Below are positions 1 through 64,000 of a stretch of DNA of 64,000 nucleotides, in pieces. Under the pieces are notes generated by a model. It was not told the origin of the DNA. It saw nothing but the letters and a program-made list of their open reading frames with translations, and did no database searches. The number at the start of each line of letters is the position of its first letter. Positions within the stretch are counted from its first letter, which is position 1. Source of the stretch: Lachnospiraceae bacterium. Its GTDB lineage: Bacteria > Bacteroidota > Bacteroidia > Bacteroidales > Bacteroidaceae. A program made the position numbers and the translations under genes. The stretch lies in assembly GCA_963659505.1 (NCBI GenBank), contig CAVKUV010000002.1, forward strand, positions 25,427 to 89,426. The letters run 5' to 3'.

Positions 1-53
1 CCGACAGCCACTATGGCAGCGCCAACGACAACTCGATAAAGGTGAAGAAATAA
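1..53 (+). CDS. 3' end of an upstream CDS truncated by the window edge (unknown product)
   Basis: Open frame from position 3 (DSHYGSANDNSIKVKK) ending TAA at 51-53, 14 nt before the next ATG. Confidence 0.4.
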   Translation, partial: DSHYGSANDNSIKVKK

Positions 54-67
54 CAACCGTTTGACGC

Positions 68-514
68 ATGGTAATAGCAGTTGATTTCGACGGGACCATC
101 GTCGAGCACCGTTATCCGGAGATAGGCGAGGAGCGGCCTTTCGCCACCGACACGCTGAAGATGCTCATCAACGACCACCACAGACTGATACTGTGGAGTG
201 TGCGCGAGGGCAAGCTGCTCGACGACGCCGTGGAGTGGTGCCGCCAGCGTGGGGTGGAGTTTTGGGCGGTAAACCGCGACTATCCCGAAGAGACTACGGA
301 CAACAACCAGCACTTCAGCCGCAAGCTCAAGGCCGACCTCTTCATCGACGACCGCAACGTTGGCGGTCTGCCCGACTGGGGAACGATATACCGCATGGTG
401 AGCGAGAAGCGCACATGGCAGAATATGCTCGACGAGGCCGAGGATGGCGGTGGCTTGCGCTATGGCGACACACCGCCCGATGGCCGCAAAAAAAAGAAGT
501 GGTGGCAGATTTAG
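68..514 (+). CDS. HAD-superfamily hydrolase (small Bacteroidota BT0820-like phosphatase)
   Basis: HAD motif I (IAVDFDGT), motif II (LWS), motif IV (FIDDRN); 148 aa. Confidence 0.85.
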   Translation: MVIAVDFDGTIVEHRYPEIGEERPFATDTLKMLINDHHRLILWSVREGKLLDDAVEWCRQRGVEFWAVNRDYPEETTDNNQHFSRKLKADLFIDDRNVGGLPDWGTIYRMVSEKRTWQNMLDEAEDGGGLRYGDTPPDGRKKKKWWQI

Positions 515-543
515 ACACCAGCCGAAGGGCTTAGACAATAATT

Positions 544-611
544 AAGGCGAGGAGCCGAAAACCAGCAGACGACGCAGTGTCGCAATGCTGGTTTTCGGCT
601 CCTCGCCTTTT
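544..611 (+). terminator. Long hairpin / probable intrinsic terminator after the HAD gene
   Basis: Perfect 24-bp inverted repeat 544-567 (aaggcgaggagccgaaaaccagca) / 586-609, followed by Ts. Confidence 0.65.
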
Positions 612-646
612 CTCGCACTGTGTGGTTAGGCATGGTTGAATGCAAC

Positions 647-785
647 GTAGTTGGCGACGTGCCTCACGTCGCAACATATTCAGTTCACGATTGTGCAGTG
701 AGACACCGCACCCACTACCTTTTAGGCATCTATGCCATACATGAAGGTGTGTTTCAACAGTATAAATGGAAACATCAAATTGGAC
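647..785 (-). repeat. REP-doublet element family A, copy 1 (reverse orientation)
   Basis: gtagttggcgacgtgcctcacgtcgc ... gtgcagtgagacaccgcacccactac (647-718); outer flank catcaaattggac at 773-785. Confidence 0.85.
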
Positions 786-807
786 AGCCACTTTCCGCAG
801 TGCGCCG

Positions 808-845
808 AAAAAAATAATCCCCGCAGCTTCACAGCTGTGGGGATT
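808..845 (-). terminator. Intrinsic terminator of rhaD
   Basis: Stem aatccccgcagct/agctgtggggatt with an A-run on the + strand (U-tail on the - strand), 55 nt past the rhaD stop. Confidence 0.75.
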
Positions 846-900
846 GGAGTTTTTAGTCTTATATGTAGTCAGTAGTTGTTTCGCTTTGTTTGCGATGTGC

Positions 901-1710
901 TTATTTGGGAAGGTTGAACACCTTCGACATCTCGGCCATCTGCTCTTGGCTCATGCCAGTAGGCTCAAAGCCCATCGACTTGGCGTTGATGTATATCTTG
1001 GCGCTCTTCGATAGCACGTCAATCTGGTCGAAGGCATCCATCACGTCGAGACCCTTGGCAAACACGCCATGCTTCTCCCACATCACCACGTCGTAGTCCT
1101 CAAGTTCCTGCATGGTCTTCTCGGCCAGTACGTTAGAGCCGGGCAGCTCATACTTCACCATGCCGAGACCCAGCGGGCAGAAAGCCTTTGTCTCGGGAAT
1201 CATGCTCCACAAGATGTTTGTCAGCACGTCCTTTTCGGTGAACTTGGGGTTGTGGCTCATGGCCACAAGCTCTATGGGGTGGGTGTGTACTGTGGCCTTG
1301 TAGGGTGAGCCAGTCTCGATGAGGCGGTCGTGTACGGCCAGGTGCGACGGCAGTTCGCTTGTGGGGTTCACGGCGTTGTCGGCTATTATCACATAGCTTG
1401 CGCAGTCGTCGAGTATGCGTATCACGCTTCCGTTGTCCATCGGCCAGCGTGCCAGGTCGCGCATGCGCTTGCCCGTGCCCTTGCAGAAGAAGTAGCAACC
1501 CTTCAGGTGGGGCAGGGTGATGCCAATCTGCTTCACCTCGCTTATTGCCTCCAAGTTGCGAATTTCGTCGTCAACAAGGTCGGTCACGTTCACTGTGATG
1601 TTGCCGCCGTTGCGCTCGGCCCATCCGTTCTGCCAGAGGTAGCCAGCCACCTCGGCAATCTTGTCCACTTCTTTTTGCAAGGCTGGACGGCCTTCCAATA
1701 TACTTTTCAT
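901..1710 (-). CDS. rhaD: Rhamnulose-1-phosphate aldolase (class II aldolase)
   Basis: GWAERNGGN, PTSELPSH, VHTHP and WEKHG (Zn-binding His) motifs typical of RhaD; 269 aa. Confidence 0.95.
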   Translation of the reverse strand: MKSILEGRPALQKEVDKIAEVAGYLWQNGWAERNGGNITVNVTDLVDDEIRNLEAISEVKQIGITLPHLKGCYFFCKGTGKRMRDLARWPMDNGSVIRILDDCASYVIIADNAVNPTSELPSHLAVHDRLIETGSPYKATVHTHPIELVAMSHNPKFTEKDVLTNILWSMIPETKAFCPLGLGMVKYELPGSNVLAEKTMQELEDYDVVMWEKHGVFAKGLDVMDAFDQIDVLSKSAKIYINAKSMGFEPTGMSQEQMAEMSKVFNLPK

Positions 1711-1896
1711 GTCGTTGTTAGTATGTCGTGTATTTTTAACTTAATCCCCCTGCATAATGACAATCCCATGGCGAATGCTGTAAATGTTTGCCTTTAGGTT
1801 GTCCGTGTTGCTTGTCTTGTGTGGATATGCCGCAGCGACTGCATGGCGTCAAACCAGTTTGTGTGCTTTGCCATGAGCGGTATACCTTATCGATTG

Positions 1897-1904
1897 CAAA
1901 GATA
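1897..1904 (-). promoter_or_regulatory. Putative Bacteroidota -7 promoter box for rhaD
   Basis: TATCTTTG on the - strand (TAnnTTTG consensus), ~190 nt upstream of the rhaD ATG. Confidence 0.5.
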
Positions 1905-1999
1905 CCGTTAAGCGATTGCCTTAGACATCGTATTTTGATTTTTAGTCTGAAAAATATGGTTTTCTCTTGATTTATGTCAACCGCATTGCTGCTCAGACT

Positions 2000-2130
2000 G
2001 TCCAATTTGTTGTACCTTTTGTAGTGTGTGCGGTGTCCCACCGCACGTCAAGCGGCAATGTGGCAGTTGCGACGTGAGACACGTCGCCCACTACTTGTAT
2101 ACCTTCTGCAATAGGCACAACAAATAGGAC
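2000..2130 (+). repeat. REP-doublet element family A, copy 2, with outer inverted repeats
   Basis: gtccaatttgttgt (2000-2013) / acaacaaataggac (2117-2130) enclosing GTAG-hairpin doublet 2021-2094. Confidence 0.9.
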
Positions 2131-2210
2131 ACCCTAATTGCTGCTTCCGCTGTCTGTCTGTCCTTTCGATGGCGCTTTTTCTGCCTTATGCAACCGCCAT
2201 GAAAGTGAGC

Positions 2211-2329
2211 GCTTTTCGTAACTATGCCATTTACGCATGCTAACTGTGCCGTTTACGCATGCTAACTATGCCATTTACGATGTCTAAGTGGCATAGTTAC
2301 GGGTCGTAAACGGCACAGTTATGAAAAGC
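2211..2329. repeat. 22-bp periodic palindromic array 1
   Basis: taactRtgccRtttacgcatgc units at 2219, 2241, 2263, then inverted copies at 2285-2299 and 2305-2321; gcttttc/gaaaagc ends. Confidence 0.85.
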
Positions 2330-2442
2330 CCCCTGTTTGCTGTCGTCTCAGCATGCCTTGTAACCTATTTATAATGGATGTGATAAAAACTAAATGGCGG
2401 CCTTTTCTTTGCCAACAATGGGAAATGTATTAAATTTGCACT

Positions 2443-3036
2443 ATGAACAATAATCTGGAAAACTCCCGATGGAGCGAGAATGTGGTGCTCGTAGATGGCG
2501 ACTATGTTGACAGTGTGGCCTTCAACTTGATAGTTAATTTCGAGCGGATGATAGGCCGGCGCATACCCAAGGCCGACATGGCGCGTTGGATCGACTGCGT
2601 TGCGCTCGACGGTGGCCTGCGTGCTGGCGACAACGAGACGCAAGTGGTGTTCATACACGGCAAGAGCCATGCAAAGCTCGACAACTTCACCCCTGGCGAC
2701 TATGCGGCCGAGCTTGACGGCAAGGCTTTTCGCGACAACCTCGGTGAGTTTGTGCTTAGTTCACTGCCCGTGGAGGCCGACGTCAATGGCGACGATCTGT
2801 TTGTCGAGTCGTTGGGCGTAATATGCAACTCGGCCGACGTGAAGCGCATAATGGTTGTTCCCAATGCCGAGACATCGTGGGACAGCGTGCGCCACGCCCT
2901 GCGCTGTGTTGACGACGAGGCCAAGCGCATCACCATGTTCGCCATGCAGCCCATGGCCGGAGGCAACTTCCGCCAGGAGATACTCGGCTACTCGCTGATG
3001 AGTGCGCTGGGGATAAGCGCGGATGAAATAAAATGA
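2443..3036 (+). CDS. Conserved Bacteroidales protein, PIN/NYN-like fold (DUF6621-like)
   Basis: N-terminal VVLVDGDY acidic motif and ALDGG; TAAATTTG promoter box at 2431-2438. Confidence 0.6.
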   Translation: MNNNLENSRWSENVVLVDGDYVDSVAFNLIVNFERMIGRRIPKADMARWIDCVALDGGLRAGDNETQVVFIHGKSHAKLDNFTPGDYAAELDGKAFRDNLGEFVLSSLPVEADVNGDDLFVESLGVICNSADVKRIMVVPNAETSWDSVRHALRCVDDEAKRITMFAMQPMAGGNFRQEILGYSLMSALGISADEIK

Positions 3037-3089
3037 AGAGTGAAGAATGAAGTTAATGGCTTTTGGGGCATTACTTGCATATGGACTAT

Positions 3090-3118
3090 GTAGTAGGTGC
3101 TGCGTCCTCGCTGCACCC
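3090..3118 (+). repeat. GTAG-REP family B copy
   Basis: gtagtaggtgctgcgtcctcgctgcaccc; compensatory T-A pair relative to the other copies (ggCgc...gcGcc). Confidence 0.8.
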
Positions 3119-3375
3119 ATATAAATAAAGCTGACACATGCAAGCTAAGCAGTACCCACACAAGCTAAGTTCTGCCCATGCCAACCAAGCTGCACATTGT
3201 GCCTAGCGAAGTTCTAAACCTTACATCCACTCATTTATCGAAAGCCAACACATGGCTTATCACAGTTAACGACAAAGATAAAGCAAACGAGAGGAAAGAA
3301 AACTTGTTTTCAGTTTCCCGAGTGCAGCTTATCTTATATACAAAGAAAAACAACAAAGCAAAATAAAGACAAGAA

Positions 3376-4602
3376 ATGGGAAGAGTATTGATGATTGGAG
3401 CAGGTGGCGTGGCCACTGTGGCTGCGTTTAAGATAGCCCAAAACTCCGACGTGTTCACCGAGTTTATGATAGCGAGCCGCCGCAAGGAGAAGTGCGACGA
3501 GATAGTTAAGGCCATAGGCAACCCCAACATAAAGACGGCCCAGGTGGATGCCGACGACGTGGAGCAGCTGAAGGCTCTGTTCGACAGCTACAATCCGGAG
3601 CTGGTGGTAAACCTCGCGTTGCCATACCAGGACCTCACCATCATGGACGCATGTCTGGCCTGTGGGTGCAACTATCTCGACACGGCCAACTACGAGCCTA
3701 AGGACGAGGCACACTTCGAGTATTCGTGGCAGTGGGCCTACAAGGATCGCTTCGAGAAGGCTGGACTGACGGCCATACTCGGCTGCGGCTTCGACCCTGG
3801 CGTCAGCGGAGTATACACCGCCTATGCCGCCAAGCACCACTTCGACGAGATTCAGTATCTCGACATCGTAGACTGCAACGCAGGCAACCACCACAAGGCG
3901 TTCGCCACCAACTTCAACCCCGAGATAAACATTCGCGAGATAACCCAAAAGGGACTCTACTACAAGGACGGCAAGTGGATAGAGACCGAGCCGCTTGAGA
4001 TACACCAGCCGCTCACCTATCCTAATATAGGCGCGCGCGAAAGCTATCTGCTGCACCATGAGGAGCTGGAGAGTCTCGTCAAGAACTATCCAACCATCAA
4101 GCAGGCACGCTTCTGGATGACCTTCGGACAGCAATACCTCACCTACCTCGACTGCATACAGAACCTTGGCATGTCGCGCATCGACGAGCTGGTTTATGAG
4201 GCTCCGCTGGCCGACTGTCCCGACAAGAAGGTTAAGGTGAAGATTGTTCCCCTGCAATTCCTCAAGGCCGTGCTGCCCAACCCGCAGGAGCTTGGCGAGA
4301 ACTACGACGGCGAGACCAGCATAGGCTGCCGCATACGCGGAATAAAGGACGGCAAGGAGCGCACCTATTACGTGTACAACAACTGCAAGCACCAGGAGGC
4401 TTACAAGGAGACTGGCATGCAGGGCGTGAGCTACACCACAGGCGTGCCGGCCATGATTGGCGCGATGATGTTCTTCAAGGGACTGTGGCGCAAGCCCGGC
4501 GTGTGGAACGTTGAGGACTTCGACCCAGATCCGTTCATGGAGCAGCTCAACAAGCAGGGACTGCCGTGGCACGAGGTGTTCGACGGCGACCTTGAGCTGT
4601 AG
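3376..4602 (+). CDS. Saccharopine dehydrogenase family protein, probably carboxy(nor)spermidine dehydrogenase
   Basis: Rossmann IGAGGVA, YLDTANYE, GCGFDPG, FATNFNPEINIRE and VSYTTGVPA; 408 aa. Confidence 0.9.
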   Translation: MGRVLMIGAGGVATVAAFKIAQNSDVFTEFMIASRRKEKCDEIVKAIGNPNIKTAQVDADDVEQLKALFDSYNPELVVNLALPYQDLTIMDACLACGCNYLDTANYEPKDEAHFEYSWQWAYKDRFEKAGLTAILGCGFDPGVSGVYTAYAAKHHFDEIQYLDIVDCNAGNHHKAFATNFNPEINIREITQKGLYYKDGKWIETEPLEIHQPLTYPNIGARESYLLHHEELESLVKNYPTIKQARFWMTFGQQYLTYLDCIQNLGMSRIDELVYEAPLADCPDKKVKVKIVPLQFLKAVLPNPQELGENYDGETSIGCRIRGIKDGKERTYYVYNNCKHQEAYKETGMQGVSYTTGVPAMIGAMMFFKGLWRKPGVWNVEDFDPDPFMEQLNKQGLPWHEVFDGDLEL

Positions 4603-4610
4603 AGCAGGCA

Positions 4611-4744
4611 GTCCAATTTGTTGTGGCTCATGTGTAGTGTGTGCGGTGTCTCACCGCACACCAAGCGTAGGTGAAGCAGTGGGCGACGTGAGACACGTCG
4701 CCCACTACTTGCGCAGCCACTACAATAAAAACAACAAATAGGAT
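4611..4744 (+). repeat. REP-doublet element family A, copy 3, with outer inverted repeats
   Basis: gtccaatttgttgt 4611-4624; doublet 4634-4708; acaacaaataggat 4731-4744. Confidence 0.9.
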
Positions 4745-4849
4745 ACCCTACTTTATGGGATTGCTCTTTTCAAAGCATCACTAATTGTCGGGCAGATGGT
4801 TTTTCCCCTTCTGTCAGGCGCTAACAAACAAAAACTAAGACAAGAAAAA

Positions 4850-5872
4850 ATGGCAAAGGAAGAAAAGATTGACGCAACGCAGGAAGGCAAGCTGAAGGCT
4901 TTGCAGGCTGCGATGTCGAAGATAGAGAAGGATTTTGGCAAAGGCTCGATAATGAAGCTCGGCGACGAGCAGATAGAGAATGTCGAGGTGATACCCACGG
5001 GAAGCATCGCCCTCAACGCCGCACTGGGTGTGGGCGGCTATCCGCGCGGCAGGATAATAGAGATTTACGGTCCGGAGTCGTCGGGTAAGACTACGCTCGC
5101 CATCCACGCCATAGCCGAGGCGCAGAAGGCTGGGGGCATCGCCGCGTTCATCGACGCGGAGCACGCCTTCGACCGCTTCTATGCCGAGAAGCTGGGCGTT
5201 GACGTCAACAACCTGTGGATTTCGCAGCCCGACAACGGCGAACAGGCACTGGAGATTGCCGACCAACTGATACGTTCGTCGGCGATAGACATTCTGGTGG
5301 TTGACTCAGTGGCAGCCCTTACGCCCAAGAAGGAGATTGAGGGCGACATGGGCGACAACGCCGTGGGCTTGCAGGCTCGACTGATGAGCCAGGCTCTGCG
5401 CAAGCTCACCAGCACCATCAGTAAGACCAATACCACGTGCATATTCATCAACCAGTTGCGCGAGAAGATAGGTGTGATGTTTGGCAACCCCGAGACTACC
5501 ACCGGCGGCAACGCCTTGAAGTTCTACTCAAGTGTGCGTCTCGACATTCGCCGTGTCACGAGCATCAAGGACGGCGACAACGTCATAGGCAACCAGGTGC
5601 GCGTCAAGGTGGTCAAGAACAAGGTGGCTCCCCCGTTCCGCAAGGCCGAGTTCGAGATAACCTTTGGCGAAGGCATATCCAAGATTGGCGAGATTGTTGA
5701 CCTTGGCGTTGACTACGGCATAATCCAGAAGAGTGGCAGCTGGTTCTCCTACAATGGGTCGAAGCTGGCTCAGGGACGCGACGCCACCAAGGCTCTACTG
5801 AAGGACAACCCCGAACTGTGCGAGGAGCTTGAGGGGCTTATCATGAACGCCATTCAGGACAAGCAGAACTAA
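4850..5872 (+). CDS. recA: Recombinase RecA
   Basis: GPESSGKTT Walker [29 protein letters not shown]; start moved to ATG 4850 after an A-rich leader. Confidence 0.99.
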
Positions 5873-5898
5873 TCCTGTCGGGGCGGCTGCAATGTGCT

Positions 5899-5950
5899 GC
5901 AATCTCTTGCTCGTGGGCATGTCCCAACCATGCTGCGTGCAAGAGATTGC
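5899..5950 (+). other. Hairpin downstream of recA (possible terminator or 3' stabiliser)
   Basis: gcaatctcttgc ... gcaagagattgc inverted repeat; no clear U-tail. Confidence 0.45.
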
Positions 5951-6019
5951 CGTGCATTATGGCCTCACTTATAATATGTACGCGAACATTTATATATATT
6001 ATAGGGCAAGTGCAGCCCA

Positions 6020-6115
6020 TAGGGGGTATGGCGCCTCGCCGTACCCAAAAAACGTAAGCTTTAGCCCATGCTGAGCTATAGGCTATGTAGTAGGCGCTGC
6101 GTCCTCGCTGCGCCC
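6020..6115 (+). repeat. REP family C copy (6020-6050) followed by family B copy (6087-6115)
   Basis: tagggggtatggcgcctcgccgtacc and gtagtaggcgctgcgtcctcgctgcgccc. Confidence 0.8.
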
Positions 6116-6169
6116 GTTCAAGCAAGCTTCGTCGTCTGCATATTTTGTGTGGCATGGATACTTGCAAAT

Positions 6170-6243
6170 GTAGTGGGTGCGGTGTCTCACCGCACACCAA
6201 TCTGCAATGTGGCAGTTGCGACGTGAGACACGTCGCCCACTAT
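6170..6243 (+). repeat. REP-doublet element family A, copy 4 (no obvious outer inverted repeats)
   Basis: gtagtgggtgcggtgtctcaccgcac ... gcgacgtgagacacgtcgcccacta. Confidence 0.9.
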
Positions 6244-6299
6244 GCGGCATACCATCGCGGCAAAACCGTACAGTTCGAAACACATTTCATTCTGAATTG

Positions 6300-6331
6300 T
6301 TTGGCTTGCAACCGAAAAATTCTTATTTTTG
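6300..6331 (+). promoter_or_regulatory. Bacteroidota sigma70-type promoter of the PL11 gene
   Basis: TTTG (6300-6303), 20 nt, TATTTTTG (6324-6331). Confidence 0.7.
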
Positions 6332-6392
6332 CAACAACGAACTCTACTAAATCAATGAATTTATTAGTCTACTATATCAATAACTGAAAACG

Positions 6393-9300
6393 ATGAAGAA
6401 ACAATTGCTTTTAGGCTTGCTCGGCATAGCCTCGGCTGGCAGTATGTTCGCGCAGCGGCCCACCGACGCCTTGGGGCGCGACCTTGTGGCCGTCTACACA
6501 GCAAACAACACCGTGTATTGCAGCTGGCGAATACCCGCTGAGGAATACTACGATGTGAAGTACAACATCTACCGCGACGGCGTGAAGCTCAACGACACCC
6601 CGTTGGCAACGTCCAACTATACCGACAAGAGCGGCTCGCTCACCAGCCAGTATAGCGTAGAGGCCATCGTCAGGGGAACGGCACAGGCCAAGAGCAAGGC
6701 CGTCACTCCGTGGACGAAAAACTATCTTGAGGTGAAGATGGACCACGGCTCGCTCACCAGCACCTATGTACCAAACGACGCATGCTGTGCCGACGTTGAC
6801 GGCGACGGCGAGGTGGAGATACTGCTCAAGTTCGACAACAACAGCGATGCCACCAACGGCTACAAGCCGGAGGGCTACAATGGCGAGTATGCCATAATAG
6901 AGGTGTATAAGCTCAATGGAAAGAAGTTGTGGTGGATAGACCTCGGACCCAACATGGCCGACTTCCAGAACAACGAAAACAACATCGTGGCCTTCGACTG
7001 GGACCGCGACGGCAAGGCCGAGGCCGTGTTGCGCGCCGCCGACGGCACGGTGATACACATGGCCGACGGCACCACCAAGGTGATTGGCGACCAGACGAAG
7101 AACTACCGCCCCAGTGGCGGAGCTTCGGGTCAGTGGTTCATACACGATGGTGCCGAGTATCTGCTCTACCTCAACGGTGAGACGGGCGAACCTTACCAAA
7201 TAATGGACTATCCGCTGAAGCGGCTTGAGGCAGGTGAGACCAATCTTGAGAAGGCTTGGGGCGACGGCTACGGCCACCGCTCCACGAAGCACTTCTTCGG
7301 TGCGCCGTTCCTCGACGGCAAGCACGCCAGCATCTTCCTTGCGCGCGGCATCTACACGCGCCACAAGATGATTGCCCTCGACGTTGACCCCGCCACCCAC
7401 CAGCTTACGGAGCGTTGGCGCTGGAACAACAACACGCCCGGTTCGGCTTGGTATGGACAGGGCTACCACAACTTCGGCATCGCCGACGTCGACATGGACG
7501 GGCGCGACGAGATTGTGTATGGCTCTATGGTTATCGACGACAACGGCAAGGGATTGTCAACATCGGGACTCGGCCACGGCGACGCGCAGCACTGCGGCGA
7601 CTTCGACCCCTACACATGGGGACTTGAGATATTCGCCTGCAACGAGGACAGGCCGATGAACAACTACCGCGACGCCACCACGTCGAAGATATACTACCGT
7701 GCCACAGGCAGCTCCGACGATGGACGCAGCATAGCAGGAAACTTCCTCGACGAGTATCCCGGGGCGCAGTGCCGCTCGGCCAAGGACGGCAACATCATTG
7801 GCGGTGCGTCGCATGCGGCTCTTGAGGGTGCGCCCACAAGCGGCATGGCCACCAACTTCCGCATCTATTGGGATGGCGACTTGCTTGAGGAGACGTTCAA
7901 CTACGTGAACGGCAAAAACACCGAGGGCGGCATATACAAGGGCGGACGCAGCAGCGTGATGGCAACGCTCGAAGGCTCGATGACCAACAACGACACCAAG
8001 GGCACGCCTTGCTATCAGGGCGACATACTCGGCGACTGGCGCGAGGAGGTGATAATGCGCACCGCAAGCAACGACATCCGCATATACACAACCACCTATG
8101 AGACCCCGTGGCGCAACTACTCGCTGTGGCACGACCACCAGTACCGCAACGCCATGGTGTGGCAGATGTGCGGCTACAACCAGCCGCCCCACGCCAGCTA
8201 CTTCCTCGGAAAGAGCGAGGGCATAACCGTAGCTCCGCCGCCATTGACGCTGACGGGACGCACCGTGGTTGAGGGTGGAGGCTCCATCGGCTCCGACCTC
8301 AACGGCGAGCACGTGCTCTTGGCCGACCAGGGCGATGTTGAGGTGAGTGTGGCCCAGGGCGCAAGTCCCTACATCTTCACCGACAACGCTCCTTCGTGGA
8401 CTCAGGGTCACGACAACAACGACAACATAACCACCGAGACCTTCACCCACACGCTTACGGGCGGTGCGTTCACTGGCTCCATGCGCCTTGTGAAGCAGGG
8501 CGAGGGCGTGCTGCAACTGCCCAACGTGGTGGAGACCTACACCGGATCGACCGATGTGTGGAACGGTACGCTGCGCTTCGACGGCACATTGCAGCAGAGC
8601 CGCCTGTGGCTCAACCGCCACACCACGCTTGAGACCAACGGCGGAACATTCGCCAAGGGCATACAGGCCGACTACAACGCCACCATTAAGATAGGTGCCG
8701 ACGACGCAGCTGGCACGCTCACCACCGACTCGCTGCTGCTTGGCTTCGGTTCGCGTGTGGTGTTCGACCTCTTCAGCGATGGCACTGCCGCCGACAAGGT
8801 GAAGGCCAATGTGCTGAAGATCGAGAAGAAAAACTGGAAGAACGGGCCGCGCTACGACGCGCCAATATTCAAGTTTGTGTCGCATGCCGCTGATGGCGAG
8901 AGCAAACTGGCCGAGGGCAAGTATCTGCTCTGCGAGGCTCCCACGCTTGATGGCGACGTGGCCAATGTCACTATCGAGGGTCTAAGTGCCCAGAAGGGCG
9001 TGCTCTCCTACGAGGACGGCAAGCTGTACATCACCGTGAGCAATTTCGAGCCTACCGAGGTTACGTGGCAGGGCAATGAGAGCGGCATTTGGGACATCGA
9101 CGGCGCAAGTAACTTCAAGGAGGACAAGAGCGGCGCTGCTGCTGCCTTCGTACCTGGCGACAGTGTGGTGTTCGATGACAATGCCGATGTCACCGACATC
9201 ACTGTGCAGGGCAATGTGGCTCCGGCAAGCATCACCTTCAACAACAACGTCAAGGCTTACACCATCTCTGGCGACAGCATTGCCGGCAACCCGACTCTCA

Positions 9301-10913
9301 CGAAGAACGGCAATGGGCAGACTTCTATCAGCAGCGTCAACCACATCGGCTCGACCACGATCAACGCTGGTGTGCTTAGCGTCAATACGCTGGCCAACAA
9401 CAGTGGTCAGGACAATGGCGCGTTGGGTGGTGTGTCGTCTGCCATCGTCATCGACAAGAACGCCACGCTGAAGATTACTGCCAATGTAACCAGCGACCAG
9501 ACCATAAAGGTTGGCAAGGACAGTGCCGTAATCAATGTGGCATCGGGCGTCACCTTCACGCAGAACTCGGGCATCGGTGCCGTTGACACCAAGAACGCCG
9601 TGCTGACAAAGAGCGGTGACGGAACGTTTAAGCTTGGCGCCGGACACAAACTTACCGAACTGTTGCTCGACAACGGCACCGTGAACGCCGTGGAGTCGAG
9701 TGGGGTGGTGCAGCTGCCCGCTACGGTCACGGTGAGGAAGGGCGTGATATACGATCCCAACAGTGAAGGGTCATACACGACAAACAAGACAAACTTCGTG
9801 GTGCCGGCTCTCTGCAACGCCTCTGTTTACTGCGACCCGCGCTGCGACTACACCGGAACGCTTACCGGCAGTGGCACGTTCGTGATATATGCCGCTGGCG
9901 TGCGCAACTACTTCAAGGGCGACTGGAGCCAGTTTGAGGGAACTCTGATACCTGGTCTGCAAAAGCGCGGCACATACGACCCGCAGTTCCTCTTCTCCAA
10001 CAGTAAGGGCTTGGGCAAGTGTACTCTGCAACTCAACGAGGGCGTGGAGTTCAAGAACGAGGGCAACAATGTCGAGCTTGGCGCAGTCACGGGCAAGGGT
10101 ACGTTGTCTGGCACAGGCTCGTATATCCTTGGTGGCAACAATGCCGACATGATATTCACCACTCCCTGCAACTCCAACATCATCAAGCGTGGCTCTGGCA
10201 AGCTCGACATCAGGGCTTTGGGCGTCGTGGCGGGAAGCATCACAGTGGAGGATGGCTCGTTGGCCAACTATATGCTTTCATACAAGGAGAAGCTCAACGG
10301 CACTTATTCGGTGACGATGAAGAACGAGTCGAAGTTCCTTGGCAGCAGCTATGTCAACAGCTTCTTCCTCAAGGACAACTCGCGACTTGAACTTATCAAG
10401 GCTACCACAGCTGCCACACCGGCCACATTCAAGACCGACGGCATGTTCCAGGCTGCGTCTGGCTCTACGGTGCTGTTCAAGATCAACTCGGCTTCGTCTT
10501 ACTCCAAGCTTGAGATTGGCGGCTATCTCATCTTGCCACAAATAGAGGTGGTGCTTGGCGACAACTACAGTCCCAAGGTGGGCGACAGTTTCACGCTATG
10601 GACGGCCAACAAGATGACTACCTCCGATGTCACTTGTGTGCTTCCCGAACTGCCCAGCGGCCTCTATTGGGATGCCACAGCCCTCAATGGCACGAGCGGC
10701 GTGCTCACAATCGTTGACAGTCCCACGGGTATCAATGGCACTACGACATCTTCTGCCCACGACTATGAGGTGTACAACGTCAGCGGCATGCTCCTTGGCA
10801 CGGTACACTGCACCAAGGCTAACGTGCGCAAGGCTGTGCGTGGCATGGGCGTAGCCTCTGGCACCTACATCCTGCGTGGTGCTTCCACCGAAATTAAGGT
10901 GGTGGTTAGGTAA
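6393..10913 (+). CDS. Secreted rhamnogalacturonan lyase (PL11, YesW-like) with autotransporter-associated beta-strand repeats and a T9SS-like C-terminus
   Basis: Signal peptide; YNIYRDG, DVDGDGEVE, ARGIYTR, GQGYHN, GHGDAQH, DILGDWREE, YNQPPH PL11 motifs; then KxGxGxL repeats; ends YNVSGM..GTYIL..IKVVVR. Confidence 0.9.
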   Translation: MKKQLLLGLLGIASAGSMFAQRPTDALGRDLVAVYTANNTVYCSWRIPAEEYYDVKYNIYRDGVKLNDTPLATSNYTDKSGSLTSQYSVEAIVRGTAQAKSKAVTPWTKNYLEVKMDHGSLTSTYVPNDACCADVDGDGEVEILLKFDNNSDATNGYKPEGYNGEYAIIEVYKLNGKKLWWIDLGPNMADFQNNENNIVAFDWDRDGKAEAVLRAADGTVIHMADGTTKVIGDQTKNYRPSGGASGQWFIHDGAEYLLYLNGETGEPYQIMDYPLKRLEAGETNLEKAWGDGYGHRSTKHFFGAPFLDGKHASIFLARGIYTRHKMIALDVDPATHQLTERWRWNNNTPGSAWYGQGYHNFGIADVDMDGRDEIVYGSMVIDDNGKGLSTSGLGHGDAQHCGDFDPYTWGLEIFACNEDRPMNNYRDATTSKIYYRATGSSDDGRSIAGNFLDEYPGAQCRSAKDGNIIGGASHAALEGAPTSGMATNFRIYWDGDLLEETFNYVNGKNTEGGIYKGGRSSVMATLEGSMTNNDTKGTPCYQGDILGDWREEVIMRTASNDIRIYTTTYETPWRNYSLWHDHQYRNAMVWQMCGYNQPPHASYFLGKSEGITVAPPPLTLTGRTVVEGGGSIGSDLNGEHVLLADQGDVEVSVAQGASPYIFTDNAPSWTQGHDNNDNITTETFTHTLTGGAFTGSMRLVKQGEGVLQLPNVVETYTGSTDVWNGTLRFDGTLQQSRLWLNRHTTLETNGGTFAKGIQADYNATIKIGADDAAGTLTTDSLLLGFGSRVVFDLFSDGTAADKVKANVLKIEKKNWKNGPRYDAPIFKFVSHAADGESKLAEGKYLLCEAPTLDGDVANVTIEGLSAQKGVLSYEDGKLYITVSNFEPTEVTWQGNESGIWDIDGASNFKEDKSGAAAAFVPGDSVVFDDNADVTDITVQGNVAPASITFNNNVKAYTISGDSIAGNPTLTKNGNGQTSISSVNHIGSTTINAGVLSVNTLANNSGQDNGALGGVSSAIVIDKNATLKITANVTSDQTIKVGKDSAVINVASGVTFTQNSGIGAVDTKNAVLTKSGDGTFKLGAGHKLTELLLDNGTVNAVESSGVVQLPATVTVRKGVIYDPNSEGSYTTNKTNFVVPALCNASVYCDPRCDYTGTLTGSGTFVIYAAGVRNYFKGDWSQFEGTLIPGLQKRGTYDPQFLFSNSKGLGKCTLQLNEGVEFKNEGNNVELGAVTGKGTLSGTGSYILGGNNADMIFTTPCNSNIIKRGSGKLDIRALGVVAGSITVEDGSLANYMLSYKEKLNGTYSVTMKNESKFLGSSYVNSFFLKDNSRLELIKATTAATPATFKTDGMFQAASGSTVLFKINSASSYSKLEIGGYLILPQIEVVLGDNYSPKVGDSFTLWTANKMTTSDVTCVLPELPSGLYWDATALNGTSGVLTIVDSPTGINGTTTSSAHDYEVYNVSGMLLGTVHCTKANVRKAVRGMGVASGTYILRGASTEIKVVVR

Positions 10914-10948
10914 ACGAAGCCATTAGGCTACACCTATATAATATATAA

Positions 10949-11008
10949 GGGACGTTCCGTCCACCGATGCTCCATGTGGGCGCGGTGCGTGGAACGTCTC
11001 TTTTTTTG
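10949..11008 (+). terminator. Intrinsic terminator
   Basis: gggacgttcc ... ggaacgtctc stem followed by T7. Confidence 0.7.
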
Positions 11009-11072
11009 CTTTTGCATATACGTGTGCGTTGGTTGTTTTTAAACACTCTTTATCAAAATAAGTTCAATTAGG

Positions 11073-11104
11073 TTTGCGAATGTTGCGTGAAATGCTTATC
11101 TTTG
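11073..11104 (+). promoter_or_regulatory. Promoter of the 899-aa gene
   Basis: TTTG (11073-11076), 20 nt, TATCTTTG (11097-11104). Confidence 0.7.
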
Positions 11105-11160
11105 CAAAAGTTGCAATACTAAAAACGACAAACTTTTAAATCAAACAAACATTAACCGTT

Positions 11161-13860
11161 ATGAACAAACGAATTCTACTACCTTGTTTGGGGCTTCTCT
11201 GCTCCTTAGGTTCGTTTGCTTACGAAAAGGGCGACTATGTGTTTACACCCACAGAGCGCCTGAAAGTGACAAGCGAAACAAACCTTATTACTAATGGAGA
11301 CTTCTCGGTGCAGTCGCCCAGCGACGCCAACTTCGGATGGAAGGACGCCACTGGTGCCAATGTGTCTACCGACTACTGGTTGCCCACATCCACAGAAGGC
11401 TACGAAGGCAAGGCCGGTCTTATAAGCCAGTCTGACGATGCTGCTGCCACTCTTTATCAGGCTGTGCCTTTCACGGCAGGACAGAAGCTTGTGGTTTCTT
11501 TCAAGATAAAGGCGTCTGACGCATTCACATCTTCAATAACATCGGGCAACACCAACTATATCGACGTGTATGCCAATGCTGATGGCTCTGTCAGCAAGAC
11601 AGCCGAGCGTTTCCAACAGGTGGCTTCTACAGTGGCCATTGGAAGCGAGTGGACCGATGTTGCATACTGCTTCACCGACACTGTGTCTGGCGGAAGCACT
11701 GGTTCTGTCGTAATCTCTCTTGGCCGTCTGCCTCAGGGTACTGTGATTAGCGACTTCGAGGTGAAGGAGGTTAAGCAGGTGTTCGACACGCGTATCGCCG
11801 ATCGTGCCTTTGCTTACACCGACTATCTGCTTGAGAACGAATCCCTCTTCCCCGAAGGAATTGATGATTTCAAGGAGTACTATAACGAGGTGAAGGAAGG
11901 TATCTACACTGAGGATGCTGACGACATCACGACCGCAGAAGCCATGCTTGAGGGCTTTGATGACGTTCAGGAGGAGTGGCTCGACCAAAACTCAACTGAG
12001 CTTATCACCTATTGCAGTAAGTATGACATCACGACAGTAAGTGCTGCTTCCAAGGGCTTGAAGAATACCGGTGATTGGTATTTTGAACCTTCAGGTTCGC
12101 GTTGGGCACACTCGTCTGGTTCTGCATATTTCAATAGTTCGATTTCTGGAAACTATTCTCTTCCTGCACAGACTTGTATGATTAAGAAGTCTGTAGGTGC
12201 TCCATTCACCGCAGGCGAGAAATTCCTCTTCCGTATGGATGGCATGGGCTATCACTACTTCAAGTCAAAAGTGGACGGTAGCTATTATACAGCAGACTAT
12301 TCGAAAGTGGTAGAGTCTGCAAAGATGTTTGTCAACAACGATACCGTTACATGGACAAGCGTTAGTCCACGCGCTTATTCTACGTATGGCGCCATTGGCA
12401 CTGTTCCAACTGATGCAGAACAAGTGATTGCCGGAATCCAGTTTGCTGACTTTGGCGACCACGGTGGTTGGGTTTCTTGCGGTAAGCCGTCACTGCGCAT
12501 CATCGGCTATTCAGAGAGTGCCATCAAGCGCGCCAAGTACATCAACGATGTTTATGTTCAGCAACAGGCTCTGAAGACTCGTTTGGACAATGCCGCTGCC
12601 GACATCTCCGACGCTCAGCGTCCTTGGGGCAACCAGCCATTGCAGGATTCTGTTGATGTGTACACTCCGCTCTACGAGGCTTCGTTGGCTTATGTTGATG
12701 CAGAGGGCAACGACTTGAAGAACCCCGACATGCCTGCATCTGGTTATGAGGATACTCTGCTTGCTGCCGTGCGCAACATGAATACTGCACGCAACAACTT
12801 CTCTAAGATTAATAAACCGTTCACCGACATCGTGTCAGCCGTAGCTGCTGCCAATGAGACGAAGGCTCTCCGCATCTACTCTGGTTCTACCAAGAAGGGT
12901 GAGCTGGATGCTGCCATCACAGCTGCACAGGATTTGCACGACGCTAAGCTCACCACAACATTCAACAGCGAAGACTCTTTGGCCTTGGTGAATGTTAACA
13001 GTGACCTCGTGTCAGCTATCGCCGCTTACAAGGAGGCTGTGCCACAGACTACAATCGTTGACATCGACTTTGGTACACAGGAGAACCCGACTGCCATTAT
13101 GGCTCGCACGGAAGGCACAGAGGAAGATGGAACTACGGTTTACTATATCCCAGGTGCTCAGGGCGAGATGGTCTTGACTGATTCCACTTGCTGCGCTCTT
13201 GGCTATGAGAACACAGACAGCTTGGGTATGCTTCACTTTGGTCCTACTACGGGTACTGTGAAGTTCTCTGGTGCTCCTATAAAGTCAACAGACATTGTTA
13301 AGGTTTCGTTCGATTACTATTTCGGCAACTTGCTGAACTGCTCTGCTGGTTGGTATATCAAAGACGCTGATGGCAACGATATCGCCGCTCTGTATTTCTC
13401 TAAGTACAACGGAACAGCTACTGTCAATACATTAGATGTCAACTTCAACAGTTATGTTGTAGGTGCTGGTTCGTCTAGCGTTTCAAATGCAGCCATTGCA
13501 GCAAAGAGCAACCGCACTCACTTCGATGTAATCCTTGACTATGGCAAGGCTAAGATGTATTGCGAGACAAGCAGTACTAAGGGTGATGCTCGCACAGAGG
13601 AGGTTGACCTTAATGTCGCTCAAACACCTGCACAGTTCCTTATCAGCAGCAATTACAACACCGCTGCTCGTTACTGCTGGTTCGACAACTTAAAGATTTC
13701 GAATGTCGCCGCTGGTGAATATGACGGAATCAACGATGTGACCACAGGCAAGGACGCTGTGAAGAACAATGTGAAATACAACCTTGCAGGTCAGCGCATA
13801 ATGACTCCTTCTAAGGGTCAGATCTACATCATGAACGGCAAGAAGTACATTGCCAAGTAA
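11161..13860 (+). CDS. Secreted multidomain protein of unknown function (CBM-like N-terminal domain, helical linkers, T9SS-like C-terminal signal)
   Basis: Signal peptide; NLITNGDFS start typical of CBM4/9-like folds; C-terminus DGINDV..YNLAGQR..KGQIYIMNGKKY. Confidence 0.75.
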   Translation: MNKRILLPCLGLLCSLGSFAYEKGDYVFTPTERLKVTSETNLITNGDFSVQSPSDANFGWKDATGANVSTDYWLPTSTEGYEGKAGLISQSDDAAATLYQAVPFTAGQKLVVSFKIKASDAFTSSITSGNTNYIDVYANADGSVSKTAERFQQVASTVAIGSEWTDVAYCFTDTVSGGSTGSVVISLGRLPQGTVISDFEVKEVKQVFDTRIADRAFAYTDYLLENESLFPEGIDDFKEYYNEVKEGIYTEDADDITTAEAMLEGFDDVQEEWLDQNSTELITYCSKYDITTVSAASKGLKNTGDWYFEPSGSRWAHSSGSAYFNSSISGNYSLPAQTCMIKKSVGAPFTAGEKFLFRMDGMGYHYFKSKVDGSYYTADYSKVVESAKMFVNNDTVTWTSVSPRAYSTYGAIGTVPTDAEQVIAGIQFADFGDHGGWVSCGKPSLRIIGYSESAIKRAKYINDVYVQQQALKTRLDNAAADISDAQRPWGNQPLQDSVDVYTPLYEASLAYVDAEGNDLKNPDMPASGYEDTLLAAVRNMNTARNNFSKINKPFTDIVSAVAAANETKALRIYSGSTKKGELDAAITAAQDLHDAKLTTTFNSEDSLALVNVNSDLVSAIAAYKEAVPQTTIVDIDFGTQENPTAIMARTEGTEEDGTTVYYIPGAQGEMVLTDSTCCALGYENTDSLGMLHFGPTTGTVKFSGAPIKSTDIVKVSFDYYFGNLLNCSAGWYIKDADGNDIAALYFSKYNGTATVNTLDVNFNSYVVGAGSSSVSNAAIAAKSNRTHFDVILDYGKAKMYCETSSTKGDARTEEVDLNVAQTPAQFLISSNYNTAARYCWFDNLKISNVAAGEYDGINDVTTGKDAVKNNVKYNLAGQRIMTPSKGQIYIMNGKKYIAK

Positions 13861-13882
13861 TACTTGATTAGATAACATTTTT

Positions 13883-13930
13883 GAGGGGATGGAATTGTCA
13901 TGATGGCAGTTTCCATCCCCTCTTTGTTTT
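13883..13930 (+). terminator. Intrinsic terminator
   Basis: gaggggatggaa ... ttccatcccctc stem followed by tttgtttt. Confidence 0.8.
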
Positions 13931-14002
13931 GTATTGTGTCCAATTTGTTGTTCCTACTTTTGAGTGGCCTATTATCCTTGTATATTTGCTTCGGCGTATG
14001 CT

Positions 14003-14088
14003 GCGCCCTGAAAGGGCAACTACACATAGCCCAGGGCAACGCCCTGGGTTTCAAGAGTTCACATTCTAATTCGCGCCCTGAAAGGGCA
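14003..14088 (+). repeat. Hairpin repeat family D (GCGCCCTGAAAGGGCA x2 around cccagggc-aac-gccctggg)
   Basis: Identical 16-mers at 14003-14018 and 14073-14088 flanking an inner hairpin. Confidence 0.8.
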
Positions 14089-14160
14089 GCTGCATGAAGT
14101 CATGCTTGATTTGGAAATAGGCTATCCATTTTGATGTACCTATTTGTGGAAGGTGGGCAA

Positions 14161-14254
14161 GTAGTTGGCGACGTGTCTCACGTCGCAACTGTTGCATTGC
14201 CGCTTGGTGTGCTTTGAGACACCGCACCCACTGCAAGGAGGCAACAAATTGAAC
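14161..14254 (-). repeat. REP-doublet element family A, copy 5 (reverse)
   Basis: gtagttggcgacgtgtctcacgtcgc ... gagacaccgcacccact; flank caacaaattgaac 14242-14254; matching gtccaatttgttg at ~13938. Confidence 0.85.
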
Positions 14255-14357
14255 ACCCTGCTTTGTTAGTGTGAATTTGTGTGGCAAGGTCAGCGTATGT
14301 CCGAAATAAATAGTAATTTTGGAGTCAGAAACGATATAGCCACAATGAGGATGCACA

Positions 14358-14696
14358 ATGGGAAAAAAAGAGGAACATCACGTGTGTTTGGACGCAATAG
14401 GGGTAGCTGACTTCTCAATGAAGGAGATTCGTGAGTGTGAGTACAAACGTAAATACAGCCGTACCATCAAAAGCTCCCTCAATATAGCCCTTCAACAAAA
14501 TTTTGAGATGTGGTTCGCTGAGGAATATAAACAGGGATACGAGCAGGGATATGCCAAAGGATATGCGATGGGACTAGCAGAGGGTGAAAGACAAAGGGCT
14601 TTTCTTATAGCGAAAAAACTGATTGCCTCTGGTATGCCTGTGGATGCTGTGGCTAATATGACGGACTTGTCAAAAGAAGAATTGGAAAGTCTTTAG
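14358..14696 (+). CDS. Small protein resembling the C-terminal domain of Rpn / PD-(D/E)XK-transposase-family proteins
   Basis: (Y)xxG repeats QGYEQGYAKGYAMGLAEG followed by IAKKLIASGMPVDAVANMTDLSKEELESL; TAATTTTG box at 14314-14321. Confidence 0.65.
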   Translation: MGKKEEHHVCLDAIGVADFSMKEIRECEYKRKYSRTIKSSLNIALQQNFEMWFAEEYKQGYEQGYAKGYAMGLAEGERQRAFLIAKKLIASGMPVDAVANMTDLSKEELESL

Positions 14697-14993
14697 GGAG
14701 ATATTGAAGTCAACCATCGTAATGAGCGGCAATGATGTGTTGCTAATTGCGTTTTGTCTTTACTCGGTTTCTTTTGCGTCGTAGCATTGAGGCCGATAGC
14801 TTTCGTGTGCCTTATCAGAACTCGTCATGCTTTAAGACGTTAACTAACGGTCTTATTCTCGCTATGATAGTGCCTAAAAAGGTTTAACCGAACACTTGAA
14901 CTTTAATAATTGTTGGCTAAACTTTCTTTTTTGATTTAACGCAAAAATCCGCCTAAAATATATCGGCGGTAGGTCTCGAAAAGTGTGAAAAAG

Positions 14994-15025
14994 TTTGTGG
15001 CTATTGCACATTATTGTTAACTTTG
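14994..15025 (+). promoter_or_regulatory. Promoter of the SusC/SusD operon
   Basis: TTTG (14994-14997), 20 nt, TAACTTTG (15018-15025). Confidence 0.7.
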
Positions 15026-15113
15026 CCATCATAACTATGTTGGAACGAAGAAATCTACCAGCTGCTTGAAGTAAATAACTAAAAACAAATATTAATACAT
15101 TCAGTTAAAGACA

Positions 15114-18020
15114 ATGAAGAAACTCATCTGTTTTCCGCTTTTCTGCGTGGGGCTTTTAACAGCTTGCGTGGACAAAAATGAGGAAGTGGATGCTGATTCA
15201 ATGCCCGAATGGCTACACGGTAGCATATACGAGACATTGCAGAATCCACAGTCAAACGGATTGGATGGCACCTTCACATACTATCTTAAACTGGCTGACG
15301 ACCTTAACTATAAGGAGACCCTCAGCCGCACGGGTAGTAAGACGGTGTTCCCTGCCAACGACAGTGCGTTCGTCCGCTTTTTCAAAAGTAATAAGTGGGG
15401 CGTAACGAGGTACGACCAGCTTAGCACGGCCCAGAAGAAACTGCTCTTCTACAGCAGTATGCTCGACAATGCGCTGCTAACCTCTATGCTTTCCAACATG
15501 ATGGGTAGCTCGTCCATTCTCAACGGTATGGCTATGCGCCACGAGAGCACTGTTAGTGTCATCGACTCTGTTACCCACATTTACGGTCCTTCAGGAATGC
15601 CAGCCAACAACCAGTTCTGGGCAAAGCATACCAATGGACTTGACGTTGTGTATGACAACACCAAGCCGATGATGGTTCACTTTACGCGCGACTATCTTCT
15701 CAACAACAACATCACCACGTCTGGCGATGTCAACGACTTCAAAATTCTTACAGGCTCCGACTATGACGCCAGCGGCAACAACGTGTTTGTCTTTGGCGAC
15801 AAGGTGATTAAGTCGGACATCACTTGCCAGAATGGCTACATCCATCAAGTGCAGGATGTGCTCATGCCTCCTGGCAATATGGCACAGGTAATACGCGAGA
15901 ATAGCAACCTTAGCTATTTCAGCCGTATGCTCGACTACTTTAGCGCTCCTTATTTTGACCAGGCCACTACCAACAGCTACAATGACTGGGCCGTAGCCAA
16001 CGGACAGGCTCTGAAGGACTCAATCTTCCAAGTGCGCTACTTGAGCAGCAACTCTCAGGGCAACTCGCTCAACATTTCGCCCGACAACACCACCCAGCAG
16101 AACTTGCTTACATTCGACCCGGGTTGGAACCAATACTACAACAATGAAGGTAGGGCCACCAGCAGCGACAATGTGAAGGACATGGCTGCTATGTTCGTGC
16201 CTGACGACAATGCCATTAAGGCTTACTTTGGCGAGAGTGGCAACGGTGCTTACATCATGGATATATATGGCGATTTGCCAAACACCGAAGCCAACTTGTC
16301 GGCCAACCTCGACGCCCTCTACAACAAGCAGCCTGGCATCGTGCGCGACTTCGTGCGCAACCTTCAGCAAAAGTCGTTCATAAACAGTGTGCCGAGCAAA
16401 TTCTCGACTGTGACCAACACCGCCACCGAGAACATGGGCATGAACATGAGCTATCTCAAACAGAAGGACGACGGCACCTACGATCTCACCATCGCAAACA
16501 ACGGTGTGGTGTATGTGCTCAACGAGATGATTGCTCCCGACGAGTTGCAGACGGTAATGGCTCCCGCAAAGATCTATCCTGACATGCACGTGATGGACTG
16601 GTGCGTGCAGGATACCAAGTATCTCGGTGTGGACTTCGTTTACTATCTGCAGGCAGTAAGTGCCAACTACGCATTCTTCATTCCCGACGACCAGGCGTTC
16701 GACTATCATGTGACGGACACCATCCTTGGCCACAAACATGAAGGCAAGGGCGATTTCAACGCATACTATGTTGACCCGACATCGCTCAGTTCGTCACAAC
16801 CAGTGGCTCTGCGTTTCACATACAACGCATCGAAGAAGCCTGAGTTGCAGGTTAAGAAGTTCAACTACGACCCCGACACCCACATGGTTGGCGACTCGCT
16901 CTCAGAGTCTGTGAGCGTGGACAACGTTACAACACAGCTCGTCGATTTGCTCAACTACCATACCGTGGTGCTCTCCACTGGCGAAGAGATAGGTGCTAAG
17001 CACTACTACAAGACCAAGCACGGTGGCGAAATCTATGTGTCTGGCAATACCGTTGGAAGCACAGTGTATAGCGGTGAGCAGGTTGACAACGAAGCTCTGC
17101 GTCCTTCCATCGAGCGCGACTGGAGCGAGAAGAACGGTCATGCTTACCGTTTGAACGGCATTATCCAGACTCCTACCAACAGCGTGCGCACAACACTTGA
17201 GCAGCATGAAGACCGCTTCAGCTCGTTCCTCGACCTCTGCGACCGTTTCAACGGTGCCAGTGACATTATGAAGTGGGCTAATATATCCGACGAGGTTGGC
17301 AAGTTCGGCACATCCGACCAGGAGCGTTATCTTATATTCACCACTACCTATGGCAATGAGACCAGCGGTGTGTCCAACGCTTGTCTTGGCGATGGCAACG
17401 TGAAGTTCTTCAATACATATAATTATACTCTCTATGCTCCCAACAACGATGCTATGCAGAAGGCTTTCGCCGCAGGCTTGCCCACATGGGACCAGGTGGA
17501 GGCTCTGTATAACAAGTATGAGCATGAGGACGGTAGCGATGAAAATATTAGCGATGCAGAAAAGAATGACAAGGAAACAGCCTACACCATGATCAACAGC
17601 ATCCGTGAGTTCATACGCTACCACTTCCAGAGCGTTTCAATCTATGCCGACAAGACTGTTGACGCGGGCAATTACGCCACATTCCATTCCGACGACCTCG
17701 GCGTGGCTCAAAAGCTGACAGTGTCTTTCAGCACTCCCGACAAGTTCACTGTAACCGACGCCGCAGGTGTTCAGCACGTGATTGGCCAAAATGGCAAGCT
17801 CACCAACTTGATGACGCGCGACTTCTGGTTCAGCAAGGCTCGCACCGAGAAGAACAACAGCATCGTCACCTCGTCGTTCTGCGCAGTGCATGAGATTGAC
17901 GAACCGCTCTCCATGTATGCGAAGAGTTCCGACGGCCAAGTCCACTACGACACATGGAAACGTAACGGCTTGCAGAAGGCATACAACTACTTTAAACGGC
18001 TCAACGCCAATACCAAATAA
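15114..18020 (+). CDS. Fasciclin (FAS1) domain surface lipoprotein
   Basis: Lipobox LTAC; FAS1 motifs TVFPANDSAF, NGYIHQV, FVPDDNA, NGVVYVL, TLYAPNNDA. Confidence 0.85.
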   Translation: MKKLICFPLFCVGLLTACVDKNEEVDADSMPEWLHGSIYETLQNPQSNGLDGTFTYYLKLADDLNYKETLSRTGSKTVFPANDSAFVRFFKSNKWGVTRYDQLSTAQKKLLFYSSMLDNALLTSMLSNMMGSSSILNGMAMRHESTVSVIDSVTHIYGPSGMPANNQFWAKHTNGLDVVYDNTKPMMVHFTRDYLLNNNITTSGDVNDFKILTGSDYDASGNNVFVFGDKVIKSDITCQNGYIHQVQDVLMPPGNMAQVIRENSNLSYFSRMLDYFSAPYFDQATTNSYNDWAVANGQALKDSIFQVRYLSSNSQGNSLNISPDNTTQQNLLTFDPGWNQYYNNEGRATSSDNVKDMAAMFVPDDNAIKAYFGESGNGAYIMDIYGDLPNTEANLSANLDALYNKQPGIVRDFVRNLQQKSFINSVPSKFSTVTNTATENMGMNMSYLKQKDDGTYDLTIANNGVVYVLNEMIAPDELQTVMAPAKIYPDMHVMDWCVQDTKYLGVDFVYYLQAVSANYAFFIPDDQAFDYHVTDTILGHKHEGKGDFNAYYVDPTSLSSSQPVALRFTYNASKKPELQVKKFNYDPDTHMVGDSLSESVSVDNVTTQLVDLLNYHTVVLSTGEEIGAKHYYKTKHGGEIYVSGNTVGSTVYSGEQVDNEALRPSIERDWSEKNGHAYRLNGIIQTPTNSVRTTLEQHEDRFSSFLDLCDRFNGASDIMKWANISDEVGKFGTSDQERYLIFTTTYGNETSGVSNACLGDGNVKFFNTYNYTLYAPNNDAMQKAFAAGLPTWDQVEALYNKYEHEDGSDENISDAEKNDKETAYTMINSIREFIRYHFQSVSIYADKTVDAGNYATFHSDDLGVAQKLTVSFSTPDKFTVTDAAGVQHVIGQNGKLTNLMTRDFWFSKARTEKNNSIVTSSFCAVHEIDEPLSMYAKSSDGQVHYDTWKRNGLQKAYNYFKRLNANTK

Positions 18021-18035
18021 TCAAGGCGAAACACT

Positions 18036-21000
18036 ATGACTATGAACAAATATCTGATGACGGCCGTGATGGGGCTTACCGTACAGGCCGCCATGGCACA
18101 GGGACAGCGCATATCGGGTACCATTACTGATACCTTTGGCGGTGTGATAGGTGCCAATGTCGTTGAGCTTGATGCCAACAACCGTATCGTCACCGCCGTG
18201 GTGACCGATATGAATGGTAACTTCTCAATGGCCATCAAGAATCCTAAGAATAAGCTGAGAGTATCATACGTGGGCTATAGCACGGTGACAATGCCCATTG
18301 GCAACCGTGTGAAGTTTAATGTGCCCATGTCTTCCAAGACCCAGGTCAAGGAGGTTACCGTGACATCGCGCCGTCGTTCCAATTCCGGTGGTCTTTCCAT
18401 CCCCAAGCGCGAGATGTCGGTAGCTTCGCAGACCATGGATATGTCTACCGTCGAGGGTCTCTCGTTCACCTCTGCCGACGAGGCTTTGCAGGGTGAGATT
18501 GCCGGTCTCGACATTGTGAGCAATTCGGGTAACTTGGGTTCGGGTACCACCATGCGTCTGCGTGGTGTAACCACCATCAATGGCGACGCCAACCCTCTGA
18601 TTGTGGTTGACGACAAGATTTTCGACAACCCCGACGAGGACTTCGACTTCCAGAACGCCAACGAGGAGCAGTATGCTTCGCTGTTGTCGGTCAATGTGGA
18701 GGACATCTCCAAGATTGAGGTGCTCAAGGATGCTGCCGCAACGGCCCTTTGGGGTTCGCGCGGTGCCAACGGTGTTATCCAGATTACCACCAAGCGTGGT
18801 GTGCGTGGCCCAGTGCGCGTAAACTTCTCTTATAAGTTGAAGGGTGCTTGGCAGCCCAAGGGCTACAAGCTTCTCAATGGTGACGAGTACACCATGCTTA
18901 TGAAGGAGGAGTTCTACAACCCCAAGCAGTCGGCCACTGCCACAACCAACATCGCCGAAATCAACTACGACCAGTCGTGGAACGAATATGAGAACTGGAA
19001 CAACAACACCGACTGGGTGGATGCCGTTACGCAGTTTGGTCCGCAGCACAACTACAACCTCAACCTTTCGGGTGGTGGCGAGAAGGCAACGTTCCGTATC
19101 AGTGCCAGCTACGACAACCAGACGGGTTCAATCATCAAGCAGAACCTGCAGCGTTTCACTACTCGCTTGGTGCTCGACTATGTTGTGAGCGACCGTATCA
19201 AGTTCTCTACCAACTTTGCCCTTACATATACCGACAACAAGCAGAACTACTCCAGCTTGTTGAGCATTGCCCAGCAGCTGGCTCCCAATATGTCGATATA
19301 CAGGCAGGATGGCAACGGCAACGACACCAACGACTACTTCATAATGAATCCGCTTGCCACAGGTAAGACTCCCTACGACGGTGCCTACACCTCGCAGGAA
19401 CTCAAGGATGTGCGTTCGCTGGGCAACCCCGTGGCCATAGCCAACCAGGCTTGGAAGCGCGAGCAGACCTATCGTATCACTCCCGACTTCACCTTGAAGT
19501 ATGAGTTGCTTGGCACAGGCGAGCAGCAGCATCGCCTCTCGTTTGAGGGACGTGTTGACTTCGATATCTATGCCAACAGTAAACCCACATGGTATCCTGC
19601 ATCGCTCAGCTCCGACGTGATAACTGGAGGTTCCTACAACGTTGCCACCAACGACGAGAGCAACCGCACGCAGGTTGGCGCACGTGGACGATTGGTCTAC
19701 ACTCCTTACTTTAAGAATGAGGACTGGACGGCATCAATGCTTGCACAGTATGAGATGCACACTTCCAAGAGCAACTCGCAGAGCATCACTACCAGCAACC
19801 TGCCCACAGGCATCAGCTCGACTTTGGTTGACGCTTACCTGAAGTCGATGAGCAGTAGCGCCAGCCGTTCCAACGACCAGAACATGATGTTCCATGCCCA
19901 CATGGCCTACAAGAGCCGCTACATCCTCGACTTCTCGCTGCGTGCCGATGGTAACTCGAAGTTCGGTCCCAAGAACAAGTGGGGTTACTTCCCCGGAGCT
20001 TCTGTTCGTTACAACATCAGCGACGAGCCGTTTATGAAGTGGTCGCAGAAGGTGGTTTCACTCCTCGGTCTGCGTGCATCGTGGGGTATCACTGGTAGAG
20101 CACCCAGCAAGGACAACCTCTTCTATTCCACTTATTCCACAGCCAGTGGCTACTACGGACAGACTGGTGCCTTGCAGCAGATATCCAAGCTCGACGGCAT
20201 TAAGCTCGATGACTTACGCTGGGAGAAGACAGAGGCCATCAACTTGGGCTTCAACCTTGAGTTGTTCAACAGCAAGTTCGAGATTGACTTCGACTATTAC
20301 TACAAGAACACCTCCGACCTGCTTATGCAGAACGTTGGCATCGCCTCTTCGGCTGGTTATAGCACTTTGGCCTATGCCAATGTCGGCCGCATGACCAATC
20401 AGGGATGGGAAGTTAACTTCAACGCCCGCAAGTTCATCAAGAAGGGCAAGTTCTCTGTTGACGCAAGCTTTAATATTGCGCAGAACTACAACGAGATTGC
20501 CGAGATGGACCAGAGCGTGCTCAACTCGATCAACTCTGAGTGGCAGGCCAGCGACCGTGGCACTTACCTCAACCGCATCCAGGTGGGCAACCCGATGGGT
20601 TCTATCTATGGCTACCGCTACAAGGGCGTTTACCAGTACACCTACGAGTATCTGCAGAACCTGCGCAAAGAGGCAGGATGGACTGATGCCGAGTATGAGA
20701 GCGAAATCAACAAGCGCTTGGCTGCCGGCCAGACATTCCCTGTGGCTGTTGACGCCAATGGCAAGGTCGTGATGACTGGTCAGGCAGGTTCTCGCCAACC
20801 GCAGCGCATGGTCTACAACTACCAGGACGGTTCTTCTACCTATCAGTTCCAGGGTGGTGACGCTATATATGAAGATGTCAACAACGACGGCCAGATCAAC
20901 GCCCTCGATGTTGTTTACCTTGGCAACTCCATGCCTAAGCTCAATGGTGGTTTCAACCTCACGTTCCGATATGGCGCATTCAGCGTGAAGACGCGTTTCA

Positions 21001-21422
21001 TGTACCGCTTCGGCAACAAGGTTGTTAACATCGCCCGCATGAACCTTGAGAAGATGTATGGCACGGCCAACCAGAGCACAACCGTTAACTACCGTTGGCG
21101 CAAGGATGGCGACGTGACCCCGATGCCACGCGCCATGTACAATGCAGGCTACAACTGGCAGGGTTCTGACCGCTACGTGGAGGATGGTTCGTTCGTTCGT
21201 TTCCAGAACCTGCAGGTGTCATACGCATTCCCCAAGAAGATGATAAAGAGCATCGGCCTGAACAACTTGCAGCTCTACTTCTCAATGGACAACCTCTATT
21301 GCTGGACAAAGTATAGTGGTGTAGACCCTGAGGTCACCATTGGTAGCTGGGGTGTGGCGCAGGACAAGTCGCAGACTCCGCGTTCCAAGTCGTTCACATT
21401 CAACATCAACGTAGGATTCTAA
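18036..21422 (+). CDS. SusC/RagA TonB-dependent transporter
   Basis: VLKDAAATALWGSRGANGVIQITTKRG plug motif, WEKT, SDRYVEDGSFVR, C-terminal F. Confidence 0.97.
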   Translation: MTMNKYLMTAVMGLTVQAAMAQGQRISGTITDTFGGVIGANVVELDANNRIVTAVVTDMNGNFSMAIKNPKNKLRVSYVGYSTVTMPIGNRVKFNVPMSSKTQVKEVTVTSRRRSNSGGLSIPKREMSVASQTMDMSTVEGLSFTSADEALQGEIAGLDIVSNSGNLGSGTTMRLRGVTTINGDANPLIVVDDKIFDNPDEDFDFQNANEEQYASLLSVNVEDISKIEVLKDAAATALWGSRGANGVIQITTKRGVRGPVRVNFSYKLKGAWQPKGYKLLNGDEYTMLMKEEFYNPKQSATATTNIAEINYDQSWNEYENWNNNTDWVDAVTQFGPQHNYNLNLSGGGEKATFRISASYDNQTGSIIKQNLQRFTTRLVLDYVVSDRIKFSTNFALTYTDNKQNYSSLLSIAQQLAPNMSIYRQDGNGNDTNDYFIMNPLATGKTPYDGAYTSQELKDVRSLGNPVAIANQAWKREQTYRITPDFTLKYELLGTGEQQHRLSFEGRVDFDIYANSKPTWYPASLSSDVITGGSYNVATNDESNRTQVGARGRLVYTPYFKNEDWTASMLAQYEMHTSKSNSQSITTSNLPTGISSTLVDAYLKSMSSSASRSNDQNMMFHAHMAYKSRYILDFSLRADGNSKFGPKNKWGYFPGASVRYNISDEPFMKWSQKVVSLLGLRASWGITGRAPSKDNLFYSTYSTASGYYGQTGALQQISKLDGIKLDDLRWEKTEAINLGFNLELFNSKFEIDFDYYYKNTSDLLMQNVGIASSAGYSTLAYANVGRMTNQGWEVNFNARKFIKKGKFSVDASFNIAQNYNEIAEMDQSVLNSINSEWQASDRGTYLNRIQVGNPMGSIYGYRYKGVYQYTYEYLQNLRKEAGWTDAEYESEINKRLAAGQTFPVAVDANGKVVMTGQAGSRQPQRMVYNYQDGSSTYQFQGGDAIYEDVNNDGQINALDVVYLGNSMPKLNGGFNLTFRYGAFSVKTRFMYRFGNKVVNIARMNLEKMYGTANQSTTVNYRWRKDGDVTPMPRAMYNAGYNWQGSDRYVEDGSFVRFQNLQVSYAFPKKMIKSIGLNNLQLYFSMDNLYCWTKYSGVDPEVTIGSWGVAQDKSQTPRSKSFTFNINVGF

Positions 21423-21437
21423 AAACAGATACTGACA

Positions 21438-23204
21438 ATGAAAAAATATATAGGATTATTCTTTGCCGCCGCGATGATGAGTTCGTGTGTAGACACCATC
21501 ATCGTGCCTTACGACAAGACGGTGGAGGAAGACTACTGGCAGTCGAAGTCTGACGTGTCGCAGATGGTCAATGGCACATACAACGCCATGCTGGCGTCCG
21601 GCTTCGTTCAGAGGCTTGTGGTGTGGGGCGATTTCCGTTCCGACGAGCTTACCTCTGCGTCTTCGCTCAACATCACCAACACCACTACCACTGGCCTTTC
21701 GCAGCTTGAGAGCGGCAACATAGAGACAACCAATACATTCGCTGATTGGTCGTCGTTCTACTATGTAATCAACAATTGCAACGTGGTGCTTGAGAAGGCT
21801 GGTGCAGTGGTTGACATCGACCCCAACTATACCGAGGGCGACTATCTTGCCGACTGCTCTCAGATGAAGGCTCTGCGTGCACTGTGCTACTTCTATTTGG
21901 TGCGCACTTTCCGTGATGTGCCTTATTCCACGGTGGCATTCATGAACAGCAGCCAAGACATGAACCTTGGACAGACGGCTCCTGCCACGGTGATCGACAA
22001 CTGCATTAAGGATGTCGAGGAGGCTCTCCCCAACGCCCTTTCTGCTCAGGCTTACACAGACTGGCGTAACTATGGCTACATCAACCGTGACGGTATGCGT
22101 GCCCTCTTGGCCGACCTCTACTTGTGGAGGGCATCGGTCAACCACAGTGCTGCCGACTACCAGAAGAGCATTGAATATTGTGATATGGTAATCGACTCGA
22201 AGAAGAGCATGAATTCGAATACAGAAAGCTCAAGTGATGGTCTCGCAGGCTATCCTTTGACGAAGGGTTCTGATGCGTTCAGTGATATTTTTGTAAGCCA
22301 GAATTCTGATGAGAGCATCTTCGAGTTGCAGTATGACGGAACGCAGAACTCCAATGAGGGCATCTGCCAGTTGTACAATAAGTATAAGAATAGCACCGGT
22401 GTGGCTGGATACATGGAAGCAACAAGCCTCTTTGCGAGTGCCTCTGCAAGCAATGTCTACACAAAGACATCTGACTATCGCTTGAACGCTAACCGCTTCA
22501 CTCAGGCCGCAGGTTCAACATCTGAGACTTACCCTGTGCGCAAGATGGTTTCCGACAATGCCGCTTCCAAGTCTGACGCCACGTCGAGCGAGAAGAAGAC
22601 CGACCGCGCTTACACCAACTATGCGCAGAACTTCATCATCTATCGTCTCACCGATGTGATGCTTATGAAGGCCGAGGCTCTTGCCCAGTTGGCTCCCGAC
22701 GATACCGATGAGAATGCCAGCGACGAGGAGAAGGCCACAGTGAAAGCAAACCAGGAGAAATATCTGCACGATGCCTTCCGCTTGGTTCAGGTGGTCAACA
22801 ACCGTTCCATCGCCACTTCTTCGCTAAGCAGCGATTCGCTCACGTGGAGCAGGCAAACCCAGACCAAGGCTGGTATCGAGGAGCTTGTGCTTGAGGAGCG
22901 CCAGAGGGAACTTGCCTTTGAGGGCAAGCGCTGGTTCGACTTGCTTCGCTACAACTACCGCCACGTTAGCGGAATCGACTATACCAAGACGCTTGGCGAT
23001 ATGAGTGATGAGGGAGTTGCCTTTGTAGACAACTACAAGAATATGCTCGACTTGCTGCGCAACGTGTCTGCCAAGGCCGTGATGGTGAGCAAGACAAAGA
23101 CGGAGCCATACCTCTACTTGCCTGTGCTTGAGGGTCAGATCAAGGTGAATGCCAATCTCAAGCAGAATCCTGCTTATAAGAGCAAGACTTTGGTGAAAAA
23201 CTAA
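21438..23204 (+). CDS. SusD/RagB lipoprotein
   Basis: Lipobox MSSC; YYVINNCN, LRALCYFYLVRTF, ERQRELAFEGKRWFDL, QNPAY. Confidence 0.95.
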   Translation: MKKYIGLFFAAAMMSSCVDTIIVPYDKTVEEDYWQSKSDVSQMVNGTYNAMLASGFVQRLVVWGDFRSDELTSASSLNITNTTTTGLSQLESGNIETTNTFADWSSFYYVINNCNVVLEKAGAVVDIDPNYTEGDYLADCSQMKALRALCYFYLVRTFRDVPYSTVAFMNSSQDMNLGQTAPATVIDNCIKDVEEALPNALSAQAYTDWRNYGYINRDGMRALLADLYLWRASVNHSAADYQKSIEYCDMVIDSKKSMNSNTESSSDGLAGYPLTKGSDAFSDIFVSQNSDESIFELQYDGTQNSNEGICQLYNKYKNSTGVAGYMEATSLFASASASNVYTKTSDYRLNANRFTQAAGSTSETYPVRKMVSDNAASKSDATSSEKKTDRAYTNYAQNFIIYRLTDVMLMKAEALAQLAPDDTDENASDEEKATVKANQEKYLHDAFRLVQVVNNRSIATSSLSSDSLTWSRQTQTKAGIEELVLEERQRELAFEGKRWFDLLRYNYRHVSGIDYTKTLGDMSDEGVAFVDNYKNMLDLLRNVSAKAVMVSKTKTEPYLYLPVLEGQIKVNANLKQNPAYKSKTLVKN

Positions 23205-23228
23205 CTATCTATCAAGGAGAAATATAAG

Positions 23229-25337
23229 ATGAAGAACATACGTAACAACAAACAACTTCGCACCCTGTCGCTGGGCTTGATGGGAGTGGGTTTGCTCACG
23301 GTGTCGTGCATCAAGGACATCGACGAGTCTAACCTCTATACTTCTACCGACGATACGGTGGAAACCTTCCTCCAGAAGGACAGCACGCTCTCTGCGTTCA
23401 ACTATATACTGACGCGCTCTGGCTACTCGCAGAAGATGGAGACCTATGGGCAGTACACATGCTTTGCTCCCGACAACAAGGCTGTGGCGAAGTATATCGA
23501 CAGTCTTTACAACGACACCGAGGCTCTGATACCTCACAACGGCATGAGCGAAAACTCGCTTGAGGGTCTTTCAGACAGCTTGTGTACCGACATCTCTGAG
23601 TTCCACCTCATATCTGGTCTCTACGATGCCACTGTGCTCGGTAGCAGTACCACTGGCTTGAGCATCAACACATTCTTGGGGCGTGCTTTTACTGCCAAGA
23701 CCGATGTCAATACGGGTAACATCGTCATCAACAATGTTGTGACTGTCACCAGTGCTGGCAATGAGGTGAGCAACGGATATGTGCATATTATTGATGGAGT
23801 AATACCACGCTCATCTCGACTTATTGGCGAGACACTGCAGCGCATGGAGGATTACTCAATTTTCAGCGAGGCTTTGCAGCGTACAGGCTTGGCCGACTCG
23901 CTGACAAAGACTGACCGTGGCGTAACCTATTACATGGAAGACGGTCAGCACCTCGACACCGATAACAACAAGTCGTCTTTGTGGTATCCCAAGACATGCC
24001 AGTATGGCTTCACTGTCTTTGCCGAGCCTGATGCGGTGTTTAAGTCAAAAGGTATTAATTCATTCGATGATTTGGTGCAATATGCCAACTCACAGTATGG
24101 AGGTGCCTCTGCTTGGTATGACTATCTTAACGAGAAGGGCATCAGCGTTAGCACTGGCGACGACTATACCAATCGTTACAACGCCCTTAATATGTTCGTT
24201 GCATACCATATACTCGGCATGAAGATGGCTTCCGACCAGCTCGTGTTTGAGGACAATGGTAAGAAGGGCGACAACAACTCGTGGAACTATTACAACTATT
24301 GTAATGAGGGTGAGCCTTACGACTACTATGAGACCATGCTGCCCCACACCATGCTGAAGATATGGCGTCCTGGCAAGAGCAGCAAGACTCTCTATATCAA
24401 CCGTTGGGTGCAGAACAATACACTGACCGACGAGGTTGGAACAAGAGGTTCTGATGCCATGCATCCCGTGCTCAGCAATGGTGTGGTGATAGAGCGCACC
24501 GACATTCAGGCTCTCAATGGCTATGTACACCCCATCAAGGATATTTTGGTGTACAATGAGAATGTGCCGAATGGTGTGCTTCACGAGCGTCTGCGCATCG
24601 ATGCCACTACATTCATCCCCGAGTTCGTCAACAATGGCATTCGCTACAAGGTCACCAAGGAAGTGTCTGACGACAATGGAGGCGGTAGCGGTAGCCGTGT
24701 GGCCTTCCCTCTCGACTACTTCGAGAATGTGAAGAGCTACACCAGCAAGAACTTCTTCCGCTACAACGTTCACGGTGCTTACCGTTTGTGGCAGTCCGAC
24801 TCTTTCCAGGGATGGGGACAGTATGACTTGGCCATCAAGTTGCCTCATGTGCCTACAAGTGGAGTTTATGAGTTGCGCTTCTATTATGCTTGCGCAAGCC
24901 ACATGGGATTTGTTCAGTTCTTCATCGGCGAGTCGTCAAACATCCAGGACATGCGCGCCCTCGACATTCCTCTCGACATGCGCATCGACTTCACCGACCC
25001 GCGTATCGGTTGGACTCGTTTCTATGAGGAAGACGACCAAGGTGTGGCCACCGACAAGGCCATGCGTACCCGTGGCTATATGCGCGGCCCGGCCAGCTTC
25101 TATGGCCACCCAGAGTCTAACACCCCCAACATGGAGGATATGAACACTCGTGGTGAGGATGCCGTGCAGGATTTGCGCAAGATTTTGGGACGTGTGGAGA
25201 TGAAGCAGGGTCAGGACTACTGGCTTCGTTTCAAGAACGCCACCACCAGTGATGAATTGAAGTGGCAGTTCGACTTTATCGAGATGGTACCTGTTGATGT
25301 CGTTGACAATGACAAGTACTCGGAGGACTGGTTCTAA
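23229..25337 (+). CDS. Fasciclin domain lipoprotein
   Basis: Lipobox TVSC; YTCFAPDNKA, NGYVHII, FTVFAEPD, NGYVHPI. Confidence 0.85.
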   Translation: MKNIRNNKQLRTLSLGLMGVGLLTVSCIKDIDESNLYTSTDDTVETFLQKDSTLSAFNYILTRSGYSQKMETYGQYTCFAPDNKAVAKYIDSLYNDTEALIPHNGMSENSLEGLSDSLCTDISEFHLISGLYDATVLGSSTTGLSINTFLGRAFTAKTDVNTGNIVINNVVTVTSAGNEVSNGYVHIIDGVIPRSSRLIGETLQRMEDYSIFSEALQRTGLADSLTKTDRGVTYYMEDGQHLDTDNNKSSLWYPKTCQYGFTVFAEPDAVFKSKGINSFDDLVQYANSQYGGASAWYDYLNEKGISVSTGDDYTNRYNALNMFVAYHILGMKMASDQLVFEDNGKKGDNNSWNYYNYCNEGEPYDYYETMLPHTMLKIWRPGKSSKTLYINRWVQNNTLTDEVGTRGSDAMHPVLSNGVVIERTDIQALNGYVHPIKDILVYNENVPNGVLHERLRIDATTFIPEFVNNGIRYKVTKEVSDDNGGGSGSRVAFPLDYFENVKSYTSKNFFRYNVHGAYRLWQSDSFQGWGQYDLAIKLPHVPTSGVYELRFYYACASHMGFVQFFIGESSNIQDMRALDIPLDMRIDFTDPRIGWTRFYEEDDQGVATDKAMRTRGYMRGPASFYGHPESNTPNMEDMNTRGEDAVQDLRKILGRVEMKQGQDYWLRFKNATTSDELKWQFDFIEMVPVDVVDNDKYSEDWF

Positions 25338-25357
25338 CCAAGTAAAAGCCTGAAAAA

Positions 25358-27106
25358 ATGAAAAAGAAAACATATTACGGAATCATGATGGTAGCGGCAG
25401 CAATGCTGTCGGCTACCTCATGCACCGATTTCGCCGACTACAACGAGGCATACAACGACAGCAACGCCTCTGCCGACAAGACCCTTTGGGAGAACATCAG
25501 CGGCGACAGCGACTTGAGTCAGTTCGCCTCGCTGCTCACCAAGGCCGGCTACGACAAGGTGCTCAACAGTGCCAACAGCTACACAGTGTGGGCACCGGTA
25601 AACGGAACGTTCGACCTGTCGCAATACGAGAGTATGGACTCTGCACAGCTGGTGCAGCAGTTCGTCAAGAACCACATCGCCAGCTACAACTGTGTGGTGA
25701 GCGGTGTGTGGGACTCTCCCAAGCGCATCCACACGCTCAACAACAAGTCGTATGACTTCGTCAACAATGGCACTTGCACCTTCGACGGCATCAGCATTAC
25801 TGCAACCAACATTGCTGGAAACAATGGCGTGATGCACAAGATAGGCGGTGTTGCCAAGTATTACCCCAACATTATCGACTTCTTCAGCGACTCAGTAAAG
25901 GTTAAGAGCTTGGGCATCGACTCTGTTGCCGCATACTTCAACAAGTACAACGAAACGTATCTTGACGAGGCCAGTAGTGTTGTTGGTCCTATCGTTGACG
26001 GAAAGCAGACATACATCGACTCTGTGATGGTAACCTACAACACCTTGGCCAACCGTCTTAGGGCAAGACTCAGCGAGGAGGACAGTTCTTACACAGTGCT
26101 TCTGCCCACCAACGACGTGTGGAAGGCAGAATTGGCAGAGGCCAACAAAGCCTATGCGCTGAAGCAGAACATCCCTTACCGTGCCTTGGTCAACAGCAAT
26201 GTTACAGACCAGCTCTACACTGTGTCGAAGCTCAACTACCTCAAGGACTCTTTGGCCCACGAAAAGTTGGTGCAGATGCTCGTGTTCAGCAATAACGACA
26301 CCTATAATGTTGGTCTCCAGACAAACCGCTTCTCTGAGACCGACTCTTTGCGCACTCCCACAAGGAACAAGTTCTCAAGTCCTGCCGATCTTCTGCCTCA
26401 TGTCAGCAGCAAGGAGACTATGAGCAACGGCATGGCTTTCATTATGGACTCTCTGGCCTTCCCCGTTTGGGACAAATACTGCACTGAGAAGTCGTTCACG
26501 CCCACAAGCAGCAATGTGATAAACGTGAAGCTTGGTAGCGGTTCGAGAAGGTCGGTGACGTTTACCGATAGGTTGGGCAATAGCGAGACAATGTCTTGGT
26601 ACAATGTGCTGCCCAGTGGAACGTCGTCGCCCGAAATGGAGGTGATGTTGGCCAACGTGACGTCAGGCTCTTACAATGTGTATGTTGTGCTTGCACCCCC
26701 TTACTCATATTCCACCGCTGACATCGACACCCTGCCCAACAAGTACAAGATTTCAATGTACTATTCTCAGACAGGCGACAATGTGAAGACCACCACGACA
26801 TGGCGCTTCAGCTCCGACGGCGTGGTCAACCCCGAGACAGAGAAGAAGCAGGCCGACTTTATCATCGACAACTCTTATTCGCGCCGTTTTGACGAGAATG
26901 GCAAGGCTCTCGCCGACACAGTCAAGGTGGGCAGCATAACCTTGCCCGTGTCGTATGCCAGCACAGGTGTCGGCCCGTCGCTCAACATCAAGGTTCCTAG
27001 CATGCTCAAAAGCGAGCGTAGCAAGTACAGCCGCGAGATACGCTTGATGAACGTGCTGCTGCGCCCCGTGTCAAAAGGTGATTATAATGCAACTAAAGAA
27101 GACTGA
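25358..27106 (+). CDS. Fasciclin domain lipoprotein
   Basis: Lipobox ATSC; YTVWAPVN, NGVMHKI, YTVLLPTN. Confidence 0.85.
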   Translation: MKKKTYYGIMMVAAAMLSATSCTDFADYNEAYNDSNASADKTLWENISGDSDLSQFASLLTKAGYDKVLNSANSYTVWAPVNGTFDLSQYESMDSAQLVQQFVKNHIASYNCVVSGVWDSPKRIHTLNNKSYDFVNNGTCTFDGISITATNIAGNNGVMHKIGGVAKYYPNIIDFFSDSVKVKSLGIDSVAAYFNKYNETYLDEASSVVGPIVDGKQTYIDSVMVTYNTLANRLRARLSEEDSSYTVLLPTNDVWKAELAEANKAYALKQNIPYRALVNSNVTDQLYTVSKLNYLKDSLAHEKLVQMLVFSNNDTYNVGLQTNRFSETDSLRTPTRNKFSSPADLLPHVSSKETMSNGMAFIMDSLAFPVWDKYCTEKSFTPTSSNVINVKLGSGSRRSVTFTDRLGNSETMSWYNVLPSGTSSPEMEVMLANVTSGSYNVYVVLAPPYSYSTADIDTLPNKYKISMYYSQTGDNVKTTTTWRFSSDGVVNPETEKKQADFIIDNSYSRRFDENGKALADTVKVGSITLPVSYASTGVGPSLNIKVPSMLKSERSKYSREIRLMNVLLRPVSKGDYNATKED

Positions 27107-27111
27107 ACGAT

Positions 27112-30100
27112 ATGAAAAACATAAATGACATAATGCAGAAGTATGGTCTTAGACTTACTGCCTGCGCCTTTGCCTTGGGTGTCAATGCCTACACCTTCGC
27201 ACAGAGTGTGGACGGCGACGACGAAGCCAAAGAGGTGAAGAAGCCCAAGAAGACTGCCGTACAGAAAGCATATCCTACCGTGACCCTCCGTGGTGTGGTT
27301 TACGACAAGGCCACCAACAAGCCCCTCAGTGGCGTGCAGTTGCAGGCTTTGGGCAACAAACGCTACACAGCCATGACCGAAGAGGACGGCTCTTTTGAGA
27401 TTAAGGTGCCTAAGTTCGTCACTTCACTCTATGCCCACACCCCCGACTATATGTCGCAGCAGGTGGGCGTGAAGGCCGGCGACGAGGGTCAGAACGTGCA
27501 GATATACATGCTCAGCGACAAGTTCGCCCCGATGTATTCCGACGAAACAACCATCACAGCCCGCAACACGGCTGCCGTTACCCGTGGCGGTGCTTCGGTT
27601 GACGAGGTTATCGGCAACAAGCTTGGCGGCGACGTTCGCTCACTGTCGCGCTCGGCCGCTCCCGGCATTGGTGCCTCGATGTTCATTCGCGGTCTCAACT
27701 CGCTCAACGCCAACTCGCAGCCACTCGTAGTCATCGATGGGGTGGAGCAGGACATGCAGTACAACCGCACATCGCTCCACGACGGACAGTTCAACAACAT
27801 CCTCGCCAACATCTCGCCCGACGACATCGAGAACGTCACGGTGCTGAAGAACGCCACCGCCCTCTACGGTTCGCGTGGCGCCAATGGCGTGGTGCTCATC
27901 GAGACCAAGCGCGGCCACTCCATGGCCACACGCATCGACGCCAACATTTCGGCTGGCGTGTCGTTGATACCCAAGCTCCCCACCATGATGAACGCCTCGC
28001 AGTATCGCTCTTATGCAGCCGAGATGCTTGGCACCATATCCGACAACACCGAGCTTACGGGCAACAACAAGATTGACTACAACTTCTTGAACGACGACCC
28101 CAACGGCTACTACTACCACACCTACCACAACGACACCGACTGGAGCAAGGAGGCTTACCGCACAGCCATAACCCAGAACTACAGCATCAACGTGCAGGGT
28201 GGTGACGATGTAGGTATGTACAACCTCTCTGTGGGCTACATGCAGGCAGAGAGCACGGCCAAGGGCAACGACTTCGACCGTTTGAACATACGCTTCAACA
28301 CCGACATCAACATCGTGAAGTGGCTCGACACCAAGTTCGACATCTCGTTTGCACGCACCAACAACAACGTGTTTGACGATGGTGTTCCATCCGACCTTAC
28401 AGCCGGAGCTATCACTTCGCCCACGTTCTTGTCGCTCATCAAGGCCCCCATCGTGGCTCCCTACCAGTACAACAAGATCACTGGCGGATTTACCTCGCTG
28501 CTCTATGGAGCCGACGACATCTACAGCCAGCTTGGCTCGGAGTATTCATTGGCCAACCCGGCAGCCATCCTGTCATACGGATCGGGCGACAACAAGAACC
28601 GTGCTGAGAACACTTACTTCAACATCCGCCTTGTGCCGACGTTCAATCTTGGCCGTGGCTTCCGCCTCACCGAGGATGTTAGCTACACCCTGAACCGTAA
28701 TGCCCAGCGCTACCACCGTCCCTACAATGGCGTGCCTTCGTTCCAGGTGGCAGGCATCGGTACCGTTACCAGCAAGGCCGCTTCGCTCTTCAGCAAGGAG
28801 AGCAACTTCGTGAGCGACACTCGCCTCGACTGGAGCAACAACTTTGGCGCACACACCGTGGCAGCCTATGTGGGCTTCCGCTACAACTACTTCGACTTCG
28901 ACGGCAGCGACCTCTCCACCGAGTACAACGGCGAGACCTCCGACAAGAACCCCGTGCTCAGCACCGAGCCTTATCCTAACATCGGCGGTGCAGGCGACGT
29001 GTGGAAGTATATGTTGTGGTATGCCAATGCCGACTACAACTACATGAACCGCTACTTCGTTACGCTCTCGCTCTCAGCCGAGGCCAACAGCCGTTTCGGC
29101 AACAAGGCCAACGGCCTGAAGGTTGGCGGCGTGCAGTGGGCTTTGTTCCCCAGCGTTCAGTTGGGATGGGTGCTCACCAACGAGAGCTGGTTCCCCAAGA
29201 ATGTCGGCATCGACTACTTGCGCGTGAATGCCGGATTTGACATGAGCGGCAACGACGACATCAGCAACTATGCCGCACGTACCACTTACACCACCGTGCG
29301 CTACAACCAGAAGTACACCGGATTGCAGCTCACCAACATCGGTAACGACGAGATACAGTGGGAGACAACCTACAAGTGGAACGTTGGTTTGCAGGCCAAC
29401 CTGCTCGACAACCGCGTGAGCGTTGGCTTCGACTACTTCTTCCACAAGACCGACAACCTGCTTACCCTCGTAAACTTCAAGAACCCCGTGGGCGGTATCA
29501 ACAACTACTGGACCAACGGCGGATCGTTGCAGAACAACGGTTTCGAGGTACAGTTCGCGTTCAAGCCTGTTGTTACCAAAGACTGGACAGCCGAGGTTGG
29601 CGCAACCGTAGGCCACTATAAGAACAAGGTGACCAAGCTGCCCGACGGCCAGGACATCGTAAGCTCTGTTTACGGCACCGACAACATCCTCACCCGTGAG
29701 GGCAATGCCGTTGGCGTGTTCTATGGCTACAAGACCGAGGGCGTGTTCTCTACCGACGCCGACGCCAAGGCTGCCGGCAAGGACGGCTACCTCTACATGA
29801 CCGACAACACAGGTGCCAAGCAGTACTTTAAGGCTGGCGACGTTCACTTCACCGACATCAACGGCGACGGCGTTATCGACGAGAACGACAAGGTGATCAT
29901 CGGCGACCCCAACCCCGACATCTATGGAAACATATTTGCCAACGTAAGCTGGAAGAGGCTCACCCTCAACATCGGCTTCAACTATAGCTTGGGCAACGAC
30001 ATCTACAACTACCAGCGTTCGGTGCTCAACTCAGGTTCCACCCTCTACAACCAGCAGGTGGCCGAGACGGGCCGTTGGCGCTATGAGGGTCAGCAGGCCA

Positions 30101-30408
30101 CGCTGCCGCGCGCATGCTATGGCGACCCGATGGGCAACAACCGCTTCAGCGACCGTTGGATTGAGGATGGCAGTTACCTGCGCCTCAAGACCGTCAAGCT
30201 GAGCTACAGCGTGCCTGTGCCAAGCTCATGGACATGGCTCCAGGGTCTCACCGTTTGGGCCGAGGCTCAGAACGTGTTCACGCTGACCAAGTATCTTGGC
30301 AGCGACCCCGAAGTGAGCGCCGCCAATGGCGTGCTCTACCAGGGTATTGACTGCGGCAACCTCTCTTACGGACGCAACTTCCTGGCAGGAGTAAAGATAA
30401 ACCTCTAA
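27112..30408 (+). CDS. SusC/RagA TonB-dependent transporter
   Basis: VLKNATALYGSRGANGVVLIETKRG, WETT, SDRWIEDGSYLRL. Confidence 0.97.
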   Translation: MKNINDIMQKYGLRLTACAFALGVNAYTFAQSVDGDDEAKEVKKPKKTAVQKAYPTVTLRGVVYDKATNKPLSGVQLQALGNKRYTAMTEEDGSFEIKVPKFVTSLYAHTPDYMSQQVGVKAGDEGQNVQIYMLSDKFAPMYSDETTITARNTAAVTRGGASVDEVIGNKLGGDVRSLSRSAAPGIGASMFIRGLNSLNANSQPLVVIDGVEQDMQYNRTSLHDGQFNNILANISPDDIENVTVLKNATALYGSRGANGVVLIETKRGHSMATRIDANISAGVSLIPKLPTMMNASQYRSYAAEMLGTISDNTELTGNNKIDYNFLNDDPNGYYYHTYHNDTDWSKEAYRTAITQNYSINVQGGDDVGMYNLSVGYMQAESTAKGNDFDRLNIRFNTDINIVKWLDTKFDISFARTNNNVFDDGVPSDLTAGAITSPTFLSLIKAPIVAPYQYNKITGGFTSLLYGADDIYSQLGSEYSLANPAAILSYGSGDNKNRAENTYFNIRLVPTFNLGRGFRLTEDVSYTLNRNAQRYHRPYNGVPSFQVAGIGTVTSKAASLFSKESNFVSDTRLDWSNNFGAHTVAAYVGFRYNYFDFDGSDLSTEYNGETSDKNPVLSTEPYPNIGGAGDVWKYMLWYANADYNYMNRYFVTLSLSAEANSRFGNKANGLKVGGVQWALFPSVQLGWVLTNESWFPKNVGIDYLRVNAGFDMSGNDDISNYAARTTYTTVRYNQKYTGLQLTNIGNDEIQWETTYKWNVGLQANLLDNRVSVGFDYFFHKTDNLLTLVNFKNPVGGINNYWTNGGSLQNNGFEVQFAFKPVVTKDWTAEVGATVGHYKNKVTKLPDGQDIVSSVYGTDNILTREGNAVGVFYGYKTEGVFSTDADAKAAGKDGYLYMTDNTGAKQYFKAGDVHFTDINGDGVIDENDKVIIGDPNPDIYGNIFANVSWKRLTLNIGFNYSLGNDIYNYQRSVLNSGSTLYNQQVAETGRWRYEGQQATLPRACYGDPMGNNRFSDRWIEDGSYLRLKTVKLSYSVPVPSSWTWLQGLTVWAEAQNVFTLTKYLGSDPEVSAANGVLYQGIDCGNLSYGRNFLAGVKINL

Positions 30409-30420
30409 TAAGCAGAAACA

Positions 30421-32313
30421 ATGAAAAAGATATTATTGTCAATGATGACATTAGCCAGCGTGTTCGGAGCCACTTCGTGCTCCGACATGCTGGAGACAGA
30501 CAGCGACCGCCAGCTGATAGACCCCTCTATCGGCCAGAAGACCGACTCCATATTCTATGCCTTTGGAGTGTTGCAGGCTGTGCAGCAGGTGGCCGACCAG
30601 TATGTGTTCACTGGCGAGATGCGTGGCGACTTGGTCAAGGTGAACGAGAACACCGACAACAATCTCCGTCAGCTCTACTTGTACACCGACACTGCCGGCT
30701 GCAAGTACGACAGTGCCTATGCCTACTACCGCATCATCAACAACTGCAACTACTACATCGCCCACCGCGACACTACGCTGCTCACGGGTAGCACCCAGGT
30801 GGCCATGCCCGAGTATGCCGCCATCAAGGCTTTCCGCGCTTGGGCTTACTTGCAGCTGGTGCGCAACTACAAGCAGGTGCCTTTCTTCACCGAGCCGCTC
30901 ACCACAATCTCGCAAATCAACGAGACACAGTTTGCCGAGAAAGACCTTTCGGGCATCGTCCAGGCCTTGGCTCCCGACTTGGAGCAGTATGCCGACATGG
31001 CCGTGCCTACAAGTGGCATCACCGGCCAGAGCATAGGTTCCACCAACTTCGGCACCGCCAAGCAGCTCACCGCCTCCAAGCAGTTTGTGCCTGTGGCTCT
31101 CATCTTGGGCGACCTCTATCTTGAGGACGGACAATATGAAAAGGCTGCCAAAGCCTATGCGCGCTACCTCATCAACAACGAGGTGCGCCTCACTCCCACA
31201 TCGGCACGCACTTCTTACGACAGAAGAAACGAGCGCGTGGAGATGCCGCAGGGATCTAACACCAGCATCCCCAACGCTACCGACTGGAGCGGCCGTTACA
31301 CAGCCAACAACCAAAGCGACCTGATCACCGCCATCACCATGCCGGTGAACAGCCGTCAGGGTGTGACCACTGCTGTGCCTGAGGCATTCGGCTACGACTA
31401 CTATGCCAAGCGTGCCGACTACATCATCGACAACATGCAGATACTTCCCTCGTCGGCTCTGCGCAACCTGAGCGACGCACAGGATGTGTACTACAAGATG
31501 GATAGTGGCAACGACGACGACATCCGCTACATCAAGGCTGGCGACCGACGCTTGTCAAACTACCTCTCGCAGACCGCAGGAAGCAACTATTATGAGGACA
31601 ACGACACCACCAAGTGGTGGATGAGCAAATACCAGTATGGCAATATGTATCTCTATCGCCAGTCTACTGTCTATCTGCACTTGGCCGAGGCTCTCAACCG
31701 CATGGGCTATCCCGATGCAGCTTTCGCCATACTCAAGGACGGCATCAGCGAGAAGCTCTTGGAGAACACCATCACCTACATTGGCGACTCCACCCGTCAG
31801 ATGCTCCAGACCACAGTGCCGTTCCTCTCGACAACCAACCTCTCTAAGTTCAGCACCAGCTATCAGGAAAGCGGCTTGAGCCGTACGCGCACATTCGTGG
31901 GCATCCACTCTTACGGAACGGCCTATACCTTCGACGGCAACTACCCCGGCAGTTCTCCCTACCAGATGGACACCATCGTGGTGAACAAGGTGAAGGAGCT
32001 TGCCGAAAAGTTCCCCGGCATTGTCAGTGTGCCTGCTACCGACAACGGCACAGTTGCCGAGATTATGGCCAAGCTGAGCACAAAGGAGATTCAGAATGCA
32101 GTTGAAGACCTCATCTGCGACGAGTATGCTCTGGAGGCTGCGTTCGAGGGAACCCGCTTCCCCGACCTGCTCCGCATGACGCGCCACAAGAACGAGGCAG
32201 GCATCTATGGAGCCAGCTTCGGCACACAGTGGCTTGTCAACAAGCTCTCTGTCGATGGCCGCGACGCCAGTGCGCTCTACAATGAGAGCCGTTGGTATCT
32301 GCCCTTCAAGTAA
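30421..32313 (+). CDS. SusD/RagB lipoprotein
   Basis: Lipobox ATSC; YYRIINNCN, RAWAYLQLVRNY, EYALEAAFEGTRFPDL. Confidence 0.92.
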   Translation: MKKILLSMMTLASVFGATSCSDMLETDSDRQLIDPSIGQKTDSIFYAFGVLQAVQQVADQYVFTGEMRGDLVKVNENTDNNLRQLYLYTDTAGCKYDSAYAYYRIINNCNYYIAHRDTTLLTGSTQVAMPEYAAIKAFRAWAYLQLVRNYKQVPFFTEPLTTISQINETQFAEKDLSGIVQALAPDLEQYADMAVPTSGITGQSIGSTNFGTAKQLTASKQFVPVALILGDLYLEDGQYEKAAKAYARYLINNEVRLTPTSARTSYDRRNERVEMPQGSNTSIPNATDWSGRYTANNQSDLITAITMPVNSRQGVTTAVPEAFGYDYYAKRADYIIDNMQILPSSALRNLSDAQDVYYKMDSGNDDDIRYIKAGDRRLSNYLSQTAGSNYYEDNDTTKWWMSKYQYGNMYLYRQSTVYLHLAEALNRMGYPDAAFAILKDGISEKLLENTITYIGDSTRQMLQTTVPFLSTTNLSKFSTSYQESGLSRTRTFVGIHSYGTAYTFDGNYPGSSPYQMDTIVVNKVKELAEKFPGIVSVPATDNGTVAEIMAKLSTKEIQNAVEDLICDEYALEAAFEGTRFPDLLRMTRHKNEAGIYGASFGTQWLVNKLSVDGRDASALYNESRWYLPFK

Positions 32314-32357
32314 CATTGCCGTTACATAGCCCCCTTGGGGCTTAAACAGATAATATC

Positions 32358-32412
32358 GAGCGTGCAGCTCCTCCCGTCAATCTGGCGACGGGAAGGCTGC
32401 ACGCTCTTTTTT
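32358..32412 (+). terminator. Intrinsic terminator of the Sus operon
   Basis: gagcgtgcagc..cccgtc / gacggg..gctgcacgctc stem followed by T6. Confidence 0.85.
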
Positions 32413-32473
32413 GTTTGGCCTTGTTTGCATGGCCTTCATTCGTTAGGCGGTTTTTTATTTTGCGTTTTTTTAC

Positions 32474-32630
32474 GGGCGCAGCGAGACGCAGCGCCTACTA
32501 AGTTTGCCTATGTGTTGCTTGGGTTAAGGCTTACGCCTTTTGGTACGGCGAGGCGCCTACTAAGTTTGCCTATGTGTCGCTTGGGTTAAGGCTTACGCCT
32601 TTTGGTACGGCGAGGCGCCGTACCTCCTAC
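32474..32630 (-). repeat. REP family B + family C pair containing a 62-bp tandem duplication
   Basis: gggcgcagcgagacgcagcgcctactaagtttgcc; unit repeated with gcgcc at 32491, 32553, 32615; ends ggtacggcgaggcgccgtacctcctac. Confidence 0.9.
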
Positions 32631-32688
32631 GTGCTTCCATCGGCACTTCCTGTGCGCTTAGTCGGCGCATAGGTAGCAAAAAGGGTGG

Positions 32689-32926
32689 TGGTAAGTTATG
32701 CCGAAGACCGTGGAAAGTCACCTCGAATGCCATGGAAAGTCATGCCAAACACGGCACAAAGTCACCTCACATCGAACGGTGTGAGTGCTCATATCGAACG
32801 ATACGCGTGTTCATATCGAACGATACGAGCACGCGTATCGTTCGATACGAGGTGACTTTCCATAGTATTCGGCATGACTTTCCATGGTCTTTGTGGCCAC
32901 TTTCCACTGGCTTTGGCACGACTTTC
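32689..32926. repeat. 22-bp periodic palindromic array 2
   Basis: aaagtca at 32714/32736/32758; atcgaacg at 32771/32793/32815; inverted cgttcgat 32839 and tgactttcca 32853/32875 plus degenerate copies. Confidence 0.85.
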
Positions 32927-33065
32927 AGCTATGTTTGGGATGAGTTTACGTGGCATCTCTTGTTCCGATGGTGGCAGAAAAGCGTTGGGCGGTTCGGCTC
33001 TTTGCGGATTATTGTTTACCTTTACAATCCGCTTTTACGCAAAGCAATAATCATAAGTAATCGAT

Positions 33066-34502
33066 ATGCCAAACAGCTCAGACTTCTATACAACGCCACA
33101 GAACGTTTCTTCCAGCAGCTTTACCGACTTCGAAGTGTTGGCCACTTCGAAATACTCGCTCATTGTCAAGGCGCGGAAGAATGGGCGGTGGTTTGTGCTC
33201 AAGGCTCTGAGTGACGACTGTCGGGGACGGTGGCAATACGAAACGCTTCTGCAAAAGGAGTATGCCATAGGCTTCCGCTTCGACCATCCCAACATTGTGC
33301 GCTACATCGACCTCCTCACCTTGCCCAACCTCGGCCATTGCATCTGGATGGAGTATGTAGTAGGGCGCAGCCTCGACGAATACCTTGCCGACTCGCCTTC
33401 GGTCAGTGAGAAGAAGCGCCTTGTGCAGCAGCTGGCGGACGGACTTAAAGCCATACATGCGGAGCAGGTAGTCCACCGCGACCTCAAGCCCTCCAACATC
33501 CTCATAACCGACAATGGCCACAATGTTAAGATAATCGACTTCGGCCTTTCCGATGCCGACAGCTATGCCATACTGAAGGAGCCGGCCGGAACGCAGGGCT
33601 TCTCGTCGCCCGAGCAGGTGGCAGGCAACGTTCCCCTCGACAACCGGGCCGACATCTATTCGCTTGGCATGGTGCTGAAGCGGTTGCAGTTGCCCTCTCG
33701 CTACAATAGGGTGATTGACAAGTGCTGCCGGGCCGACCGCGACGAGCGTTACTCGACGGTCGAAGAATTTGCTCGGGCTTTTGAGCGTTGCGGAGCGACC
33801 ACGCGCGTTGTTGGCGTTGTCGCCTGCTGCATTGTGGCGGTTGCGTTGCTCGTTGCAGTCTCTGTTTCACGCCAGTCCAGTCCTACAGCCAATGTCGGGG
33901 ACAAAGCCGTTGCCACGGCTGCTGATGGTGTGAAGGGTGTGGAAACGAATAAGTCCGTTGTGCCTTCGGATGAGACAACAACGGAAACCAATCCTCTGAA
34001 GCGACAACGGTTTGCAGAACAAGTGGTATCTACAGGTCAAGAGCCGCCCACGCCGGAGGCAACCCCATCGGAGGCAACTCCGTCGGAGTCGGCACTGTTG
34101 GCGTCAATCCCTTCGTTGAACGCCTTAACCGACCAATTGCACGAGGGCATCGACAGCATAATGAATCCCTACATACGTAAGCGTAAGGCTGGCATCACCG
34201 TTGTCGAGAATGATATTTATTTTCGCGAGATGGAGCGTAAGTATGATGCGTACCACGATTCGTTCTTTTCAAGAAGCGACCTTGGCGAGGCGCGCACAAT
34301 TCTGTTGCAGGAAAGCGGCAGATACCTGAATGTGAAGGTCTATGAATATTGTTATGCCGGCAAGCCGCGCAATCTCACTTCTGAGGAAAAACGCAAAATG
34401 AAACACCGTCAGATTCTCCGCATACGTAAGCTGCAAGACTCCCTTTATGGCAAACCTCGTCAAGATACAGCGGTTGCCCGGCTCGGAAAACCTCGCACCT
34501 GA
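33066..34502 (+). CDS. Membrane-anchored Hanks-type Ser/Thr protein kinase
   Basis: VLK, HPNIV, HRDLKPSN, DFG, GTQGFSSPE, DIYSLG; TM segment VVGVVACCIVAVALLVAVSV; P/T-rich linker. Confidence 0.92.
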   Translation: MPNSSDFYTTPQNVSSSSFTDFEVLATSKYSLIVKARKNGRWFVLKALSDDCRGRWQYETLLQKEYAIGFRFDHPNIVRYIDLLTLPNLGHCIWMEYVVGRSLDEYLADSPSVSEKKRLVQQLADGLKAIHAEQVVHRDLKPSNILITDNGHNVKIIDFGLSDADSYAILKEPAGTQGFSSPEQVAGNVPLDNRADIYSLGMVLKRLQLPSRYNRVIDKCCRADRDERYSTVEEFARAFERCGATTRVVGVVACCIVAVALLVAVSVSRQSSPTANVGDKAVATAADGVKGVETNKSVVPSDETTTETNPLKRQRFAEQVVSTGQEPPTPEATPSEATPSESALLASIPSLNALTDQLHEGIDSIMNPYIRKRKAGITVVENDIYFREMERKYDAYHDSFFSRSDLGEARTILLQESGRYLNVKVYEYCYAGKPRNLTSEEKRKMKHRQILRIRKLQDSLYGKPRQDTAVARLGKPRT

Positions 34503-34941
34503 AACTGTCGCCCACGTCAATCTTGGCGTTTTCCGACCGCTCCACCACAAAGCCATTGTCGCCCAAATAGCGAAACAGGCAGTGGCGGTTGGGTTGCCAC
34601 GTCACTTCCACGCAGTCGCCCACCGCGAGACTGTCGCTCCGCAGCAGTTCCGCTCCATAGAAGTCCGACTGCTCGTCGGCGTCGCTCAGCGACCGCACGA
34701 AGTCGTCCCAGCTTGCCTTTCCTGCATATCTGCATAGCACGTCGAAGGTGTACCGCCGCGTGTTGCCGTAGCCTTTCACGTATCCCCACAGCCGCTTCAG
34801 TGTGGATGTGCTTATGTGGCAGGCCGTGGTGCGCTCTATGCCTTCGGCTAGCCGCATGAAGTCTGTCGGTGTTGTCGGCATCTTGCCAAACCGTGCGTTT
34901 ACAGCCTTTATCAGTTCTTTTGTTTCTGGCGATTGGTTCAT
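34375..34941 (-). CDS. Hypothetical protein with putative N-terminal HTH (ISTSTLKRLWGY) and a beta-rich C-terminal domain
   Basis: 188-aa ORF with A-rich leader and TACCTTTG box on the - strand at 35033-35040; 3' end overlaps the kinase. Confidence 0.7.
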   Translation of the reverse strand: MNQSPETKELIKAVNARFGKMPTTPTDFMRLAEGIERTTACHISTSTLKRLWGYVKGYGNTRRYTFDVLCRYAGKASWDDFVRSLSDADEQSDFYGAELLRSDSLAVGDCVEVTWQPNRHCLFRYLGDNGFVVERSENAKIDVGDSFRCEVFRAGQPLYLDEVCHKGSLAAYVCGESDGVSFCVFPQK

Positions 34942-35144
34942 GCTTCTGTTTTTTTTCTTTTGTTTTTCCGTTTTAGTGAAGTGTATGTTGCGCTTCCTTG
35001 CTGCGAAGTTATTTTCCTGCTTTTAGATTGTGCAAAGGTAAAAATGTTTTTCGCCATAAATGCCATAAGAACCGAAAAGAACCAAATTTACGGTTGGCAA
35101 AAGGGTAACTTTGCAAGTGGAAGATAATAAACGAAAAACAAATT

Positions 35145-35741
35145 ATGCTCATGGGCAAACTCGGAAAAACAATTCTCACAATATGTATATGTGCAGTAGC
35201 CATATACGTTTTCACGCTTGTATACATTCATGCTGACTATAGGTATGATAAATACGGGATGGAAGAAATTGACGTTATCGGTAAAGCGACAGCAATCTAT
35301 TGCATTGTTGTGTTTTTTGTGGTATTATATGTCCTTATCTCTAAGTCTAAATCAAAAATAAAAGAGAAACCTGATGATGTCGCTGCCGACAATTTGCCAT
35401 TGGAAAAAGTGGAAGAACCGAAAGCCGTCGAGGTGCCTGTGGAGGAAACCACAAGAAACAAAGACCTGGATAAGAACAACCAATGCATCGGGACAGGCGT
35501 TATAGGACTGGAACGGTGGTATTCTTGCTATTTGATTGTTGGAATGTCTCTCATTTGTTTAGGGACTTTTTTACTTATTGTTGCTTTAGGTGTAGGTGTG
35601 TATTTAGCAATGATAGGCATTAGCCTTATTATTGGTGGCATAACTTGCCTTATCACCACGCCCTTCATAAAAGCCCTCATAACAATTGTGAAGGCGGCGA
35701 AGTTGTATATCGATAATAATCAAAAAGAAGAAGCACAATGA
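35145..35741 (+). CDS. Hypothetical membrane protein (about 4 TM segments)
   Basis: Two hydrophobic pairs separated by a charged linker; TAACTTTG box at 35106-35113; AT-rich. Confidence 0.7.
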   Translation: MLMGKLGKTILTICICAVAIYVFTLVYIHADYRYDKYGMEEIDVIGKATAIYCIVVFFVVLYVLISKSKSKIKEKPDDVAADNLPLEKVEEPKAVEVPVEETTRNKDLDKNNQCIGTGVIGLERWYSCYLIVGMSLICLGTFLLIVALGVGVYLAMIGISLIIGGITCLITTPFIKALITIVKAAKLYIDNNQKEEAQ

Positions 35742-36289
35742 GAAACATAATCTGCGCACTCTGCCTCGTGGCGTTGTTGGCATCGTGCGGCAAGAAACCG
35801 CAATTGCCACAGCCCACAACAAACAAAGATATAGATACCACAGCGATGGTTGACACCAGTGCTATCGACACGTTGGGCACATACACGGAAATGAAAGTGG
35901 AGGAGGAAAAGGAAACCGTCGAAGAATCGCCACGTGAAGAGGTTCGGCCACGTAGCTTGAGCTGGAAAGATGTTGTTGCGAGTCTTGGTAAATCATACAA
36001 GGTCATTGGTATATACACCATGTGGCAAGGCGGCACAGAACTCAATGTCATCGTTTACAGGAAAGGCGGAAGATATTACATAAGCAACTGCAAGAAGGAG
36101 CTGTCTCCATTCAATCATGAATATGCAGAGTCGCTTGTCAAGAAGTCGAGCACCACGTATGTACACAATGAGCCGGGTAGCGATATGCCCGAAAAGTTTG
36201 TCATTGCCGATGGGGCATTGCGCTCTTATTGTTACAATCCCGATATGTATGAGTGGGTGGCAATGGGTGAATATTGGAAGGTGTATTAA
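35738..36289 (+). CDS. Hypothetical lipoprotein
   Basis: Lipobox LLASC; ATGA overlap with the upstream gene. Confidence 0.75.
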   Translation: MRNIICALCLVALLASCGKKPQLPQPTTNKDIDTTAMVDTSAIDTLGTYTEMKVEEEKETVEESPREEVRPRSLSWKDVVASLGKSYKVIGIYTMWQGGTELNVIVYRKGGRYYISNCKKELSPFNHEYAESLVKKSSTTYVHNEPGSDMPEKFVIADGALRSYCYNPDMYEWVAMGEYWKVY

Positions 36290-36547
36290 TGGCGAGTTCT
36301 AAAAATCTAGCAAAGTTGACTTATAGGACCACCTTAGTGGCGGTGAAAAAATAAGTTGGTATGATTTGCGGCTTGTTTCCGCCTCTCAAAGAGGACGTTT
36401 GGCGGACTATGCGACCGATGAGAGAGACGAAAGCATCCAAAAAGATAAGCCAGAAGGTCTGGTTTAACACCTGTTTGCCATGGTTCAAATCATACCAATT
36501 TGTTTTTATCGGCACTAAATATTTTGGTAAAAGCCTTTGCTACTTTG

Positions 36548-36795
36548 GCCTCGAAGAGGCCGTATCTCAGTAACCCCACGTGCAGCGATAGCAGAACGTG
36601 GGGCTGTGTATGGGTGTGGAAACATCGGCTTCGAAGATGCCGTACATGAAGATGTCTTGTTTTCTCAGTTGCGGTATATGGCCTTTTACGCTTGTGTGCG
36701 GCATCTTCGAAGCCGATATGTAGTGTAAAGACTGCAATCCCCCACGTTCCGCTATCGCTACACGTGGGGTTACTGAGGTTCTGCCTCTTCGAGGC
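36548..36795. repeat. Large palindromic element family E (MITE-like)
   Basis: ~55-bp arms gcctcgaagaggc..ctcagtaaccccacgtg..gcgatagc..aacgtgggg and its reverse complement; inner IR 36624-36646 / 36695-36717. Confidence 0.9.
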
Positions 36796-36873
36796 TATGC
36801 TTCTGCGTTTTTTTGCACGTCAAGGTTTGCTATGGCGCAGTCTCGCACCCATTCATCCCCGTGAAGTCAGCGT

Positions 36874-37390
36874 GGCAAACTTAGTAGGCGCTGCGTCCTC
36901 GCTGCGCCCCGTGCGAAATATTATTGATGGGATGCCGGGGATACTTAGTTCGGGCGCAGCGGGGACGCAGCGCCTACTAAGTTTGCCTTGTTGGCATCGG
37001 CAGGCGTGGTCGCCATTCTCGCTTTTGTGATGCAGTTGGTATTATCTTTCGCTCTTCGAGCGATTGGTACGGCGAGGCGCCGTACCTCCTATGCGCTTCA
37101 TACTAAAGATGCAAATAAAATCTTCACTCTTCGTTAGTTAGCGCAGAGTCAGCCACTAGGAGGTACGGCGCCTCGCCGTACCAAAAAATGTAAGTTTTAA
37201 GTCTTCGTGGTTTTGCTTGTTGTCCTTGTGATGCAAACTTAGTAGGCGCTGCGTCCTCGCTGCGCCCTCATAGTGTCAGAACTTTGCTTCTTAGCTCGGG
37301 CGCAGCGGGGACGCAGCGCCTACTAAGTTTGCCCCAAGCTATTCATGTGTGGGTGATTGTTGCGGCGAGGGCGCCGTATCTCCTATGCCC
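36874..37390. repeat. Cluster of REP families B and C
   Basis: Inverted B pairs 36874-36987 and 37233-37332; C copies 37064-37091 and 37157-37184, plus a degenerate copy ~37363-37386. Confidence 0.9.
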
Positions 37391-37403
37391 TCGCCATTGA
37401 GCC

Positions 37404-38276
37404 TCACAGCCCCAGCAGCTCCTTTGCCTCTTCAGAAAGATATGGCTTGATGTCCTTCGCGGCGATGCCGAAAGTGATGGCACCCACGGCATACGAGGCA
37501 ATCTCGTATGGCTGGTAGCTGAACTTCAGGCTGTCGTTGTCGATCCACGGACTGTGTGCCGGCAGGGGGATTAGTCCGTCGTCGGGCAATATCAGATAGT
37601 CGGCGAGCGTCGAGTCGGCCACGTTGTCGATGCCGCAGGCTTTTAGGCACCTCAGCGCACCCTTTCGCAACAGCGGCTGCAAGTCGGCCAGCCGCTTCGC
37701 GACGACCATGTCGCCAACGGGCTTGTTAGTCAGTCGGCTTATGTTCTTGCAGTAGAGTGTGCGCAAGGGGTGAGCGCCGCCCAGGTAGCTGTCGTTGACT
37801 ATGCGGTAGGTGATGTATGTTGGCGTTGTCGCCTCCACACTTATGTCTATCTGCTGCGACATGGTGGGCATGTCGCGCCCGTTGTTGTATGCGTCTTTCC
37901 ATCCCCTGCGCACCTCGTTCAGATAGCTCACGGTGCCGTCGCCATAATAGTCTACGAGCCGCTTGCCGTCGTCGGTGCTTCCACTATATGTGGGATACTT
38001 TGCCACGCTTGCCGTGTCGTCAGGGTCGCTTAGCGGCAAGTAGAGCGAGGCCAGTTCGCCGGCGATGAAGTTCCTTGCGCCCATTGCCAAACTGTCGTCG
38101 CCCGTGGGGTAGCAAACAGTGATGGCACACTTTATGGCGTTGCCCATGGTGGAGTCGTAGGCTATGGTGTCAACGGCAAACTCGCGTGCCGATGTGTTTT
38201 GTGTGGCCATCTTGCATCCCGTGGCGCACAGTGATGCGGCGGCAAAGGCAATGGCGGCAAAATATAGTTTCTTCAT
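37404..38276 (-). CDS. RsiV/DUF3298-family lipoprotein
   Basis: Lipobox ATGC; YLGGAHP and YQPYEIASYAVG motifs. Confidence 0.85.
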   Translation of the reverse strand: MKKLYFAAIAFAAASLCATGCKMATQNTSAREFAVDTIAYDSTMGNAIKCAITVCYPTGDDSLAMGARNFIAGELASLYLPLSDPDDTASVAKYPTYSGSTDDGKRLVDYYGDGTVSYLNEVRRGWKDAYNNGRDMPTMSQQIDISVEATTPTYITYRIVNDSYLGGAHPLRTLYCKNISRLTNKPVGDMVVAKRLADLQPLLRKGALRCLKACGIDNVADSTLADYLILPDDGLIPLPAHSPWIDNDSLKFSYQPYEIASYAVGAITFGIAAKDIKPYLSEEAKELLGL

Positions 38277-38302
38277 GTCTTAGGTGAGTTCTATATTAGG
38301 TT

Positions 38303-38423
38303 GTCCAATTTGTTGTTCTCTTTGTAGTGGGTGCGGTGTCCCACCGCACACCAAGCGGCAATGCCTTAGTTGCGACGTGAGACACGTCGCCCACTACTTA
38401 CAAGCACGTATAATAAATTGGAC
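38303..38423 (+). repeat. REP-doublet element family A, copy 6, with outer inverted repeats
   Basis: gtccaatttgttgt 38303-38316; doublet 38324-38397; taataaattggac 38411-38423. Confidence 0.9.
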
Positions 38424-38437
38424 GGCCTAGTTATATA

Positions 38438-38890
38438 TTAGTATTTTCTGAAATACAGTCGCAGCACGTTCGACTCCAGCACCATGTTGTCGCTGTTAAG
38501 CGCCTTTATGGCGAAGTGCTCGTCAAGGGCGTTGATGCCGAGCGGTGCGAGCATGGCGGGGTCAACCACCTTTATGTCTGCCGAGTCGCGAAAATCGACG
38601 TAGGGGTCGGACAGAAACAGCGAGTCGCCCACCACGTCAAACCTGAACAGCACTGGCAGTCCCGGCTTGCGCGCCTCAAGCAGACGGCGTTGCACCGCCC
38701 AGAACACCCGCTCCTGCCGCATGTCCACCTGCCTGTTGGAGGCCAGCGAGTCGAGCGACTTCAGTTGCCAGAAGCCGTCGAGGTCGCCGTTGTCCGACGT
38801 CTCAAGCGTGCATGAGCCGAGCGCGCACGTCAATAGTGCGCCCAGCGCCATTGTGGTGGCCAGGGTCAGGGTTGTGGTCAGTCGTTTCAT
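38438..38890 (-). CDS. Lipocalin-like domain lipoprotein
   Basis: Start moved to ATG 38890 (overlaps the wzi-like stop); lipobox LGSC; NGDLDGFWQL; ends FRKY. Confidence 0.8.
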   Translation of the reverse strand: MKRLTTTLTLATTMALGALLTCALGSCTLETSDNGDLDGFWQLKSLDSLASNRQVDMRQERVFWAVQRRLLEARKPGLPVLFRFDVVGDSLFLSDPYVDFRDSADIKVVDPAMLAPLGINALDEHFAIKALNSDNMVLESNVLRLYFRKY

Positions 38891-40467
38891 TTCTTCTTTT
38901 GTTTTAATACGCCTTGGTGGGCTATGGTGAGCTGTAGGCCACGGTTGTTGCCGCGTATCGCCCCGCAGTCGATGCCGCAGGCCGCCCTTACGCTCCATCC
39001 CGCCATCCTGGCCTGCTGCGAAAACGAGTAGGTGGCCTCGGCCATCACGCTTAGGCTCTCCTTAGGGTCGGTGTATGGAATGTCGTAGCTTCCGAAGCCC
39101 TTTTGCCAACTGGCCAGCACGCGGTAGCTCAGGCACGGTGTCGGCGCGCCTCCCAAGCCAATGTGGAAGGCATAGAAGCGGTTGTTCTCCACCTTTATCT
39201 GTCCGTCGGTGTTGTATATTGGCGACAGGTAGAGTGGGTTGCCCATCACCTGTCCCCAGTGTTGCCACCCAGTGAATATCGAGTGGTTGTAGTAGTTGTC
39301 CATGCCGCCAATGTGGTCGGATATGTTGTGGTTGTGGTCGTGGTATATGGGTCCGCTTTGGTATTTGGTGTACAGATATTCCACCACGATGTCGTCGATC
39401 CAGGCGTTGCCTTTCAGCTTCAGCTCCGCCCCGAGCATCATGTCCTTCAGGCTGTACAGCAGATAGCGGTTGTCCTTCCGCTCGTTCCACTCCGCGCCAT
39501 GCCCATAGCCGTCGTAGTCGAGCAGGAACATGGCCGAGTGATCCTCGAAGAAGTGGTCGCCATAGAGTGCGAGGCACCACCGCTTCTGGTCGATGTTCAG
39601 CCGAAACAGCCAACTGCCCAGTTGGTTGCCGGCAATGTTCTTGTATGTGCCTTCGATGGCGTCGGCGCCTCCCGGCCAAAATGCGTTCCAGAAAGCCTTT
39701 ATGCCGCTGCCGTTGTCCACCTCGCTATAGTCGCCGCCCTCGGCGCTCACGTTGTACGACTTGCCGCCAAACTGCGCCGCCATCTCCAGTCCCAGTTCGA
39801 GCGTCACGGGCGACGCCCCGTCGCCTTTGCCTATGCGCAGATAGCCGGCCTTGCTGTGATACAGCGTGTGCTCGGTATATTTGCTTCGGCTTTGGGTGAA
39901 GCTCTTTTGCCAGTTGTCGTCGGTGGTCATGCCGAAGGCCACGTGGCCCTTCAGTGCCAGCCAGCCGTGCGTCAGCGGCACGTCGCAGTAGTCGGGTAGG
40001 GCTATGCGCACCTGTGGCACCGGTCTTGCGTTTATGCCCAGCGTCTGCGCCCCGCTGCTCAGCCTGTTGTTCTTCAGCTCCATGGGCCACTCCTTGCTGC
40101 CCACGGTGAGTGTGCCCTTCAGCCACTGCGCCTCGGCATAGAGCTGCTGCACTATGGCCGTGCTGGTGTAGCCCGTCGCCACGGCCAGGTCCACGCAGTA
40201 GCCATAGTCCCACTTGCGCTGGCCGTGGGGCGTGTGCATGGGTCGCCAGGCGGCGGCTCTTATGTAGCCGTTGCCCGTGGCGAGCGAACTGAGTCCGTAT
40301 TTGTTGGCGTTGAGCCACAGTGGCGTGTTGTCGCCCGTGGTGGCCGAGCCTTGCGCCTCTACTCTGTAGGCGAGCGTGTCGGCTGGTTGTGCCTCGCTGT
40401 TGTCTGCCGCCCGTGCCGCCATTGCGTGCGCCGACAGCCAGAGCAGTGCGATGATGAATGCTCTCAT
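38887..40467 (-). CDS. Capsule assembly Wzi-family outer-membrane protein
   Basis: Signal peptide; TPLWLNANKYG, LSSG, NARPVPQVR, HFFEDHS, DNYYNH, MGNPL. Confidence 0.8.
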   Translation of the reverse strand: MRAFIIALLWLSAHAMAARAADNSEAQPADTLAYRVEAQGSATTGDNTPLWLNANKYGLSSLATGNGYIRAAAWRPMHTPHGQRKWDYGYCVDLAVATGYTSTAIVQQLYAEAQWLKGTLTVGSKEWPMELKNNRLSSGAQTLGINARPVPQVRIALPDYCDVPLTHGWLALKGHVAFGMTTDDNWQKSFTQSRSKYTEHTLYHSKAGYLRIGKGDGASPVTLELGLEMAAQFGGKSYNVSAEGGDYSEVDNGSGIKAFWNAFWPGGADAIEGTYKNIAGNQLGSWLFRLNIDQKRWCLALYGDHFFEDHSAMFLLDYDGYGHGAEWNERKDNRYLLYSLKDMMLGAELKLKGNAWIDDIVVEYLYTKYQSGPIYHDHNHNISDHIGGMDNYYNHSIFTGWQHWGQVMGNPLYLSPIYNTDGQIKVENNRFYAFHIGLGGAPTPCLSYRVLASWQKGFGSYDIPYTDPKESLSVMAEATYSFSQQARMAGWSVRAACGIDCGAIRGNNRGLQLTIAHQGVLKQKKK

Positions 40468-40819
40468 AAGGGCGGTTTTATAAAGTGGCTTTGCCAGGTT
40501 TTGAGGTTGTTTTCAAGTGCATAATAGTCAGTGTGCAGGGGATTGATGCGTATGCCGTTGTTTCCCCTTATGGTCGCCTAAGTAGGCAAACCGAATGTAA
40601 AATTGCGATTTTATTTCCATTTGGCCAAACAAACGGGCGGTTTGCAATGTTAAAATATGACAAATAAAGAGCCGTGTGTGTACGCCGCACGGAAAAAGGA
40701 AGTACTTTTGCCCCGTCAAGTGGCGGAGCGAAAACGACTTGCGCGGTTTGTGTGTAAGATGGTGAAAAAGACATGCCGCAGCAACTCTCGCCGCCGCCGG
40801 AACGTAAAGCAATGAAGAA

Positions 40820-41224
40820 ATGAAAAGGATTGTTCTAACCATCTGCCTGCTCGTTTGCGGGCTTGCGGCTGCCTTGGCGCAGAACGCCACCGACCAGAAA
40901 CAGGCCGAAATCAAGTTTGACAAGACCACCTACAACTTCGGCAAGTTCTCCGAAGCCTCGCCCAAGGTGTCGTGCGTGTTCACCTACACCAACGTGGGCA
41001 ATGCTCCGCTCATCATCAACCAGGCTGTGGCCAGCTGCGGCTGCACCGTGCCTACCTACACCAAGGCACCCGTGATGCCGGGCCAGAAGGGCGAGCTGAA
41101 GGTGACATACAACGGCGCGGGCAAGTTTCCCGGTCCGTTCAAGAAGTCAATCACCGTGCGCACCAATGGCAAGGTTGAGATGACACGCCTCTATGTAGAG
41201 GGCGACATGGAAGAGAAGAAATGA
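40820..41224 (+). CDS. DUF1573 Ig-like periplasmic protein
   Basis: Signal peptide; YNFG, FTYTNVG, ASCGCT, PGQKG, FKKSITV; TACTTTTG box at 40703-40710. Confidence 0.9.
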   Translation: MKRIVLTICLLVCGLAAALAQNATDQKQAEIKFDKTTYNFGKFSEASPKVSCVFTYTNVGNAPLIINQAVASCGCTVPTYTKAPVMPGQKGELKVTYNGAGKFPGPFKKSITVRTNGKVEMTRLYVEGDMEEKK

Positions 41225-41298
41225 CTCAAGCGCCTGTGCGGCTGAGCCGACTTGGCTCTTGGCCGCTGCCGATGGCGCATGCCCATAATTGTAATTTT

Positions 41299-41349
41299 TA
41301 AAAAGAGCGGCTTCCACATGTGCTTGTGTGGAAGCCGCTTCGTTTTTTT
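41299..41349. terminator. Bidirectional intrinsic terminator
   Basis: A-run, agcggcttccaca/tgtggaagccgct stem, T-run, between convergent genes. Confidence 0.85.
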
Positions 41350-41365
41350 CACCGTCACTTTGCCG

Positions 41366-42475
41366 TTATTCTCCGTCGAGTATGCGCAGTATGCGCTCGG
41401 CGGTGCGTCCGTCCCAGCGTTCGGGCAGTGCGCACTTCTTCCAGCGTCCGGCCACCATGTCGGCCACTCTCGCGCCCAACTCGTCGGCGCTCTCGCCAAC
41501 CAGCACGTTCGAACCTGTCTTCACCGTCTCGATGTGCTCGGTGTAGCTGTTCAGCGTTATGCAAGCCACGGCGTTGAACGTGGCCTCCTCGGCCACGTTG
41601 CCCGAGTCGGTCACAATGCCGAGGGCGTGGGCTGCCAGGTAGCCAAACTCCAGATACGACAGCGGGTCAACCACGTGCAGGCAGGCCGTGCTCTTACCCT
41701 TGGCGGCCAGTGTGGCCGCGGCCTTCTCTACGGCCTCGCGCGCCAGTCCGCGCAGCGGCGCGATGATGGGCGTGCCACCGGCAGCCTCGCACATCGTGGC
41801 CACCATGTCGGCCAGCTCGCTTTCCTTCTTCATCAGTGCCTTGCGGTTCAGCGTGAACACTATGTAGCTGCGGTCGTTCAGTTGCAGCGTGTGCCACAGC
41901 TGCGGCTTGCGCAGGCGCGTGTTGTTGTGGCGCAGGGTGTCCATCAGTATGTTGCCCACCATGTATATGTGGGCCATTTCCACGCCCTCGCGCGTCACTA
42001 TGCTGTTCGACCCCACGCCGGCGGTGAAGAGGTAGTCGCTCAGCCCGTCGATCACCAGTCGGTTTATCTCCTTTGGCATGGTCATGTCGAACGAGCGCGT
42101 GCCGGCCACGAGGTGGGCCAGTCTCACGCCGCACTTCTTCGTGACTATGGCGGCGGCCATGGTCGAGGCCAGGTCGTCAACCACAATCACCACGTCGGTG
42201 TCGTTGTGCTCCAGGTATAGCTCAAACTCGGCCATCACCCGTCCTGTCAGTTCGTTCAGGCTGGCGCAGTCAACGCCCAGAAACACGTTGGGGCGCGGCA
42301 GCTGCAGGTCGTCGAAAAGCGATGGTTCGAGTGTCGTGTCGTCTTCGCATCCGGCGTAGACGAGCGAGTAGTCTATCTGTTGTCCCTCGGCCTTGGCCTT
42401 GTCGGCAGCCCATACCAGCGGCGCCACCTTTATGAAGTTGGGGCGCGCGCCCACAAAGATGCATATGTTCAGCAT
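41366..42475 (-). CDS. UDP-N-acetylglucosamine 2-epimerase family protein (divergent WecB-like)
   Basis: GARPNFIK, AGTRSFD, MPKEINR, VGNILMD, TDSG, WDGRTAERI; start moved to ATG 42475; TACCTTTG box at 42585-42592 (-). Confidence 0.85.
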   Translation of the reverse strand: MLNICIFVGARPNFIKVAPLVWAADKAKAEGQQIDYSLVYAGCEDDTTLEPSLFDDLQLPRPNVFLGVDCASLNELTGRVMAEFELYLEHNDTDVVIVVDDLASTMAAAIVTKKCGVRLAHLVAGTRSFDMTMPKEINRLVIDGLSDYLFTAGVGSNSIVTREGVEMAHIYMVGNILMDTLRHNNTRLRKPQLWHTLQLNDRSYIVFTLNRKALMKKESELADMVATMCEAAGGTPIIAPLRGLAREAVEKAAATLAAKGKSTACLHVVDPLSYLEFGYLAAHALGIVTDSGNVAEEATFNAVACITLNSYTEHIETVKTGSNVLVGESADELGARVADMVAGRWKKCALPERWDGRTAERILRILDGE

Positions 42476-42661
42476 GTCAGTAAGTGTATATGTTATATGT
42501 ATATGTGTGTTATGATTGCTTGTTGTTTCCCTCTTGCAGTGCGCCGCTTGTGGCCGTAACGGGCGGCTTGCGGCGTTGCGTTGACAAAGGTAGCTAAAAA
42601 ACGACTTCCACAGAGCCGCCCACGCCGTTTTTTCACCAATGCGATGCCTGCGATGCGAACG

Positions 42662-42695
42662 AAAAACGCCGCCGATACTCACGTACCAGCGGCGC
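42662..42695 (-). terminator. Intrinsic terminator of hicAB
   Basis: On the - strand: cgccgctggtac-gtga-gtatcggcggcg followed by TTTTT. Confidence 0.8.
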
Positions 42696-42733
42696 CAAAG
42701 AGTCATTTTGTTATGAAAACTTGCCGAACTCGC

Positions 42734-43135
42734 CTAACGGAAAGTCGCGGCACTTAGTTCCTTTGCTATGTTCGCTATACACGCCGAAACTCGGCTGTAT
42801 GTTTTTTCCCCTGCGTTCTTCACCCCACTTGTATACTGTCGCATCAGCGATGGGTTAATTCCAGCGCGCTTGGCAATGTCGCTGACGTTGAGGAAGGAAA
42901 AATACTCAAAGAACGACTGCAAGTCGTATTTGTATTCAAATTCCACATCGTAGACCTTTCCACCATGCTCCAGCACGTCTTTCCTCGATTCCTCCAGGCA
43001 CAACATCAAATCGGCCTTAGCCTCTGACACTGTATTACCAGCGCCATTCAGACCGCTGTCGAAGACGTCTTTCTCGGTGTGGCACCAAAAAGATCCATCC
43101 TCTGCTTGCGAAATTGTCACCAATACTTTCTTCAT
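42734..43135 (-). CDS. hicB: HicB-family antitoxin with C-terminal HTH
   Basis: N-terminal beta strands plus GAGNTVSEAK; C-terminal LNVSDIAKRAGINPSLMRQY; downstream of hicA. Confidence 0.85.
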   Translation of the reverse strand: MKKVLVTISQAEDGSFWCHTEKDVFDSGLNGAGNTVSEAKADLMLCLEESRKDVLEHGGKVYDVEFEYKYDLQSFFEYFSFLNVSDIAKRAGINPSLMRQYTSGVKNAGEKTYSRVSACIANIAKELSAATFR

Positions 43136-43221
43136 ATCTTATACCCTATTTGTGTCTTGAAATAAAGAGTCCGCTTTACACCACTACATTTCCGCACTCT
43201 ATATTTGAAAGTGGTCGGGGA

Positions 43222-43404
43222 TTACTCCCCAACCAACTTTTTCAATATCTTCAGCGCAAGTCCTTTCTTGACTTCGCCTGAGTGTCGGGGTACCCATTCG
43301 GCTTTTCCCGTTGTGGGGTTAGACCATTTGTCGTGCCTCCCTCCGTGTTGAACCATGACGCACCCGGCGTCTTTCAAAGCCCTTAGTAATTCGGAAGTTT
43401 TCAT
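43222..43404 (-). CDS. hicA: HicA-family mRNA interferase toxin
   Basis: 60 aa, basic; GGRHD (catalytic His), VPRH, GLALKILK. Confidence 0.9.
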   Translation of the reverse strand: MKTSELLRALKDAGCVMVQHGGRHDKWSNPTTGKAEWVPRHSGEVKKGLALKILKKLVGE

Positions 43405-43439
43405 GGTGTAAATGAACTCTTTTGGCTTAATTGCCGCTA

Positions 43440-43470
43440 CAAAGGTAGCGAAAAAGCTATAAATGCCAAA
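43440..43470 (-). promoter_or_regulatory. hicAB promoter
   Basis: - strand: TTTG (43467-43470), 19 nt, TACCTTTG (43440-43447); overlapped by the tagc-N6-gcta palindrome at 43446-43459. Confidence 0.7.
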
Positions 43471-43496
43471 TGTTTTGGCGGCTTTTTCACTGCTAC

Positions 43497-43885
43497 TTTG
43501 CCCATAATCCGAATAAATGTCTTACTTTTGCATTGCACTATGCTTGCAGAAAGCCCGCAAGGGTATTATGCGGGTGGGTGTGTTTTTATGGAAAGAGCGT
43601 TTATCTGACGCTCATTCTTTGCGTGTCCTAACTTCGCAACTTAAGACCAAATCGCAAAAGAATGAGACAATGATGGATGCTCACGGTAGGTATATTGTAT
43701 GCCCTGCCGTGAGTTGTCGTATATGCACCTCGCCGACATTTGGTGGGGTGCGTTAGCGGCTGCCCACGCATGGGAATGATATATGCCATGCGTGGGCTTT
43801 CTGCATTGTCCGTCTCTGCGATTTGAGGCAATGCGAAGGCCTGGACACGTGGGATGGGCAAAGGCGAATCCCACGCTTTGTTTTT
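43497..43885 (+). promoter_or_regulatory. Putative BREX promoter and long structured 5' leader with terminator-like hairpin
   Basis: TACTTTTG 43523-43530; hairpins 43554-43574, 43680-43713, 43725-43751, 43762-43797; cgtgggat/atcccacg + T-run at 43848-43885. Confidence 0.6.
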
Positions 43886-43966
43886 ATAAAGACATCAATA
43901 CTTTTCGCGTAAAAAAATCGCCGGATATTGGGGTTCTATCCGCATTTGGATGAGAGCCTAAAAAAT

Positions 43967-46471
43967 ATGTACAAGATAACATGGGACAAAGAAACTGGCG
44001 GGGTGCAGTTGCACTCGCGCATTGTTGACGGCACGCTTGGCGTTTCTCCACGTCCTGTGTTTTTCGAGGAGTTGAACCTTTTGGGGCTTGACGCTCTTGG
44101 CTGGACTTATCCTCATGCTGAAGGTCCCATCATGTGGGCAGTAAACAAGCAGTATTGGTATCGTGGGCAGCACCTCTTCGACGCCAAGGGAGCCAACATC
44201 TACACCAAGCCCACGCTGGAGATGCAGCCTGGCGTGGAGCCGATGGCGTTGCAGCCTGTCGATGTGGAGGCGATGCTCCGGCGCACGTCCGACCTGATGT
44301 TTGTGCTTGAGAACGAGGCCATCGAGTTTATCCACGACACCTATCTTGCGTATGCCAAGGTTAACAAGACATACGCCAAGGCCGACGCCAACAAGCTCGA
44401 CTTCGAGGCGATGGCAGAACGGGTGGAGAAGAAGAGCAAGCAGAAGATGGCGGTGGTGAAGCAAGACTGCGACTCGTTTGACATCATGCCGCTCTCCGCT
44501 GCCGAAAAGGAGGGCAAGCGCGTGCTCCTCTCCACCAAAATAGACCGTTTCATAGCCAGCTTCTCTGGCGGCAAAGACTCGCAGGTGGTGCTCGACCTTT
44601 GCACCCGTGCCATTCCGCCAACCGATTTCGAGGTGATATATAGCGACACGGGCTATGAGTTGCCTCCTTCGCTCACGCTCTATAAAGAGGTGGAGCGTCA
44701 CTACAAGGAGAGATTCCCCACTCTAAACTTCCTCATGGCTCGCAACCACGAGTCTGTGCTCAACTATTGGGACAAAATCGGCACGCCAAGCGACAACCAT
44801 AGATGGTGCTGCTCGGTGATGAAGACAGCTCCGCTGTATAGAATGCTTAAAGTTGAAGGGAATAAGCAAGCTCATGTGTTGGCTTTTGATGGTGTAAGAG
44901 CGGAAGAGTCTGCCAAGAGAGAGAACTATCAAAGAATAGGCAAAGGCAAACACACTTACGTTTACAACGCGCATCCAATTATCGCATGGAACGCAGTGGA
45001 GATTTTCTTATATTTATTGGAATGGCGACTTCCAATCAATCCTGCTTATCGTGCAGGAAAGGCAAGAGTGGGATGTCTTATTTGTCCGTTTTCCTCAACA
45101 TGGGACGATATGGTCATTCGCCAAAATTATCCGAATGATTTGAAGCCTTTTGTTGACCGTCTCAAAAGGTACTCGTCTCAAGTGAAAATCCACAATTTCG
45201 AAGCTTATCTTGCTGAAAGGAAATGGAAACTGAAACCTCTTGGCGAAAGAGGGTTGGTCATTCCAACGGTAAACTTCAAAACGGAAATCTCGTCATTGAA
45301 TTTTGTTGCTGAGATGAAGGATGCCAAACATTCTTTGATGAAATGGTTGCCAGCTGTTTGTCCTTTTACCGTTAAGGATTCAATTAGCGGATATGAGGGA
45401 GAGTTGAACTACAAGAAGTCCGTATATCCTTTTTTCATAGAGCAGGTAGATGGAAAAACTGTTTTTACAGTCAAAGGAAAACTACCAAATGACTTGGTGT
45501 TTTTATTGAGGCGGTTGATTTACAAAACAGCATATTGTGTACAATGTGAGGTTTGCGAGGTTGAATGCCCAACAGGGGCGTTGTCCATTGTGCCTGAAGT
45601 AAAAATAGATAAAACGAAATGCATACATTGTCATAAGTGCTTTAACACACATGACCGTGGATGTGTTGCAGCAGATTGCATACGTATGATTACAGATTCA
45701 GAAAAGAAATTAAATACGAAAGTCCAAGGCTACAAGAAGTTCGGACTTCGTGAGGAATGGATAGAAGAGTATTTCATCGATCCAGTTGATTTTTGGAAAG
45801 AGAATTCATTAGGCACAGCTCAAATAGATTCTTTAAAAGCATGGTTACGTGATGCGGAAATAACCGATGCCAAGAACAATATGACAGAGTTTGGGGCACT
45901 GATGAAAAGAGTGTATGATGAGAATCCTTTGTTGTTTTGGGAAATCACTTTCGTAAATCTTTCTTATAACTCTTACATCGTAAATTGGTTTTGTAACAAC
46001 ATATCAACAAACCAGGTCTATAATGCAAAGATGATGAAAGAAGAAATATCTAATCAAGGTTTTACGGGTTCTTTGGCTACCATAGGAAATGCTGCTATTG
46101 CTTTCACGGATATGGTAAAGAAGACGCCCGTAGGTGAAGATTTCTTTCAAGGAGTCAACATGGGCAAGGAAGGCTTGCAACGAAATGAATATGAAGATTT
46201 GAGCATCGAAGCAGTGGCCTATTCCATATACCGTTTGGCGAAGGAACATGAAATAACAATGCTCCGTGTATCAGACCTGTATAAACCAGAAGAAGAACAT
46301 GGCGTGTATAAAGAATTTCTTGTATCCAAGCAGTCCCTCATGAAAAGGTTACGTACAATAAGTGCAAGTAACAATCGTGTTCTTGTTGCCGAATTGAACA
46401 TGGGACTCGACCATATAACTCTTCGTGATGACTTGACACCAGCAAAAGTTCTTGAAGAAATGATAAAATGA
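43967..46471 (+). CDS. brxP: BREX type 4 BrxP-like protein: PAPS-reductase (DndC/SspD-like) + 4Fe-4S ferredoxin + DUF4007-like C-terminal domain
   Basis: PP-loop SFSGGKDS, DTGYE, WCCSVMK, RAEES, RVGCLICP; CxxCxxCxxxCP and CxxCxxC ferredoxin motifs; FGLREEW-type C-terminal domain; context brxC-pglZ-brxL. Confidence 0.85.
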   Translation: MYKITWDKETGGVQLHSRIVDGTLGVSPRPVFFEELNLLGLDALGWTYPHAEGPIMWAVNKQYWYRGQHLFDAKGANIYTKPTLEMQPGVEPMALQPVDVEAMLRRTSDLMFVLENEAIEFIHDTYLAYAKVNKTYAKADANKLDFEAMAERVEKKSKQKMAVVKQDCDSFDIMPLSAAEKEGKRVLLSTKIDRFIASFSGGKDSQVVLDLCTRAIPPTDFEVIYSDTGYELPPSLTLYKEVERHYKERFPTLNFLMARNHESVLNYWDKIGTPSDNHRWCCSVMKTAPLYRMLKVEGNKQAHVLAFDGVRAEESAKRENYQRIGKGKHTYVYNAHPIIAWNAVEIFLYLLEWRLPINPAYRAGKARVGCLICPFSSTWDDMVIRQNYPNDLKPFVDRLKRYSSQVKIHNFEAYLAERKWKLKPLGERGLVIPTVNFKTEISSLNFVAEMKDAKHSLMKWLPAVCPFTVKDSISGYEGELNYKKSVYPFFIEQVDGKTVFTVKGKLPNDLVFLLRRLIYKTAYCVQCEVCEVECPTGALSIVPEVKIDKTKCIHCHKCFNTHDRGCVAADCIRMITDSEKKLNTKVQGYKKFGLREEWIEEYFIDPVDFWKENSLGTAQIDSLKAWLRDAEITDAKNNMTEFGALMKRVYDENPLLFWEITFVNLSYNSYIVNWFCNNISTNQVYNAKMMKEEISNQGFTGSLATIGNAAIAFTDMVKKTPVGEDFFQGVNMGKEGLQRNEYEDLSIEAVAYSIYRLAKEHEITMLRVSDLYKPEEEHGVYKEFLVSKQSLMKRLRTISASNNRVLVAELNMGLDHITLRDDLTPAKVLEEMIK

Positions 46472-46935
46472 AATCCGCCGCTCTTCTCTTAACGTATAAG
46501 GACATGGTGCTTTCGCTCAATTTGGGTACTAAGAAAGGGGGCGTTTCCGTATCCAAGCCTCTTTACATATTGGCCATAATTGATGCGATAGAGTGGGAAG
46601 CTCTTATTGAAAACAAAATAGAGTTTATGGATACCTTTATCCGTAAGAGATTTGGACAGTTGTATGAACAAGTGAACAACAACCGGAAAGGTTATGAAAG
46701 CTCATTCTTTGTCCGTCCCTATTTTCATCTTAGTAGTTCTTCCTTTTATCATCTGATATGGAAACCAGAGACAGAGAAACCGAATTGTTCAAGTACCCCT
46801 TCTTCAAAGTTTCTCCGCGAGCACTTGCTCTATGCGAAGCTTGACGATGAGTTGTGGGAGTTGTTGCAAGATGCAGAGAGTAGAGAATATTTAAAAAGAA
46901 GTATAATCAAACGATACTTGAGACCCCAAGAATAA
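46468..46935 (+). CDS. Stand-alone protein resembling the SBD (phosphorothioate-binding) N-terminal domain of PT-dependent HNH nucleases, without HNH
   Basis: KPLYILAIID..ENKI..PYFHLSSSSFYHL..YAKLDDELWELL..R..L pattern; ATGA overlap with brxP; no CxxC/HNH motif. Confidence 0.6.
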   Translation: MKSAALLLTYKDMVLSLNLGTKKGGVSVSKPLYILAIIDAIEWEALIENKIEFMDTFIRKRFGQLYEQVNNNRKGYESSFFVRPYFHLSSSSFYHLIWKPETEKPNCSSTPSSKFLREHLLYAKLDDELWELLQDAESREYLKRSIIKRYLRPQE

Positions 46936-46952
46936 CATAACACATACCAAAT

Positions 46953-49900
46953 ATGGCTACTAAATATGACGACATAATAAAGTTGCGTGGAGGCAAGGCC
47001 GCCTACGACATGGCTGAGGAGAAGCAGGGGGAATGGGTTTCGTTCATTCCCAACGAGCAGTTTAACTCAGTGCTACGCACGGTGATAAAGAGCGTGCGCG
47101 GCAACGACATCGACAACCACAAGAGCTTCTGGATAAACGGAACCTACGGCACAGGCAAGAGCCATGCCGTGGCCGTGATAAGCCACTTGCTTGGCGACGA
47201 AGTGAAGGACATACGCGAATGGGTGGACTATGAATACAAGGATAGCAAGTTTGACACCATCCGCCAAGCCATATACTCGCTGCGCGAAAGCAAGCGGTTG
47301 CTCACGGTGAAGGTGTATGGCCTTGGGTCGATGACCCATCCCGGCGACCTTGCCCTTGTGCTCCAGAAGGCGGTGACCGAGACACTGCGCAAGCACAAGA
47401 TAGAGATAGCCGTGCCTACCGATTATGAAAACTACATAGAGCAAATAGGCCAGAACCCCGAGATATGGAACCACCTGATAGACACCCACACGGCACTGTC
47501 GTCGGTGGTGACCGACAGCAAAGACCTGGCCGCGCACCTGAAGACGGGCGACCTTGGCCTGTTTCACCGCGTGGCCGACACACTGCGCGAGGCGCAGCTC
47601 GACATCCGACTGAACAACGGCAACATTAAACAATGGCTCACCGAGGTGCAAGACCGGCTGACGGAGCTTGGCACCTACAACGGATTGCTCATAGTGTGGG
47701 ACGAGTTTACCGACGTGATGACCGACGCCATCGGCGTGCCGGTGTTGAAGCAGCTGCAAGAGGTGGCGCAGAAGTTCATGAACGAGGAGAGCAACTCCTA
47801 CATGTTCCTAATCTCGCACCCCTCGGCATTCAACGGCATCGACACAGAGCAGCTGAAGCAGACCGACGGCCGCTACCACCGCATGAAGTATAACATGGAG
47901 TCGGTGTCGGCATTCAAGATAATGTCGCGCAAGTTTGAAATAATCGACGAAGCGCGTCACCAGCACATGCGTGAGCTGTTTTATGCGGCCAACCCGCAGC
48001 TGCTCGACATATTCACCGCCACCAGCAACGACCCACTGTCAACGCGCAACGACCTGTTCAACCTCTTTCCGCTGCATCCCGGCACGGCCAACCTCGCCAC
48101 CCACTATGCCACGGTGGTGGGCTCTTCGAGCCGAAGCGTGTTTGAATTCTTGGGGCAGAACGACTCCATACGCGAATTTCTCGACAGCGAGGAGCGGTAT
48201 CAAAACCGCGACACCATCACCGCCGACTACTTGTGGGACTATGTGCTGAAGGTGTTTCAGGACGACGTTACCAACTACGGCGCAGTGACCGAACGCTACA
48301 ACTCCTACAAGCTGCAGGTGGGCAACGAGGGCGAAGCCTATCTTGCGGTGTTCAAGGGCATACTGCTGCTCAACGCCTTCAACAACGTGTCGGGCGACAA
48401 CAACAACGGACTCGTGACACCGTCGGAAGACAACATTCACGCCCTGTTTGCCGGAACGCACTTTGACGACGAGGTGGACGAAGTGTTGCGGTGGTTCAAC
48501 GAGCAAGGCATCATCCAGCGTGCGCCGGGCGGACTCTACTCGGTGCAGTTCTCGGCCTTGCCATCGGGCGAGATAGAGGAGAAGAAGACCGAGATGCGCA
48601 ATGTGCAGTATCGCTACACAAGCCAGATACTCAACTTCTCCGACGCGGCCAGCACAGCCTTCGAGAAGAAGATGATGCAGAAGGTGATACGCCCCTACGG
48701 CTTCAAGTTCTTCTCCGACCAGCAGAACGAGGCCGTGCTGCGCAGCCAGATAAAGAGTGCGCGGAGAGACACCAAGACGAGCGCGCTATTCTTCGCCCTG
48801 CTCATGGCGCGCAACAACACCGAGCTTGCCACACTGCGGAGCTTTGCCGAGAGGTGTGCCGCCGACGAAGGCGACAAGGACTTGAAGAACATCGTCTACT
48901 TGGTGTTTGACGAGGTGCTTACCGATGCCAAGTATGAGCAGTTCATCGAATACCAGGCCAACTACGCCTGTGCCAGCAGCCACGGATTCATCGACCAGCA
49001 GAAGGTGCACCGCGACCATGCGGTGTCGATGGTGAAGGAGTGGATGGACAGCGTGCAGCGCGGCAACGCCACCGTGTACATCAACGGACATGAGAAGATG
49101 CCAATCTCGGTGAAGCACCTGTCGAGTGTAGTCAACAGCTCGATAGCGCCAGCCATATTTCCCTTTGGACCCGACGCTTGCGAACTGTTGAGGCAGAAGA
49201 CAGCCTCTACATTCTGGCGCCAGCAGAACTCAAAGGAGATAGTGCGCACATTCATATTCGCCACATCGAAGGAGGAGATAACAAACATAACCGCGCAGAT
49301 GCGCCCAGTGCAGTATCTGGTGCAGGAGTGCCTTGACGACAACATGGAGTGGAGGGGCTACGTGCCTGATGGCCACCCGTTCAAGGTGGTGTATGACAAG
49401 GTGCAGAGCATCATAAAGCATGCCGACAAGAGCATGCCGTTCAACTTCGGCGACAAGTTCTCCTTGCTGCAAGAGCCACCCTATGGTCTTTACGGCAGTT
49501 TCGCCTCAATGGCGATGATGGCCTTTGCCATTAGGCCGTGGGCAAACAAGATATTCGACATGCAGGGAAAGCCGCGCGACAAGAACGCACTTATCGACGA
49601 CATAGTGTGGCTTTTCAAGGTGTGGGACGACAAGAAGTCGAACTCCAAGCTCAACTTCAAGTTCCAGACACCCGAAGAGGGCAAGCTTTGCAAGGAACTC
49701 ATATCGCTCTTCAAGCTCAACAGCAAGAACAACGCCTACTCCGACGTGTCGAGTCTGAAGGATGCACGCTATGCCATCACGGCGGAGTTTCTTGGCAAGA
49801 AGGGCTATCCGCTTTGGTCGGTGAAGTACGCCTCCGATGCGGCGTTTACCGGTCTGCCCATTCTCATCAGGGTGAACGATGCGGAGCGCAAGCTGATAGA

Positions 49901-50417
49901 CAACATCGTGACCATCTGCATGGAGCGCGAGCTGCGCAACCCGCCATTGGTGAAGGAGACAATCGACCTCATCTCGGAGCTGCGCATAGAGATGAGGAAC
50001 ATACTCAATGTGGATGCCGCCTTCTCCGATGGTTTCAAGAACTACTTGATGCAGCTTGAATTCGTCAACATACAAGAGAACGAGGTGGACGAGGTGAAGC
50101 ACTTCGTGGAGCAAAACTTACAATCGACGGTGGGCTATTGGACCGAGGAGGAAGTGGAGAAGAAGGCGTTGCAGTGGAAGTCGTCGAAGAATATGCGGCA
50201 GCAGCCTGTTGCGCCACCGACACCTCCAGTTGCGCCACCATCTGTAGTGGCGGAAAATGCTCCTGCCACACCAACAAGCCCCGACATCGTTGCGGAAAAG
50301 CTCAAGCGTGCCAAGGAGCGCATAGCCAGCATAGCCACCCTCGACGAGGCCATAGCGTTGCTCAACAAGCTTTGCGACGAAGGTGGGGAGTGGCTGTTTG
50401 ACAAGATAAACAGTTAG
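46953..50417 (+). CDS. brxC: BrxC/PglY-like P-loop ATPase
   Basis: Walker A GTYGTGKSH, Walker B LIVWDEF, FPLHP; 1154 aa; directly upstream of pglZ. Confidence 0.85.
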   Translation: MATKYDDIIKLRGGKAAYDMAEEKQGEWVSFIPNEQFNSVLRTVIKSVRGNDIDNHKSFWINGTYGTGKSHAVAVISHLLGDEVKDIREWVDYEYKDSKFDTIRQAIYSLRESKRLLTVKVYGLGSMTHPGDLALVLQKAVTETLRKHKIEIAVPTDYENYIEQIGQNPEIWNHLIDTHTALSSVVTDSKDLAAHLKTGDLGLFHRVADTLREAQLDIRLNNGNIKQWLTEVQDRLTELGTYNGLLIVWDEFTDVMTDAIGVPVLKQLQEVAQKFMNEESNSYMFLISHPSAFNGIDTEQLKQTDGRYHRMKYNMESVSAFKIMSRKFEIIDEARHQHMRELFYAANPQLLDIFTATSNDPLSTRNDLFNLFPLHPGTANLATHYATVVGSSSRSVFEFLGQNDSIREFLDSEERYQNRDTITADYLWDYVLKVFQDDVTNYGAVTERYNSYKLQVGNEGEAYLAVFKGILLLNAFNNVSGDNNNGLVTPSEDNIHALFAGTHFDDEVDEVLRWFNEQGIIQRAPGGLYSVQFSALPSGEIEEKKTEMRNVQYRYTSQILNFSDAASTAFEKKMMQKVIRPYGFKFFSDQQNEAVLRSQIKSARRDTKTSALFFALLMARNNTELATLRSFAERCAADEGDKDLKNIVYLVFDEVLTDAKYEQFIEYQANYACASSHGFIDQQKVHRDHAVSMVKEWMDSVQRGNATVYINGHEKMPISVKHLSSVVNSSIAPAIFPFGPDACELLRQKTASTFWRQQNSKEIVRTFIFATSKEEITNITAQMRPVQYLVQECLDDNMEWRGYVPDGHPFKVVYDKVQSIIKHADKSMPFNFGDKFSLLQEPPYGLYGSFASMAMMAFAIRPWANKIFDMQGKPRDKNALIDDIVWLFKVWDDKKSNSKLNFKFQTPEEGKLCKELISLFKLNSKNNAYSDVSSLKDARYAITAEFLGKKGYPLWSVKYASDAAFTGLPILIRVNDAERKLIDNIVTICMERELRNPPLVKETIDLISELRIEMRNILNVDAAFSDGFKNYLMQLEFVNIQENEVDEVKHFVEQNLQSTVGYWTEEEVEKKALQWKSSKNMRQQPVAPPTPPVAPPSVVAENAPATPTSPDIVAEKLKRAKERIASIATLDEAIALLNKLCDEGGEWLFDKINS

Positions 50418-50423
50418 CGGCCT

Positions 50424-52841
50424 ATGTATAAGGAGTTTGCTTCGTTGCACGACCTTTGTCAGGAGATGGAGGCCGACAAGAATTGGACGGGTGCGGAGAG
50501 TTCTCTTCGCAACCGCTACCCAATACGCTTTGTGCTGTTTGAAAACTTCGGTGACTTCGGCGAGTTCGTGCAAGTTTGCCAAGACCATGGGGTATATGTG
50601 CAAGGCATAGAGAATTGGATGGCCGACGGTCAGGACGACAAGCTGATTACCTATTCGCGTTTGGCTGACTTGTTTGAGCAATACATCAAGAGTTTGCCAG
50701 CTAACGATTTTGTCATTGCGCCATTCTCCGAGATAACCCGTTTCTACGAAAACACGCGCTATGCGGAGTTCGACTCGTTGCTGAAGACCATACGGCTCGT
50801 GCAGTCGCCAGAGGACTCGCAAAACCGCCACCAACGCATATACGTGCCTATAATAGGCATGCAGAGCAAAGTGGGGAAGTTTAAGGACGACCCCAACATA
50901 CACATTTGGGAATACCATTCGGAGGCGGAGTGCCAAAACTACAGACTGGTGCTTACTTCGGGAACGACCTACGGCGTGCACGGACTTGAGGCTGGGTTCA
51001 GCGTCTGCGAAAATCTGCGTGAGTGGATCTCGCTATGGAAGAAAGCCGACGCACAGGTGAAGCGGCAGATAATATGCTCGTCGAAGTGCATATTCGCCAA
51101 CGCAGGCAATGCGCAGCCCGACAATGCCTTCGACTATACCGTGTGCCACAACGCCTTTGAGTTTCTCACGAAAGGTCTTGGTCTCGATTTCGGCACGTTG
51201 GCCGCCAAGGCCGACGACATGGCTTATTGGGAGGAATTGGCCGCAAACATCGACATCGACGACTTCGACTTTGAAGCGTTTGTCAACAAACGGTTTAACA
51301 CGGCAGACCTGTGCGACGCAAACTCGTTTGTGCAGACGTGGTTTGACTATAATGACGGCTTTTCGCGCTGGTTGCTGAAGAGCCATTTCCTTTGGCAAGC
51401 CACCACGCCAACATATCTTACACGTGTGCTGGAATGTTGCCACACGCAAAGCACGTCAGACCTGTTCTCGCTGTTGGCCACCCAAATATTCGACGAACAG
51501 TATGATGACGCAAGCCTCGTTATGCGCCGGGCTTTGCTGGATGAGGCCAAGAGGCAAAATGTGCAAATCACCCATATGGCCGAGCAGAAGGTGAAGGCCA
51601 AACTGATGGCCATGGCCGCTGACCCTGAGCGTGGACACTACTACGCCATGAAATACATGACTGCGCTAACGCGGTCGGAACAATGCCTGATGGTGGAGTG
51701 GGTAGGACAGGGAAAGGTGAGCGTGAGGGACATTCAAGTCCTTATGCCCTCGCTTTATGCCTATCTCTCGCCGCTGGGTGTACAACTGGATGACTCGACA
51801 GCATGGGTAAGCGAATACTTCGGTGAATATGCGCAGTCGAAGATTGCCAACATGGCGAGTGAACGTCTGTCGCTCCTGCTGAAGGAGCACAACGCTTCGC
51901 AAGCGGCCTTTGAGTCGTGGCGCGATGGCTTCAAGACGGTGAAGACGATTTTGCACAACCGACAGGACATCGATGTGTACTATTGGATTGACGGACTTGG
52001 CGTCGACTGGATACCATTCATTGCAAAGGTGATAGAGAAGCATCGGGTTGACGGTGTATATCTGAATGAGGTGTATATGGCGGCGGCAGAACTGCCCACG
52101 GTGACCTCTGTGAACAAGGCTAAGCTGGAGGAACTGACCGACGAAAGACTCGAAAAGATAGGCGACATCGACAAGTATGCACACACGCAAAAGAGCTATC
52201 CGGATTATGTTATCGACGAGCTTCGACTTGTGGAGGAGTCAATCGGCAAAATCCTGTCGCAATACAACGGCAAGAAGATAGCCTTCGTTTCCGACCATGG
52301 CATCAGTTATATGGCGCAGTATGGCTGCGGACTGAACCTCGCCGGCATCGAGTCGAACCATGCAGGACGGTGTGCCGTGTGGACAAAAGGGGCGGCTCCG
52401 GCATATGGCAACTATATGGTGTTGGCCGACGGAAAAACATTGTGCGCACTCAACCACAACTCGCTTTCGGCAAAGACACCAACAGGGCAGGGCGCGCATG
52501 GTGGCGCGACTCCCGAAGAGGTGCTGGTGCCTGTCATTATTGTGTCAAGCCAGAAAAACGCCAACGTGTATGCGGCCAAGCTGCTGACCACAGGGCTAAT
52601 GGCATCCAACCCCATTGTGCGATACAGCATAAAGGGACTGAGCAGCATCGACACGCCGAAGGTGAACTACAACGGGGTGGATTATGCGCTCCACAAGACG
52701 CAAGGCGACATATATGAAAGCGAGAGACTGAACCTTGTGGGTACGGCCACAAGACTGACGGTCGTGATTGGCGACTTCAAGCAGACTGACCCAATAGACA
52801 TCAACATGGGTGTTCAGGAAGACGACTTGTTTGGATTTTAG
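50424..52841 (+). CDS. pglZ: BREX PglZ alkaline-phosphatase-fold protein
   Basis: WIDGLG, AELPTVT, DKYAH, VSDHG, HGGATPEEVLVP metal-binding motifs. Confidence 0.92.
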   Translation: MYKEFASLHDLCQEMEADKNWTGAESSLRNRYPIRFVLFENFGDFGEFVQVCQDHGVYVQGIENWMADGQDDKLITYSRLADLFEQYIKSLPANDFVIAPFSEITRFYENTRYAEFDSLLKTIRLVQSPEDSQNRHQRIYVPIIGMQSKVGKFKDDPNIHIWEYHSEAECQNYRLVLTSGTTYGVHGLEAGFSVCENLREWISLWKKADAQVKRQIICSSKCIFANAGNAQPDNAFDYTVCHNAFEFLTKGLGLDFGTLAAKADDMAYWEELAANIDIDDFDFEAFVNKRFNTADLCDANSFVQTWFDYNDGFSRWLLKSHFLWQATTPTYLTRVLECCHTQSTSDLFSLLATQIFDEQYDDASLVMRRALLDEAKRQNVQITHMAEQKVKAKLMAMAADPERGHYYAMKYMTALTRSEQCLMVEWVGQGKVSVRDIQVLMPSLYAYLSPLGVQLDDSTAWVSEYFGEYAQSKIANMASERLSLLLKEHNASQAAFESWRDGFKTVKTILHNRQDIDVYYWIDGLGVDWIPFIAKVIEKHRVDGVYLNEVYMAAAELPTVTSVNKAKLEELTDERLEKIGDIDKYAHTQKSYPDYVIDELRLVEESIGKILSQYNGKKIAFVSDHGISYMAQYGCGLNLAGIESNHAGRCAVWTKGAAPAYGNYMVLADGKTLCALNHNSLSAKTPTGQGAHGGATPEEVLVPVIIVSSQKNANVYAAKLLTTGLMASNPIVRYSIKGLSSIDTPKVNYNGVDYALHKTQGDIYESERLNLVGTATRLTVVIGDFKQTDPIDINMGVQEDDLFGF

Positions 52842-52859
52842 AAGAATCACTATTTAGCT

Positions 52860-54290
52860 ATGCAGACATCAACAGTACAGAAAATCAGGGCGCAATTTGC
52901 ATCCATGGCCATATACAAAGACCCGGCATCGACAAACAGTTTGTTTGCAGGACGCAACTTGCCGTCGTTTGTAAAAGACTTTATCCTTAAGCGTTACATC
53001 AACGAGGATGGATCGGTAAACCGTTCGGGACTGACGGGATTTCTCGACATGGTGATACCGCAGCGGCAGACGGAGGTGAAAGACCGTTTGGCTTCGGGCG
53101 AGGAGCTGACCCTGCTCACCAGGTTCATCATATACATTGACTTGGTGAAGGGCGTGCGCCGCTTCGGCATTCCTGATCTTGGCATCAAAATAAACGAAGG
53201 ACTGATACCAGAGTATGTGTACAAGAACCATCAGGGCGAACTGGTTGACGGCGAGAAGTGGGGCATCATAAAACTGTCGGTTCTTCCCGACGAGAATGGC
53301 AAGAGAAACCATGTGGAGATGGTTGACTACAAGCCATTCAAGCCATACCGCTCTGTGGACATTGACTATCTGCGAGGAGCGAGGGCGGCATTTTCAATCG
53401 AGGAATGGATAGACGTGCTGTTGTCGTCTATGGAATATGAGGCTGACGGCTTTGAGACGCTGACGCAGAAAGTGGAGTTTCTTACCCGGTTGCTCATTTT
53501 TGTGGAGCCACGGCTCAATGTGATAGAGTTGGCTCCGAAAGGAACGGGCAAGTCGTTTGTGTTTGGCAACCTCTCAAAGTATGGGTGGCTCGTAAGTGGA
53601 GGAAAGGTGACGCGTGCAAAGTTGTTCTACGACAAAACCAAGCAACAGAATGGCATCATCAAGAACCATGACTTCACGGCATTCGACGAGATACAGACCA
53701 TCATTTTCCAAGAGCCGGCAGAGATACAGGCGGCCTTGAAGTCGTATTTGGAGAGCGGCAAGACCACCATCGACAATAATGAGTTCAGCTCAGAATGCGG
53801 ATTGATGATTATGGGAAACATTCCTCTCAACGAGCAGCGTCGCCCATCAAACATCCGTTATTTTGACTCGTTGCCGCAGTCGTTTCGCGAATCGGCATTG
53901 CTCGACCGTTTCCACTGTTTCATAGAGGGGTGGAACTTGCCGCGCGTAAACAAGGGCATAATCTACAGAGGATGGACGCTCAATGTGGAGTATTTCTCGG
54001 AGATACTCCATTCGCTACGCACGCAGAATGTCTATGGACTGCTGTTTGACGAACTTGTGGCTTGCGACAAGAATGCCGACACGCGTGATTTCAATGCGGT
54101 GAAGCGCATCGCAGTGGCCTACATGAAACTGTTTTTCCCCCATTGGACGCACGCAAGCGATGTCAACCGTGCTGATTTCGAGACTTACTGTCTGCAGCCT
54201 GCCGTCTACCGCCGTGGCATCATTAAGGAGCAGTGCCATTACATCGATGTGGAGTTCAAGACAGCAATGCCCCAATTCTGGTTGCGTTAG
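52860..54290 (+). CDS. brxL: BrxL-like AAA+/MCM-type ATPase (no C-terminal Lon protease domain)
   Basis: EWIDVLLSS, NVIELAPKGTGKS, FDEIQ, LKSYLESG, ALLDRFH, GW; 476 aa. Confidence 0.88.
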   Translation: MQTSTVQKIRAQFASMAIYKDPASTNSLFAGRNLPSFVKDFILKRYINEDGSVNRSGLTGFLDMVIPQRQTEVKDRLASGEELTLLTRFIIYIDLVKGVRRFGIPDLGIKINEGLIPEYVYKNHQGELVDGEKWGIIKLSVLPDENGKRNHVEMVDYKPFKPYRSVDIDYLRGARAAFSIEEWIDVLLSSMEYEADGFETLTQKVEFLTRLLIFVEPRLNVIELAPKGTGKSFVFGNLSKYGWLVSGGKVTRAKLFYDKTKQQNGIIKNHDFTAFDEIQTIIFQEPAEIQAALKSYLESGKTTIDNNEFSSECGLMIMGNIPLNEQRRPSNIRYFDSLPQSFRESALLDRFHCFIEGWNLPRVNKGIIYRGWTLNVEYFSEILHSLRTQNVYGLLFDELVACDKNADTRDFNAVKRIAVAYMKLFFPHWTHASDVNRADFETYCLQPAVYRRGIIKEQCHYIDVEFKTAMPQFWLR

Positions 54291-54332
54291 TTGGGGTGCT
54301 ATTCTTTCTATCCCCCCCCCCCCCACACACAC

Positions 54333-55058
54333 TCACCACAACGCCTTTACGGCAAACCACACGATGGGCACGAAGAGAGAGGGTAGGAGGTTGAGCGTCT
54401 TGCAGTCTTTCAGGTTGAGCAGCGACAGGCCGCTGCCGGTGATGAGCAGTCCGCCAACGATGAGCAGTTCGGTCATCAGCGCGTCGCTCACGGCCTGGCT
54501 CGACATCTGCGCCACCACGTAGAACGCGCCTTGCCACAGAAACAGCACTGGGGCGGAGAGCATCATGCCAATGCCATAGGTTGAGGCGAACACGCACGAC
54601 GACACGAAGTCGAGCGTGGCGTTGGTGAAGAGCAGGGTGTTGTCGCCCTTGAGCGCACTCATTACTGGACCAAGCATCGACAGCGGGCCGATGCAATAGA
54701 GCAGGATGGTGGTGATGAGGCCATCGGCAAACGACGATGACGACGGCTGGCCGCCAGTGGCGTTTGCCTGTTGCGTGGGGTTCTTTCGTGTGCGCCGCTC
54801 TATGAGGCGGCGGAAGCGGCCGTCGAGGTCGAGCCTGGTGCCCACCACGCTGCCTATGGCGATGGATAGAATGAAGAGCACGGGATATTGGCTGTCCTTC
54901 ATGTGGGATATGGAGGCGTTGAGACCTATGGCGAGCGAGGCGATGCCCAGCGAGTCGTAGAGCGTCTGCTTGTATTTGTCCTTTACTCCACTGTGCAGCA
55001 GTGTGCCGATGATGGTGCCTATGACGATGGCACCGGTGTTGACGATTGTTCCTAACAT
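54333..55058 (-). CDS. DUF554 family membrane protein
   Basis: GTIVN, LYCIGPLS, LDFVSS..FASTYGIG, NLLPSL; multiple TM segments. Confidence 0.9.
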   Translation of the reverse strand: MLGTIVNTGAIVIGTIIGTLLHSGVKDKYKQTLYDSLGIASLAIGLNASISHMKDSQYPVLFILSIAIGSVVGTRLDLDGRFRRLIERRTRKNPTQQANATGGQPSSSSFADGLITTILLYCIGPLSMLGPVMSALKGDNTLLFTNATLDFVSSCVFASTYGIGMMLSAPVLFLWQGAFYVVAQMSSQAVSDALMTELLIVGGLLITGSGLSLLNLKDCKTLNLLPSLFVPIVWFAVKALW

Positions 55059-55074
55059 AAAAAAAAGAGTTGTG

Positions 55075-55104
55075 CAAAGTTACGAAAATAAATTGGTAAC
55101 TTTG
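55075..55104. promoter_or_regulatory. Back-to-back divergent -7 boxes for DUF554 and the decarboxylase
   Basis: TAACTTTG on - (55075-55082) and on + (55097-55104). Confidence 0.6.
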
Positions 55105-55237
55105 CAACGGACGTTCGCATGAGGGGCGGATTGTCCACAGAGGGGTTATATAAACTACAGCCGTAAACAATTTCGGCCAACCGTACAAGTTAGACTGACT
55201 TATGTAACCGTCACTAAGACAACAACCTTAGACAAAT

Positions 55238-56464
55238 ATGAAAAATAGACTATTATTGACAGCACTGGCGTTGGCATTGTCGTGCAGCATGGCAACTAAC
55301 GCCCAAACAACGAAGACATCGGGATTTGAGAAACTTGACAAGTGGGCTTCCGGCTGCATGGGCAAAAGCAAGATGTCGCTCGGCTATCCGGGCAACAACG
55401 ACATAAAGCTGCACGACTTCTACAAGTGGTATACGAAAAACAACCTGGAGTCGGTGATAGTGAACAATGCCGGCGACCCGTTTGCCGACGGCGACCACAC
55501 CCTCTCATCGCTCGACTTCGAGAGAGAGGTGATAGAGTATTTCGGTCCGAAATACGGCTTCGACAAAGACAACCTGTGGGGACTGGTGACCATGAGCGGA
55601 ACCGACGGCAACAACCACGGAATATATTTCGGGGTGAACTACCTGAAGCGGCTTACAGGCAAGATGCCCATAGTGTATGTCTCCGACGAGGCCCACTACA
55701 GCAACTACCGCCTTTGCGACCTGCAACACTTGGACGTGAGGCTCGTGGGCAGCGACGACATGGGGCGCATGATACCCGACTCGCTGGAGAAGGCACTCGA
55801 CCCGACGCGCCCCTGCCTGATGATTTTCGCCATGGGATCGACGCTCAAGGGAGCCATCGACGACCAGAAGGCACTCAACAAGGTGCTTGCGCGGCATGGC
55901 GACATGAAGGTGTACCGCCATGTTGACGCCGCCCTGTTTGGCGGCTACCTCCCGTTTACTGACGACCGTGACCTTGTTGACCGCAGGGTGTCTGACTTTG
56001 AGTCGATAAGCATCAGCGGCCACAAGTTTTTCGGCATCGACAGTCCGTGCGGCCTGTTCATCACGTCGCGCGACGTGTATGACAACCAAACCACATTCGA
56101 CATACCATACCTCAACGCCAACATGCGCATGATAAACTGTTCGCGGTCGGGCGTGGAGCCGCTGAAGTTCTGGTGGCTCATACAGGCCGAGGGCGACGAG
56201 GGCTGGACGCGCCAGGCGGCGCAGATTAAGGACAACACCAAATACCTGAAGTCGCAGCTTGAGAGCATACATTGGCCATATTGGCAAAACAAATACAGCA
56301 ACACGGTGCTGTTCAAGCGCCCTTCCGACAAGATGGTGGCCAAATACAACCTTGCCTGTGGCGAGGCTTTCGGACAGAAGGTGTCGCACATTGTAGTGAT
56401 GCAGCACGTCACGCGAAAGGCCATCGACGCGTTTGTGGCCGACTTGGCTGCGGAGAGGAATTGA
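55238..56464 (+). CDS. Group II PLP-dependent amino-acid decarboxylase (histidine/serine decarboxylase family) with N-terminal signal peptide
   Basis: GYPGN, NNAGDPF, GTDGN, AHYS, KGAIDD, HVDAALFG, SGHKFFG (PLP Lys), HIVVMQHV. Confidence 0.88.
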   Translation: MKNRLLLTALALALSCSMATNAQTTKTSGFEKLDKWASGCMGKSKMSLGYPGNNDIKLHDFYKWYTKNNLESVIVNNAGDPFADGDHTLSSLDFEREVIEYFGPKYGFDKDNLWGLVTMSGTDGNNHGIYFGVNYLKRLTGKMPIVYVSDEAHYSNYRLCDLQHLDVRLVGSDDMGRMIPDSLEKALDPTRPCLMIFAMGSTLKGAIDDQKALNKVLARHGDMKVYRHVDAALFGGYLPFTDDRDLVDRRVSDFESISISGHKFFGIDSPCGLFITSRDVYDNQTTFDIPYLNANMRMINCSRSGVEPLKFWWLIQAEGDEGWTRQAAQIKDNTKYLKSQLESIHWPYWQNKYSNTVLFKRPSDKMVAKYNLACGEAFGQKVSHIVVMQHVTRKAIDAFVADLAAERN

Positions 56465-56764
56465 CGGCGCACACGGCTTTTTGAACATTACTGAGTACCT
56501 AAAAAGTGTGATTTTCAAGTTTTTATTCATCGTGCGACAATAGCTCATAGGCTCAATATGCTGGGGTGTGGCAGTGTGCGTAATGCAGCTAACTGTCATG
56601 TTAATAGAAACTTAGCCTGAGTAATTGTCTATGCGCAGTTGTGGCGGCAAGCCCCCTAAGCATCAGTGAAAGAAGCTGATGCTTAGGGAAGGTATTGTCT
56701 GAAAGACTGTTTTTTCGTAATTTTGCAGCCTTGAAATAAATAATTCACAACCATAAAAGACAGA

Positions 56765-59020
56765 ATGAGCAACGCAAGAAATGAATGGAGAGGGTTCAAG
56801 GGAACCGCTTGGAAATCGGAAATCAACGTCAGAGACTTTATCCAGAAGAACTACACCATATATGATGGCGACGAGTCGTTCCTGCAAGGGCCAACGGAAG
56901 CCACAACGAAGCTTTGGGGCAGACTGAAGAAGCTGCAGAAGGAAGAGCGCGCCAAGGGCGGCGTTCTCGACATGGAGACAGAGATACCCGCAAGCATCAC
57001 TGCCTATGGAGCAGCCTACATCGACGACAGCATGAAAGACCTGGAGGCGGTTGTTGGCCTGCAGACCGACAAGCCACTGAAGCGCGCCTTCATGCCCGGC
57101 GGCGGTCTGAAGATGGCAGAGCAGTCGTGCGCCAACTATGGCTACGCCCCCTCAGAGTCGATCCACGACATCTTCACTAAATACGTGCGCACGCACAACG
57201 ATGCCGTGTTTGACGCCTATACGCCAGAGATGAAGCTGGTGCGCCACAACCACATACTCACCGGACTGCCCGACACCTACGGTCGCGGACGCATCGTGGG
57301 CGACTATCGCCGCGTGGCCCTCTACGGCATCGACTATCTGATAGAAGAGAAGAACCGCGACCGCGCGGAGATGGGCGAGCACGAGATGTCGGACGAGGTG
57401 ATACGCTTGCGCGAGGAAGTGGCTCTGCAGATAAAGGCCCTCAAGGGTCTTAAGGCCATGGCCGCAGAGTATGGATTTGACATCTCGCAGCCGGCCAAGA
57501 ATGCGCGCGAGGCTGTGCAGTGGCTCTACTTTGGCTACCTCGGAGCGGTGAAGACGCAGAACGGAGCTGCCATGTCGGTAGGCCGCGTGTCAACATTCCT
57601 CGACATATACATCCAGCGCGACCTGCAGGAAGGCACGCTCACCGAGAGCGACGCTCAGGAACTGATAGACCACCTTGTGATGAAGTTCCGCATGGTGAAG
57701 TTCGCACGCATCCCGGCTTACAACGAACTCTTCTCGGGCGACCCCGTGTGGGCCACGCTCGAAGTGGGCGGACTGGGACAGGACGGACGCTCGATGGTGA
57801 CAAAGAACGACTACCGCTTCCTGCACACGCTCATCAACATGGGTCCGTCGCCCGAGCCAAACCTCACCGTGCTCTACAGTTCGCGCCTGCCGCAGAACTT
57901 CAAGAAGTACGCCGCCATGATATCCGTAAAGACCAGTTCCATACAGTATGAGAACGACGACGTGATGCGTCCGGTGTGGGGCGACGACTACAGCATCTGC
58001 TGCTGCGTGAGCGCAACACAGACTGGCAAGGAGATGCAGTTCTTCGGAGCGCGCGCCAACCTCGCCAAATGTCTCACCTACGCCATCTCGGGCGGCATCG
58101 ACTCGAAGACGCGCGAGCAGTGCGGACCCAAGTACCGTCCGGTGGAGGGCGACGTGCTTACCTACGACGAGTTCATGCCGCGCTTCATGGACATGATGGA
58201 CTGGCTCGCCAGCGTCTATGTGAAGACGCTCAACGTGATACACTACATGCACGACAAGTATTTCTATGAGGCCGCCGAGATGGCCCTCATCGACACCGAC
58301 GTGCGCCGCACCTTCGCCACCGGCATAGCCGGATTTAGCCATGTGGTTGACTCCATCAGTGCCATCAAGTATGCCAAGGTGAACATCATCCGCGACGAGA
58401 CGGGCTTCCCACTGGAGTTTAAGACCGAGGGCGACTTCCCCCGTTATGGCAACGACGACGAGCGTGCCGACGAGATTGCCGTGTGGTTGCTCAAGACATT
58501 CCTCGGAATGGTGAAGAAATACCATACATACCGCAACTCGGAACCCACAACCTCCATCCTCACCATCACGTCGAACGTGGTGTATGGCAAGTACACGAGC
58601 AACATGCCCGACGGTCGTCTGGCCGGCGCACCGCTTGCCCCAGGTGCCAACCCGTCGTATGGGGCAGAGAAGAACGGACTCTTGGCTTCGCTCAACTCCG
58701 TGGCCAAGTTGCCCTATGAGTATGCGCTCGACGGAATATCCAACACCCAGACCATCAACCCCGGCGCTCTCGGCCACGACGACGAGGAGCGCGCCAACAC
58801 TCTTGTGGGCGTGATGGACGGATACTTCAACCAAGGGGCACACCACCTCAACGTCAATGTCTTCGGTGTGGAGAAGTTGAAGGACGCCATGGAGCACCCC
58901 GAGAAGGAAGAGTACCAGAACTTCACCATCCGTGTGAGCGGATATGCGGTGAAGTTTATCGACCTCACTCGCGAACAGCAGCTTGACGTGATTGCACGCC
59001 AGGCTCACGAGAGACTCTAA
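56765..59020 (+). CDS. pflB: Pyruvate formate-lyase
   Basis: [17 protein letters not shown] catalytic Cys pair, TIRVSGYAV glycyl-radical motif; TAATTTTG box at 56718-56725. Confidence 0.98.
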
Positions 59021-59030
59021 TCAGATACTA

Positions 59031-59070
59031 TTAGTGGCGGTGAAAACTTATTTTTTTTCACCGCCACTAA
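59031..59070. other. Intercistronic hairpin between pflB and pflA
   Basis: ttagtggcggtgaaaa / ttttcaccgccactaa 16-bp perfect stem. Confidence 0.75.
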
Positions 59071-59091
59071 ACTATTATCATAAGAATACCG

Positions 59092-59826
59092 TTGAAAGGA
59101 TATATACACAGCACTGAAAGTTTCGGGTCGGTTGACGGCCCTGGCATTCGTTTCCTCATCTTCATGCAAGGCTGCCCCATGAGGTGCCTTTACTGCCACA
59201 ATCCCGACTCGTGGAAAATGGGGGCAGGGGAGGAGGTTGAGGCCGACGAACTGCTCGACCGCGCCGAGCGATTTCGTCCTTACTGGGGAAGTGAGGGCGG
59301 CATCACCGTGAGCGGAGGCGAAGCCTTGGTGCAGATAGACTTCCTGTTGGAACTCTTCGCCAAGGCCAAGCAGCGCGGCATCACCACCTGCCTCGACACC
59401 TCGGCGCAACCCTTCCGGCGCAGCCAACCTTTCTTCGGCAAGTTTGAGCGGCTGATGTCGCTTACCGACACCGTGCTGCTCGACATAAAGCACATACGCG
59501 ACGCCGAGCACCGTCGGCTCACGCACCACACCAACGAGAACATACTTGATTGCGCACGCTATCTTAGCGAGCGCAATGTTCCCGTGTGGATACGCCACGT
59601 GCTGGTGCCGGGCATAACCGACGATGAAGACTGTCTGCGCGAGCTTGCCTCTTTCCTCGCCACCTTGCGCAACGTGAAGCGCATAGACGTGTTGCCCTAC
59701 CACACCCTCGGCACATTCAAATACGAGCGGCTCGGCATCGCCTATCCGCTGTCTGGCGTTTCCGCGCCGACGGCCGAGAGCCTACGGAAAGCCCAAGAGA
59801 TACTGTCAGTAATGTTCAAAAAATAA
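59092..59826 (+). CDS. pflA: Pyruvate formate-lyase activating enzyme (radical SAM)
   Basis: VDGPGIR, CPMRCLYCHNPD, SGGE; TTG start. Confidence 0.96.
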   Translation: MKGYIHSTESFGSVDGPGIRFLIFMQGCPMRCLYCHNPDSWKMGAGEEVEADELLDRAERFRPYWGSEGGITVSGGEALVQIDFLLELFAKAKQRGITTCLDTSAQPFRRSQPFFGKFERLMSLTDTVLLDIKHIRDAEHRRLTHHTNENILDCARYLSERNVPVWIRHVLVPGITDDEDCLRELASFLATLRNVKRIDVLPYHTLGTFKYERLGIAYPLSGVSAPTAESLRKAQEILSVMFKK

Positions 59827-60002
59827 GTTGCGCAAGTTTGCCCTGTATTTTTAGTCGGTTTTGCCGGCTTCTTTGAAGGAGCATAGCGGGCTATGTGACT
59901 GAAAAGAAGTCGCAAAAACGGCAAAAAGACAGGGACTAACAGACCAAATAACGGATATGGGCATACTCTACAAACTTGCTCAAGTTATTTTTTGAACATT
60001 AC

Positions 60003-60452
60003 TTAGCAGCCGCAAGGGGTTGATTGTCCGTTAGCCACGCGTTGCAGCGTGGCTTTGCACCGCTCGCCTTCATAGAATGTTTCCAACACCTCTTCGAATA
60101 TGTCGTGAGGCGACACGATGTCGAACAGAGTCATGCACGACTTCACCTTCATTGCGTCCAGACTGCCGAATATGCGCTCGGCATAATCGCCGCTATGGTC
60201 CAGCAACGCCTCGGTCGCCTCTTTCAGTCTATCGTGCAGAATGTTGTTCTCCCAATAGGCTTTTGCTTCAAGAAGCGAACCGATGCTGTATTTCTGCGAC
60301 ATCCAGCTATGCCCCAAACCTTTTATCTGAGGAAAGATATACCATATCCAATGCGAGGTTTTCCTGCCTTTCCTGATTTCCTGCAAGGCTATGTCGTAAT
60401 GGTTGGACTCATTCTGTATTTCGATGAATCTTTCTACGTTTGTTGTTTCCAT
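60003..60452 (-). CDS. DUF1810 family protein
   Basis: RFIEIQ..Y..AL.EI..GRK.SHWIWYIFPQ, IFGSLDAMK..SCMTLF; start moved to ATG 60452. Confidence 0.88.
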   Translation of the reverse strand: METTNVERFIEIQNESNHYDIALQEIRKGRKTSHWIWYIFPQIKGLGHSWMSQKYSIGSLLEAKAYWENNILHDRLKEATEALLDHSGDYAERIFGSLDAMKVKSCMTLFDIVSPHDIFEEVLETFYEGERCKATLQRVANGQSTPCGC

Positions 60453-60457
60453 GTCAT

Positions 60458-61291
60458 TTAGTGATGGTGAGACCAGGTAACCCAGCAATATTCGTCAAAA
60501 TCTTCGATGATGTTAAGCATCCACTGGGGTAGTTTGCGCTTGGCGTTGTCCACAAGCTGTTGTGGCATCTCGCCGTAATGCGCGTATGCCATAGGTCCGG
60601 CGATGGCCGCAAGTGTGTCGGCGTCGCCGCCAAGGGCGATGGCCAGTTTCAGGCAGTCGGCGTAGTCGTGGCTTTCGAGAAAGCAAATCAGCGAGGCCGG
60701 AACCGTCAACTGGCAAGTGGAGTCGAAATAATATCCGGGCTTAATCCCTTCATACGTTTTCGCACCCCATTCGGGATAATACGTCTCAAGCACGTTCGTG
60801 CGTATGAAGTCCTTGCTCTCGCCTAGCATGGCATAGTGTATGGCAAGAGCCGTTGCCACCGCTCCCTTTATGCCTTCGGGGTGGTTGTGCGTGGGCAATG
60901 CCGTCTTTGTGGCCAAGTCGATGCACTCCTCCTTGCTTCCCGCCATGAACCCAGCCGCCGAGCAGCGCATGGCACTGCCGTTGCCAAACGAATTGTAGGC
61001 CGGTCTGACTTCCCGTGAGATGAGCCACCGCGCATAGCGCCACCCATAGCCTCGGTGGAAGTCTTCACGCCCTCTGCTCCACAGTGTCGTGGCCATGTCC
61101 CTGTGGTACAGCAGGGCTTCGGCGCAAGCGAACGTACATACCGTGTCGTCGGTGTAGTCGTTGCCGGGGCGGAGAAGGTCTATGGCGTCGTAGTCCTTCG
61201 TGCGGTTGTAGAACTCGTATGGCATTCCTGCAATGTCGCCTATGGCTTCACTCAACAGCAGGTTCTTAAATGTAGCATAACTTTTTCCCAT
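60458..61291 (-). CDS. ADP-ribosylglycohydrolase (DraG/ARH family)
   Basis: AIGDIAG, YTDDT, SFGNGSAMR, THNHP, GGDADT. Confidence 0.93.
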   Translation of the reverse strand: MGKSYATFKNLLLSEAIGDIAGMPYEFYNRTKDYDAIDLLRPGNDYTDDTVCTFACAEALLYHRDMATTLWSRGREDFHRGYGWRYARWLISREVRPAYNSFGNGSAMRCSAAGFMAGSKEECIDLATKTALPTHNHPEGIKGAVATALAIHYAMLGESKDFIRTNVLETYYPEWGAKTYEGIKPGYYFDSTCQLTVPASLICFLESHDYADCLKLAIALGGDADTLAAIAGPMAYAHYGEMPQQLVDNAKRKLPQWMLNIIEDFDEYCWVTWSHHH

Positions 61292-61320
61292 ATATTCATC
61301 TGTTTATTAGGTTAGCGTCT

Positions 61321-61352
61321 ATCATCTCCCACTAAAATCATCTCCCACTAAA
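61321..61352. repeat. 16-bp tandem duplication at the nrtR-like stop codon
   Basis: atcatctcccactaaa x2. Confidence 0.85.
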
Positions 61353-62040
61353 ACTCCAGTCGGAATCCCTTCTGCTTCATCTCCTCATACATGTCGTGGT
61401 TGAACGTGTAGAGGTAGGCGTCCTTCTTGGCCGGTTGCTTCACCGTCTCGTCCAGTTGGTTGAGCAGTCCCAGGTGCAGCATCTTGTTGTAGAAGTTGCG
61501 GCGGTCGAACTTCACGTTCAGTATGGCCTCATACAGTTGCTGGAGAGCCTTCATCGTGAACTTCTCCGGTAGCAGCTCAAACCCTATCGGTTCAAAGTGT
61601 ATCTGCTTGCGCAGCGCGCGTTCCGCCATGCGCAGTATCTGGTCGTGGTCGAAGGCCAGCGACGGCACCTCGTCGAGCGAGAACCACTGTGCCTTGGCGG
61701 CATCGTCGCCGCCCACGACATCCTGCAGGCGCACCAAGGCATAGTAGGCGATGGTGATGACGCGCTCGCGTGGGTCGCGGTCGGGAGCGGTGAAGGCATG
61801 AAACTGGCGGATGTATGCGCCTGTCAGTCCCGTCTCCTCGCGCAGTTCGCGCAATGCGCCCTCCTCGCCCGACTCGTCCATTTTGAGGAAGCCGCCGGGA
61901 AACGCCCATTTTCCCTTGAATGGTTCTATGCCTCGCTCTATGAGCAGCACTTTCAGTTTGTTTCCGTCAAACCCGAATATCACGCAGTCTGTCGTGACGC
62001 TCGGATGCGGATATTTGTAGCGATATTCTTGACTTTCCAT
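61348..62040 (-). CDS. NrtR-family regulator (Nudix + winged helix)
   Basis: WAFPGGF..GALRELREETGL Nudix box, RDPRER, LAFDH, LLPEKFT..LYEAIL..DRRNF wHTH. Confidence 0.92.
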   Translation of the reverse strand: MESQEYRYKYPHPSVTTDCVIFGFDGNKLKVLLIERGIEPFKGKWAFPGGFLKMDESGEEGALRELREETGLTGAYIRQFHAFTAPDRDPRERVITIAYYALVRLQDVVGGDDAAKAQWFSLDEVPSLAFDHDQILRMAERALRKQIHFEPIGFELLPEKFTMKALQQLYEAILNVKFDRRNFYNKMLHLGLLNQLDETVKQPAKKDAYLYTFNHDMYEEMKQKGFRLEF

Positions 62041-62047
62041 ACGTGCG

Positions 62048-62116
62048 TTGTGTAAATCCTACGCAAAGGTAAGGTGGATAGATTAAACGGCCAAATATTT
62101 CGCGTGATTTTTACGC
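62048..62116. promoter_or_regulatory. Two candidate NrtR operators around the nrtR promoter
   Basis: ttgtGT-aaatcct-ACgcaa (62048-62066) and gcGT-gattttt-ACgc (62102-62116), both GT-N7-AC palindromes; TACCTTTG (-) at 62064-62071. Confidence 0.65.
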
Positions 62117-62262
62117 ATTGGACATGATTTTTATGCGGACTGCCCATATAAAGCACAAGTTTTTCAGAGGAAATGAGAAGAAAAAGCACATGAAAGCTTG
62201 GCTCGTCCAAATATCAATTGTACTTTTACGACGAATATTACTAATTGTTAAATTGGATAGTT

Positions 62263-62502
62263 ATGTGTAAATACAAAGACACCAACTTGGGAATAAAGAA
62301 ACTTGACTTCAATGTCAAGCGTGGGGCCATGGCTGTTTTCTTGACGGATGGTTGTGAGGTCATAGTCCCTGTATCCATGTTTCCAGACATTAAGCGACTG
62401 AACAAGGCGCAGCGAGAAGACTACATGATTATGGACGACCAGTATTTCTCATTCGAAGCCTCAAGCAAGATTTATTCCGTAAAGGACATACTTCGTATAT
62501 AG
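62263..62502 (+). CDS. Small DUF2442-like protein
   Basis: VFLTDG.EVIVPVSMFPDIKRL..AQRE pattern; 79 aa. Confidence 0.6.
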   Translation: MCKYKDTNLGIKKLDFNVKRGAMAVFLTDGCEVIVPVSMFPDIKRLNKAQREDYMIMDDQYFSFEASSKIYSVKDILRI

Positions 62503-62549
62503 CCCTCCCCATGTCTATAAAGGACTATTTGCAGAAAACTCACTACAAG

Positions 62550-63515
62550 ATGAAAACACTATCAAGACTCTACATTCTGCTTTTCGCCATCACATTGCAG
62601 ACACTGCTTGGATGCGAGACACAGGCCGACACGCCCACAGCCTCAACCTATTGGGAGGGCGACAGTGCATGGTATCGGGCTAAAGCCACGACAAGCCCCG
62701 ACAAGATAGACCTGATTTACCTCGTGTCGACCGACGTGGTGTCGGCCACGGGCGACAATGGCGAGAAGGCCTACCGCGCACGGCTTACGCCGGAAGACAA
62801 GCAGGCTCTCGACGCTGAGCTGGCCTATGTGGAGACCAACATAGGGCAAGGCGACTTCAACTACGTGGCTCCATACTACCACCAGTTCACCTTCGAGGCA
62901 ATAAACCTGCCGAAGGACAGTTTCCAATTGGAATACGGCAAGGTGGCAAAGGAGGCGTGCGAGGCGTTCGACTACTACATGGAGCACATGAACCAAGGCC
63001 GCAGGTTTGCCCTCGTGGGATTTTCGCAGGGCGGAATGCTGGTGCTCGACGTGTTGCGCCACATGACCGACAAACAATATGGCCAGATGGTGGCAGCCTA
63101 CGCCATGGGCTACCGCATATCGGCCGACGACCTGAAGTGCAGCCGCATCGTCCCGGCCACCGACGAAAGCACCACGGGAGTGACGGTGTCCTACAACTCG
63201 GTGCTCGACAACTCCGGCATTTGGCCCTTTGTGGGCGGCAATGCCGTGGCGGCGATAAACCCCGTGAACTGGAGAACCGACTCAACCACGGCCACATTCA
63301 CCTACGAGGGAAGCCTGCACAAGGTACGTCTCGACACGGCCACCAAGCAACTCATAGTGGCTACCGACAAGGCCGACGAATACCGACTGTGGAACAACAA
63401 TCCCGTGTTCAAAAGTGCCAACGTGAGCCTCGACTGCTTGCACCACTGGGACTTGCTTTTCTACACCGACTTCATTCACGACAACATCCTGAAGAGAGCC
63501 GCCATGCAGAAGTAG
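62550..63515 (+). CDS. DUF3089-family alpha/beta-hydrolase lipoprotein
   Basis: Lipobox LLGC; APYYHQ, AFDYY, GFSQG nucleophile elbow, INPVNW, LHHWD. Confidence 0.85.
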   Translation: MKTLSRLYILLFAITLQTLLGCETQADTPTASTYWEGDSAWYRAKATTSPDKIDLIYLVSTDVVSATGDNGEKAYRARLTPEDKQALDAELAYVETNIGQGDFNYVAPYYHQFTFEAINLPKDSFQLEYGKVAKEACEAFDYYMEHMNQGRRFALVGFSQGGMLVLDVLRHMTDKQYGQMVAAYAMGYRISADDLKCSRIVPATDESTTGVTVSYNSVLDNSGIWPFVGGNAVAAINPVNWRTDSTTATFTYEGSLHKVRLDTATKQLIVATDKADEYRLWNNNPVFKSANVSLDCLHHWDLLFYTDFIHDNILKRAAMQK

Positions 63516-63561
63516 GCTTCCGTGCCGGCAACGCTGCGGCGACACCGCACATGGTCACCAC

Positions 63562-64000
63562 CTATTCGCCGCCATTCATAAACTCGCCAACCGTGGCCAC
63601 TGCTTGTTGGAATGCCGTGGGCTGTCCCGGAACGGTTATGAACAGGTGGGTGGCCGTGGGATACACGTGGTAGGCCACACTGTGGCGCAAACTGTGCAGC
63701 CGATTGGCGAACTCCGCCGTCTGGTCTAGCAGTATGTCGTGGCCAGCCGATATGATGAGCACTGGCGGCAGCGACCGCAGTGCATCGTCGCTCGCCAATG
63801 ACACCGACACCAGCGGATTGTTTTCCTGGCCATTGGCGTAAGCCTCGCAGAATGCCTCAAGAAGTTCGGCATCGTCGCCATAGCCCTTGGCATACTGCCG
63901 CCACGAGGCCGAACCGTCGGCCCATAGCTTCACCACTGGATAGATGGCTACCATGCGCCACACGCCCTGCTCCGTCATGGCCGTGGCCAAGGCCAGATTT
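63562..64000 (-). CDS. Alpha/beta hydrolase (HSL-like esterase), C-terminal part; 5' end outside the window
   Basis: IYPV, PLVS, LPPVLIISAGHDILLD, YPTATHLF (Asp/His of the triad). Confidence 0.85.
   Translation of the reverse strand, partial: NLALATAMTEQGVWRMVAIYPVVKLWADGSASWRQYAKGYGDDAELLEAFCEAYANGQENNPLVSVSLASDDALRSLPPVLIISAGHDILLDQTAEFANRLHSLRHSVAYHVYPTATHLFITVPGQPTAFQQAVATVGEFMNGGE

Follow-up and report, generated by a model that had tools for sequence, protein, structure and literature searches.

Sulfur-binding domains (SBDs) are known from proteins in which they are fused to a PD-(D/E)XK or HNH nuclease and which destroy phosphorothioate (PT) DNA. Mutation of R117 or P165 is described as abolishing PT binding by ScoMcrA, and H116I as lowering it by 94% (PMC6224610). 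Tyr-to-Ala mutants of the Spr pocket are described in PMC7470945 as having almost lost binding, and mutants of DNA-contacting residues of SBDHga, H25A among those assayed, also bind less. The pocket wall of the characterized domains is built from methylene and methyl carbons of side chains, as reported in PMC6224610 and in the SBDHga study. Two further features bear on sequence preference: ScoMcrA Y164 is expected to differ with the PT motif (PMC6224610), and loop L3 alters the sequence range (PMC7470945).

The operon to be compared is that of BREX type 4, with the core genes brxP, brxC, pglZ and brxL. In a survey of 457 BREX-4 taxa, a cysteine desulfurase gene was found to be optional, being in the operon in 56% of taxa, and the role of the extra domain of BrxP was called unclear; an accessory SBD is unmentioned in the main text (PMC12839542). 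In B. salyersiae DSM 18765 the operon reads brxP-mcrA-brxC-brxZ-brxL, and PT synthesis was demonstrated for its BrxP (PMC12914056). There, Yuan et al. took 'mcrA', from its analogy with ScoMcrA, to be a PT-dependent restriction enzyme. In a PT-positive strain the gene was expressed together with brxP and brxC; heterologous BrxC gave no complementation. The terms 'SBD' and 'sulfur-binding' are absent from the main text of that paper.

The window analyzed here, a stretch of 64,000 nucleotides, carries all four core genes in order in one operon on the plus strand. The first, brxP (43967..46471), encodes 834 residues from its ATG with a PAPS-reductase domain, a variable alpha+beta domain, a 4Fe-4S region and DUF4007, and by this domain make-up the product is an SspD-SspB-like putative PT writer. 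It is followed by a 155-aa SBD gene (46468..46935), the brxC ATPase gene (46953..50417; 1154 aa; PADLOC PDLC02490, 1053 bits), a pglZ of the BREX-4 type (50424..52841; 805 aa; NF033445, 774 bits against a cut-off of 140) and, by profile matches, a short type-4 form of brxL (52860..54290; 476 aa). PT modification of the genome by this operon is probable, judging from the 55% identity of its BrxP to that of B. salyersiae. No cysteine desulfurase was found among the ORFs flanking the operon, and a sigma-70 promoter scan gave fewer sites than shuffled sequences. The SBD start codon and the brxP stop codon overlap as ATGA, and 17 nt separate the SBD stop from the brxC start. In 43 of 49 loci the SBD start falls at −4 to +3 nt relative to the stop codon of brxP, a spacing that couples its translation to that of brxP.

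The first-pass annotation had described a 155-aa gene joined to brxP by ATGA inside a PT-writer operon, with four SBD motifs and no HNH. The ORF, the Pfam search and the BrxP, BrxC, BREX-4 PglZ and BrxL neighbors bear this out. Its claim that the arrangement was undescribed did not hold, as both the operon and the gene, there called 'mcrA' (HMPREF1532_02792), are in print for B. salyersiae; the present gene is an orthologue of that 'mcrA'. All four motifs are present (K30-P31-x3-L35, P84-x2-H87-L88, Y94-H95-L96 and Y122-A-K-L-D-D-E-L129). The Pfam search found neither HNH nor any other domain, and no Pfam or PADLOC family covers the protein. NCBIfam NF045808 matched only at profile positions 6-123 of 284 (E 0.0023) and scored 17 bits against a cut-off of 180. 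A phmmer search of the PDB matched residues 7-148 to SBDHga (8H0L) with an E value of 3.4e-13, which makes a chance match untenable. Structure comparison, by which the annotation proposed that its assignment be checked, agrees. The AlphaFold model (pLDDT 92.3) has 8H0L as its best match (TM 0.80, Z 19.3, rmsd 2.3, 143 aligned), followed by the SBDs of ScoMcrA (5ZMO, Z 14.4) and SprMcrA (7CC9/7CCD, Z 14.2), while the next unrelated fold reaches Z 9.0. As modeled, the protein has the SBD/wHTH fold.

The pocket was placed by alignment and published pocket definitions. Ser29-Lys30 (46552..46557, plus strand) corresponds to H25-K26 of SBDHga and H116-R117 of ScoMcrA, and Arg83-Pro84-x-x-His87 (46714..46728, plus strand) aligns with L75-P76-x-x-H79 of SBDHga. 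Lys30 and Pro84 thus stand at the positions of the basic residue and pocket proline of ScoMcrA (R117 and P165). Both are invariant in 50/50 BREX-4 loci, to which 74 SBD rows were dereplicated (L095, with its N-terminus missing, was left out), and in 63/63 homologues. His87, shared with SBDHga, is kept in 39 of the 50 loci. The first pocket position differs. Characterized SBDs have His or Tyr there (H116, Y31 and H25), as do 6/6 Pfam-confirmed SBD-HNH proteins from genome loci. The annotation's concern about the Ser before KP is justified, but the departure is characteristic of the family, with Ser or Ala at position 29 in 50/50 loci and never His or Tyr. Among 100 representatives of stand-alone length the position is Ala in 79, Ser in 11 and His in 10.

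These substitutions could mean that the pocket has lost its preference for sulfur, leaving a small DNA-binding helper whose recognition of the unmodified motif, or of BrxP itself, would account for its co-variation with the writer. The far weaker binding of mutants at this position and the coupling of the gene to brxP are in line with such a helper. The invariance of Lys30 and Pro84 and the retention of His87 speak against it, as does the unchanged PT level of a strain lacking the gene (described below); moreover, Ser and Ala retain the type of side-chain carbon that is used in the pocket wall. We hold this explanation to be unlikely, though not negligible, and PT-preferring binding to be fairly probable.

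The family was next considered for signs of decay. The annotation had named a truncated SBD-HNH remnant as the outcome that would speak against its proposal. Frequent loss and three broken copies among 84 might be expected of a functionless remnant. The gene is present in 60/80 brxC-anchored loci, with brxP abutting brxC in the other 20, and is absent from 16/55 dereplicated anchored loci; the annotation had suggested such a survey, and by it the SBD gene is an accessory gene of BREX-4. A pseudogene or decaying remnant is nevertheless refuted by purifying selection and retains next to no probability: close relatives in eight groups give dN/dS values of 0.05-0.26, near-length homologues (~150 aa) number 149, and intact copies measure 128-164 aa. 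Members occur in Bacteroidales and on contigs labeled Clostridia and methanogen, and HNH was found in just 1 of 28 longer relatives scanned. A profile search for longer homologues (339 columns, proteins of 595-2000 aa) returned one kinase/NERD fusion. One unverified record in a phage collection carries the same BREX-4 operon. The 11 plasmid matches are weak, and nine of them are annotated as HNH endonuclease. An earlier survey (PMC10602919) dropped sequences below 200 aa as probably truncated, a filter that would exclude the whole ~150-aa family.

The B. salyersiae orthologue (L022:9992-10423) has 143 residues, 37% identical to the 155-aa protein. It occupies the same operon position and likewise has no nuclease domain, and the published 'mcrA' deletion primer matches the brxP/SBD junction exactly. 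It belongs with a class-3 BrxP, the present gene with a class-1 BrxP, and its pocket reads A-K-K-P-Y where the present one reads S-K-R-P-H. Its deletion strain was obtained and is viable, with 425±103 PT per million nt against 388±6 in the wild type (PMC12914056), which rejects a requirement for PT synthesis. None of the properties assayed changed in the mutant, a point that also counts against a reader role. Among the roles proposed in the annotation were a guide for maintenance modification and restraint of BrxC/PglZ/BrxL. The normal PT level and the recovery of the mutant disfavor the first as a necessary guide and the second as an essential function, and 20/80 anchored loci do without the gene. 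No brxP deletion strain of B. salyersiae could be made (PMC12914056), which suggests autoimmunity without the writer and leaves some room for essential restraint. Retention of the SBD by class-1 writers in 14/14 dereplicated loci, against 25/41 for other classes, points the same way (Fisher p 0.005; loci not independent). Both roles are largely refuted for class 3, and overall we regard them as very improbable.

The writer itself varies sharply. BrxP residues 401-530, numbered from the TTG at 43928 (45128..45517, plus strand), form a hypervariable domain with a mean pairwise identity of 32%, compared with 77% for the PAPS domain, and fall into 14 classes at 45% linkage. We infer that this segment is a candidate motif-specifying module. 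Only class 3 is tied to a known motif (B. salyersiae, NpsCTC); Supplementary Data 4 of PMC12914056 gives dinucleotides by isolate and no sequences in the 30 of 32 matches listed. A single-sequence fold of BrxP 1-598 had a pLDDT of 35.7, and a complex prediction of BrxP 401-847 with the SBD gave a score of 0.00 against a mark of 0.32.

The variable domain lies within an AT-rich exchangeable cassette (44820..46800, plus strand; limits approximate, from related loci) that covers brxP codons ~290-834 and SBD codons 1 to ~110. It was delimited by GC, GC3 and breakpoints. Its GC content is 37-40%, compared with 50-58% in the rest of the operon, and GC3 is 0.38/0.44 against 0.71/0.79. The brxP 3' cassette is swapped between operons that are otherwise 95-100% identical. 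Breakpoints were fitted for 17 pairs and used for 15 (L015/L019 and L092/L013 were left out). In 15/15 usable pairs the right breakpoint falls inside the SBD gene, and 11 of these cluster at codons 102-110, beside a conserved segment. Where the SBD is missing, a class swap has its crossover at the conserved brxP 3' end (91-93% identity over the last 60 nt; two pairs with one shared locus), whereas 7/7 swaps with the SBD have no crossover there (50-61% identity).

The SBD follows the class of its writer across backbones. Residue 83, which aligns with ScoMcrA Y164, is Arg in 16/16 class-1 loci spread over five brxC backbones, Val, Leu or Met in 14/14 class-0 loci and Lys in 7/7 class-3/4 loci; in class 1, loop L3 is both long and basic. 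Class is tracked best by columns F80, R83 and S29, and the strongest signal lies in the pocket and L3 columns, not in those nearest brxP. Class tracking of DNA-facing variable columns is 0.26, compared with 0.15 for other variable columns (permutation p 0.034; columns and loci not independent). The nearest neighbor in another backbone has the same BrxP class for 38/39 DUF4007 segments, 32/39 SBD N-halves and 20/39 C-halves, where chance is 0.22; seven of the 39 N-halves do not follow class. For the C-half, an AU test did not reject a class-1 clade (p 0.16), and in C1, loop L4 remains with its backbone.

A fall of class tracking with distance from the variable domain is what plain hitchhiking predicts. 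The SBD might then be a cap indifferent to motif that shields PT from oxidation or from PT-dependent type IV nucleases, with its conserved 3' third serving as a crossover arm. Such a cap would also suit the sequence promiscuity of SBDHga, its closest structure, and the clustering of breakpoints by the conserved segment. The signal in the pocket and L3 argues against hitchhiking, and the nucleases to be shielded from look rare. Five SBD-HNH genes were confirmed among the SBD matches from 401 genomes of the order, no NF045808 match above cut-off was found in 28 host genomes, and the own genome (88% complete) gave no HNH_2 match. We consider this explanation improbable.

Co-variation might also arise if the SBD were a sensor of foreign PT that binds non-host motifs, brings in a nuclease in trans, such as PglZ, and is forced to avoid the host motif. 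SBDs mostly serve restriction, and PMC7461809 places fewer than 3.6% of SBD-HNH genes near dnd clusters; Yuan et al., too, handled the gene as a restriction gene (PMC12914056). Avoidance, however, would let a single writer coexist with many types of SBD, whereas in each of classes 0, 1 and 2 the N-half retains a characteristic signature across backbones; no nuclease gene travels with the SBD. We find a foreign-PT sensor decidedly improbable.

The reading that we prefer, with a probability of about 45%, is that the stand-alone SBD reads self PT on the defense side and is matched to its motif. The variable domain of BrxP would set the PT motif, and the SBD, co-translated with BrxP, would hold the Rp sulfur through K30, P84, H87 and the side-chain carbons of S29 and R83. 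Binding would be weaker than in nuclease SBDs because His/Tyr became Ser/Ala, and residue 83 and loop L3 would be tuned to the motif; if the SBD binds PT, such a match to its own writer is likely. On modified host sites it would mark or cover self DNA for the BrxC/PglZ/BrxL machinery and thereby sharpen self/non-self discrimination. An unmodified motif alone cannot signal non-self, since motif sites are only partly modified (17% of CCTC). This downstream effect is the weakest step of the proposal. More tentatively, and with greater doubt than confidence, BREX-4 may change its target motif by swapping a cassette of writer specificity domain and matched nuclease-free reader. In that case the variable domain would determine the motif of the PT writer, and the SBDs would make up a natural repertoire of self-PT readers, each specific for a motif, that relay the mark to defense. 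Through related SBDs of the Ala type, fused to sigma-70 factors, the mark may also reach transcription.

The natural swaps name the region to exchange and provide paired alleles in near-identical backbones. Motif choice by BREX-4 and self/non-self discrimination by partial PT marking thereby become testable, in a strain that already has a knockout. A published label is also corrected, as this 'mcrA' has no nuclease, and small SBDs of differing motif preference could serve PT mapping and detection. While the operon arrangement is already in print, neither exchange of the brxP 3' cassette nor class-tracking SBD residues were found in the literature searched.

Compared with the known SBD proteins, the present one shares the fold and the pocket Lys and Pro; it differs in its Ser at the first pocket position and in standing alone inside a writer operon. 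A type IV PT-dependent restriction enzyme (ScoMcrA, SprMcrA, EcoWI or Hga) is rejected, as the protein has 155 residues and no fused nuclease and is encoded inside a writer operon, whereas such an enzyme would not be expected to share a cell with a PT writer. SspE of SspABCD-SspE also reads the self PT of its own system, as is proposed for the SBD. According to PMC9646914 it is a GTPase-nickase with another PT-sensing patch and is itself the effector, whereas the SBD is optional and contains neither NTPase nor nickase nor any other catalytic domain. With BREX type 4 (brxPCZL) the locus shares the same four core genes, to which the accessory SBD is added. In the HsdS subunit of type I restriction–modification systems, a variable, AT-rich target-recognition module is swapped through conserved flanks between near-identical operons. 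The BREX-4 cassette differs from HsdS exchange in what it covers, namely the end of an enzyme that inserts sulfur together with the greater part of a separate candidate reader gene.

The SBD gene (46468–46935, + strand) has a 155-aa product. It overlaps the stop codon of brxP through ATGA, and 17 nt separate its end from brxC. Its neighbors encode BrxP (PAPS reductase, 4Fe-4S region and DUF4007), BrxC, a BREX-4 PglZ and BrxL; the operon is BREX type 4. Neither Pfam nor PADLOC gave the 155-aa protein a name. A phmmer search matched it to SBDHga, the sulfur-binding domain of nuclease-fused Hga (8H0L; E 3.4e-13), and its AlphaFold model (pLDDT 92.3) superposed on 8H0L with TM 0.80 and Z 19.3. The SBDs of ScoMcrA and SprMcrA ranked next (Z 14.2–14.4), with unrelated winged helices at Z 9.0 and lower. 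In line with the first-pass annotation, the fold, together with two of the three most conserved positions of the pocket, makes the protein an SBD. The domain occupies the whole protein and leaves no space for a nuclease, confirming the absence claimed earlier; membership of the type IV phosphorothioate (PT)-dependent endonucleases was rejected.

Hga pocket residues H25, K26, L75, P76 and H79 (PMC10602919) align with S29, K30, R83, P84 and H87 of the query. K30 and P84, whose ScoMcrA equivalents are essential (PMC6224610), were invariant in 50 dereplicated loci. Position 29 was Ser in 21 of these and Ala in 29, so Ser29 is a family trait; all six Pfam-confirmed SBD-HNH proteins of the genome loci carry His or Tyr there. 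Mutation of this residue weakened characterized SBDs (PMC10602919, PMC6224610, PMC7470945), and Ser29 likely lowers affinity. The earlier concern over Ser instead of His therefore stands as regards affinity, but not as an oddity of the query. With this substitution on one side and the invariant K30 and P84 on the other, a sulfur-blind helper binding DNA or BrxP appears unlikely. Residue 83 followed the BrxP class (14 groups by variable domain; the query locus is class 1), being Arg in 16/16 class-1, Val/Leu/Met in 14/14 class-0 and Lys in 7/7 class-3/4 loci. Its ScoMcrA counterpart, Y164, was expected by the authors to change with the motif (PMC6224610). Loop L3, which changes the sequence range of characterized SBDs (PMC7470945), is class-specific in the BREX-4 SBDs.

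Near-length homologs numbered 149, mostly of 148–155 aa, and a profile search gave 1,352 clusters at 50% identity, with stand-alone length in most of the best 150. Among species genomes, the SBD lay between brxP and brxC in 24 of 29 loci; this arrangement was interrupted by contig ends in three, and two cyanobacterial loci held longer SBD proteins adjoining a dndC-like gene, one with HNH confirmed by Pfam. To avoid selecting for the SBD, brxC was used as anchor (80 metagenome loci, retained from 457 confirmed matches): the SBD was directly upstream of brxC in 60/80 and brxP abutted brxC in 20/80, and 39 of 55 dereplicated loci retained the SBD. Retention was 14/14 for class-1 writers, the query locus included, versus 25/41 for other classes. 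A BREX-4 PglZ exceeded the cut-off in 4 of 401 genomes of the order, including the host; of the remaining three, one carries the SBD. The dN/dS of 0.05–0.26, the few broken copies (3/84) and the absence from some loci indicate a gene that is selected but optional, making a truncated SBD-HNH remnant exceedingly improbable.

The operon was also found on contigs labelled methanogen, Clostridia, Acutalibacteraceae, Flexilinea and Oscillibacter (L023, L005, L011, L020, L021). As L021 is nearly identical to Prevotella loci, some labels may be binning errors. An unverified 14.7-kb 'bacteriophage' record (L144, MT835963.1), largely a BREX-4 operon with SBD and split brxC, is probably bacterial DNA.

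GC content drops to 37–40% across 45000–47000 of the window. GC3 is 0.38 in the brxP 3' half and 0.44 in the SBD gene, against 0.71 and 0.79 on the flanking sides, and averages across related loci show the same dip. BrxP residues 401–530 (counted from the TTG at 43928) are hypervariable, with a mean identity of 32% and 14 classes. Cassettes differ between operons whose flanks are nearly the same: loci L002 and L006 are 97% identical in BrxC, yet the variable domain shares 18%, DUF4007 43% and the SBD 58%. Breakpoints were mapped in 15 usable pairs of 17, which come from five backbones and are not independent. The left breakpoint fell at brxP codons 285–330 in 13/15 pairs and the right within the SBD gene at codons 74–122 (102–110 in 11/15), so the SBD is a mosaic; flanks were mostly 95–100% and cassettes 50–57% identical. 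The SBD N-half is 45% identical for the same BrxP class on different backbones versus 31% for different classes on the same backbone; the C-half reverses this (60% versus 69%).

These observations suggest, with a probability of roughly 0.45, that the writer and reader parts of the cassette are matched: the BrxP variable domain would set the motif, and the SBD would be a reader tuned to it. In one alternative, a motif-indifferent cap hitchhikes with the cassette. Class tracking (DUF4007 38/39, SBD N-half 32/39, C-half 20/39) weakens farther from the variable domain, which is what linkage predicts; in seven cases the N-half did not follow class, and the AU test on the C-half was not significant. 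Three points favor matching. The strongest class signal is at F80, R83 and S29, not at the columns closest to brxP. DNA-facing columns track class more than other variable columns (p 0.034), the set being picked from Hga contacts and its columns not independent. Finally, an SBD-less swap (a control of two pairs with one locus in common) crossed over at the conserved 3' patch of brxP, which was the crossover point in 0/7 SBD-bearing swaps. A hitchhiking cap is rather unlikely.

A brxP-'mcrA'-brxC-type operon has been studied in B. salyersiae (PMC12914056). Its 'mcrA' encodes a 143-aa ortholog, 37% identical, and the published deletion primer matches the brxP/SBD junction. PT per million nt was 388±6 in the wild type, 425±103 without mcrA and 8 without brxC; a brxP deletion was not obtainable (PMC12914056). 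The arrangement is thus known, contrary to the first-pass annotation, and the gene is unnecessary for PT synthesis or a viable mutant. PT levels without mcrA do not bear out a guide for maintenance modification, nor does the viable mutant bear out essential restraint; either role is now very improbable. The gene has been published under a misleading name, and its knockout is mild.

The term 'SBD' is absent from the main text of PMC12914056, and neither SBD nor McrA is mentioned in the main text of the 457-taxon BREX survey PMC12839542, whose supplement, outside this check, may bear on novelty; that text calls the role of the extra alpha+beta domain of BrxP unclear. For Dnd loci, the available text of PMC10853773 notes only nuclease-fused SBDs, and the survey PMC10602919 discarded sequences <200 aa as probably truncated. 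In the available text of the literature searched, including the review PMC12707154, neither a stand-alone SBD family nor cassette exchange in brxP was found described. Motif specificity becomes testable through the family without nuclease and the writer-reader cassette, neither of which was found in print.

SBDs also occur in other settings. In twelve of 28 longer relatives scanned, an SBD at the C-terminus follows sigma-70 regions 2 and 4, and residue 29 is Ala in every one (P0198, P0208, P0215, P0220, P0229, P0234, P0235, P0240, P0251, P0253, P0255, P0263). These are possible PT-reading sigma factors; a literature search for such factors found none. Other partners are MTaX1 (three, one with DpnI_C), a ResIII helicase and a kinase/NERD protein. 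A second stand-alone SBD of 178–187 aa, about 29% identical to the query, lies divergently upstream of brxP on the − strand (L001:133–669, L003:6376–6912, L007:6385–6948, L070, L071, L105); L105 lacks the internal SBD, and the host genome yielded no such second SBD. In L028, L029, L165 and L171, longer SBD genes directly adjoin dndC-like PAPS-reductase genes; with HNH confirmed by Pfam, those of L028, L165 and L171 are nuclease-bearing readers beside PT writers.

A non-coding leader, conserved and about 400 nt in length, precedes brxP (43530–43950, + strand); it has a long multi-stem structure and no Rfam match. Compensatory changes were found in 26/89 pairs over 14 aligned loci, the structure deriving from the same alignment; 0/500 shuffles reached this count and slid controls were far lower. 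Seven divergent copies elsewhere in the host genome, three at contig ends, indicate that the leader is not BREX-specific. Two precede what we take to be proteins resembling fimbrial lipoproteins and one, presumably, a LytTR-like gene. Divergent from the operon (42734–43404, − strand) are a HicA toxin gene (Pfam E 6e-11) and its probable HicB partner, labelled from position with no Pfam match. Immediately downstream is a secreted-looking pyridoxal-dependent decarboxylase (55238–56464, + strand; PF00282), a best match that rejected cysteine desulfurase. Genes for DUF1810, an ADP-ribosylglycohydrolase and an NrtR-type Nudix regulator stand in series (60003–62040, − strand), probably as a stress module for ADP-ribose or NAD. 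Near a contig end (host contig C26; L177:7550–12959, − strand) is a second BREX locus, type-1 in character, with a fragment of pglX, pglZ and a long brxL.

Little supports a shield against a resident type IV enzyme: no such enzyme reached the cut-off in 28 host genomes, and the genome carrying the query operon gave no HNH_2 match, although many of these genomes are incomplete. A sensor of foreign PT seems improbable. The motif-tuned reader is predicted to bind modified host sites and would act on the defense side, not in PT synthesis. Because modification reaches only a fraction of motif sites, a positive mark of self would help; SspE provides a precedent for the reading of self PT (PMC9646914).
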